The position numbers were made by a program, and so were the translations under genes. A stretch of DNA of 64,000 nt from Cercozoa sp. M6MM (lineage: Eukaryota; Protista; Endomyxa: Ascetosporea): assembly GCA_040357565.1 (NCBI GenBank), contig JBDODJ010000010.1; one strand, 5' to 3'. The notes beneath the pieces are model-generated. The model saw only the letters and a list, made by a program, of their open reading frames with translations. It did not search any database and was not told where the DNA came from. Positions 1 through 64,000 of this stretch are shown in pieces (position 1 is the stretch's first letter; each line of letters opens with the position of its first letter).

Positions 1-1251
1 AGTAAGTGGAAAAGGAGGTATACCTTGTTGAAGGTCATGTGCGCGTTCTGCACCATGCGCAGCGCGATCTTGTTCTTGATCGTGCGCAGCGTGAGACCCG
101 GGGCACCGCCTTCGACAATGAAGCCTTGGACTTGGTTCGTCTGGTCGTTACGCTACGCACATTGCATCGATACAGGAGCAAACGGAGGTAGGGGAGAGCT
201 ACCGCCCAGACAACGATAACGTCGGCTAAGGTGCCGTTGCCAATCCAACGCTTCTTACCTAATGATTTACACGAGCATAGGAGCTGGGGTCAAGCAAAGT
301 AGGAATTATACCACTGATCTCATAGCCACCGGGAACCTTTCGCGCAATCGTTTGCAGCGAAGATGCGTCGCTGCCAAAATCCGGCTCCGTCAGGCAGAAG
401 CAGCCAATCTTTTTGAAGGACTGAGCAAAACGGTGAAAGAAGTAAAGAGCAAAGAGGAGGTAAAGGAAGTAAAGAACAAAGGGTAAAGAGGGTAAAGTGA
501 AGTAAAAAGCAAATACGGTCATGTCGGTAAAGAAGCGCTGCTTCTGCTCCTCACTGCCGCAAATCGCGATAGACTCCATCGCCAGGCCACTACGTGCAAA
601 GCTTGAGTAAATGCGGTTTGGCTTAAAGGGTTAAAGAAAGAGAAATACCCATGCACCATGTACAGTGTGGCCACAGAAGCGTCCACACGCGCCATTTCAG
701 TGCACGCCATCGCGGTCTCCATCAACGCTGCTCAAGAAAGGGGCGGGTTGGAGTAGGAGTAGGAACAACAAAAAAAAAGAGCGGACTCAAGCCGGGTGCT
801 CCGTAGCCGCCAACACAACCACCAACGAGTCCTGTTGCAGCCAGTTTCGGCAGCAGGTGGGTCTGCGCAATGAACAGGATAAGGAGGGAACGAAATAACA
901 AGAAAGGGCGGAAAAGGTACCGGGAATTTAGCCTCGTCCACCATGTCGTCAATCTTGCCGCGCACCTCGGTCTCCATGAAGTCGCGCACCTTCTTGCGAA
1001 TCGCACGCTCACCTTCCGTCAACTGCACGGGTCGCACAAGCAGCAAGGTCACAACATTTGCAACACATGGCGACAGCTGGCAGATACGTTGGCATCGAAG
1101 TTGATAAAGTCGCTTTCAGGGGGGAATTCGCTGCAGAAGAAACCACACGCTAAAAAGAAGATCGAGCTGTCCTCACTTGTCTTTCTGTCACATGTCCTTA
1201 CGTTGGCAGGTGCGGCAGCTCGGCCTTGCCCTGGGTGCGATCCACCGACAT
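1..1251 (-). CDS. Acyl-CoA dehydrogenase-fold acyl-CoA oxidase (ACX4/glutaryl-CoA dehydrogenase-like), multi-exon, 3' end outside window
   Basis: Spliced peptides LTEGERAIRKKVRDFM, EMARVDASVAT, ICGSEEQKQRF, GCFCLTEPDFGSDASSLQT, KKRWIGNGTLADVIVVWAR, IKNKIALRMVQNA; ATG at 1251; GT-AG introns. Confidence 0.85.
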
Positions 1252-1741
1252 GAGACGATTCTCCGGTCCTGAAGTCAAGTACTTGTTGGCTGACTTCCAC
1301 AAAATTGGTCACTTTGCCCGCAAAACGCCACCACCCAGAAAATCAAGAAAAGGTCCAAAACAAATGCAATGAAGGGCAGCGACTTGAACGCATAAATGCC
1401 ACAGTGCACACACTGTCACGGTGTAGTGCAAAAACCAGCAGAAAGCTCGGCAACAAAAAAGTGAAACTGTATTTTAGCATGCAGGCTGGTCATACCAAAG
1501 TCTGGAATATTGTAGAATTATGCGTACGAGCTTGTGGAAATGGCAGTTCACTGCTTGACAAAATAGCAATACTTGTATTTTTTCCTGCACAGCGATTTTG
1601 TTTGTACAGTCCAGGTGGGACAAGGCTGTGCAGGGTAAAGACGATCAATCACCTCCTGGAGGTGCCATTGTCAGCAAACACACGTGTGCGCATAGCGGGT
1701 CCCTCTGAGTTACTGTATTAAAGTCCTTTGCATTTTCGACG

Positions 1742-4047
1742 ATGCTGTCATCCGTGCCACCTTCGCGCTCGAGCAGCTTAGCGGCGCAGGTATTGTACGT
1801 GTCGCTTGTATTGGGTAAAAGTCAAAGGCATCTGTTTGACTGTAGCTAGGTCGCCTGATTGGCAATTTGCGACGCGGCAAGGCGCCCACATCGAGGACAC
1901 AATGGGCCTTGTTGATGTGCTTCGTTGTGACGGGTCTGTTCGTGCTGTCGTCGGTGATATCGGCGCTTTCAGGCACAGAGACTAAGCTTCCCACAAACAC
2001 ACACAGCGTGGCAGTCTCCACATTTGGGGCACAGGTGGGTCATGCTGGATATACCTTTGCGTTTGGGAACGAGATTGTCACGTCAGGGCCACCCGTCGAA
2101 ACGACACAAGGAGCTGTTTAGAGCCGAACCTATTCTGGTACCCTATGTTTGGTTCGATTACTCATTGCTACCTCTGATATTCACAACATCGCCAGTGGCC
2201 GAGCAAGAAGGCACAGCAGCGGCAGGCGACCGTGTTCGTCGGCATTCCGTCCTTTCGCGACTCACTGTGCTTCCGTACCGTGCAGTCGTTGTTTCGCAAG
2301 GCCAAACATCCGCACCGCTTGCGTGTTGGCATCTACGACCAAGTATTGCGATTATTTTACTTTCCCTTATTTCGTTATTTACCTGATGTGCAGGTGGACC
2401 CACACGAAGGCGACGTGCCTTGCTCGCACTTTGTCGATGTCTGCAATGATGTACCCACTTCAGGAAGTTAGAAGGGTCTGCAGAAAGGAGAGTACACCGT
2501 GTACACGCAGGAAAATGAGAAAGACAGGGGCGCTGAGTGCGACCACATCGCCAATGTCGTAATCGAGGAGGTCGGCTCTTCAATGGCCACGGGCGTTCCC
2601 ACCGCGCGCTACCAGATGGAGAAATTACTTGGTATATGCGCTTTTTTGTGTTTGTACTTCACTTTCGTTCCTCCATTTCTTGTGCAGACAATGACTCAGA
2701 ATTCTTTGTTCAAGTCGATGCTCACACCATATTTGATCCCGGTACCGATATCAGTATCACATACAGCCGATGAGATCCCTTTACTCTCGCACAGAGTGGG
2801 ACACGCGAATGATCGCCCAGTGGCAGAACACGGAAAATGAGTTTGCCGTGCTCACAGTAACTGTAGTTTCCTGTTCTCCCATTCACCTATGATCCCGTCC
2901 ATGAGCAGCACTACCCCAACGTTGCCGACTACAGCGACGATGACTATAAGCGCGCCAACTCGCTCAGGTAGAAAGAGACTTTGCCTCTGAACCAACCTTC
3001 CAATATTCAGCGACGCTTAGTGTGCTGTGCGGGGCCAAGACTAAGGGTGCCATGAACGGCTTCACCAAGTGGAGTGGTCAGGTAGCGCATGAGCCAACCT
3101 TTTTCTGATCCTGCTGGTCCTTCGTGTTTCGTTTACCCCCTGAGTCTCCATTCAGGTGTGGAACAAACGCACGCTAAAGTCTCCCAAAGATGTGCCTATT
3201 TTGATGCCGTTCTGGGGCGGCGGTCTTTCCTTCAGCAAGGCGCACCGTGTGCGCAACGTTCCCTACGATCCACGACTTCTTTTCGTGTACCCTTTTTCCT
3301 CCATTGTTCCCTACGATCCACGACTTCTTTTCGTGTACCCTTTTTCCTCCATTGTTAATTTTTTGCTCACTTTGCCGATCAGTTTTGATGCCGATGAGTT
3401 GACACTTTCAGCGCGCCTCTTTACAGTAAATCCCACCCACTTTAACTCTAAAGTTACGTTACCTTCCTGCCGATCAGACGGGGTACGATTGCTATGCGCC
3501 CACGGAGAACCTTGTGTACCACTATTACGCCTCGGCGGTCAAGCGTCCGCACGTCTGGGACGAGGGTTGGGACATCAAGTCCAAGGTAGCTTCCCGTGCT
3601 AGCCTGACCATCTTTCTTTCCCGCCTAGGTATCCCTTTCGTTTTTCACCTCCAGACCAACAAGAAGTCAGCCGAGCGAGTGCATGCGCTCTTCGGCATGC
3701 CGGTCGACTCGATGAAACACCCGGATACCAGCGAGGTGGCCGTTGGCGAACTTTACGGCCTCGGACAAGCGCGCACTCTGCAGGATTTTTGGCAGTTTGC
3801 GCGCATGGATATAACTGTGAGTTTGTAACTCTCGGTGTCTGCATACCCGCTCAGACACAAATCTTGGGTTACAAGTGCAGAAGAATCCACCCGAGACGAC
3901 TGACTTCTGTGCTGACATGGCGGCCAATCCACTCAAGGTAAACTTAAACTGTGCCGACTGTGGGTGTGTCAAGGAATTGGATTTTCCGGTCCACTGCAGC
4001 TGGCGCCCTATCAGCGAGATCCTGCCGAGGTTAACCACATCTACTAG
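1742..4047 (+). CDS. GT60-family polypeptide alpha-GlcNAc transferase (Gnt1/Gnt2-like) with N-terminal membrane anchor
   Basis: VFVGIPSFRD..C..TV.SLF.KAKHP.RLRVGIYDQ, QVDAHTIFD, FWGGGLSFS, VPYDPRLLFVFDADE..LSARLFT.GYD.YAP, VYHYY; hydrophobic WALLMCFVVTGLFVLSSVI segment. Confidence 0.85.
3258..3353 (+). repeat. Perfect 48-bp tandem duplication spanning an exon end and splice donor
   Basis: gttccctacgatccacgacttcttttcgtgtaccctttttcctccatt x2. Confidence 0.9.
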
Positions 4048-4288
4048 TTTTCGTTCCGCACCGTCGGCCATTCAGTTTCTCGTCTGCTCAACATACGATG
4101 GATATCGCATCACTACACAGCACTCGCACACACGCTGATGCTGGTCCAATCACTGGTAACTCAGTCGCCTGCACGGTACAGTACGTCCCACTGCGCTGAA
4201 CAAAAACCGAACTCCGCCAGATGCCAAACTGTTCCATCAGCTAGTGTGACGCACGCGAGCAGAGTTAATTTCGTTGTGTTTCGAACGA

Positions 4289-5338
4289 ATGCGAGAGTCG
4301 TTTGGCAGCGCGCCGCTTCGCGGCACCCGCAAACAGGGCGACGGTATGGTCAAAGCGCTGGGGCGCCGCGTGCCGCAGCTGCGCTTCAAGCATTACACAG
4401 CATTCCAATACGTGGCGCCGCGTGCTGTTGATGCTTTAGCTGTACCCAGTTAATCTATTGTTTCTTTATTCCCATTTATTCTCTGGCCTCCAGGAGATGA
4501 AGAAGGACGGAAGTGCGCCTGTCATCGTGTTTCCGCAGTACGCGCACTTTTCGTGCACTACATCGAGCTCGTCACTAAACGAGCTCTTCTCGCTGTCTGA
4601 TATTCAGGGTACACTCTCGTAACCTGTGAAGCTGTCTCCCCTTAATCTCTTGCCTTGTTGTTCTTCGCAGACATGGACTGCTCCCTCATTGATCGCTGGC
4701 ACCTCCACGAGGTGTGTCATCCTCTTTGCTCTGCTGACCGATATTTATCCTATCTCTTTGACTTCTTTCCATCGCGTCGCCAGGTCTTTTTGACGGCAGC
4801 AGCCCAGCGTATCATTGACTCCTACGAGCACGAGCGTGATGAGGACCCTCTCGTACTGTTCTCGGCACACTTCGTGCCAATGCAGACCGTCTTGAAAGGT
4901 GTGTGTCTGTCTGTGTTTTGTCGCTTTACCTTCTTGCACCCTATACCTTAGCTCTCGTTATCATATCTTGTCTTCAGGTGACGCTACGTTGGTGAGATTG
5001 CCGCCTCTGTCAAAGGTGTCATGCACTTGTCAACAGCACCTGGTACACACTCCACGTTTGTCATACACATCCTACCAAATTACTCACGCTTTCCTCAGAA
5101 AAAACAAGGCAAGCCGCACTTGCGACATCTCTTGTCATGGCAGAGCAAGGTGAACACAGTGAGCCTTTTTGCTTCACTTCCTTTTTATTGTATGGTAGGT
5201 CGGCTTCATGCCGTGGATGGCGCCGTCCGCTGAGACAGTTATCGAACAGGTAATGAGCTCCACATACACAACACACACGCGCGTGCACACCTCGTGTACC
5301 TCCCGTGTTTAGCTGGGTGCACAAGGCTGTCAACTTTG
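4289..5338 (+). pseudogene. hemH: Ferrochelatase internal fragment, frameshifted and truncated at both ends
   Basis: GSAPLRGTRKQGDGMVKAL, FPQYAHFSCTTSSSSLNEL, SLIDRW, LFSAH, GD/YVGEIAASV (frameshift ~4983), LSWQSKVGFMPWMAP; stop after LGAQGCQL; no N-terminal GGP motif or C-terminal DHIETL motif seen. Confidence 0.75.
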
Positions 5339-5597
5339 AGTTGCAGTAACACGACACGACAGAACAAACCCGTTCGGTCATGAAATAGGACGTGCTGCCG
5401 TGCACAGCGCGGCCGATAGGCTATCTTACGGACGCATAAGTCAACCTCAATCGATTTACGTTTCTGTCACTTGAATGCTTCGGTTGGCAGTGACCGTACG
5501 TTCAGTTACTGGTCAGGTTACTCAGGTACTAGTTAACCCAGGTTGTCCCAACGCAAGATGTCCTGGCCTCCACTCTAAGCGGGGACGGTGAACTACG

Positions 5598-5651
5598 CTA
5601 CGGCCATGCGCTTGTGACCCACCCAGGACTGACTGGTACAGGGAAACTACA
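5598..5651 (-). repeat. Copy of a small dispersed repeat (also at 34126-34211 and at the Merlin insertion site)
   Basis: Reverse complement tgtagtttccctgtaccagtcagtcctgggtgggtcacaagcgcatggccgtag matches 34161-34211. Confidence 0.8.
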
Positions 5652-5807
5652 TACTGTAGTAGTTGAAAACTACCGTTCTTAGTCTCCTGACGCGAAGTGG
5701 CGACGTTTACCGTACATACCATACCGTGCGGTCGTCGCGTGGTGCTACGGTAGTAGCTAGTCAGGTATAACAAACGGAAATCAATGCAACCAGTGAAAGC
5801 GACGCGA

Positions 5808-5855
5808 GCCGGAGAAGCTGTGGGCCGGAGAAGCTGTGGGCCGGAGAAGCTGTGG
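5808..5855. repeat. 3 x 16-bp tandem repeat next to a stop codon
   Basis: gccggagaagctgtgg x3. Confidence 0.9.
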
Positions 5856-5859
5856 GAGC

Positions 5860-6600
5860 TTATTCTGGCTGCTGTTGCTGCTGCCGCTGTAGCCGTCGCT
5901 GTCGCACGCGTTTCACGGCCTCCTGCTGCACATGCTCGATTTCTTCAGGCGTCAACTTGCCGGCGCGCATAGCGTTCTCAGCTGCAAAAATTGGGTCCAC
6001 CGAAAGTAATACTGTTCAAGAAAAGCCAAATGTACCGTTTAGCAGCTGCAAGTTGTCCTCGGCAACGGAGATTTCGACATTCGCGTCGCCGCCGCGCGAG
6101 CCGTATCGGTCGTCCAGCACAATACGCCTGGGGGAGGGGTAATGAGGCACAGTGTAGAATTTTAATTCAAAGTACCAGTCGCGGCCAAATTCAAGTTCCA
6201 TTTGTCGCTCGCCCTCCCTGTACGTCACTTCGTATGGCTCACCGTGGAATACCTGAGCAAAACGATCCATCTGTGAAACCGCTGTCCAGAATGTTAAAAA
6301 CCTCACCAGGTAAAGCAGCAAAGGCGATCCCATGACGACATAGAGCCATCTACAGAAGTCCAGTAATTATGGCTAGCAGGGGGAGCAAATCATGGCACCC
6401 AGCGTGCAGGCGCAGCTTTGTTGACATTCGCGTGTAAGTGAGTCGCTTTTTTGCACCCAGCAATCTGTGTATGAATCAGAGGATACACCAGCCGGGTGCA
6501 AAATGGGGTAGTTACTGGGAATACCGGAGAACATTCTCCATAGAATTGTGGACCAAACGCGACATCTTGGATTGGCGGACTGAAAATCTCGCAAGCTAAA
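5860..6600 (-). CDS. Hypothetical single-pass membrane protein (5' end uncertain)
   Basis: Exons splice in frame: WLYVVMGSPLLLYL / MDRFAQVFHGEPYEV..RDW / RIVLDDRYG.. / AENAMRAGKLTPEEIE..QQPE*. Confidence 0.5.
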
Positions 6601-6779
6601 CAACACAAGCGCAGTTTTTAATCCGCCGATCGGAACAAGCTACAGTTTTTAAACAAGCTGTACGATACACGCAACGTACACACACGCGCAGCACTGCACA
6701 ATAATGAGCTCTTTACCGCAAACTGCTAGTTTTCTTTCATCAATTCACCCCCATCCCAGCACTCATTGAGGTTTCGCGT

Positions 6780-6876
6780 AAATACTCTGAAGTAAAGCAG
6801 TAGCACCAACGAAAAATACTCTGAAGTAAAGCAGTGTGAGCTGGGATACATTAATGTGATGTCACGTCACATTAAT
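6780..6876. repeat. 22-bp direct repeat plus 10-bp-arm hairpin in an intergenic region
   Basis: aaatactctgaagtaaagcagt at 6780 and 6814; attaatgtga-N7-tcacattaat at 6850-6876. Confidence 0.8.
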
Positions 6877-7049
6877 TTGAGCTGCCTCCACATCCAACGT
6901 GAGCTGGTGTCACATGTTCCATGTGGCTTCTGTATTTACTCACTAGCTGTGAATGCCCGACCAGCGTACGTAGCCGGACTATCCCTGTCGCTATTCCCGT
7001 CTACATAGACTGGACACCAATACACACGCACCGCAGCACGGCAAAAAAA

Positions 7050-10000
7050 CTAGTGGAATCCAATGTGTGAGAAGATACGTGGGTAAGCTGGCTCTGGTTG
7101 AAACACGGGCGCGGGTAGAGACGACTCGTGCAAGACTGCATGTGTCGATCCGATCACCTGTACACAATCCGCATTGACAGTAAAACCAAACACATATTGT
7201 GTGGTTGAATGTTGTGCCTCGTCGTGCAGCATGTCAAGTGCCTGCGAGTGCGAGTGCCGTCTCATCACCGCGTGCACTTCCAGCAGTCCCTGTGGCACAT
7301 GTGGTGGGGTTGCGGGTGGGGGGGGGGGTGGGGGCTAGCAGTTCGAACCTCGTAAACGATTAGGTTTGCGAGTAGAATTAGGACGCCCCACAAACACTCA
7401 AAGTACATGCTTGCTACAGTACCGCAATATGCAACGTTACAATGCAAATCAATTATTGCAGTGGTACACGCGACACCGACGCCAAAGAAAGTGCCAGCAA
7501 CAGCACAAGTCAACGCCATGTGCACTCGCACCATAACCGTTAGAAGCTGCGCGTACACGTAGGGCAAGTGCGAGGATGAATAAAGGAACACGTCGCCTGC
7601 AGCCGCTCCTGCAGACACGGGCATGTAAAGTGCAGTTACTGTATCAAAATCAAGGTACGTAGTGAGGAGATCTCTCGCTCGATCACAGAAATAGAGGACT
7701 GCCGCGTCACGATAAGTGACTGTTGGGCAGCCTCCGCCAACTGAGTCACCCACCTTTAAAGTAGACCGCAAAACACTGCAGCGACTGACCACAAGTATCG
7801 AAGCAGTACCAAGTTCGTCATCCACGAGTGTACAAGCGTTGGCATCGTTGTCGCTTCCACCTTACTCAGACGCGCTTGCTCGTCCACTGCACCAAACAAG
7901 ACGTGCAAACTTGCTTTCCCAGATCACAATTGAATGAAGGCAAACATACATCTAACCAGACCCTTGGTGCGCAGTTTGTCCAAGTGTGACACTTGTTTAC
8001 TTGCTTGTGTCTCCCCTGCGACAAGTCACTGTGTTTTCCATGCTTAAAAGTAGCAGCGGGTAACTTGTACCCAAAGAAGGCGATCGTGCGAGATCGAAAT
8101 GGAGTTCAGTACTATCGATTTCGACATCAGTCTCGGAATTGGCCTCGTCGCCATTAATGTGAAGATTCGACAAAGCCACAGATCTACAGTTTCGACAGGT
8201 GTGAGCCATTTCAGACAAGCATATATTATTTGCGTGAGAACATACTGCAGCAACGGTTGCTCACTTCCCTCGTATTCTTCGATCTCATCCTCGCTACATA
8301 ACATCACGCGCTTTATGCGGCACAATGACAGAAAGAAAAATTAAGCACTGTTTCTCGTCTTTTCTGTCATTTTTGGTCGGTAGCGACATGTGAACCAGCG
8401 CGAAGCTGCAAGAAAGATTATTCGCACAAAGGAACCATTGAGAAATATCTAACTTGGGGCAGCACCATAGATTGAGCAGACGAATGAACTCGCCGCGGAA
8501 ATATTTAGCTTTTGCTGAAGCTTCGCGTTCCTAAAAATGCACAAGTGTGCACAACACGTCAAAAAATCGAGACTCAATGAGGAAGCACCGTCGTCCGAGG
8601 TGCCACGAGAGCGCAGGCAGAAACAGCCACAGATACGGTTTTCTTCGCGAGACCTGAAGCATATACAGATCCGCCTAGATCCACATAAGTGTACTTATGT
8701 ACTGTTGAATGCGACTAGCACTTGCCACCTATACAACTACACGATAGTGGCACCTACGAACATTTTGGATACCAACGGTACCATCGATGAAACGTTTGCT
8801 GTACAAAGTTGCCCAACAGAAAGGCAAGCGCGCTGCCGAACAGAAACCCTCTACAAAACAGAGTTTACATGCAAGATGTGCACAAGAGAACAACGCAGAT
8901 AGAATGTCACCTGTCAACTGAGATTCGCGGAGCGCACAAGCCCGTGCATACTTTCACACTGTTGTGACAGTGCACGATAAATGAGACGATAAATGAGCCG
9001 ATCACAAAAACTGTCAAGCGTACTCATCGAGGTCTTGTTTGTCCGTACTGGCGACACAGTGTGTGTCACACAACAGACTACAGCAATCATACAACTTCCA
9101 CCGCGACACGTCAAAACATAAACGTAAACGTACACAGCATAGCCCGCAGTAAACAGCACGTAGATCAGGAAAAAGACGCCCAGTCGACGGCTGCTTAGTG
9201 CCGAGTAGGCTACCTGTAGGGCAAAGTAACATACGACACAACACACCGAGTTGCAACTAACGCACGTTGAAAGCAAAGCCAATTGAAAAGAGCGTGTCGG
9301 CGTCGTAATTGACGACACGATTTAAACCGTCCACCAGCAAGGCAGCTGCCAAGTTTCGTAAACATACAACACATACCACACAGACGCAAACAATTGCATA
9401 GTTTGTGCACCGTCATCCGAACTGGCGGCGAGTGTGCTTCGATACTGCGAGATCACTCTGCATCCTCCCATTAGATGCTTGTTTCAACAGATACACAAAA
9501 TTGAACAGCAGTGTACACATTAAGCGACTTCTTGATGCGCCACAGACGGTACACGCGCAAAAGCCGCAACACCCTGCACACAACAAGCAAACAAGGAGAT
9601 GAGACAGAGAGACGGAGAGTGACGGAGAGAGAGAGAGATGTGCAGAGAGAGAGAGTACATTAAGAGGAGCGGGACGGTTGAAAGCTCGGAAGACGAGGCA
9701 GACCACTCTCCATCGGATACAAAGTACACGAGCAACGCAATGTCCAAAATGGCCACGAATCCGTCGATGCAGAAACTGTAGCTGCGCAGTCGAGACGCTG
9801 CAAGTGGGTTTAAAAATGATTTGATAGAACTCATTGGGGGGACACGGGAGATACACAAACGGAGTCGGAGCAAGCGCACAAGGCGTATTACAACGTCCAA
9901 CACAAACACCGAACTTAGGACAAGATCCTGCAAAGGAAGTGAAAAGCAGCGAAAGTACTCGCAACGATGCTTTACCATCCAAAACAGCACGACCGGGCCA

Positions 10001-10439
10001 TGAATATTGCCGCTGAACTTCTCCTGCGGTTGCCCATCTTAAAACTCCTGAGTGTGGGCAAACAATTTTACCTTGTGTAGTGCGTAACCTGCGAGGCGTA
10101 GTGTCACTGTAAGGATAGAAAACAGCACAAGGCATGCGTGCAAAGCCGCAATGCGATAGCCTGCCGTCGCTTGTCGGAACCACAAAACTACAAATACGTA
10201 CAAACACAGCACGCATGATACATGAATAGGATAGAATACAATGGTATCGACGGCGGCGTAATTGTGCTTCATGTCTCGTCTGAGGAAACAAGATTAAATC
10301 TCTCCACGATATCGGCGTTTTCCGTGCGCGCTCGTACTACCTTAAAAGCGTCGCGTTTCACTTTTAATAAGCTCTGCCGCTTTCGTAAATCCTCTAACGT
10401 TCGCTGTCTGCTTGACACACGAATGTACAGGACACCGAG

Positions 10440-10496
<57 letters not shown>

Positions 10497-10614
10497 TATA
10501 CCTGCGAACGGCTTGCTGGCGCAACAACGCGTCTGCACAACAAAAACTCTTGACTTACCATCAGTCATACATTCAGTCGCAGTGGCAGTGTGAGGCACCA
10601 ATGTTCGGTTGCAT
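7050..10614 (-). CDS. Voltage-sensor domain (S1-S4) fused to a bestrophin channel domain, ~28 exons
   Basis: Hand-spliced single frame: S1 IAALHACLVLFSILTVTL, S2 DLVLSSVFVLDVVIRL, S3 FCIDGFVAILDIALLV, S4 VLRLLRVYRLWRIKK; then bestrophin motifs [68 protein letters not shown]...[22 protein letters not shown]. Confidence 0.82.
10444..10496. repeat. (GA)n microsatellite in an intron of the VSD-bestrophin gene
   Basis: Direct observation. Confidence 0.9.
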
Positions 10615-11186
10615 GCCGCATGCTACGTGTTAAAATACTTTACGCGCGGGCCTGGTGTCGGGTTGAAAATGATCGAGAAATTGGGTCAAGAATCTGTCAA
10701 TGTTTCTGCGGTTTTGTATATTTCCGCGCGAAGGCTGGCGTTTCTCGACCACAAAAAAAGAAAATAGGTCAAATATTCGGGGTTTTTCGGAACTTGGGAT
10801 GATTTAGGGCATCTTTTCCTCCAGGTACTCTGCAAGCACGGTGTCACGTGAGTTCATTCGTCGTCTAACACTTGAAAGGAACAAAGTCTCGCGATTCCAT
10901 CACCCAAATGAGCAAGCTACATCTGGGGTTTGGACAAAGCGGTATTCTATTTACTTTCAAACGTCTGTCTTGATGTGACTGGGAAGCCATAGTTGTTGTA
11001 TTTGGGCAGGGTTGTGTCCTCAAAGTTCAACACAGTTGAAACATGAATACGACAAGCAACTTGCCGCAGTGTATCAAGTTTCTATCAACACTTTGACTAT
11101 CTTCTTCGACTCTATAGCATTCTTTCGGCATATACAGTAGTGGACTTACATCGTTACGCGAATCATACCGAAACTGTTCAAGGAGC

Positions 11187-13348
11187 ATGCCTTCCTCCAA
11201 CAGCAGCTCAGGCACGTCGAGTAAAGCCCCTTCCATAGCGTCGAGCTTGAATGGCATGAGTCATGAGCGCGAGTTGGCTGCAATAAACGGGCTGACTGCA
11301 TTACGTCGATCGAGTAACTTTCTCCTACAACACCAAATTTATATTTTGACGAGAATTGGTGAAAGATTGACTGGGAGCCGTTTCTTTAGTGTTACCCCGG
11401 CGCAGTCGCTCGCTGTTACGCGACATTTCGTGCAACGACGACTCCGATGACTATAGACTTGCTGATGCGGAGAAAGAAGAAGAAGCGGAAGAGGATTTCG
11501 AGATTTGCTTAGACAGTCGTCGCTCCAGAAGAAAGCGCCGCACGCTGTACGAGAGGGAGGAAGGGCCGGCGCTCGCCGACTCGCTCGAGTATCCGGTGAA
11601 GAAGAAGCGCTGCACCGCACGTGCTCAGACAGCTGATAGCAACAAAGTCTACTGCTCTATGTGTAAGACCACGATGTAAGTTCTCTCATGCATTATTTTT
11701 TATTTGTCCGCATTTTCTATCTTCGGTGTGCATTTTCCGTTTGTTTCTAGGACCTCTCACAACAAACCGCAGTTGTTCGCACACTGTATGAATACGATTC
11801 ACCGAATATTTATGTTCAACGAATACCGATGAATGTTTAGTCGCTGGCCACTTTGGACTGAAATGGCTCAGACTGCGCTCTGCCCCTCATCTGACCCATT
11901 GGAGTTACTCAGGCCTTTCGACCCTCGGTAGATTCACGCTCAACATAACTCTTAGTTTTAATTTTTGAACGAAAGCAAACTTTTAGCACGCAAGCACGGC
12001 ATGCTGCATAAGAAGAACCCAGAAAATCGTAGCGGTGCAGCAGCTAGACTTAGTGTCGCCGAAGTGGAACAGCTACTTTCCAAAAGCAACTGGACTCGAG
12101 TTTTGAAGAAGTGCATCAACGAGGAAATCGTCGAGGCCTTTCGAATGTTGCAACGCCTCGTAGCAGACGAAAAATGTCTTTGCTTCTTCGACACGGCCAA
12201 GGCAACAGAATTCAATGTCCGCAAACGCTCCACGCTGCACCTTCCCGCCGAGATTCGTGCCGAAATTCTCGGTAAAGGTAATACTTAAAATACGATTAAA
12301 AATCTACAATCAACCAGTATGTGTGCACCTGTTTGTTACCTCTCCTGCCTAGAAAATAACGACAAGGATGAAACGCAGGTCCAAGAAGACGAGAACGAAA
12401 CTATCTCCTGTTTGAGTGTAAAATTTAAAAGCTACCCGTTTGCAGACAATGTTATGTCCTTAAAAGTGCAGTTTGTATATTTTTCTTTTCAAACGGCAGG
12501 CTGAGACTACTCTGGATAGTTCTTTTGGAGGAAAAAGACCCGTGACGCTTGGAAGCATCGTCGGAAGGTGTGCCTTCAACTCAGATTTGCGTACTACAGA
12601 CAGCTCCGTAGCGCACAGGCTGAGAAGCAAGGTTAATCCTTTTGGAGCGAGAAGTTGGATTTTTAAAAACGCAGCACAAGCTGCAAGTGCGGTGGTGCGC
12701 GCACACGTAGCTTCAAAGCAGGCCAGAACAGTGTTTCCGACGGGAATTCCTGCTTTCAGCGCTCGCAATATCAAAAGCCAAAGCAATCAGCTGACTGCGC
12801 GTATCACCGGTATCACTTTTGATAGCGTCGTACAAACGTATGAACGAAACTTGACTTTCCTTGTAGCACTAAAGCAAGAACTGGCCAAGCTTGAGAGGGA
12901 GCAAATGCTTGCTGCACAGAAGGCAACATTTGCGCAGAACTTTGAGAACGAGTTCAATCGCTGTGCAAGGTAACTTTAGCTAGTCTTCAATTTCCCTTCA
13001 CGCAATGGTCTCTTAGCGAACACTTGATTTCCAACGATGCAAGCACACGCAACGTGTTTTTTCAACTGCTGCAATGCGACAGCCTCGAGAATATTCCAGA
13101 CGACCTCCCTCCACAGCAGCAACTGCGGCAGCAGTATCGGCAACAACATCAACGGAATGTGCAACTTAGCTTGCCTTCTCTTCACGGCAGTGTGTCAAAC
13201 GTATCGTCGCAGCAAAAGTACGTTTTTTTAAACATTTGCTTCAACCATCGTAGAGATCATATCTATTTCCCACTGTTGCGCTAGTCTTCACAACGTCTCG
13301 ACAAATGGCACTTTTGCGAGCATGCCAACTTTTACCCTATCTGTTTAG
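11187..13348 (+). CDS. Hypothetical protein with a matrin/U1-like C2H2 zinc finger, basic NLS-like motif and C-terminal coiled coil/Gln-rich region
   Basis: Spliced VYCSMCKTTM|TSHNKPQLFAHCMNTIH; PVKKKR; LKQELAKLEREQ; ends approximate. Confidence 0.55.
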
Positions 13349-14012
13349 ACGGAATACTGTCGAAACACCACAAATTCAAGTCAAGTAGTGACCAGGCATT
13401 TACGTTTCTCGCTGCGCGCTGTTCTCGCCTGTCACGACACCGAATTGAAATGAACCGAACCGACTTCGACTGCACTGATTGATTGCTGGTTCTATTTAAC
13501 AACCAAGCGTCGGATGCCTAGTCATTAGGGTCGGAGATTATTACGCCCGGCAAGTGAGCTCACCGACTACTCGCTGGCGATCGTTTTAAGAGGGTCGCAC
13601 GAAGTCAACAGGGGGAGGGTGGCGATCTCCTGAGAAAGTGGCGCGCGCGACCGACACGGCAGACGAGCTCCCATCTCTAAACTCGCCTGACTTGGTCTTG
13701 AAGGCGTTCACCTTCGACGCTCAACGTCATCACGACAGTGCAGTGGACGGAGATGGGGTGCGCCTTGTCGTCGTCATATCCAGCGGCTTGAACCGCGCGT
13801 GCATGGAGAGGCGAGGGAAGAACTGCCAGACAAAGACTTGCCCACTGCCACGCGCATGCCATTCACGTTGTGCACGAGGTAACGTGAGCGAATTCGGCGG
13901 TTTGATGTGGTAATGCCACATGGGACGGGCCAGGCAAAACGCACAAAGTGCAAAACAAGAATGCGTGCGGGGCTCCCCGTGACCCTTAGCACTCCCGCAG
14001 TCAGACGCCAGT

Positions 14013-14094
<82 letters not shown>

Positions 14095-14194
14095 NNNNNN
14101 NNNNNNNNNNNNNNNNNNNNNNNNNNNNNNNNNNNNNNNNNNNNNNNNNNNNNNNNNNNNNNNNNNNNNNNNNNNNNNNNNNNNNNNNNNNNNN

Positions 14195-14248
<54 letters not shown>
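14013..14248. repeat. (CA)n microsatellite containing an assembly gap
   Basis: CA array flanking 100 N. Confidence 0.95.
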
Positions 14249-14251
<3 letters not shown>

Positions 14252-14542
14252 AGTACACTAAGAAGCCACGACGGCAGAGGCTTCAACTGCACTGCTGTCG
14301 CGGGAATACGAATAAACACCAGTGTCTCCACCTGAGGTGACTGCGATTTAACTTAACCACAGTACGAGTAATGATGGGCTAGAGTCGAGCACACTGGGTC
14401 TGTACATAGGCCCGACCTGCCCCCGGACCTTCGTTTCCAGACTACAGCAGTAAGGTGGTCGACGCGGGCGATGACGAGTCGAGTAGAACGGAAGCGACGG
14501 GCGGATGTCAGCACGATAATCATGTTACAGAGACGTCAGCCA

Positions 14543-17500
14543 CTAACTTTTGTCGATCGCGTCGGGAAACCCCAACGCACTGTCGTGCATGAAGGAGTGC
14601 AGCTTTTGTGCGTTCATCTTGCCGATCCTAGAAAACAAAAATACGAATAAGGACAATTATATAGAAGAGACACGGGCGAGGAAATCTTCTGAATAGTGCA
14701 GTGGTACCACTTCTCTAAATCCTTCTTGGACGCAGCACAAAGCTGTTTGATGCTACCGGCGTTTCTTGCGAGTCTGGGGGTTTTGCACGCATCAAACAGG
14801 AGAGAAAAACTGTGTTAGCAGGGGAGGGTACAGTCGACTATTCTGTGGCGTAACACCCGGCATTTTGCTCAGCCTACATTGACTACCAGGTACGATTAAA
14901 AACGCGGATTGTGCATTAGTACATGTCCATTGGTGTCGTATCGTACTGTTCTTGTGCAGTCTGACCACGGGGAATGCCAGAGATGTTCAAATAACGATGG
15001 GCAGAGAGAAACTACGTCATGCACGGTGGCAGCCAGGTGCACATCGGGCTGTGCCTCACCTTTTTTGATGAGACGAAACAGACGCTGCACACGTATTGGA
15101 CACATGTGAAGCATATACTCCCTATCGGACAGTAAGCCATGCTAATCAAGCTACCGCGGTGTGGGCAGCTCCACGCGACCATATCACTCGCAGCGACGGA
15201 AACTGCCGTATTAAACCCGACAACTGGACACAAAGACACCGTATCACACACACAAAGACACGGTACAAGGAACAAGGATAGGTCTACTTGCGCCATGGTG
15301 TCCTTGTTGCGCACGTGTGTCGGCACAGCTGCAGCACCCGGGTGCAGGCCAAACTGTTCGCGACTGTCGAATTCCACCAGCAACACCGGCCGCTCGTACA
15401 GGCGGCACATCTGAGCGGCAGTAGCAGGGACATCAGCAGGGACAGCAGGGGATGTCACGGGTGGAAACCAAAAACCATAAACACCTGCGTAGCTTGCGTG
15501 AACAGCCGACCGCAATCGAGTGAATGCCGCAGATCGGCCGGCGACTTGCGCTCCACGCACACCGCCGGCGTAAGCACGTAGTCTGCACGAAAAAATCCTC
15601 TGCGATCCACTTCAAGGTAGACAGAATTACCACCAACGGCAAGTGTCACCGGGACTACCTTGATTCCATGTGCATGCAGCATGCCTACACACCTCTCGCA
15701 CTTATCTCTCTGAAGTTATTCCCTAAAGCATACCCGGCAGTGACGATCGAAATTCGCGGACATCGACAATGACCGAAGCTTGCTTCTTCCGCGCGGAGGT
15801 TTCGCGGTCGTTGTCGTTGCTGGTGTTATCGCTGTCATCGTCGACGAGGTCGACATTGGCGACCTTGGCGAAAGTTGCACTGCCTCGCAGGTTGATCACC
15901 TTGTCGAACGCACTCTGGGAGTGAAGGAACATTAAAGATAGTGGAAATGTAATCAGGGAGGGGAGGGGGCACATGCTCACGTCGCAATTGCGCACGAAAA
16001 CGCAGGTCTTCGGCTGAGTCTTTGTATGCCAGCAGGTGCACATACAGCGTGTCACTCTACCACATGGAGAACAGGAGACAATGACACAGGGTATAAGGGT
16101 GAAGTTTGACACACCTCTGCCTGCTGTTCCACTGCCTGACCGTTGTTTAGTCTTTCCTACGCACTCGAAACTGGGTGGAGACAGAAGGTAACAAAGTACG
16201 GGGGGGGGGGAACCTGATCCTCCGCCTCCTTTTGCAACTTGTCTGCCAGGAGGTTGGCCTGTAGGTTAGAGATGAAAAGGGTTAACGGAAATATAAAAAA
16301 GTAGAGGAACCTGCAGGATTTCGAGTTCCCGAATGGCGGCAGTGTCCGGTGCGAGCAGAATCACGTGCCGCGGACTGATCTACGCAGACATACACCGACG
16401 CACATCACCGCTACCACTGACCACAACTAGAATGATCCACATGGTACCAAAGGCAAGTGCGTCAGAGCCGAGTGGCCGACCAAGAAGATAATCACGTTGT
16501 CCTGTGCTTAAAGAGACCCGTATTGCCTGGTACCGCCCTCCGATACCTGCCATTACCTTGTTGTCGAAGACGACGAAATCGGCGCCCTGCAGTGCCTTGC
16601 CCTTGTACCTGCAAAACATACCACATTTGCCACACCAACACACCTGTCCGCGCGGGTAGACACAGGTACTTACTTGGCACTGTCCTTGATCTTGGCCAAC
16701 ACCGAAGCCAATGTCTGCTGCTGCTCCCATGCGTAGTGTAGGGGTACAAGGGCAACAAAAGGAAGAGGTAAAAAGGCCAGTAGAAGCAACCGTCTCGGAA
16801 TAATCATCGAGCGTCGTTTGCCGCTCGCGTTTCTCGCCAGCACTTGCGGCTTCCTCGTTTTTCTATAAATGAGTTAATTCATCGTCGGGTATGACGCTAG
16901 CAGGGTGCTGCTCCTCGGCACTAATCACTAGCAGCGTACCTCTGTGCTAAAGCCGCGCCGCATGGCGCACAGTTTGGCGTACTTTCGCATAAATTCAGCG
17001 TCGGCCTCGATCTCCTGTGCCAAGAATAATCTCAAACGAGGCCAACGATACAGACGTGGGTACCACCAACGTCTCACGGAGTGCATGACTGTGGCATTGC
17101 GTTTCCTGTCCACGTAACCGTGGTGAAGGAAGAACGGCAGGGTGGGAGGGGGGGGGTGTAAACCAAGTAAGTTTTGTCCGGCAACGCCTGCTGCGACACC
17201 TTCGGCCGACTGCGCAGGTACTCCATCCACTGCGCGCGCGTGCTGTCCCACAAATACAAATAAGTCCACAAATAAGTCCACCAGACCTATTATTCGTTCA
17301 GCGATTAAAATACAGAAATGAGACTGGGTCGTCCGCGCGGACGGTCAGCAGTTCGCACAGCGCGAAGGCGGCGTACCAGTCGCGCGTGCACACCACCACC
17401 GGCCGTGTCGCTACCGGAGAGCTTAAATAAGGACAAAGAGGAACAGAACACTGATGGGCAGTATGCTACTCTTGGGCATGATTTCGTGCATGGTTTCCAG

Positions 17501-19931
17501 AAACACGTTCCACCGAGCGTTTGGTTCCAGAATGGGCTAAAAGGCAAGACAGGTACAAAAGATGCAAGAGAGGTAAATGGATACCAGACAGCGCAGCGAA
17601 TCGATGCTTTTGTAACGTCCACGCACGCCCTTGTGCACCTCTTGTATCTAGAAGAGGCAACCAGAGTGTAAAGGAGCTCACAGGGGGGAGCGGGGATAAC
17701 AAAGGGAACGGAGTAACAGGGTGTAACATGGGGCAACAGTATAAGAGAAGACGAGGCAACAAGGAGGCAAAAGATACACGGTAGACACGCGACTCAACGG
17801 CGCGAAGCACCTGTCGTGCCAACGGAGAGGTAGCCCACGAGGTGTCCTTGGTGGTGCGCCACAACTGCCTGGAAGAACACAATGTCTAGGGGGAGCACCA
17901 AGAGTAGCAGGAGAGTTTAATGGTGTGGCCAAAAGATACTTGACGTGTCGCAAAAAACACACAACGTCGCGCTGCGTTAGAAACTGCTGCAGTTTTTGGA
18001 GTTCCCTGAGGGAAAGAGAGCAACGGGTACACTCGGAGCACGGAGGTCTCAAATGGACAAGGGTACAACATCGCGTTCATAAGCGTGCGAGCCTTGGCGC
18101 TGAGTGCGACGCCGCGCAACTCCTGCCGCAACTGCCATCTGAAACTGAAGTGGAATGAGTGGGATAAAAAAGGGAAAGACGGGTAGAGCAAAGCTACTCG
18201 CGAAATAGACCGCTCTCCACAGTGATGCGATCCATTGGCGCTTTCGCTGCCACACGCAATTCCTCCAAGCAGTGTTCAGCCAGTGCAAACAGGGCCTGAA
18301 CAGCGTTGTTCATGACACAAGGAGCACTCGGCACTGTGTGAAGTAGCTTAACACAGGGCTTTGTACACGCTGCGCCCTGGCCGTGCCACTCGGCATCGTG
18401 ATTTCGACCTCGCAAATTTGCAGCTGAGGGATAAAGGGTATAACGGGCAAAGGGATGACGGTGTAGAAGAAGTGATAACAAGAGAGGGTACATTCAGTCT
18501 GTCTAAACAATCGGCGACTTCGCTTCGGTAACGAGGCCACAGACACACCTGTCTCACTCTACACAGGCTTTAAGGAGTAGCAGGGTAGCGAAAAGAGTAT
18601 ACCCCAGCAGCCGCATGCGTGCTTCAAGTGGGTTCACGCTGGTACGCAACCGGCGCAGCTCGTCTTCCTGACTGTCTCTCTGTACATTTATACAGGGGGT
18701 AACACAAAATGGACTGATGGAGTAACGGAATAACACAGGCTTGAGTAGGGAAAGGCAGGGAAACTGCAGCATACACTGGAGAGTTCGCCACTGCGAGCGG
18801 CAAGTGACGAGTCGAGAAAGGCCTTCTTGGGCGCGAAGGCCAACTGATGTGGCGCACTCGACATCTACCCAGCCAGATGACCACCCCACTCAGATTACCC
18901 CGTGCACACAAGTTATCACCTAATTATCGCGCAAGGCCCACACAAGTGGTTGCTCTACCGCTCTCATAAACTGGTGCGTGCGTCGATTGGCCACGCCGAA
19001 GGTCTTGACTTCCTGCAAAACGAGAAACTGGGGGGGGGGGGGAGGGATGGGGCAAACAGTTAAAAAGGATAGATACCGGTATTGCTACAGCAGGCGCATA
19101 TACGCGCTTCTCGTCAAACAACCGCACCTGCAGTGGAACAATGAAGACAGTGATTAAAAAAACAGCAACACGAGAGCGAAGGATACCGCAAAGCCATGCG
19201 TTGATAATTCGTCCACCTAGGTGATGGCAACAGAGGGTAACAGGGGATAACAAGGTCACAAAAAGTTAGCAAGCTTACCGTGTGTGCATTCCACACGATC
19301 ATGCCGTCGACGTTGTGCATCGGCACGCAGTTGCGCAGCAGGTCCACCACTGGGGGCGGGGGATAGGGTCAAGTGAGGGGAACGGGAGCACTAGGTCGAT
19401 AAGCTACCTAGAATGCGCGATGTGACAGCGACACAACCACCTCGCAAATACAGTTTCCTGCATCAAGTGTCCATGAACAACCGTCTGCACACTAAGCATG
19501 TGTATACTTGCGATCCTCGGCAGAGTACTCGGCAGTCACCCAGTGGATTTCGGGATTCCGCTTGCCTGCCCAGGTAAGGCAAGTTAGAAGAAAGCTAAGA
19601 GAGAAATAGGACGCTACCCTTGTAATGACGTCGGTGTAGCTCAAGACGCCGGTTTATCTCGAGGCACAGCGCCTCGTTGACACCAACGATGAGCACGAGG
19701 TGTTTGGCGGTGCCGTATCGGTGCACCAGGCCAAGCATCACATCCTCCAGTCGCATACCGGCACCCGCCACCAGCAAAGTGTCGCCGCGACATATCTCAC
19801 GTACCATCGCGCACTGAAACGGCAGCAGGAGCTACAGCAACAGGCAAAGAAATATCAACACAAAGCGACAAAAAACTGATGGCATCGCTCGGTACTGTGT
19901 CGAGGTCGTCTGCGTCGTCCTTAGTGTCCAT
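14543..19931 (-). CDS. ERCC4: DNA repair endonuclease XPF (RAD1/MEI-9)
   Basis: LLPFQ, YLRGGCVAVTSRILVVDLL, nuclease VIVDVREFRSSLPGMLH..DYVLTPAVCVERKS..DL..SL..GRLFTQ..MCRLYERPVLLVEFD, C-terminal IGKMNAQKLHSF*. Confidence 0.92.
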
Positions 19932-20169
19932 GGTAAGAATCCAACCCATTCACACTCACCATGCTATCTGTGCCCAAACAGCACACTAAAAATGCTGGGT
20001 ATAATCTCCCGCCGTTTTGTGCATCGACAGTGCTGCACTGTACAGGACAGAACACAGTCCTACAGCGCAACGAACGCTTTGTCTCGCTAACACGCTCCGA
20101 AATTTGCTCAGTGCAGCTTCGGCTTGTTGCTGTGTGGAGACTTTTTGACTTTTTGGGTTAAAATGCCTT

Positions 20170-21293
20170 ATGAGTGATTGGCTGCCACGCTTTGACTTCA
20201 GCACTGTTGAAGAGTTCCGCGACGAGCCTGACCTAAGTGACGTTGTCACGTAGTTTGGTGTTTTCATTTCTCCCCTTGCTCGTCCCGCAACAATCTGCTG
20301 TGCGTGTGCAGCTGCGCCGTCGAACAAGAAGTTCCTGATATCCTCAACATTGGTAAAGTTCAGATGATTAGTGAGGCGTGCGTTTTATTGAGTCACAACA
20401 AGGTAGCACCCGTCGACGAAGAAGACTTGTGGAACTCAAGCGTGTACAATGTGCTCGACACGCAGCAAACTGACGAAGCAGAGTTCTCTACGTCTCCTGA
20501 AAATAAACCAGAAGAGAGTATCCATCAAGCACTGCCATGTTCAAAAGGCCTTGAAACTGAGGAACAGTCTCGTGCAACAACAGAGAGCCAACGGCCTTCC
20601 AAAAAAGCAGGTATGTGCACACTTTTCTGTTAAACTAAAACGCTGTTCCAACAAGTGCAAGCAGAGAAAGCAACGTTCGGGCGCTGTTTTCGATGCTTCA
20701 AAACGGGACACGATCCGTTCCTGTGTCCCGGACTCTCCTTAGTTGAGCCAGGCGCCAACACTTCCCAAAGGTTTCTAATGTTTTCTTCTTGTATTTTTCC
20801 ACTGCTAGTGGTCGTAGCTCGAAACCCTCAAGTGTCTGTTATCGTTGCAACAAGCCCGGTCACTTCGCGAGGGAATGCACCGCGTCAAAGCCGCCGCCTC
20901 TAATGTTTCTTCTCTGTCCAGATTTGTCTGCGCTTTTTATGATTGCGTGAATTTTGCAGCAAAAAGGACTCTGCGAGCAATCTGAAGTGTTACCTCTGCG
21001 ATGCCTCAGGACACATTGCGTCCAACTGCCAGAGATTCCGGTCAGTTGCTGACAATATCTCGCTTGTGCGCCAGTGCGCATTCTTTCTCTTTTGTAGAAG
21101 CAAAGATGTTTGTTTCCGTTGCAAAAAGCCCGGTCATCGCGTCTCTGAATGCCCTCAGCCTCGCACATGTCATGCATGTGGCCAGCCCGGACATTTTGCG
21201 TCACAATGTGCGTACGCTGGCTTTGTGTTTCATTCACAAACAAAACCCAGCGCTGTAATTCGTTCCAACAGAAAGCGAAGGCGACTCCGTTAA
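20170..21293 (+). CDS. CCHC zinc-knuckle nucleic-acid-binding protein (CNBP/AIR-like, five knuckles)
   Basis: CFRCFKTGHDPFLC, CYRCNKPGHFAREC, CYLCDASGHIASNC, CFRCKKPGHRVSEC, CHACGQPGHFASQC. Confidence 0.85.
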
Positions 21294-21776
21294 CAATGCG
21301 TGGCACACCTCCCACTCAAGCGATCGCATTCTTTGGTGCACCGGCGTTGCCAGAAATTCTAATTCAGTTCTATCTCTATCCTAGCCGATCCTGGTGTTTT
21401 AGTGTTTATGGAACACGAACATAACACACGTCGAAAAGCTATGCTAACTCAGAGAGCGAGAAACGAAATAGCATCTAGTTAAAATCAAAATGATAATTAA
21501 CTCGCTATGCAGGCGTCCTAAGTAGCTGTCCTGCAGCAATAATTACGGTTGTGTATTAATTGTGCCCATTAAAACCGAGTGAGGAAGCATCTGCTAGATG
21601 AAATCGCCCCAAAAACTGAAATCCCAGCATTTTTTAAACAAAAAGAAGACTCGCTAGGACGACTGTAGCGCTGTTTGCTGCAGTGTGGAGATGCGCACGC
21701 ACCAGAGAGGAGTCCACGGACGCAAGCGGGCTCGTGCTAAGTGCGTTTTCTGTTTCACTGAAATGATGGGATTAGA

Positions 21777-23640
21777 ATGTCCACTTTCCACAGGCAAGTC
21801 GCGAGCGTTGAGGTTAGTCAGGATGCCGGCGCTTTAATTGTACAGCAGGACGTATATCTTTGGATACTCTGTGGACTCACTGTCGTGGTTGTAGGGACTT
21901 TCGCGACACAACTTTTCGCACACGCCCAAGCAACACGACTCAAACTGTCAGTTAGATTTCTACGGTGGCGGTGTCACACTCTCCGCTTTCACGCGCGCCC
22001 CTCTGACAGCCGAGGTATGTCGGCATTTCTGCATCTGTGTTGCACCTTCATTTTAGTTTGCCCCACCTCTCCCACGACGACAGGAGCGTGAGGCAGAGCA
22101 GCGAAGGCGAGAGCGAGAGTGGCAGAGCGATGTGTTAGACCGCATGCTACAGGAAGAGGAGGATGCTGAGATGCGTACATTTTCACTTATTGTGTGCGCG
22201 TGTATGTGTGTGTTCTCTGTTCTCTTACCGTATTTTCTTTGTTCTTTGCTCGAGCAGCCTTTTCGAGCAATGTGGTCGCCTTTGAGAGCGATGACGAAAC
22301 CGAAGAAGAATCAAAGCGCGCTGGTCGTTTCGAACGACAGCGCCGCCACGAGTTGCAAGTACTTTACCCTCCCTTGCTTCTGTTCCTGTTACCTTGTGTG
22401 CGAAGCGAAAGCGATTGCGCGAGAGGCACTCGCTCGATTCCGACTGGCCTCTGGGTACGCATGTCGTACACATGTCCTCCTATGGGTCCTATGGGTGGGC
22501 GTAGCTGCAACTAACTTGTACAGATGTCCACTGTGGAGAGTCGCACGGTCACGACACACATCATGAACAGCAACAAGAAGATCAGGAACAACAGAAACTT
22601 GACGAACGCGAGGAGGATGCAGAAGAGCACGGACAACAACAGAGTGGGTCTATGGACTTTCTCGACTTCTGCGAGCAGCACTTCAACGACGATCAGAACC
22701 ACGGCGACAACGGCCATGGTGGTTACGCGACTGAGGATACCCACCACGGGAACTACGACAGTGTGTACCACGAGGATACGTCGCGGCACTGGCGTAGAGT
22801 GCAGCGCTTCGTTCCCTCGAGTCACTCGGTCTCGGACAAGGACGAAGATGCCGACACGGGAAACACGTGCAGTGTTGACATGGATAAAGTGGATGAGGAC
22901 GATACGGACAGCACGAACGCTTCCTACATCACACATACGGTGAGCAAGAGCGCATCTGGGGTCAACACCAAGTGGACGGATTTGTTCGCACCGTCGGCTT
23001 CGGGATTCTCCTTTGGTAACCTTTCCCACCCCTTCCCTTCTCCCGTCACTCTGCTGGCTTACAGGATTTGCGGGCGAATCGAGCACTTCGAATAGCGACG
23101 GCTTTACCTTTGGTTTTAACGTGCCTGCCCAGGTACTTTGCCTTCCGTTTGAACCCATATTTCCTTCTCTTGGCCGACATTTTCCCACCCACGAAAGCAG
23201 GATGAGACGCCGACAGAGTCGTCAAACGTTGTCGTAGCTGATGATGAGCAGGAGTCGCATGCACCGTCGTACCTACTGTTTTTGTCGTCCTTGTATAGCA
23301 ACCCGGCTTGTGTACAGACGGCTGCGCTGGCGTCTGTCGCCCTTCTACCGCGATCCGGGCATCTCGATCTCCCAGCTGCGTGATGACCTGGCCGAACGGT
23401 ACCTTTTATCCCACTAGTACATGGTGCGTCTCCACCCTGGACCCTGTGCAGTCGTCCTTCGCTGCGACAGGAGCTACGACAGATGAAACGCGACGCGCAA
23501 AAGCGGCGTCAACGCGCCCTTGGCAACCGGCGTGGTATCTCGCTAAACGCTGTGTCTGTTGGAAGTTGGATGTTTGTTTTCCACTTGTAGCTGTGCGAGA
23601 CATGATGCGCCGCGCCGCCCTTGAAGGACGAGCCACGTAG
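21777..23640 (+). CDS. Hypothetical protein with N-terminal TM helix and acidic/charged regions
   Basis: YLWILCGLTVVVVGTFA; phase-compatible GT-AG exons to AALEGRAT*. Confidence 0.5.
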
Positions 23641-23990
23641 TCCGTCGGCGTCACTGGCATGTAATTAGAAGCGAAGTCGTCACACGTCAAAAAGACTGCG
23701 TTCGTATACGGTACGATGATCGACAATCGTATCGTAAAGCCTAAATTGAGTAAAGCCTATGAGACTCGCAGAACGCGTCAGGCTGCCTTGCCGCAATAAT
23801 GTAGCTAGACTGCCGCTGTCGTGGGGGTGAACGCATACGATACGCAACACAAGTCGAAGTTTCACCGTCCGCGCCGGTCGCTTGCAGGCGGTGTCGGTTT
23901 GTGTTTGTGTTACTGCCAGCATCAATAAATCTCCTTGGCTGACTACGTACGGTACGGTACAGTAAAATGAGTCGTCAGTTAGTTCAGTCT

Positions 23991-26553
23991 GGTTAATGGC
24001 GGATCTGTTTCCTGCAGAAACCGAGCCAAAACTGTTAGATACGCACCAACATTAGTCCAAGACACTCTCTGAACACAATTTAAAGCGGCACCGTCGACGT
24101 TAGAGAGGTTTATTTTCCAGTTTTTTCAGACTTGATAATTCTCAACATGGGAATTTATCAAGTAAAATTCCGACTCGAAATATCGTTTTTTTTCTTTTTT
24201 GCGAAGTTTTTGTATGAATTCTCATATAGCGAACACATTTAACCACTAACACGTGCGTTAAAATAATCGTCATCCTCCATGCGCATCGCAGCATCATCTA
24301 GGCGACGCTGCACCAGCCCCTGTCGTGCGACTTGGCGTGAAGGTCGATGAAGACACGGGCTTTCATCGCCATCACTCGAGTCAGTGCAAGAAGTTTCATC
24401 ACCAAACTCGTTGGTCTCGTCCTCATGTGACACGTCACTCAACAGAGCTGCTTCATCTTCAGGGCCTTCGACGGCTCGCGCCAAGCTTCGCTCGACTTGT
24501 TCTTGAAGATTGCTCGTCGGTTCGGCCTACCAGTGCACGATAGATGAAACAACAGTATCCTTGAAATACAGCAAATTACAGTGTCACTGTTGTTTCTGGA
24601 GCGTTCAAGCTTTGCTTGTTGAATGCGATCCTCGTAGTACAGCATCCACTCTTTGTCACTGTCGGTGTAGTTCTCATTGATGTCTTCACCTCCATACTCC
24701 ACCATCGCGTCCAGCAAGCGAGACCAGCGCTGCTTTGCTTCCATTTTGATGCAGTTCATGAACCTACCAGAAGCGGAAACACGTTTTTTGAACAGGCTCT
24801 ACATTTCATGATGGTACAGTAACTTAAACTTACCATTGGAGTGCCTTGATTGCCAAGCAAACATCAGAAGGCGTGCGGGCGGACTGTAGTGCGTTCATCC
24901 GTCTTGAGTATCGCTTGCCGACGCTGTGCATACCCTCAGCGCTGTTGATGTGCACCAGTTGGCCATCCGCGGCAGTTCGCGAAAATGTGCTGCCATAAAT
25001 CGAACCCCCAGATAAATTTACAACAGCAAGATGTTGTTGACCTAGTAGAATATGCTGTACCTGATTGAGGAGTGGTTGCACTGGTAATGCTGCATGCCAA
25101 CAAGAGACGTCGACTCGGAGTAGGCTCGCCATTTGTCGGTCTAGCAAACAAACTACAACTTACAACACAAATCGGTGTTTAATCGATACCTGTATGATGG
25201 TTTTGGGTTCAATGTGCTGGCGCACATGCCGTCCAATCGTGTCACTGTCGCGCTTTGGCACAAGCGTCCAGCGAACTTCTTCGACCTCGCGTTTTTTCGT
25301 CCCGTTGTCGCGCGTCGTCTGTGCAACAACATGACATCGCGTATATGCAAACGCGGAAAAGACTGGGCCATGTGCGTACCTCCGACACTTCCGCGAAAGT
25401 GAGTACCCACATTGTTCCAGCCAGGCGACCACGGTGACCGATGTGAAACTTTGGCTGCCCCACACCCATCTCATCAACCTAAATGTAAAGTAATACCTGG
25501 TTACGCATGTAAGTACTGAATGAAAGCTAAAGTGTGGTATCCTATACCTCGGTGAGACCACTCATTTTCTTTTGCTTCTCGCGTGCCACTTCTGCCATGT
25601 ACATCACTTGAAACACGTGCTTCTTGACGCTGCGAATGAAGTCTTTGCCGAGCCCAGTTTCGTCTTGAATTTCACTCACACGGCGCTTTCGGCAGACGCA
25701 CTGGACAACTCGGAGTACTTCGTGGAGTTGCTTGCGGTGGGGAGCGAAGAAGTTCGGAATGCCACAATCACGCAGCTGCTTTTCTCTATCGCAGACATGC
25801 ATACTATTCGACGACAATGTCAAGGCAAATGCATTAAATACCGTTTGCACTTGTCACAAACAAAAGCAACACGAAAGACAGCACTTTGGGGCAGCAACAC
25901 TGTCGACATCGACTCAGCAAATTGTTGCTTTTTCTTCAAAAACTTCTTGAACGTCGTGAGTTTTCCAAGCGCCACAAAGTCTTGCAGTGACGGATGGAAC
26001 CAGCGTGTTCCGAGCTTGGTACTGGAAGAACTCGCGCTGTGATGAGCATGTGCTCTCCCTGCACTCTCTAAACAAGCATCAAAGAGCACATTTTAAATAC
26101 GCGAGTAAGCTAAACACACAGCCCCAAGCACAAGCAAGAACAATACACACCAACACCCATACACGCGTTTGTCAATTACCATTCAACAGCTTCACTCGCA
26201 CTCGCATGTTGTTTTTCGAGTGACCGCGGCAGCAGGTGGGCCACCGTCCTGCATTTGGACCGAAAAAACGCTCTAACACGAAAGGAAATAACGACCCATC
26301 GTTCGGAAAGGCTCTGTCGAACGTAAAACGGTCGAAAAAGTCGTCCAACTGCTGTAAACAACGCGTAGACATGACAAAAAAGGGTACTTTCTCAGGCAAA
26401 AAAACTGAAAAATCGCAAGATAAAACAGAAAAATGCTCAGGCCTACATTCTGAGCCCGTCTTAAAAGTACTAGAATGAGTTAAATTCTTAACAGGCAACA
26501 TGTTAGACACACTAAACGGTCAATCTGTGCAGGAAACAGATCCGACAATATCC
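23991..26553 (-). mobile_element. Complete Merlin (IS1595/ISXO2-like) DNA transposon
   Basis: ~28-bp imperfect TIRs ggttaatggcggatctgtttcctgcaga / revcomp ggatattgtcggatctgtttcctgcaca; 9-bp TSD gttcagtct at 23982-23990 and 26554-26562; internal transposase. Confidence 0.92.
24239..26372 (-). CDS. Merlin/ISXO2-like DDE transposase, 8 introns
   Basis: FDRAFPND..WPTCC, CDKCKR, TEVDEMGVGQPKFHIGHRG..WVL, VPKRDSDTI..HIEPKTIIQTDKWRAY, HYQCNHS, VHINSAEGMHS; all junctions GT-AG and in frame. Confidence 0.88.
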
Positions 26554-27988
26554 GTTCAGTCTACTAAGAAACCAACTATGTAAACTTAGTTTCCAGTCCT
26601 TAGAGGTAAGATTTCAAGTAAGTTTCATGTAACCGAAACCTCAGCGTCACGGGGCATAGTGCCGGGAACGGAACAACTCGTGCCATCTACGCTCGCAATT
26701 AGCGTCATGCCTTGCGTCGAAGGCGTTTCTTGTCGATGCCGACGAGAAGAGACGTCGGCTTTTGTTTGATCTATGGTGCGTTACTGGCATGGAACGACAG
26801 ACCTTACTTATCTGGTGGCTTAAATGCCTTTCAGCTCGCCACATTTCTGACCAGCTGTAATTAATAAAGTGTTACTGCAAACTTTCAGTAGTCATTGCTC
26901 TGACCCGTCCGCATGGAGGTCATAATCCACGTCTCAACCAAGTTTGAGAATGGAGAGAAGTTGTAAGAGTGTTTTGGCTTGGTACCTAACTACTGACTCA
27001 GTGCATTGCTGTTGCTGTAGATATTGCCTGGACAGAGTCCTTGCAGAGAAGCAGAAAGCTCCGTCACGGCTTCGGGCTGGTCAGTGAGCTCATTCCACTC
27101 ACTTCGTCGTGTGCTTACATGTGGAGTTTTTCTTGAACGCATTGTTACAACCAAGGACGTCTTCCTCCGGTCGAAATCCAGTGGGATCACCTCGAGACCC
27201 AGTAGGGGTATTTCACCTTCAGTTCTAACGTTGTTGACTGAGTGACGACTTATCTAGCTGAATGATTTATTTAATCTCTCCTTTCCATTACTGATTGGGC
27301 CATTGAGCCGCAGTATCAAAAGTGTTGTTGTGAGATTGTCAATTTTAGTGAAGAAAACGACTAAAGAAAAGTAAGAATGTAAGGTCGTTTAATTTAGTGT
27401 TCGTTCGACGTCTCAATAAACCGAAAGATATCAGAAGAGAGGAGGTTTCCCCCAAGGTAGGGCCGTCGTCGAGAGTGTTGAGGTTTGTTCGAAGACAAAC
27501 AAAAAGAAAACACTCTTGCCAGCTCAAGATAGAGCAAGTCAGTTGCTTTGGTGTCAACTTGCACGGTACCCTTTGAGGTACCTGGTATCTTGTAAGAGGG
27601 CTGTTTCAATTCTTGCAGCAGTTTCGAGCTGCTCGCGTCGCCAGGCAACACTCAATTTTTAAGCAGACTCTCAACCTTAGCAAAACACTTCAATTCTTAT
27701 TTGGCACGACTGATAGGTGCTTCCACGCGGAGCAAGTAGTCACGTCAGCCGAGTAGGTTATTTGATGTTGACAGTAGCAAAAGTGCAAATTATGGCAAAA
27801 AGTGGCAATTTGGCAGCAGCGTAGCGACAAATCGATTTATCAACACCGACTACCAGTCGAATGCCGTGCACTCGACAACCCGACTTGAAGTCAGTAAAAT
27901 TTGCATTTGTCACACGGAAAGAAGTTATGACCATCGTGCTCCTGTTGACAAACACACTATCAAACTAGTTGGTGGCACAGTACGTGCA

Positions 27989-30900
27989 TCAGGCGGCAAT
28001 TCGCAAGCTGAGAGGAAGAGGCACTCTACCAGTGGAACATGACTTGATGTCGTCAGTAGAGCCGCGTAGTTCCTGCAGAGTCGCCTGGAAAAAGCGGTAC
28101 GCCGTCATCTCTGAACCCTACACGCAGGACACAAGTGTATCGGTAGCAAAAAAGAAGAAAGAGAGCTACACACACGAGACGGCAGAACAGGTTCGCCGCA
28201 GGCGCGCGCCATACATTCGCCTCGTTACACATGGACAGCACTCTGTGCGTAGATCACCTTTTTAAACAGGAAGTAACATAGTAACAAGAAAATATACGTT
28301 TGTCGCGGAGAGTCTGGCGCCGAAGGCGCGTGCAACGCGCGCACACTGAGACGGAGCGTCGTCTTGCTCGCTACAACATATAACATCCTGCGATGAGTTT
28401 GCCAAACATAGATTCAGAATGTACCATCGTGGAAGGAGACCTGCAGCTCGCCGGCTTCGGTATTTTCAATGCTGAGCGAACTTTGTCGCATCAAAAGATC
28501 GCGTACTCGTCGTCGTACATCCCAGGCTTCTGTATGAAAAGACAAATTTCCACAATCAGAGAATATAGCAAATATACCAGAGCCACTGATCTCAGCACTC
28601 CAGCAATGTCCTTCTTCGCGCTGGCAACGTATTTGAATCTCCGGCTGACCGGTCTGCATCAGGGAATTTACAGAAGCGAAGAATGCAGGAAGATAGGAGG
28701 AGAAACAAAGGCGTAGAGAGAAGGAGGTAGGACCTGCGAGTGCTCATCGTCACGCATATCGTCGAGGGAAAACCCGTCCAGCGCAGAAGCCGGTGTGCCA
28801 ACACTGCCGCCACTGACACTGTTGCAACCATGCTCACTATCGCCCGAGCGGCGCCTACGATTGTGCCCACGCGGACTCAGTTCCTGTGACTCCCTCCACG
28901 ATCTGTTCACGTCGACAAATTGCGGCAGGGACATCATCGACGGACCATGCGGAGGCGTGGCAGTCACCTGCAGCAAATGAGTGTCAGCACTCTGTACAAC
29001 CCTGTAAAATACAAGGCATATACCTCAAATCGCTCGGCAAGCCGACGCGAGCGGGTTTCCGCCGGCACTTCCGGCAAGTGCGCTATCGCGCTGTGTACGG
29101 GTGTGGCCAACAGTATTTGCACTGCACTCAGCACGGCCACAGAGGTAACAGAACGCAAAGGAGTCGCAGTAGAAAAGTTACAGGAACGGTCGGATTGCGG
29201 AGCGATGGGAACAGGACGTGAGTGCTGCCGCACCTCGTCCTCGCTGTCGCAGACGTCGAGCATGTCCGTGCACACAGAGTCTACGACATTGACCTCGTTG
29301 GTGCGACTGCCGGGTGTATGCATTGCGTCTGTATGCCGCTTGGAAGCGGTGACCCGCGTGTCGACTGCGCGCGGTTGCTGCGCGAGTGCTCGAGACAGTG
29401 CGCTTTGTCGCTGCTGTATCTGCAGTTTTTGTTGGTACATTCCCTGCAGCAGGGCCGCCATCTGTGCGTGGCGCGTCTCTTGCCAGGCACGCGTGCACTG
29501 CGGCAGCAGCTCCTTCACAAGGTCTGTAGGCCAAGGAGTAAAGGAGGGCATATGTATATATACATAAAATATAAATGCTAGGGTGGGGTATACCAGCTCT
29601 CGAAGGGACAGCGCCTTGCATCCATGGGTGCTTGAGAATGCCGGCCACAGTGAGTCGCTTGTGCGGCTCGGGCGACAGCAGCCGCTGCAGCAGATCACGC
29701 GCCTCCGACGAGATCTCCTTCGGATATACGCCGTTTTGCAGATTGACATAGTGCCGACACCGTCGCAGCGACCGGTTGATCGACTTGTAGAGCGGCCGGC
29801 GGAAGGGCGGCTTGCCCGTCAGCATGATGTACAACACGACAGCGCAGCTCCACAAGTCCGCCGGCTCGCCTCGGTAACCTCGGCTGTCGAACAGCTCCTT
29901 GTTGTACGATACTTCTGCGGAGCAGCAAAGATAACAAGGGAGACAAAGGAGTGACAAAAGTGGTACCAGGCGCCGTGTACGGTTGCGAGCCAATGGCCGA
30001 GTGCAGCACGAGGTCAGACAGCACGAGGTGCGGAGCCGACGAGGCGATGGTCGACCTGGGGTGGCTGGGCGAAACAGTGGAGCCCTCGCGAGAGCGTTTG
30101 TTGCCTGCTGCGTTTGGAAGCGATGACGAGGATGAGGAAGAGGAAGATGAGGCCGACAGTGAAGTTCCTGGTGAGCGCGGCACAGCGTCGACGGCGAGGT
30201 TGGCGGCCAGGCCAAAGTCAACGATCTTGAGGTCAAAGTTGCGCGATATCACGAGATTCTCCGGCTTGATGTCGCGGTGAATGAAACCCCGCGCGTGCAG
30301 AAACGACACGCCATCAATCAGTTGGTGGAAGAACAGACGCGCCAAAGGCTCACTAAGCGGACCTGTGTGCATCAGCAAACCGAACAGTTCCCCGCCCAGC
30401 GCGAGTTCCTGCACCACGAGTGTCACATCGCGCGTGTCTTGCATGCCTGGACAACGCACAAAGCAAACAGCATGGTCTAGCCGCAGAAAAACTAAAGGAT
30501 AAAACCATGGTGCAAAGAGTCATGGGGAGCGCAGTGAGCACACTGATCGTCGGGTCCGAGCGGCACAAACTCGCTGCACCCACACGCGGTACACCAGGTA
30601 CCCGTGAGCTTCGCACTATCGATGATTTCGTGCACACTGATGATGTGCGGGTGCGACGATGCTGCGCGAAGCACTTCAATTTCGCGCGCCATACGCCGTC
30701 GCAACCGCTCGTCGCGGAAACGCGAGCGATCCATGATCTTGATCGCGAACGCTTTTTCCGTCTCACGATGCAGCGCGTATCTCACTTCGCCAAACGCACC
30801 AGAGCCGATGACCTGTGAGAACACGAATGAAGTTATCTTCGAAAATAAAAATCATAAGATATCCCGCAGCTGTACCTGGCCAAGTTCGTAGCTGCCAATG

Positions 30901-31025
30901 ACGCGTCCTGTCACAAGCTGCGGCTCGTGCTGCTGCTGAAAGGCGTCACAGGCATCCTCGAATGATTTGCTTGACGTAAGATCGTCATGCCCTTCACGTT
31001 CGTTGTGATTGTGCTCCTCTTCCAT
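27989..31025 (-). CDS. CAMK-group (AMPK/CIPK-like) Ser/Thr kinase with a Cys/His insert and possible KA1-like C-terminus
   Basis: IGSGAFGEV, AIKIM, GGELF, HRDIKPEN, DFG, GSQPYTAPE, ADLWSCAVVLYIMLTGKPPF, ILKHPW. Confidence 0.88.
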
Positions 31026-31556
31026 GAGACCGAAGGACCACATTCCTTTCTGCGCAAGCGCTCGATGCCGCTTGCCTGAGTCAGATAAACTACACCCGGC
31101 AAGTGCTGTGTTTTGTTCAGTCAAAATGCGACCCACCGATGGTTGAAAGTATAAGAGACGCAGTGCCTCGCACGTACGAAGCGTTCGAGTCCCGCAGACG
31201 TGAAACAGACACACGGCGCGCTTGATCACGATGGGGAAACGCTTCGACGAATTTCGACACAAACAAGAGCGAATTCGCACGGAAAGCGTCACCAATGGCC
31301 TCCCTCCGCTAAATTCGTGACGTTTAACGACTTCTTGCGGCTCGAAGCTTCCGAATTGATGCAGAGATTTTTTAAACTTTTTGAAGCGTTTTTGGATCAA
31401 CATCACCCTGATTAGTATTTAATTTTTTCTTCGGTGCATGCTGTCGCTTAGTACGGTTGAGTTAAAACAAAAGAACAATCGAATCTGCCCACGCATCCGC
31501 GCCGAATCTCAGCTTCGCTTCAGTGAGCAGCATGCTATTCGAGCTACAGTGAGCTG

Positions 31557-32246
31557 CTACTCGAGCTGCTCCAGTTCGCGCATGCGATTCAGAATTGTGG
31601 TTTTGTTGGTTTCCTCGAGCTCGCCGTTAAGTAGGTACTCGTCGAGGATTTGGTAGACGACGTGGAAGTGGTGAATCAAGTCAAGCTCGCGCACGGAGCC
31701 AAAGTAGCGATCCAGAAGTTCGACGAACAGGTGGATGGCTGTCATACTAGGGCATACAATGCAAGTCGCTGAGACTCAAACGAAGGAACGCACCTTCCAA
31801 GAGCGCGAGCTCGTTGTCGGCAGTATCGGCACAAAAGGAGAAGAAAAGGCCACAGTAGCGACGGTAGATCACACGATAGCCTTCGTAATCAACGAAGTTC
31901 GTGTGCCGCGAGTCACGCTTCGTCACCAGTCGAAGTCTGTTTGATACAGCATGCAAATTTGTCGCTGACAAATTAAAGCGCGTACATTTGCTCTTCGACC
32001 TTTCGCTTTTCTTCGCCGCCTGTGAGTGTAAAAAGGCACGATGTGGCCAGTCGCACAATAAGACAGTCGCACAATAAGATAGGGCGAAAACTTACTGTAG
32101 TTGACGTAATACTTGGACAAACGTGTCCTTCCTTGGCGATTTTGCACCAAGAAAAACTTAATCTACACAGATTTTAAGACAAACATGAGGACAACGTAGA
32201 AAACCAGCAAAAAAATTGCACAATGCAAACAAGCTCGAGTCACCAT
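31557..32246 (-). CDS. AP2S1: AP-2 adaptor complex sigma subunit
   Basis: MIKFFLVQNRQGRTRLSKYY, RDSRHTNFV, VIYRRYCGLFFS, DNELALLEAIHLFVELLD, ILDEYLLNGELEET; first coding exon is ATG only. Confidence 0.82.
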
Positions 32247-32609
32247 TTCCAGCTTCACGACACCAGACAGCGCTTTTTGTCACAAGGCCAAGGTGCTCAA
32301 CCACACACGCTTCTCTCCACTTCCTGTTAGTTACTGTACTTTACAGGTGTAGTTGAGGTTGGCAAAGACTGTTTTGGCATTTTCTTTAATATTTAACCCA
32401 GGCCGATCGGGCATTTTAATTATTTCGGTCCTTCTGCATCCTGTACAGGCCAGTTCACTGCATCCTGGTAGAGAGAGCATTATTGTCTGCAAAGTAGAAG
32501 TCCTGAAATTGCAACACGCCAGGTGGATACTTCTGCCATTTTTCCTTGGCTTTTGGTGCCTTTTAAGTGCTGGATTACTGGCTTGCTGTACCCACAGAAG
32601 TACCAAGCC

Positions 32610-34095
<1,486 letters not shown>

Positions 34096-34125
34096 CCGCG
34101 ACGCGATACGATCGATCGCGTAGTT

Positions 34126-34211
34126 AGTTAGTTCAGTCTACAAAGAAACCAACGCAACTGTGTAGTTCTCTGTACCAGTCCTGGCGGTGGGTCACGAGCG
34201 CATGGCCGTAG
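34126..34211 (+). repeat. Uninterrupted copy of the small dispersed repeat
   Basis: First 28 nt match the Merlin empty site at 27/28; last ~50 nt match 5598-5651 (minus strand). Confidence 0.8.
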
Positions 34212-34850
34212 ACATTGATAATATTGCCGTTGCCGCTGCTGTGTCTGCCAAGCTCGGGTTTACTTGACCCATCCGTATTCAACTTCCGTTTCCTTCAAGC
34301 TACCATCAGTGGCATAGATCTGTTGTATACCTGGCTTGTTTGATATCTCTCGGATCAGTTGGGACTTGTTCCTGTGTTGCGTGTAAGTTTAGACCATGTT
34401 GGACGTTCCCCGGGTCTGTTGGTTGTTTGGACTCTGCTTCCCAGTACCTTATTTATTCTTTGGGCATGTTTCGAGCTGTCAGCAATTTTGTATTTCTTTG
34501 CTGATTGTTTCCAAACAGAGATAGGTGCTGGAAGACATTTTCGCGTGACGATTGACTAGTTCTGCCTCCTTGGCCAGCGTATCGCTCCATTCTCGGCGCT
34601 TGTTGAACTTCACAACTGAGTACAGTAGCGGCTAGTCTTAAAACAACTTTTGAGAGCATATTTTAGCTCCGCAGGATTCTAATCTTGCCTCGAAACCCCG
34701 TTGTACACCGATTTACAAGTCAATTTTAACGGCTTGGCTTTTGAAACATTCCAGCATACCCATAATAAGGTCGGACCTGAGATGTCAACGCAAGACGGTG
34801 ATGCATTCAGATAAAATCGGCCCGATCGGCAGCTTGAATGGCGACGACCT

Positions 34851-37800
34851 TTAACAATCACCCATGCGCTCGAATGTTATCGGTTGATCCGCATACACCC
34901 TAAACAATTTCAGTGCAACACCTGGGTCTATGGTGTGTAAAGAACATAGAGCCCTTGGTCCAGAGTAAGGTACTTGAGAGTAAAACTTCGGCACTTGCGA
35001 GGGTGAAATGTTGAACACATCACAGTAAGGACGTCTCCACACTGGAAGGCATTGTCAAAGAATGAAAGTAGTTGGGGATCCAGTACAGCGGGTTGGTTTA
35101 CCTCATCCACTTTCAACGTCGTTTCCAGAACAACGTCCCTCGAGTAGGTGTAACTTCCCTCGTTTGCCTGAAGCAGTTTTTTGCCGCTCTAAATACCCGC
35201 ACATTTTCACTCAAATTGAAGGGACAATAATAGCTTCGATTTAAACAGATTTGACTTTGCGATCGACTCGTTCGTTTTCGGCAAAGTCTTTGTAAATCTC
35301 AAGGCCAATCGCTTCAACCCTTCGTTGACCTTGTTTGAGTTGTGCACCTCGCCAGTCAGCTTGCGAGAGATGGAAAGCGATGCGAGTTTCCTACGCACAG
35401 TGAGTTCTTTATAAGCTCATTTATAGCAGTTTAAGAGATTTGTACAGGAGCGACAAGTCGAAGACGGTAATGCGGATTTTGTGATACAGTGCCATAATTC
35501 GTGCAGCCTCCCGCGGTTGCACTGGTCACGAGAAACAAAATGTCGATGTATTACTTCTTTGAGGAGTTAAAACTAAGAAACAGATAATTACGAGGTCCAT
35601 TCGCTGTCGATTCGCATGCGTACTGGCCAATCGCTTCCACCAAGCAAACGGCACACGTACACCTAAAAAATACAGTACAGCAGGACATCTGTAGTGCCAA
35701 CTAAAACTCAATGACGAAACAGTGAGTGTCATAAAAGGAACTGGTAGCTAGTCAATTTACCTGCCTAAAGTTGTCTATGAAGTCGGATAACTGAATCCAG
35801 AACACGCCTACGTTTCAATGGTAGCATGAGTTTAAATTTTGTTAATATTTAGATAGAGGAGTCGGAGGGCAAGAGCGGACTGCTGTACCGTCATCACCGT
35901 TGAACTTGTTCCAGCCAAGCTTCTTTTTCATGCGCCGTGTCCAATTTGCGGTATCACCGTCGGACCTACCAGCACATTAAAACAGTTTTGACTTTAGCCT
36001 GAAAGCGATAGGCCTACCAGGTGCCTTTCCATTCGGTACGCGCCCATGGGTTCTTCAGTTGTATCAGTCTGTGTCCATCTACCTCTCGAACCTTTAAAGA
36101 AAACACAAAATCAACAAACAAAAACTAAAACAAAAAAAAAAACAAAAAAACAAAAAACAAAACAAAAATCGAGTAACAACTGACTTGAAGTCATCCAGAC
36201 CCTGTTTTGAGTTCTACCTGCAGGATGGCATAGGCATGTCCTTGCACAATTCCAAGAGCTGACGCGTTTTCCGGCGAGTCAGATCCCGAAGGACTGCCAG
36301 CACCCAAGAGATGACCAAGCTTGTGGTATTCAAGCATCGCGGCCCACACTTTGTCAGGTGAGTCGATGCCACCGTTTGAACCGGGCTTGTCGAGCTCTTT
36401 CAACTTGATTCGAGAAGGAATACCACCTACAGGTAAATCGAATTTTACATTTTACTGGATACGATAAACGTCTGCGACCAACTTGAAACTAAACAGCAGA
36501 CGACGGACCGGTCAAGTCTGCCAAAGCTTGATCGACCCAGCCACCTTCGATCGCTGCGTAGGACCCATACAACTACCGAACAATGGGATGTTATCATCAA
36601 ATCGTTTTTGATAAGACAGCTGAGGTGCTTTATCGGTGGTACCTTTGCCCAAGCTTTCTCCAGCAGACTCACCCAAATCTCACCGAGTTGCGTTGATCGA
36701 CCGAAACAGGGCCGCTTCCTGGAAGTAGCCAATAGGCAAAGGTATTATAGGCAGACTGAGAACGTGAAAAGTCAGGAAAAAGCAAAAGGACGGTGTAAAT
36801 TTAGGGGGCGAAATATATATGAGGCATAGGGAAGAGCAAAATGGATTCGCCCAAACCATTTATCGGTCGGAAACCTGTCGTCGACCTGGAAAAAGGCAAA
36901 ACACAAACGAAAGTAAACTCGAGAAGACGGCATAAAATGTAATCTATCTCGGTACCACGATGCAATGTGGTTCGTTGTCCTTGTACAAAATGACAGAGTA
37001 TACTCCGTGCTGCATACAAACTCACATACACACAACGTACACTCATAAACTATATACATTCATTCACACATGCTTTTCCTTTCACACATGCATACATGTA
37101 TACATACACATACACACACACACATACAAACATATACATACATACTACATACAGTAAAGACGTACAAACATACATACATACATACATACATACATACATA
37201 CATGCATACATACATACACATACATACATACATACATACATACATACATACATGCATACGCATACACATACACACATACAGTCACATACATACATACATA
37301 CATACATACATACATACATACATTCATACATACATACATACATACATAGCATACATACATACATACATACATACATACATACATACATACACACATACAC
37401 ACATACATATACTTACATTAAAGTATAGGCATACATACATACATAAATTTACATACACGAAGCATACATAAATACCTTTCGCTTCGTTTCTTCGTGGATT
37501 TTATTATCACAGTTAGGGAATAGCGCTTTTAACAGATCCGGACGTCTGTGTGACAGCACGGCGAGTCTGCAAAAAAGAAAATGAGTGTCTGCTTCGCACA
37601 TCCAGCATAAAAACCACAAATTTACGATGACAGCAGCCAGCAATCCCCGATGATGCCTGTTAAATGTTTGTAGTGTAGGCTTGTAGAGGTGTAAGGATGA
37701 ATAATCGATCATGATTGTGGAAAACCTTGCTTGATATCCAATGCGTCGACAGGCGGTGTGAATCTACCCGACCCCAAAGCAAGAAAAGTGTCAATCAAAA

Positions 37801-40800
37801 GCAAGACAATTTGAAGGAAAGTCAAGTCACAGGTTTTCTCGCTCAACTCCGCGCCACTAAAATTGTAGTTCCACAGACAGTAAAACCCACTTAAAGTCAC
37901 TGTAAAGCGGCCGTACCTCGCAAGGACGCCGCCACGCTTCGGGAGGGAACCGTTCAAGCCAAGAGCTGTGCTTCGATTTCTTGGGGAAGTGCCCAAGCAA
38001 TGCTTGTTCCCCTACCTCAAAATGCGGATCGCGGAATCGTTCCTCTTTTCCCAGTGTCATTGCAATCTTAAGTGCTTCATCCTCGGTTGATACCTAAAAC
38101 CAAGAACATCCAACGTATCGAAAAACAGAGGAGATGTAATCGGTCAATACAAATAGTATATTTCAACTCACGACAATCTTTGACGAGCCACGGCGGGTTT
38201 CTCGGGAAGAAGGCACGGGAACAGGTTCGCCTCCAGTCTGCAAGCAGGTTCACGACATGTACGCCAAACCAAAAAAAAAGAGTAGCTTCGCTAAGTAAAT
38301 CATCGACATCGTACCAGAAAGGGTACTACCAAAATTGTATTTTAAGTTTGTATAAATTTTACTGTTTGATGGCGTTCTTGCTCTTCCTTCTCTCGCCATG
38401 CCCGCTGTTGTCTATCCCATTCCTCTTTTTCGCGTCTCTCCTGTTCATCTGTTTCAAATTTCTCAGTTCTTCTTTCTCGCGTCTCTCGCGCTCTTGCCTC
38501 TCGCGCTTTTGCCTCTCGCGCTTTTGCCTCTCGCGCTTTTGCCTCTCGCGCTCTTGCCTCTCGCGCGCCATTCGTTCTTGTCGCTCCCTCTCTAGACGGG
38601 CATTTGCCTCAAGTTCCTAAACGTGCGAAAGACCTACTTGCGAATTTGCAAAAGCTACTCAAGGTTGTTCAACTCACGAGTTTCTCGCGTTCTTCGCGAA
38701 CACGCTGCGCAGCAAGCCACTGTCTCTCCGCCTCTTTCTCCTGAGATCACAAGATTAATTTCGAACCGTGCAAGTTTTTCTCCAAGCGACAGTGAATTGA
38801 GTGAAAGCACCCGCTCTTCTTGTTGTTTTCGGAGTTCCTCTTGTCGCTGACGCTTCATCTCTAACTGTACCTGTCGTGCAGCTTCCGACTCACGCTCAGC
38901 TTCTTCTCTCTAAACATATTAGCACTTCGCAACTGAATACACAAAGCATGTGGGACAACGAGAAAACCTGTCGACGAAGCATCTCTTGGCGCTGTTCCTG
39001 CATTATTAATTTACGCCATCGAACTTCCTGAGGGACCATATCCACAATCATAAAGTTGAAGTGAAAACCTCAAGTCGCTGTGCTTGTTTGGCTGCTTCTT
39101 CTGCCTCTTTCTGTCCAAACCACGTAAACTTATTTTAACAACATCATCCAAGACAAACGGCGAAAATAACTCAACCTGCTTGCGAAGTGCCTCTGCATGT
39201 TTGAGTTCAATCCGGAGCCTTTCTTCTTCTTGCTTGCGCGTCTCTTCTTGTTGTTGGGCAGCCTCCCTCTCCCGCTCCGCTTGTTCATTCTATCTTTTTG
39301 TTCGCCGAGTGGCAAGGACAACGTCAAGAATAAAATCAATTCACCTGAGATCGAAGCTCTTCGCGTCGCTTTTGCTACAAGATACGGACCGTGTCAGTCA
39401 ATCAATATAAAACTGAAGGTCAGTGATCACGACTGTGTACCCGGATACGCTCCAACTCAGCCCGCCTCTGTGCCTCGAGTTCGTCACGCAATCGCTGTTG
39501 TTTTTCTTGCTCGCGGAGGCGTCTCTCTTCAATGAGTCGCTGTTCCTGGGGGGGGGGGGGGTAAGAACACTACCTTGTTAACTGCATTCCAGGGTGGGCT
39601 GCGAACCAGTACATTTTGTTTCTGAGCATAGGCCTGGAGAATGGTTGGTAGGGACGCACGCAACTGCGGATGCTGGCGTAGCACTGAAACAAACAACGCA
39701 CCCAAGGCTCGTGACCACTTTTCAGGAAGATACAGTTGTATCGACTTACGCTCGGTCACGTCAGATTCTGAAAGAGTTACAATGATATCTGACTGCGAAT
39801 CGTTTGCTTCTTGTTCCGTGAGATGCAAGACCGAGCACAGTGCGAGGTGCAACATTTTTAGTTGCTTTTCGCGATTTCGTTTGACACTGGGATAAGAAGC
39901 ACTCTCAACGTTGGGAACAAGTTTAATTTGAATTTGAAATTGTTACGCTTCGAGCAAGTCGAGGTTGACTCTCGCAGTAAAGGCTTTAAAAGTTCAACCA
40001 TAACTCTTTTTCGACGCCCTGGCTGGTACGTTGAAAAAAAAATAACTCACCGTGGTGCCTTTCTGAAAGCAAAGTTGAGAACTTCTCCAGCAGTGCCAAA
40101 CCGAGATACGACGCATCTCTGTCAATACAGTGTTCTTTTGCTTTGGGAATGTCTTCGTTTAACTGCTGAGATGCGAGTTCAAGCCATCCACCGACATTGT
40201 TCGGGACACTTGTGGACACCGCTAACAACACATACCCCAAGGTAAAAGGGCACCAAACAACGTCAATTTTCTCCTGTTGATATATACTCCACGAGTGAAC
40301 TTACTGTACGCGGAAGCCAGGCGAGGAAAGGGCCACGGAGTAGCTTTCCAAAGTGCCTACATTCAGAACTGGTCCAACCGCATCAAACATTGGCATTCTG
40401 ACGTCGTAGTTTACCTTGTGCGCCAGCTTAGCTGAAGCGAAATCGATGGAACTGTTGTCGGCATTGGGCTGCACGACGCATACCCAAACACCCGTGTCTG
40501 CGCGTACACTGGAACTAGAATTCTCACACTCGGCAGTTGTACTAGCACAGGTGTCGTCCTCAAGCGGCGACGATGTGACTCGCTTGTTCTCGACTTCGCC
40601 TTGTCCCACCTTGGCGAGTGCATTTTGGATGAACGCGTCGAGTCTCTGGGCGATCTTTCGCGATGCGAGGGCTTCGCCCAGCTGCTTTCGTTGGCGCCAC
40701 AGATTTTGGACAACCAACACAGCAGTGACAGCAACAGTCGAGGAGGAAACACAAATGCCGATCCAAGATGAAGTAAATTGGAGGGCTGCGACGTTTCCCC

Positions 40801-42855
40801 AGACAACTGAGTCCAATTTAGAAATCGCACCCAGGCCTTGTCTCATTTTTAAAGCACGAAAGCATGATGGGAAGATATATTTTACAAGCAGAAGCGAAGG
40901 CAGCGAGCAGTAAAAGAGGCGGACGATTAAAAGAGTGAAGGTTTCCTTTGTGGTCGCGGGAGTAGACTGGGAGCAAGTATGTCCCCACTGTCACTTTTTT
41001 CTGGAAACAAACAAAGCACTCGATGTTCGAGTTGATATCGATGCTATCCTGTACAATTCATGATCAGTTACCGACTTTAACGACAAAAATTGCTGAAGTG
41101 CGAGAGCACTGAAAGCACTAAAAAGTGCAGCACACACCAGCGAGAACGCCCCAAAGTATTGCTTTGATGCTGCCGGTTTCAAAAAGCGCAGAACAAGTGC
41201 ATCTTCCATCTATCTGCATAGTCTACTACCTTGAGGAAGAGTCTGTCAATTTACCCAGTAAAGCAACGACTCCTGCAACAAGCACCAGTGCAAGGGCCGA
41301 CAGCGTCACAGTTCGTCTGCACAGCTGTCCAACGTACTATCTGAGCGCAACTGAAAGGATGACCAACCTGCGACGGGTGGACCAACACAGTCGCAATGCC
41401 TCAGGCTCAAACGCGAACAAAGAGCGAAGATTTCCATCATCATACTTTTTCCATACCTAATGCAATGACAGGGATTGTTTAAAGTAAATGTAAAATGGCG
41501 ACTGCACCAAGATGTAAATTGAAAATCAAAGCGGTGATACAAAAAAGAAAGCGCCTGCGGCGAAAACGTAAGACGAAGGAACAAGCAACGACCACAGTGA
41601 CAGACCGCCTGGGAGAGCAACAATCACGGACAGTCCCGCTACAGACATGAGGATGTTGACTTGTATTTAATTTCCACATTGGTTGCCTCAGTGGCTCACA
41701 CGTTTTTTGCGCGGAAAACGTCCATCAAGGAAAGGTTAGGATTACCCAGTGACAAAACTGCCAAGGCCAGCGAAACCTTGACCGACGCATCCACAGCGAA
41801 TGTCTGGAACCCTGCGACATAAAAAACAGTACAAATAAAACTCAATTTAGCTACGTAAGCAATCATGGTACATTTTATTGTTTAATTGTAAACTTACATT
41901 CGTTCATTGGAAGAGCAGTGCAAACAAGGCAAAGGAGGGCTAGCGCGATGCTAACGCCAAGCCATGAGTTGGAAGCCTAAAATTGAATAGATTGTTTGAA
42001 TTAAGTGTCAGTGATAGGCGACGTTTAGATTTTGATATAGCTCCGAGGCATAGGTAGTAAATTACAGCTAAACTGACTGCTAACAGCTATAAACCATGCA
42101 TATTACTTGTATATGTGTATTTGTATAGTCAGTGGCTGTTTATGTACCCCTGCGAAGGTGCACAACGAAGCAAGTGACACTGTCAGAGCACCGAGGACCT
42201 CACTATCGCGATCCGTCAACAGTGCCTCCTCGTCGCGAACGGTTGTGGGATCAAATTCGTTCTCTTCATTTGGTGCAACGCGCTTTCTAATGCGCCTACG
42301 AATCCACTTGCGACAGTCCCCAAAGCGCAAACAGGGGGTTTTCAGTGCCCGACCGAAGGCTCGAAGTCCCAGGCTCACGGTGAACACTTCAAACCAGACG
42401 TAATCGGCAGCCCTGTAGCGGTGGAAACCCAGAGCGAAGCTCATGAAGCACAGCGGCATTGTAAAACACGCACACATGACAATGCGCGATTCAGTAGCCC
42501 AATAGAGCAAGCCACCGGTCCCAGCAGCGAGCAGCAATGAAACGGCGGCCGCAACCAACACGCTTCGTTTTAACAGGCCGTCGCTGCGTTGGAACAGACG
42601 CCACTGTGCTTGCCCTGCCATTACAGCTATGACAAAGGCACCGACCAGCACCCCGACCTCTGCTTGCTGGTGTGGTTCTTCCAGGCGAACTAGAAACCAC
42701 GTAATTTCCGCGTCCGCATACTAAGACAGCCATCAGGTCAAACATCATATTTCGCAAAAATTCTCGGTACGTATGCTGCGAAGATAGAATCGACAGCCAG
42801 AAAAACGCAAACTAGAACGAATAGCGTTACCTACACACATACACACACACACACA

Positions 42856-42887
<32 letters not shown>

Positions 42888-44793
42888 TACACACCCTCTC
42901 CCCCATCTCAAACACTACCAAAAGGGTAATGCGTCTCTTGTCGACTGACAGCTTTTGAACGGGAACTAAGGGCTCTTCATCGACTTCAGCCTCTTGTTCG
43001 TCAACCGATTCATTCTTATCTTCGCTTTCGACATCAGACTCTTCCTTTTCTTCTTCGTCGTCGAGTTGCTGCTGTTTTCGTCGTTCGTTGGCGAGGAATG
43101 TCATCCTTTGCTCAAATGCCACCGGGTCGGCTTTCATCTCTCTAACTCGCACCAGTACATGACATACAAAGCCCAACACACCCAACCGGCAATTATAGAG
43201 AGCAAAGTACTCAAGTCGATCGAGAATCCGAAGGAAAAACAGTTGTTTGCGCCTTCGTGCTTTGCTGCTGACAGAGCGGTGTGCCATTGCGATGTCTTCA
43301 CTTAAGGGGAGGCTTTGTGCCACCAAAGCAACTCCTAAACCACATGTATGAGACACCTTAAAGAAATATCGCATGCATGGCGTGAAGTCGCTGTGATACC
43401 TAGGTACAACAGTAGGCAACAAGCTGCAGCTGCGTGTCCGAGAAACCAAAACCGCTCACCGCTTGCGATCAAGTACGCGCGCGCCGACAGCAGCGTCAAA
43501 CCAGCACCTAAGGCAGAAGTGCGAGCTGAATACCAACGCGTTCGAACAGCGATCAAGCTATCAAGCAGTGATAGCACAAGTATTTGCCACAAGCCAAGGT
43601 ATTTTGAGTCGCTGTCTGCCTGCTTTGCCACGACGGCTGCGTAAGTTGAGAGGAGAGCAATGTGCGCGCACAGAAAAAACACGAGCAGCAACGACTTTTG
43701 CTTTCGCGAGGCGATGTTTAATTTGCTAGCGACAACGATCTCAGTCATTCCGAGCCTTTTTAGCTCACCCTGGGAACAGCAGTGAGCATTATAACGACCG
43801 GGAAAAGTGACATCGGGAAGAGAAACAAAAGTCAGAAGAAACCAGTGTTTCTTTCTTCATAGTGTGTGCTTCCTCCGTATTGGAGAAGTTAAAAGTGAGA
43901 TAGACAAGCATCAATAATGGAAGCGCGTCGGCGGCTAACAAATAACAATTTAGTGAAAAATATCATGTGAACAAAAGAGATTACAATGCACAACATAAAA
44001 TCTCTGCTACCGTAGAACACGGCCGAACACGCAACGAAAGAGCTGGGGCGAGCACATAATTTAATAAAAACTGAACGCCTTCCAAATGAGTTCTGTTTTT
44101 ACACGGAGAAAATCGGCAAACTTACAATGGCTTCAAATTTGCGACGACAGCGACTGGACACAGCAAAACTAGAGTAGCTGCAGTAAAGGTACATGTCGCG
44201 ACCACTTTGTCACCTAAAGAAAGCCCATCTCACTTCTTCATTTTTACTAGTTAATTTTTACCTCTGTATCCTTGGTGCTGAAAACGGTGCAGAGCAAACA
44301 TAAACAGCGCCGGCACCTCAGTGAGAGTGAGTGCGACCGCTGCCAACTCTTTTGGCGGAAAATTTAGTTCATGAAGGCGAGGACCAGGTGAAGCACAATC
44401 AACTTGAAATAAAAGGAATTAACCTATTGAGTGAGAAGACAGGAGAATGCTCATGACGACGCCGACAACCAATGGTGCCACCATGCAAGCCAATCCCAGC
44501 ACTACAGGTATGCAGAGAAGTCGCTCTTTCCAAGCCTGCATCGCCGAAAGAGGAAATAGTGCAAGGGAACTTGCTGTTATCATGCAAGTGGATCGTCGGC
44601 TAAAGTGCACCTTCTTCTTTGCAGTCTCGTGCGAGAACGAGCTCCATATGCGTCGCGGCAAAGCGTCAAAGTGCCCACCAGTAATCCAGGTCATGACGGC
44701 ACCCAAAATTAGTGTTGGAAAAAAAACACCAGCGGCGAGTGCGACATCTCCTGCCGCGCCTTCGACCAGCACAACAGTGGATCCCGTTGACAT
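34851..44793 (-). CDS. DEK1-like multi-transmembrane (TML) calpain: TM region, charged coiled coil, CysPc, C2-like domain
   Basis: DIKQGIIGDCWLLS, LLEKAWAKLYGSY..IEGG, DLTGG, LGAGSPSGSD..GIVQGHAYAILQVREVDGHRLIQLKNPW, TAGGCTNY..QNPHY, STFHP; many hydrophobic exons 40300-44790. Continuity of the TM part was not checked junction by junction. Confidence 0.8.
37060..37470. repeat. (TACA)n/(CA)n compound microsatellite in a calpain intron
   Basis: Direct observation. Confidence 0.95.
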
Positions 44794-45150
44794 GTGCAGG
44801 GACGAGGTCCAGATGCACACTAGACTCCTGCTCTACGTCGGAGACCGCAGACACGAAGTCCACGGGTTTATCACATTCGCTGGGCATCCGGGCGGATCCC
44901 TGGTATCAGGCAAGAAACTACTAAAAACTACTGTATCTTTAAATTATAGATATAAAAAAGTGCCTCTGGTTTTTTCGAAAACGAAAATTAAACAAAGTCA
45001 CGTGGCTCATTTGCACCGTTCTGACGGCTCAGGTGCGTGTTTGCAGTCTGTAAGGTAGTATCCTTCACATACCAGCATCAACGGCGCGCGATACATTGAA
45101 AAACTTTTTGTCCAATCCTTGCCTTCTGACAGGACACAAGCAGCCGAACG

Positions 45151-48300
<3,150 letters not shown>

Positions 48301-48505
48301 GTCGCGACGCGATTGGACTTGACGACGCGAGTTACCGTCGTACTAGTTCCGGTTATAGGTCTCGGGCCGACCACATTCCACCCGGGCCGTTACCTCCCGT
48401 CGACGTGGGTGACTCATGATCGTCGCGTATCCGTCGTACCCTTAGTTAGTTTTCTAAAATACGTCCGGTCTTCAGTCGTGCCGGCGCGGCGGCACGGGCA
48501 GTCGA

Positions 48506-48590
48506 GTCGAGGTCGGAGAATTGCGTCAGTTGTTCGCGCGTGCAGTCGAGGTCGGAAAATTATGGCGTCAGTTGTTCGCGCGTGCAGTCG
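48506..48590. repeat. ~40-bp imperfect direct duplication downstream of CCT7
   Basis: agtcgaggtcgga(g/a)aatt..gcgtcagttgttcgcgcgtgc x2. Confidence 0.75.
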
Positions 48591-49026
48591 GCGTCGCACG
48601 AGGCGAGTCTGTCGTCAACTCGGCGCAGCAAGTCGAAGTCGACCTCCAGGGTAGGGGTGGGCCAGGCTCGGTGGTGTCGCAGAAGATTGCTATCTGCCTG
48701 AATTCTTGTTGCTGTGCTTCCTTCAGGCATTCGAGTAATGCTACTTTTCCGCGTCGTTCGGACTGTACACTGTTCTGTTACCGCAGCCCTCTCAGATAGG
48801 GACCAGGCCTTGGTAAATTAAGGGTAAGTTACTTTGCCAGTGATACAAAAAAAAAACTAAGGAACGAAAGAAAGTCTGTTCTTGGAGGGAGAGAGTAAGT
48901 TGACGGTCAGTTGGGCGGCGAAGCACTGGTTGGTGGACGGGGAAGTCACTCGTCAGATGTTTATTGAGTTGGCGTGAAGTAAAAAGGAAAGAAGGGCGCT
49001 GGAAAGGCTGAGGAGAATTTTACCTG

Positions 49027-50025
49027 GTCAAGAGAGACCTTCTTTGAGTTCAGCTGCCGGCGAACACACGTCAAAATCTTCCACATCTCTCTTGAGGTAT
49101 TTTGTCAGTCTTAAGGTTTGCTTCCGCGCGGACACAGTAGTCCAGTTGCGTTCTTTAGTAAAGTGACTACACTGGAATACACTCACTTAGAGCAGCTAAG
49201 ACAAAAGAAAACCCCTCGACATAGTTAGTTACGTTAGTGTTCAGTCTGCATTTCGTGACATGGCTTCAACGAGACAAACGTACTGCTGCAGCAGCGAGCG
49301 GATCTGCGCATCCTGCTGCAGGGCGAGCTGTGTTTTTCTTCGCACTTGCTCCTCCAGTCTGCAATTGCGTTGAACGTGTGCAGGGCACAGGAGGAAACGA
49401 AAGGACTTGAGCACCTGCTCAGACGTTGCTCACTGACCAGCAAGTCACTCACTTTCTCTTCGTCCAGCGCTGGAGAAAACACAAAAGTAAAAACAGAAAA
49501 TCACATGGCACCAGAACAAGGCACACCAGCAGCGAGTTGTATGACTAATTCCAAATCCTCAGACTGCTTCAGCAACTGCTCGCCGAATTTCTCGCCCTTT
49601 TTCAAGTTATTAGTTCTGTGCAATATACGACAGGGTTCATGCAGTTCCGCCTGCAAAAAACCAAACAAACCGTTCTTGGAAGACGCGCCTGGCATCGCAT
49701 TCCTCGTGCAGTCGCAACACAGGCGCGAGTGTATCGACTGAGCGTGCGAAATAAACCGCCATACACTTATCGAACAACAACAAGACAGTGTACACTCGGC
49801 AGCGGTCTTTCGGACGGCGATAGAATTAGCCAAAGGTGCTTCCTCGGTAACCTGCCACAGCAACGACGACAACGAAGCCCCCGATGCCTCTAGCGTCAAT
49901 TCCACTGTACAAACAAGCGTGTACTAAGCCATGATACAATCCGTTTGCTTTATGGTACACTTGTCGGTCTCGCAAAGCGCACGTTCGAGCAAAGATACAC
50001 GTTTCTCCAACTCATGCAGAACCAT
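49027..50025 (-). CDS. Hypothetical coiled-coil protein
   Basis: MVLHELEKRVSLLERAL, FGEQLLKQSEDLELV, QQDAQIRSLLQQY in GT-AG-bounded exons; ends uncertain. Confidence 0.4.
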
Positions 50026-50237
50026 GGCGTTCTTGTCATTACTTTGTGACATTGAATTACCGACGTGAACACATGTAATACTGTGTTATCACACACCTAC
50101 GCGGAGCTTTCTGTGCAGATGATAAGGTCCAGTACAAAAGTTCATAGCTTCACTCCCTTAACGAAATTGCCAGTACAGTACTGGGTGCTTCGTGCTGGGC
50201 TGCCGGCAGTACAGTAAAGTAGCTATAGCGTGTTGTT

Positions 50238-51806
50238 GTGCTGAGTGAATTTACTGGGCGGGCATTGTATGACCACGCCGCGCAAGGGCCTTGGGTAGAT
50301 TTCTCTAGTGGAGAATACAATATCAATATAATAGAAGCATACCATGCTTGCAGGTACCTGTGGCAAAACAAGGTGCTTGGGAGTGCCGTGGACCAGTCTC
50401 TAGCATGTCACTTCACCCGATCGGTGCTCTAGAATCTTTGCTCTGTTTGTGTATGAGTTTTTCGTCTTGTTTTGTGAGCAGGAAGAGGATCAGTTGCTTC
50501 TGCGGCAGGGACGGCGCTTTCGCATCATGTCGACGCGAGCACATCAGGTAGCTCTTGTTGCAAACAAAGCTTTCTCTAACTCTTTGTTGGGATATATCTT
50601 GGCACATGTGCAGACGAGGCCCCTCCGTGTTGAGTTTGAATTCTCGGTCGAGGTAGACTCACCCCTTTCCCGTTACCCTCGTTTGAATTGTTGTTTTTGT
50701 TACTGCCTTTGATCTCTGTACTGTACAGGCCATGCCGCAACAGTGCTGCTGCGTGCGACGCAAAAAGAACGAAACCGACGCCTTGGCGCTGTTGTGTGAC
50801 GATCAGCTTTTGTACACTCGTTTACCCATATTCCTTCCTTTACCCTCGTTACTCCGGTGTCGCAGTGTCATCGAGTATGATCGCGAACGCCACGCGATCC
50901 GTACAGTGCTGCAGCGAACACTGGCTTTGGATAAGGTCCTTTAAATCAGTACTTCTTTATCCAATGACGAACCTCAAGTCCCTTGACCCTCACAGGAGGA
51001 TGCGCTGTCGAACCAGTACCCCGAATTCGCCCCCGAAGGTACCTTTTCCGCGTGTTCCATTACCTTTTCCTCGCTTGTTACGCTGCCCTTCCCTCTTTTA
51101 CCTCTCGCACAGATATGGAAGATACGACGGTACTATCTGCGGCCAATGGAGTCGTTTGTGCTCGTATCGGTGCCTGTCTCTTCCTGTTGCGTCTTAACGG
51201 TAGTTCTGTCCCGTACTCGTTTTCCCGGTTGCCTTGTGTCATCTCCTTCCCGCTTCTTACCCCCCCCCCCTGTACCTCCCTTATACCTTCTGTCTAGAGG
51301 AAGAACTGCAGCGAGTGCCACTGGCTCATATTGGCATTCGATACGTGAAACATTTGGCACTGCTGCGAGGTGCAGCCGCTGCCTCGGACCCTCTCGTGTA
51401 CTTTACTCTCTCACTTTTTGACCCTCTATCACCTTCCGTCCGCAGGTGCATTTTGGGCGGGGACGCTCCATCCTACGAAGGCCGGCAGGCCATCCAAGGT
51501 GCCTGCATGCGGCTGGTCACAGTGGTATCACCCCTCCCGGCAGACACGCGTGGTCACTCTTGTTAATCTCACCGTGCGCAGTCAGTGTCGGTGACAGGTG
51601 ATGTAGCCCACTTGGGTGACACACGGTATCTTGCCCGCGTTTTTTGCCTCCTAGGATGCTTTACTCCTCATGTTCCCCCTTCTGTATCTATGCAGTGAGA
51701 TTCCCTACGACGCTTTCACTTTCGTGCACCTGCAGGGTAGAATTTTTACCCTAACGCGTCTATAATTTATACCCCGTGTGTATATTCATGCGCATGTGTG
51801 TGTGTG

Positions 51807-51865
<59 letters not shown>

Positions 51866-51875
51866 NNNNNNNNNN

Positions 51876-51924
<49 letters not shown>

Positions 51925-53787
51925 CCGGTATCCTGGTGATGACGCCGAAGGCATTGTTGCTGTGTGCTGCCAGGTAGCCTTTACTCCCAGTTACCCTCCC
52001 TGTTATTTCATGTTTGTCCTTACAGGGGAGGTGACGTGCAGGACGTCCTGTGTCTCCTGGAGAGGTAGGTCCCTTGCGCTGACCGCGTTTGACCCTTTGC
52101 CCCCCTCCTCTTACCTGTCCATATACCCCTGTGAAGTGAATACGAGCGACTTTGCGAGTACACGCAGTTGCCGCTGCGTTTGCTGTCGACACAACCACGT
52201 ACTGCTTTGCTCATCCTGTTTTGCCTCCTATTTTCCTTGTTGCCCCTCCGTTATCTTACCGCCTTGGTACACACTGTTACCTCCTCCAGCACCTGGTGAG
52301 GTGCGCCGCGGAACGCTGTCTCTGCGCGGCGGCGGCATGTGCGCCTCCTCTCCGGCCGATGCCTTGGTGGTAGACTCGTTACCTCCTTTGCCTTTCTCTC
52401 CCTATTCGCCCCTCGTTCCCAGGTTGCAAGCGAAGGACAGGTCTGCGGTGTGGGCGTGCGGCGGCAAGTGATCGTGCTGCACCATGCCACCAACGTAGAC
52501 ACCGGGTGCCTTTCCGACCCCTCTGCTCCTGTTGTCCTCTGGTTATTCTTCTCTGACCGAGGTCTGCACAGTGAGACGTTTACGGCATGTCGTCCAAGTG
52601 ACGTCGCTCTCGTGCAGCGCTACTGCTTCGTATCCATACCTCCCATTTCCCTCTACGCATTGTCCCTATCACCCCTCTGTGCCCGCGTGCAGGTGGCGAG
52701 TCGTACGCAACGATCGATGCTGTTTGAAGTGCAAGTGCCGCAGGAAATAGCGTCGGCGGTACTCCTCATCTTGTTGCCCCTTCGTTTTCATGTTTCCGCT
52801 TTGGGCTTTCCCTACCTGCAGAAGAGGCAGCAGGAGAAACGAGACATTGCCGTCGACGACGCCGACTATGCCGCCATCTTCGGCCGTGTTCAAACCCACG
52901 TGGGGGATACGACTGTTCCTGGCACTGCGGCCGTTACGGCCTCGAACGACATTGTACCGAGTGACACGGGCCGCATGGAGGACGACGGCGAAGCGTTGCT
53001 GAAGGACGAGGCCGGCGTGTCTTTGTTGTCGAGCGACAGTATTCCCTTTGGTACGCAGGGCATTCATTCCCTCAGTTTCCTGTATATTAGCTGTGGTGCT
53101 TTCTTGTAATCTACAGGACACTGGCAGAAACTGTTGACTGCACTGGACAAGCCGCGTACTGTGGTATTGCGTTTGACTCTTCGGCTCCATTGGCCCCATG
53201 CTCACCCTTTTTGCCCTCTGTACCCTCTTTGTTCTTCTTCCGCAGAGTGACACTCACGGCGACTACCGGCGCATCTTTGAAACCGCTGTGCTGCCCGAGA
53301 CTGTAACCTTGTGACCTATCTTGTGCGTGCATAAACAAGCATGTCCGTATGTAGGGTCTGTATATACTCATGTATGTGCCTATGTGGACAGGAAGAGTCG
53401 GATCAGCTGCTGTGCGAGCACGTGGATGACAGTGTATTTCACCTACATCCTTGTCCCTTGCTCCCGCCTCTCGAATCTAATTTATCCTCCCCGAGTCTGT
53501 AGAGACCGCTTAAAATGCAGTGCCGCGCCGTGGATCGACTGGCCGCGCTGTGCCCTCTGCACGCCGGTAGGACCCTCTCCTACCTTGCTTATGCCAGTAT
53601 ACCCGCCTCATGCGAGCAGGTGCCATGGTGAAGGACACGCTCGTGCAGACCGAGGCCGACGAGGACCGATCGATGCCGCCCTGTATCATTCCTCTTTCTG
53701 GAGGGAGCAGATGTGTGTTGAAACGTGTGTTTGTGGGAGAGTTTTATTATGGTTGTGGATGGATCAGGATGTGTGTGATGTGTGTCT

Positions 53788-53840
<53 letters not shown>

Positions 53841-54082
53841 TGTGTATCTGGTGTGTGTGTGTGTGTGTGTGTGTGACAGGCAAGTTGCTGGCGGCCTGCG
53901 GCACCGACGCCGATGCTGCAATGTACCTGTCACAAAATGCTACCAATGCTACTCTTGTTGTCCATGTCGCCCTTACTCCTGTTACCTTCTGTTACGGTTG
54001 GCCTCATCCTGTAGTTGCGAGTTGAGTGGCGCGATCCGCCCGATCATTGACGAGTCCGTCTTGCTAACGGTACACACACGCA

Positions 54083-54114
<32 letters not shown>

Positions 54115-56371
54115 GAATCCACAAAGTCGTTGTGAGTATCTACAGGAAGAGGAAGGGGTCACGCCGATACGTGACGTCTTCTACTTGTCGTGTGGACTGG
54201 TACTTTACCCCACCTCACTATATCTATGCTTACTTACTCCTCCTTTGGATGATTTACTGCAGGTGCTGGCGCGCGACGACTCCACGGAACTCGCGTCGAG
54301 TGATATCTCGGTTTTTTATCTTTCTCCTGTTGCCCGCCTTTCTCTTTCCTCTTCACCTCCTCGCGCATAGCTGGTGACGGAAGAAACCTCGCTACTAGTG
54401 GCTGATGTCGTCACCGAGTGTACCACACTCAGTCTCTGTTCATTTTATTGGTACCCCCTGTGCACGTTCTTGCTGTTTGTTCCGCCCTGTAGCCGGTCAG
54501 CGTAGCGTTATCCAGGTGACACCGACGCAGGTCGTTGTTTTCGGCGCCGACATTTTCTCCGTTACGCTCGAATCATACCTCGTACTATGTTGGCCCCCAC
54601 CACCTGTTTTAACCGTATTTACCCCATCACCTCTGTCCCCAATCTCGTCGCAGGGCGAAGAGGAAGATGCTATCTGCGGTGCGTGCGTCGAAGGCGCGCT
54701 TCTGGCCCTGTGTTTGCAGTCGCAACGCGTGCTGCTGCTTCGACTAAACGACGAGGCCGTATCTGCCCTTGATCCTATTATCCCTTCCATTTGCCCCTGT
54801 CCCTTACCTGTGTCCGCTTTTTTTCGTGTAGATGCACAAGGTAGCACTCTTGTCAGATGCTTACGTGTGCGCCTTGTTGTTCGATGCCACTGGAGTCTCG
54901 GACGACCCGGTGATTGCCTTTGCCAGCAGAAGCGGTCGTCTGTCGCTACATTCGGTTTTTAATCCTCTTGGTCCCCTACTATCTATGCTATACTTACCTC
55001 CATTCCCACCCGCAGATCCAAAGCGACGGTACGACCGAATTGCCGATGCGAGTACCGGTGCGGGCCGTCGGCAGCGACGACGAGGCTAACGCCGAGATCG
55101 ATGCGCTGCACCTATCTCACATGCGCGACAACCGGTACTTGCTGCTACCCGCTCATTGTTGCTCAACACCCCCGTCTTCCCTGTTCCACTTGTGCGCAGT
55201 GCGAGTGACTCGGTGGCTACGCTGCTGATGGCGCGTTTCGCCGATGGCACCGTGCGTGTCTGGCGATCACTGGAGTACCTCAGTGTTTGTGGACACATGT
55301 TACTGTGTCACTGGGTGGGTTTTGCCTGTACAGCAAGCGCTTCGTGCGCATGCCGGGCGCCCGGCTACCGACGACGCGGCGTCCCGCCGAACAGACGCTC
55401 GCTGAGCGGCAGCGACAACGACTGGACGGTTTGTCTCTGCCATCACTCTGTTACACGCCCTGTTACCCCCTTGTACCTTTGGTATCTTTCTGCACAATAG
55501 GTCGTGATCCGGACAAGCGACGGCCGCGTGCATTCCACACGGTCGCGTTGGACCAGGCACGGTGTGGCGATGCACTCGGAGGTACCCTATGTACGTCTTG
55601 TGTACTCTTGTTTACCCGTCTTTCCCACAGCACGGACGGAGGCAAGCACGGGTGTTATTGTCTGTGGCTGGCGACCGATGATGCTTCGGTGCGTGCGTGA
55701 TGCACTGCTGGCACACGAGGTAGTCTGCCACAGAAGGAGGGAGAATGCAGATTGGAGGGAGATTGAATCCAGTTTGGAAGCAATACTCTCTGTCGGTGTA
55801 GCTATATGCCCCGGCCGGCATCGCCACGATGACCGCGACAGAGAGCGGTTTCTGTCTGCTATCCAGAGGGGTGCACAATGCCGACGACGACGAGGATGTA
55901 ATCTCTCCGCATTTGTTCATTTGACCATGTGTGTACGTGTGTGTGTGTCCTCTTGTAGGACCGGCGGTTGCAACGTGCACACCTTCCTGTGGTATGCGCA
56001 TTGTCTGCGTATATTGTCCTGTTATCCCCGGTCGTGCAGAACGTGTGCACCGACACGGAGCTGCCGATGCGTCGTGTTTCTCTCCCATCGGTACTGATGA
56101 AAATATGCTCGCACATGCATGTGAATAAGCGAGCCAAAACAATTCAGTGCACGCCGACGAAATTGGTGGTGACCAAGGAACACGTCGTTGTGGCAGCCTC
56201 CACTGCTGTCTGTTTGACTCTTTGCCCCCTCTCCGTTATTCGTATTCTACCCTTTTCTGGTGCAGGAAGGTAATCGGCTGTACCTGCTGCGACGCGAGGA
56301 AAACCTGCATCTCGTGCATACCTACGACTTGTTCGATGGTACTTCTGTGTGTGTATGTGTGTGTGTGTGTG

Positions 56372-56425
<54 letters not shown>

Positions 56426-58906
56426 CACTGTCTTGTGTGCCATATTCCTTGGGTGATTCAGAGGATGAGCGGATTACCGCGCTGGCGACGGTGTCACTGG
56501 ACGAACCAATTGGTACCACCTTGTATGGCATTTTTTAATTGGGCGGGCGACTTACATATGCATCTTGTAGGTGGCCTCAAGGACAGCTATTCCGACGACG
56601 AACCGCCGACACAAGTGGGTAGCACGGGTAGTTTGAAGGTGTCTACTCTTTGGCACTCCCCCCATGTGTCCGTGAATAGGCGAAAGCAAACATTCGGTGC
56701 GACCACGCGACGAAGATGGCGTTCTGACGCAGCTATTGCAACAGCAGACTCTGTCCCATCACTCCTTTGTCCCTCCCCTGTTGCCCCTGTTGCCCTTGTT
56801 GCCCACGCTGTTTACGTTACCTGTTGCGTCTTCACCCTTTCGCAGGCACGCACAGCGACACTTGCCGCCGCAGGCACTCACTGCACTCAACCTGTAGGAC
56901 CCTGCTGCTTTCCTACCCGTTACCTCGTGAATCTTGTGCCTCGTTCCATCTCCTCCACCGCAGAGCACCGTCTGGCCCGAAACGTGCGCTACAGCGACAC
57001 CAGCGACAGGTGCGTTCTGTGTGCACGTGCACATCTATCTCCTCGCTTTTTCTCCCTATCTCCCGACCTAACCGGTCTACCGAATGACAGTTGGATGCTG
57101 CACGCCGACGCTTCCGCGACTGGCACAAGCTGCGGTACAGTTTTTTTGTCCCTTCCCCTACTCTGGTAACGCTGCTGTAATTACAGCACCAGAAGGCGAG
57201 TCTTTATCGCCGTCGGTACTGGCCAGGTATGCGCGGCTTTAAATCCCTCCTTCTTCTGTGTCACACCCCGATGTCGTATCAATAGGAACTTACGGAAGGT
57301 GGTGGTGAGTCACGCGGCCGTCTGTTGCTGCTGCGCGTTCAGGAGGTAGAACATGGCTCCGTTGCCTCTCAATATCACCCATGTGACCTTGCTTGCAGAA
57401 CGAACTGGACACAGCTTTCTTCCGCGCGGAAGTGCGACCGGTGACAGCACTGGCATCTGCACAAGGCTGCTTGGTGGCGGCGCTGTGTGAGCAGGTGCTA
57501 CAGTTTCGCTGGAACGGCGAGCAGCTCGTCGGCGCCGCGTGGCATCAGGTATGTTTACACGTCCCCTCCTTTTACTTCTACTTCTATCACCCGCCTTCCT
57601 GGTGCAGGCGGAAAGTATCGTCTCGGAGATCGCCGTTTGCGGTCGCGTCCTCGTTGTGGCTGACTTATTCTCTTCCGTGCAGGTGCTTCTCTTGATTCCC
57701 TTGTACACCCAATGTACGCTCCCTTCTCTGTGTGATCTTGCAGGTGGCTTCGTTGGAGACACGCAATGCACGCATCGCACTTTTAGTAATCCATGCATAT
57801 GCGGGCGGGCGACGCACCCGAATATGGATGCTGCGTATGCTCTGTGCAGGGCAGAGACACGGTGCCACTCGGCGCAGTTGCTTGCTCCTACAGCATCGTC
57901 AACATCGGTGCCTTCTCGCTCCTTGGACCACCATATTTCTCACCATGGTGCTCTGCAGACAAGACAGGCACTCGCTTGTTCGAAGTCCTTCTGGCAGACA
58001 AGAAGCACAACCTCGTACCATGCCCGCCCTTCCCTGTGTACTCACTATTCCTTGCTCTCAGGTATCCATGGCACTGCGCACGAAGTCGCCACCGGCACCG
58101 CACACCACGACCGCCTCGTTGAGGCCACTCGTGCATGTGGCAGATTTTGTACCTGCCCCTACGCTGTTTGCCTGAGTTCTCTTACCCCCCCCCCCCACCC
58201 AGGGCGATGTGGCACCGGTCTCGCAGCTGCTGCGCTTTCGTACGCGGCGCGACCTAGCTCAAGACGAGTGCGAGCGCTTTGGCGTACTCTGTCTCAACAT
58301 CGCTGTGGCAGGTAGCTGTAACATTAATCGGCTTGGGCAGAACCTAGTGCTCGGACTTGACGGTAGCGTCTCGGCGCTTACGCCGATGCTCGAGGAGGAA
58401 CTCAACACGCTGGTACGAGTGCTGCCTACTGTACTCTCGTGATGATCTGCACTTGGTTTTCCTGGGAATATGCAGATTCGCGCTAGCACATTGCTTAAAC
58501 GTCGCTCCCCTGTACTCAGAAGCTCTTTACCGTTACACCTTCCCTTTATTTGCTGCTTTACCGCAACATTGTTGGCGACAGGTCGTGTCGCGTCACTGGC
58601 GCAAGGCACGCATCGAACCATCGAAGCACCAGGAACTCGTACGATGCCTTTATGTTTTTGAGTGTCTAGGTGTGTCAGTGCGACTGGGTGGAGGAGGAGT
58701 GACAATGTTGTTTGTCGGTTCAGCGCGGCAATATCGTCGATGGCGAGGTGTTCTACAACAACGCCGACGATGCTTTCGTTCCGGGTAGGCTCTGTACTTT
58801 ACTCGACCTACTCCGCTCCTGCGTGTATGTGTGCGGATCGCTTGCTCTCGCAGATCCGGCCAAGGAGACATTACTGACCATGGATCTTTTGGCGCGTTGG
58901 TTCTGA
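50238..58906 (+). CDS. CPSF1: Cleavage and polyadenylation specificity factor subunit 1 (CPSF160)-like beta-propeller protein, very many exons
   Basis: VIQVTP, GVIVCGWRP, FIAVGTG..SRGRLLL, PVTALA..GCLVAA, LVGAAW, VLVVADLFSSVQ, GLDGSV..LTP, NIVDGE; start approximate. Confidence 0.75.
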
Positions 58907-59221
58907 CTCGACCCGGCCGACTTGATACCGACGTCATGCCGTCCCGTCCGTACGCGTACCCGCGCCGAAGTTCGATAAATTTGCCTCCGCTTGGCTCTCA
59001 TGACCAACTCGGATCGATGCGATCCATCGCATGCACTGGGCATGTCGGGTCAGATGAACGGATTGCTTCGCTTGATTGCGACCGGCGCGTGGTTCAGTTC
59101 AACACGAGCCTCGTTTGTTCATGATCAAGTAAAATATAAGTCTGACAAAGTCGATATTCAGTAGTCGAGTTTCGTTTGTTCGGTCTGACACGACTGTGAG
59201 TATCGCCTCGCGGGGCTCCCA

Positions 59222-59347
<126 letters not shown>

Positions 59348-59435
59348 GCACTGGCGTCAAAAAGTAGTAACTTAAGTCCACCCTGGATTGGTGCAGGGGC
59401 TATTGGTCCCATACAGCACAGACTCAACCAACGGA

Positions 59436-62400
59436 CTACGCTAGTTCGTTGCTTGCGTTGACTCGGCGGTAGAAGTAGCAGAAACCAAGACCGAACGGAG
59501 GCTGCTGAGACTCAAAAACGCGCTCGTCGTCGAATAGGTGCCACTGTTGTGTTGCCGGGTCACGCACATGTGCCTATTATGAACCATACAAACGGCTACC
59601 GCACACCAGCCATACACAATTCAGGATACCACATAGTGCCCATGCGCGGTGTTGTTGCCCAGGTGACTCACGATGCCAAACAGCTCGTACTGCGGCGCGT
59701 CCTTGTTGTCGACACCCTCGTCCTTCACGAAAAACCGGTGCGCACTGGCTTTTGGGATGTGACGTAGGGAAGGGTGAGTTTACCTGCTGCTGCTGCTGTG
59801 GCTCGTCGGTCATTCGGCCGGCGTCGTTGTCGTACACACCCGCCTGCAGCTCCTCCTTCGCACAAAACAGCACAAGTCGAGGGAGGAGGAGAAGAGAATG
59901 ACAGGATGATACAGTGTGCGAGAAGAGCCACTCCACGGCGCGATTGGCGTCGCCAGCGCACTGTTGTAGCGCCACGCGGCAGTGTGGTGCGGGGAAACCC
60001 ATGCTGTGCAGCATCATCACAGATTCGTCGCTCACCTAAGGTGGCAGGCACAGTGCTTGTATGAAAACACAGACACATACACAGACACAGACCAACAGAC
60101 CCACAAACAAACAGCAAGTGCGAAGGACATATTTAAACACACCGCGGCCGAGGCGGACGAGACGGAAGGAAGCGGGTCGTTCAGGTCAGGGTCCTCGAGA
60201 TGCGAGAAGAGCCAGGTCGCCGCCGCGTCGGCCGAGGCTACCGAGGATACAGCATCCAGCAGACAGCGACATGGCATGAGAAAGCTCTACCATTATCGAC
60301 AGCAAGAGCAGCGCGCACGGCCGCGTTCTCCGAGAAGCCCATGCCTTGCAGCGCCTGTATTCTCAAAGAACACGCATACATCTCGCTGTCTTTGAGGAGA
60401 ACACTAAAGCACCTGAACAATGTTCGGGTTGGCATTGGGACGCTGCTCGGCACCACCTCCAGCCGGCAACAACTGCGCAAACCCCAGGTGCTGACCACAC
60501 AAGAAAAAAACGGCGCAAGCACCACTTCGTCGTCGGGCTTGCGGTGCGAGCGCAAAGCCGTCAGGTCCAGTTGTTTCGGCATCTCAACGACGGCACCGAT
60601 TTTTCGCGGTTGCCACGTAGTCTACACAGATACACAAGCACACAACAGTCCGCATATCGTGGAGAAAGAGAGAAGAAAAAGCCAGACACCTCATCCAAAA
60701 CGTAGCGTTGCAGGTGAATGCACAAGTAGGGAGGGAACTGCGTCATACGCTGCGTCTGCTGCGCCAGTCCAAGCTGCGCATTCATGTACATAGACATATA
60801 TATATATCTATATATAACTCGCATGGTGAGGGTATGAAGAACACATTACCTGCTGCGTAACAGGTGAGCGGAAGTCGGCGATATCGGCCACCTGGCATGA
60901 GAGCAAAGACACAATACTACGCACAGTGTCTACGCAGAAGAAAGGGTACAGCAGCAAACTCAGAGAGGCAGTCCTCAAACAAGACCTGGCGATCAGACGA
61001 GTCGGTCGGATTCGCGGTCTCCTCCGCAGTCTGACACACGCCAAGTACATGTCGCAACACCAACAAGAGCAACCAGAGCAGTAGAAAACTACAAGAACAA
61101 AAACAGCAAAAACAAACCTCCAACCGCTTTGACTTGTTCAGCGGAATCGGTAGCGACAGCGACGGCAAATCCTTGGTCTGCAAACACACGCCATACGTGC
61201 TCATATAACAGGCACGGAAGCGGGGAGTACGTGCGTACCTGCGAGTAGCGCACTTGCTGCGACTGTGCGCACTGCAGACGCTGCTGCATGTCGAAGCGGA
61301 ACAAGGACGACACCAGGTGCGCTCTGTTTCCACAAAAAATGCCATGCGTACACATACACACTTTAATATGAGAGTGGAGGAGGTAAGCCTACTCTGAGCG
61401 ACCAGCGCGGCGCTGCTGGTCGCGATCCAGGAACTCGAGCAGGTGCTCCCTGTGTCGTGCAAACACACGGGGTACTTGACCTGAGCAGCGTACAAAGGAA
61501 GCTACCAGTAATGATGTGCATCCTGCTGCAGGTTCGTTTGGAACTCATCGTGGCCACGTCCAATGATCTATTCAAAAATCAAAAATGTCGGCGAGATATT
61601 GTATGCTTCATACATGAGCATATGCAAGGACGCACTTGTCTCAGAAGAAGTGGCACAACAGCAGTGTCGAAGGGCTGCACCCAAGTGTCGTTACTGTCTT
61701 TCTCTGTGGAAAGGCATGCGTTCATTATATGAAACGATAAAGGCGACTGAGGGTTTACCCTTTGGAGTGCGCCAGAGTTTCTCGCCCAAAGGAAGCTCCT
61801 CCTGCTTACACGTATCCAGTGCCACGAAAATGAAGATATCCGAGTGCGGTACCGTGAGTCGTAGCGGCAAGTTTTCACCGTCGGTTTCCTCCTGTGCAAA
61901 CGGAGCGAAACACAAGTAGACGTATATGTACCGACACGAATTCGGAGAGAATCTTGGATGAACGCAAGGACACAAGGTACGGTGGAAACGAGTGCATGCT
62001 GCGCGAACTCGCTACCAACGGCACGAAACAGCTTGCCCAGTTGAACCTACACAGAAACACACACATGTCCAAAAGTGTCATGTCCAAAAGTGTGCAGCAT
62101 GTCTTGCGACACATGATATATACGTTAGGTTTGGCCGAAAAAGGTACCTCAACATCCATGTGCGGCTCGCCGGTCACGTCAACTGGCTGATCCTGTCCAC
62201 AAAACCGACTTGATCGCCTGGGCACAGGGACAGTGCACATGTGTACCGCGTACTTGGCACGCACTTCCGGAATCGACAGCAGGATCTGCGTACACACAAG
62301 TAGAAAAGAAAGCACTCGGGTGCGTGTATGTTGAAAAGGTATAAACCTGCATGACAGAGTTGAAGTAGCACGAGTTGCCAGTGTTGCCGAGTCCGATCTG

Positions 62401-63952
62401 CACAGCAGGACTCACACATTTCCTCTCTTTTGGCAGAAAGAAGTATCAGGAACACGCACCAGGAAGGGTCCCGCCACTGGCTGCTTTCGGATGCCCTTTT
62501 CCTGCAGGGTACATGTGTGCATGCATCATCAACAAAAAACGCTGTTGCACAACAAGGGTACCACGATGCGGCCGAATTGCCAGTTGCTGTTGAGTGCGAC
62601 TTCCAACTCGTCCATTGTCTTGGAGGTGCGTCGCATTTGCTGCACACCGCCACAGACTCACACATACACATACACATACACGTCGTAGAACAACACGAGA
62701 TAAAAGCCTACCGACATGTCAATGCCCCAATGCGCCAACAGCTGCGCCAAACGTTCGCGAGGGATTGTCACCTGCCGTACCGGGAGGAGGGTGACAGTAA
62801 ATTGAGCCAGGATAGCAAGGGAGAAGCTACCATGCGGTCCTCGTCCTTGGCATAGCTGTAGACATCAGCACCGAGCGGGTTGACAGTGCCCAGTTTCACA
62901 CTACACACGAAAGCAGGCAGGTCTCCGGCATAAGAGAGAGAGAGAGAGAGAACGGCAGGGCAGAGCAGTGGTACACAAGTGGGTACTGCCGGCCAGTGTT
63001 CTCATAGTGCGTCAGGGCACCATCAGTGCCACCACTGCCGTCCCACTGTCGTCAAAACCGCAAAAAAATGATACATACCGCACTGCAGAACACATCCACT
63101 GTGTGAGCTCGGTACCTGGCGACGACCACTACCGATGTGTCCCGTCGACAGGTTGAGCCACAAGTTGTCGCCTGTGTAGCCTGTCTCCTGGCACACCCAC
63201 TACAACGAGCGACAGACGTCACGACAATGTTTATAGTCATACACGCAACACCAGTGTCCCAAGGTACTGTGGAAGAGTCCATAGGGACATTCTTGGAGCC
63301 GTCGTTGTTCGACAGCTGCGGCAGTGCGGCGGAGTACTTGCTTTCGGGGCGTTTCTCCTCGCCCACTGAGGAGGTAGAGTGAGATAAAGGGCACAGGGGG
63401 GCAAGGAGTATGGAGGCTACCCTGGAACTGCTCCAGTTGCGCCGCATCGGCGTGCATGCAGATGGCCTTGATGCAGGCTGGCAGTGGTTCCGGAAGCGTT
63501 TCCATGTGATCTATGGAACAGTACAATACGAGAGCAGGCTGCATAGAGATGCCGAGATAAATATTCGTACCCAAGTCATCGAACGGCACGGCGAGACGAC
63601 GGAACTTGTCCGGCACTGGCATCAACACACATCCATTTTGGGGAAAACACACACACATACACACGGCACACATCAAAACAGCAATAGTACAGTTGTCATC
63701 GCCAACGAGAACGACGACAGCATACTCCTTGCGCCAAGTCACCTGCTCCACAATAACCATACGCACGTACACACCGATATCCAAACAAAGTACGCAGAGA
63801 CACAACAGTCGAACATACCTGTGCGGCAGGCAGTTCAAAATCCGACATTTTCTTTGGCTGCGTTTGCGTCTCTTTGGCACTGGTGGCGCTGTCATTCGCC
63901 GCTTCTCGCAGCACACGAGTCCAGCGACGCCTGTGTCGATCCAACAACGTAT

Positions 63953-64000
<48 letters not shown>
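59436..64000 (-). CDS. USP5: Ubiquitin C-terminal hydrolase USP5/USP13 (isopeptidase T)-like, 5' end outside window
   Basis: ZnF-UBP region VKLGTV..ADVYSY..ED; GLGNTGNSCYFNSVMQ; two UBA domains (MGFSENAA..WLFSHLEDPD; MGFPAP..RAVEWLFSH); YELFGIVSHLG..HGHYV, WHLFDDERV. Confidence 0.9.

Follow-up and report, generated by a model that had tools for sequence, protein, structure and literature searches.

A minus-strand gene in the 64-kb stretch of DNA analysed here (the window) raises two questions. Does a single gene encode a voltage-sensor-like domain joined to a bestrophin and, if so, could membrane voltage open the resulting anion channel? The gene, MHM6MM_000900, belongs to Cercozoa sp. M6MM, a marine amoeba of the Rhizaria whose current name is Lemnamoeba sinaloensis. 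Its 664-residue product, MES1907864.1, is labelled in GenBank as a "hypothetical protein" and is unnamed. A preliminary description of the locus had proposed the fusion. We analysed the gene structure, the two halves of the protein and the junction between them, and compared the whole with known sensor and channel proteins.

Gene structure of MHM6MM_000900

In spliced mapping, MES1907864.1 matches the window letter for letter over 29 exons running from 10614 to 6936, so that the whole coding region occupies 6936..10614 on the minus strand, to which all the features below belong. The 28 introns (genome mean, 10) measure 48-94 nt each; 27 are GT-AG and one is GC-AG. Intron 2 contains a (CT)n microsatellite. 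The six-frame matches of the protein, taken exon by exon, lie at C10:119748-123230. The preliminary description had seen about 28 exons joined by GT-AG introns into one stop-free frame. The frame holds, with 29 exons, and the GT-AG rule has one exception, intron 27 (7158..7217). Its donor is at 7217, and the protein is compatible with no GT donor at this junction. A GC-AG intron in a deposited model presumably points to transcript hints. The gene had also been thought to end at 7050, the position of the TAG that would close the frame if the last intron were left unspliced. In the deposited model a further intron is removed (7079/7009), and the frame runs on to 6936. The last two exons, 28-29 (6936..7157, residues 615-664), encode a C-terminal tail with no recognised domain.

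An independent reading of the minus strand gave another stop-free model, of 22 exons and 660 aa. Its unspliced exon 21 was set aside for the deposited model, as was an alternative start at the ATG at 10272, which lies in another frame and would add a hydrophobic helix. Intron 25 is taken to be spliced as in the deposited model because the only relative that we found (see below) has no insertion there. An open spliced frame is in itself no evidence for a gene, since a stop-free path through GT-AG introns of 48-94 nt can also be threaded on the opposite strand and in 8 of 10 shuffles. What goes beyond chance is the match of the spliced product to a protein family, together with the single occurrence of an S4-type motif and the distinct compositions of exons and introns, all described below.

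The bestrophin half and its relatives

Exons 12-27 (7218..9213, residues 239-614) encode a bestrophin domain with TM1-TM4, as identified with Pfam and with solved bestrophins. The protein matches the Pfam profile PF01062 in two stretches with 58.2 bits (cut-off 24.2; E 9.8e-16). The better stretch places residues 451-595 on profile positions 147-290, and the match spans 16 exons in the correct order. A search of the PDB returned 13 solved bestrophins, aligned in order (best E 6e-4), and the alignment to them shows conserved signatures around TM2 and TM3. Over residues 220-630, the ESM Atlas model aligns with a cluster of bacterial bestrophins (TM by target, 0.76). Judged by its sequence, the C-terminal half is a bestrophin, and here the preliminary description was right.

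Searches with smaller units gave much less. No single exon piece matched Bestrophin in an exon-by-exon Pfam search, unspliced exon pieces gave marginal or junk matches in the PDB, NCBIfam gave no match, and tblastn of paralogue open frames against the region gave mostly noise. Six-frame family searches of the genome located its true Ion_trans genes elsewhere, and missed MHM6MM_000900 because its exons are too short.

The protein shares with BEST1-4 and KpBest the Pfam family, the TM2 and TM3 signatures and the order of the four transmembrane helices. It differs from them by about 240 extra N-terminal residues, an acidic insertion loop of about 75 residues (~393-470), an altered neck and the lack of a detectable Ca2+-clasp cluster. 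At the neck, S305, F309 and N313 align in HMMER with I76, F80 and F84 of BEST1, such that only the middle Phe is retained. The acidic cluster of the clasp was not found after TM4: residues ~599-614 contain no run of acids, and the PF01062 match ends at profile position 290 of 324.

The preliminary description had suggested that the same architecture be sought in protist proteomes. We found no full-length relative or ortholog that has it, including among 5.8 billion proteins, where word-indexed searches with the whole protein, with residues 50-215 and with a profile that included its relative returned only MES1907864.1 itself. The relative in question, the only one found, is an environmental 140-aa fragment of the bestrophin part. 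It retains the TM3-TM4 region at 46% identity and likewise lacks the acidic cluster of the Ca2+ clasp. A scan of metagenome contigs for its contig of origin yielded only an unrelated bacterial contig with a short shared motif. The gene is single-copy in its genome and is not mentioned in the supplements of the genome paper.

These observations bear on whether the model is mostly an annotation artefact, or a decaying gene, so that no such protein is made. A single-copy orphan among 5.8 billion proteins, with almost three times the mean number of introns, invites this suspicion. So do the AF2 models obtained from the single sequence and from a 9-row alignment, which are both poor (pLDDT below 50) across most of the bestrophin half. 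However, a score of 58 bits on Pfam Bestrophin over 16 ordered exons is not expected of random threading. Exons and introns also have distinct compositions (GC 0.52 vs 0.45; T 0.26 vs 0.35), and the environmental fragment keeps TM3-TM4 with nothing inserted at the position of intron 25. We thus consider an artefact or a decaying gene very improbable.

The N-terminal half and the junction

The protein begins with a basic stretch (exons 1-4, 10240..10614, residues 1-52) that is predicted to be helical and is presumably cytosolic. In the AF2 model from the single sequence, residues 1-40 form one long helix (pLDDT 80-91), in agreement with the basic helical segment noted earlier. Exons 5-9 (9517..10187, residues 52-196) follow, and their helices, charges, alignment, weak profile matches and fold suggest a voltage-sensor-like S1-S4 domain. 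The sequence hallmarks of a voltage sensor are present and fall in residues 58-195. S2 carries D107, F114, D117 and R121 (D107-x6-F114-x2-D117-x3-R121), and the spacing D-x7-F-x2-D given previously has to be corrected to D-x6-F-x2-D. S3 carries D142 and D149, the former corresponding to the S3 acid of the charge-transfer centre. The features of this centre are therefore present: the S2 aromatic residue with an acid three positions on, the outer S2 acid and the S3 acid. The S4 helix, encoded by exon 9 (9517..9573), has an Arg at each third position (R180, R183, R186, R189), followed by K191 and K192. In a six-frame scan of the window, a motif of this type, R-h-h-R-h-h-R-h-h-[RK], occurs at one locus only, with two matches overlapping in register, and it was not found near three other bestrophin genes.

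The predicted topology is canonical. Four hydropathy peaks and the charges of the loops place the N-terminus and the S2-S3 loop inside the cell and the S3-S4 loop outside. The S2-S3 loop has six Arg (residues 121-135), the S3-S4 loop has acids as its only charges (159-168) and there are further K/R past S4, as the positive-inside rule has it. There is no S5-pore loop-S6 after S4; instead, a linker of about 45 residues leads to the bestrophin domain, as the preliminary description had stated.

Similarity searches of this half gave several signals. In a MAFFT alignment, the four helices are in register with those of five voltage sensors from channels of the same genome, and the S2 and S3 residues fall in their F/E/K-R and D columns. 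A profile of these five sensors scores 11.1 bits over S2-S4, a value equalled by 2 of 2000 shuffles, and hhalign compares S2 with voltage sensors at P 3.6e-4. The N-terminal half obtained only two matches at E <= 10 when the whole protein was searched against the PDB, TPTE2 (9c49, E 0.2) and a Cav channel (E 4). Pfam Ion_trans (PF00520) was not reported for the whole protein even at E <= 10. It was the sole family reported at this threshold for the exon 9 piece (12.6 bits, E 0.077, profile positions 87-119), under its cut-off of 25.

Predicted structures point the same way. The ESM Atlas neighbours of residues 40-215 are ion-transport clusters, and the Atlas's own model of this segment resembles PKD (TM 0.65) and KCNH (TM 0.61). 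AF2 reached a pLDDT of 42.7 overall from the single sequence, and the 9-row alignment improved the N-terminal 220 residues only. In the latter model, residues 57-198 best match the voltage sensor of Ci-VSP (4g7v, Z 10.0, rmsd 4.2 A over 127 of 136 residues; Foldseek probability 0.85, E 0.95), where the shallow alignment already contained voltage sensors and the structural scores are in a range common for helical bundles. The motifs and these individually weak, concordant signals suggest that residues 58-195 are voltage-sensor-like. What had been claimed for this half hence stands for the motifs and the S3 Asp, and falls short of the Ion_trans threshold; of the two profiles expected on the spliced protein, only Bestrophin appeared.

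The critical junction between the halves is intron 9 (9458..9516), which has 59 nt (gtacac..atgcag). The S4 exon (9573-9517) and the introns at 9516-9458, 9410-9346 and 9265-9214 are exactly those first proposed, and the spliced frame gives the same linker peptide. The three introns, 9, 10 and 11, measure 59, 65 and 52 nt, none of them divisible by three. Enclosed by them, exons 10-11 (9266..9457, residues 196-238) encode the linker that joins S4 to the N-terminus of the bestrophin. The linker has no Met; the protein has none between M177 and M380, hence none from S4 to bestrophin TM2. The topologies of the two halves are consistent, with S4 terminating inside the cell, where the bestrophin begins.

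Two adjacent genes might have been wrongly joined at this intron, one for a protein of about 210 residues with the voltage sensor alone and the other for an ordinary bestrophin. Read-through of intron 9 meets a stop after 15 codons, and this TAA overlaps an ATG (TAATG, about 9471) which is in frame with exon 10 and would provide the bestrophin with a plausible N-terminal segment, about 50 residues long, ahead of TM1. Genes are packed very closely in this genome (median intergenic distance 176.5 bp; PMC11069148, Table 1), stop-free spliced paths arise readily by chance, and no ortholog confirms the fusion. Yet two such genes would be separated by zero intergenic distance, with no space for separate transcript ends, and the second would have the intronic ATG as its sole possible start, the next Met being M380. 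Intron 9 itself resembles the others in the gene, both in its size and in its donor, which belongs to the commonest class (gtac, 10 of 28). In leave-one-out scoring its donor (5.7 bits) and its acceptor (6.7 bits) each beat 96% of the decoy sites, 4% of which reach these scores, and the intron ranks 7th of 28. Moreover, the public annotation, obtained by funannotate train/predict/update, was fed with RNA reads (PMC11069148, section 15) and used jaccard clipping against fused transcripts (PMC11069148), and it arrived independently at the single-protein model of the preliminary description. We regard a wrong junction of two genes as unlikely, and both halves are probably carried on one mRNA.

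Possible gating by voltage and known systems

If the protein is made as a single chain, its parts would follow each other as a basic cytosolic helix, an S1-S4 voltage-sensor-like domain, a linker of about 45 residues and a complete bestrophin domain. Homology with bestrophins leads one to expect a pentamer in which a single anion pore at the centre is flanked by five sensor domains. The S4 arginines would move in the membrane field, and this movement would be transmitted through the linker to the bestrophin N-terminal segment and the neck. Membrane voltage would thereby replace Ca2+ as the opening signal, akin to light in bestrhodopsins. We take S4-driven gating as the likeliest mechanism because there is no recognisable Ca2+ clasp and the neck is partly polar. 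On balance, we consider it somewhat more likely than not that this reading holds, with a single gene producing one 664-residue membrane protein in which a voltage-sensor-like domain is combined with a bestrophin and S4 motion may open the pore. The separate steps of pentamer formation, coupling and voltage gating, which we infer, are more tentative. The full proposal of a voltage-gated anion channel, with five S4-type sensors gating a pentameric bestrophin pore that is free of Ca2+ control, is possible and should be read with slightly more reserve still.

A close parallel in design is provided by the bestrhodopsins, rhodopsin-bestrophin fusions of marine algae. They are described as pentameric channels whose sensor modules surround the pore and, like MES1907864.1, have a membrane sensor N-terminal to the bestrophin whose last helix ends in the cytosol. 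Their sensor consists of one or two seven-helix rhodopsins and responds to light, whereas the amoeba protein has no rhodopsin and has a four-helix S1-S4 domain, with voltage as the presumed stimulus. The plant bestrophin relative VCCN1 offers a different comparison. It is not known to have the animal Ca2+ clasp or an S4-type sensor, its voltage dependence being intrinsic to the bestrophin fold. This thylakoid protein is a bestrophin-like voltage-dependent Cl- channel (PMC4890181, PMC9076864). Both proteins are thus bestrophin-family anion channels, the one described here by homology, and MES1907864.1 adds a separate arginine-bearing domain that may act as a sensor.

Other parallels concern the sensor. 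Ci-VSP and TPTE/TPTE2 also have S1-S4 without a pore domain, followed by a short post-S4 linker and an unrelated effector, and no solved structures match residues 57-198 better than theirs (4g7v, 9c49). Their effector is a cytosolic PTEN-type phosphatase and the protein is a monomer, whereas here the effector is a multi-pass channel domain that is expected to be pentameric. The sperm Na+/H+ exchanger SLC9C1, which is among the structural matches (8pcz, Z 8.1), provides a precedent in which a voltage sensor is coupled to a transport protein that is not tetrameric. In SLC9C1, which is no channel, the sensor follows the dimeric exchanger on its C-terminal side and acts jointly with a cyclic-nucleotide-binding domain. 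Hv1 resembles the N-terminal half in having S1-S4 without a pore domain, but a coiled coil follows where MES1907864.1 has its channel domain.

The fusion could also be real and leave the bestrophin pore outside the control of voltage. The four-helix domain could be a degenerate, voltage-sensor-derived anchor, with a role in assembly, targeting or lipid sensing, or it could act independently; the bestrophin could be gated otherwise or be constitutively open. The voltage-sensor profile scores lie under every family threshold, and the best structural matches include voltage-sensor-like domains of the TRP/PKD type, which in TRP and PKD channels have no classical voltage sensing. The partly polar neck (S305 and N313 in place of I76 and F84) could in turn mean a weakly gated pore. 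However, domains of this kind that do not sense voltage usually lose the S4 arginines, the S2 aromatic and acidic residues and the S3 acid, all of which are kept here, the arginines in a regular series of four. Independent action as an Hv1-type proton path is itself unlikely, since Hv1 needs an S1 Asp for proton selectivity and residues 56-90 contain no D/E (their only charged residues are R56, R63, R82 and K90). We give a fusion of this kind, deprived of voltage control, a rather low probability, and retain gating by S4 motion as the preferred reading.

Voltage sensors coupled to effectors and sensors fused to bestrophins are both of kinds already known. Their combination appears to be new, as the preliminary description had supposed: a search of 8.4 million papers turned up no account of a voltage sensor fused to a bestrophin. 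The known effectors of voltage sensors are few (a tetrameric pore domain, a phosphatase, an exchanger and the sensor's own proton path). If our preferred reading is true, a structurally unrelated pentameric anion pore would join them, and this would be the first canonical voltage sensor coupled to a five-fold-symmetric pore of unrelated fold. S4 motion could then be harnessed by a very different gate, and nature would have produced a second sensor-bestrophin design beside the light-controlled bestrhodopsins. The candidate is already in GenBank, unnoticed as a hypothetical protein. Should its junction and its function be confirmed, it could represent a novel type of voltage-gated chloride channel and would then provide a compact, genetically encoded, voltage-controlled chloride/bicarbonate conductance to study or engineer.

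A gene of 29 exons and its deposited product

The DNA comes from an amphizoic marine amoeba that was isolated from fish gills, belongs to the Apofilosa (Rhizaria), and presently bears the name Lemnamoeba sinaloensis (PMC11069148, PMC13746701). Its genome was annotated with funannotate train, predict, and update, using transcriptomic reads (PMC11069148), and has a mean of 10 introns per mRNA. The region around the gene is eukaryotic and rich in introns, with the gene on the minus strand. Our hand-built model, which relied on reading frames, on GT/AG sites, and on the succession of bestrophin-like blocks, comprised 22 exons, 660 stop-free codons, and introns of 48-85 nt. Under the same rules, the opposite strand also allows a stop-free path, as do 8 of 10 shuffled versions of the region. 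Since such a path can arise by chance, the weight rests on what the product resembles.

One exon (window positions 7349-7606, minus strand), searched against 1.84 billion representative proteins, matched two of them. P0001 (664 aa, GenBank MES1907864.1) is deposited as "MAG: hypothetical protein MHM6MM_000900 [Cercozoa sp. M6MM]", and P0002 is an environmental fragment of 140 aa with 46% identity across the matched part. P0001 maps exactly, when spliced, onto 29 exons running from 10614 to 6936 on the minus strand, and its gene is single copy in its own genome. The introns measure 48-94 nt; 27 are GT-AG and a single one is GC-AG (7158-7217, minus strand, donor gcacaa). The deposited model agrees with ours at 19 of the 21 introns of the latter, and contains, identically, the junction between S4 and bestrophin proposed in the preliminary description. 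P0002 carries no insertion at the place of the removed intron 25, which supports this intron.

At the 5' end, an ATG at 10272 (10188-10272, minus strand) opens a different frame, encoding a strongly hydrophobic helix (hydropathy 2.33) continuous into S1. In the deposited model, 10239-10188 is spliced out and the sequence encodes a basic helix; these starts are mutually exclusive. Intron 2 contains a long (CT)n/(AG)n microsatellite (around 10440-10500), and (CA)n/(GT)n runs border an N stretch at about 13,800-14,250. These repeats agree with the published observation that this draft assembly is broken at simple repeats (PMC13746701). Elsewhere in the genome, a four-repeat Cav/Nav-type channel (contig C7, 76380-81771) has long open frames of 400-900 codons and very few introns, in contrast with the 28 introns of the P0001 gene.

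The two halves of the protein

The bestrophin identity of the C-terminal half was borne out. Single exons gave no Bestrophin match in Pfam, but the entire P0001 scored 58.2 bits against PF01062 (cut-off 24.2, E 9.8e-16), in a match that stops at profile position 290 of 324, and matched 13 distinct solved bestrophin sequences in the PDB (best E 6e-4). Alignment with solved bestrophins is in order for the TM2 signature and for the entire stretch of residues 454-566, and the ESM Atlas's own model has, over residues 220-630, a TM of 0.76 (by target) to a bacterial bestrophin cluster. In the neck, alignment to solved bestrophins places S305/F309/N313 at human BEST1 I76/F80/F84. Sequence inspection revealed no acidic cluster after TM4 in P0001 or P0002. 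This cluster is intact after the last TM helix of a conventional paralogue (about 4551-6326, plus strand, of C136:18000-27000), which has few introns and a Ser/Arg-rich N-terminus, with no voltage-sensor-like exons seen upstream and no S4-like motif nearby. A small bacterial ORF adjoining a diguanylate cyclase (metagenome contig Ga0316217_10083235, 958-1404) shares an eight-residue motif and its surroundings with P0002, in the tail at the C-terminus (38% over 50 residues), probably by chance.

The N-terminal half had been read as a voltage sensor, S1-S4. The hydropathy profile shows four hydrophobic helices in residues 58-195, which MAFFT places in register with five voltage sensors from the genome's own channels. 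The S2 motif is D107-x6-F114-x2-D117-x3-R121, S3 carries D142 and D149, and S4 (exon 9517-9573) carries R180, R183, R186, and R189, then K191 and K192. The S4 pattern occurs at this locus only among all six frames of the 64-kb window, and was not found near three other bestrophin genes. The six arginines of the S2-S3 loop, together with the exclusively acidic charged residues of the S3-S4 loop, give the canonical orientation. S1 has no acidic residue, hence an Hv1-type proton path is unlikely.

The statistical support that sequence comparison lends to this half is modest. A profile of the five own-genome sensors gave 11.1 bits over S2-S4, a score that only 2 shuffles reached out of 2000, whether these were global or local; hhalign gave P 3.6e-4 on S2, and phmmer against channel open frames E about 1e-3 on S3-S4. 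Pfam Ion_trans scored the S4 exon at 12.6 bits (E 0.077) and had no match with the entire P0001, so that of the two expected profiles only Bestrophin was recovered with the whole protein. In the PDB search with the entire P0001 (E <= 10), the N-terminal half matched only TPTE2 (E 0.2) and a Cav channel (E 4). For residues 40-215, the nearest Atlas feature clusters are "ion transport" (0.83 and 0.81), at the level of a lead only, and the Atlas's own model resembles PKD (TM 0.65) and KCNH (TM 0.61) channels, all others being at or below 0.50.

AF2 gave no usable model from the single sequence of P0001; a 9-row alignment yielded pLDDT 65-80 over residues 10-220. The latter model is structurally closest to the voltage sensor of Ci-VSP, with 127 of 136 residues aligned at an rmsd of 4.2 Å (Z 10.0), followed by Kv, Cav, Nav, TPC, and CatSper sensors. 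Foldseek gave a probability of 0.85 but an E of 0.95. Scores of this size are common among helical bundles, and the matches are partly circular because the alignment included voltage sensors. The characteristic residues of S2, S3, and S4 and the topology stand; the profile scores stay below the threshold for formal family membership. We consider it very likely that the four-helix domain derives from a voltage sensor.

A probable single reading frame across the junction

The S4 exon and the bestrophin TM1 exon are only 303 nt apart, with two short exons between them (residues 196-238). Sequence and annotation together indicate that the halves probably form a single fused reading frame. That they are instead two genes seems unlikely, even though the genome is compact, with a median intergenic distance of 176.5 bp (PMC11069148), and the frame of the S4 exon, if read on into a retained intron 9 (9458-9516), would meet a TAA 15 codons later. 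Overlapping this stop is an ATG that shares the frame of exon 10 (TAATG, 9469-9474, minus strand); the overlap could be a coincidence or hint at an alternative product upon retention. Against two genes, introns 9, 10, and 11 measure 59, 65, and 52 nt, lengths at which retaining any one of them would break the frame, and the next Met after M177 is M380, past bestrophin TM2. Splice matrices derived from the remaining introns of the gene gave intron 9 a donor of 5.7 bits and an acceptor of 6.7 bits, each beaten by just 4% of decoy sites (thus above 96% of them), and rank it 7th of the gene's 28 introns. The GC-AG intron also argues for the fused frame, as it probably reflects transcript hints behind the public annotation of this locus. 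Among the three introns at the junction, intron 10 has the least secure boundary: its acceptor (9346-9357, minus strand) scores -0.9 bits, and 48% of decoy AG sites score at least as high.

A candidate voltage-gated bestrophin

Bestrophins begin in the cytosol, where S4 ends, and the topology of the probable fusion therefore fits. The working model that we find most likely is a bestrophin pentamer carrying five peripheral sensors, in which the linker would pass S4 movement on to the neck and N-terminal segment of the bestrophin. The absent Ca2+ clasp and half-polar neck agree with a channel that has ceded control to another input. That the predicted channel is gated by voltage is possible, though we hold it somewhat less probable than the contrary.

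Full-text literature searches found no prior description of a fusion of voltage sensor and bestrophin, in keeping with the novelty initially claimed, and the genome papers of this organism do not mention such a gene. The protein collections searched held no full-length relative of P0001, and no large Atlas cluster with both families lies near. Of the known systems that come closest, VCCN1 is a voltage-dependent bestrophin-like channel which is not known to have an S4 sensor. Bestrhodopsins share the design, with rhodopsins placed in front of the bestrophin in the same geometry, but differ in the sensor, whereas voltage-sensing phosphatases and SLC9C1 have the kind of sensor proposed for P0001 and a different effector. 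Both principles, a voltage sensor joined to another effector and a sensor fused to a bestrophin, are already known; what would be new is their combination.
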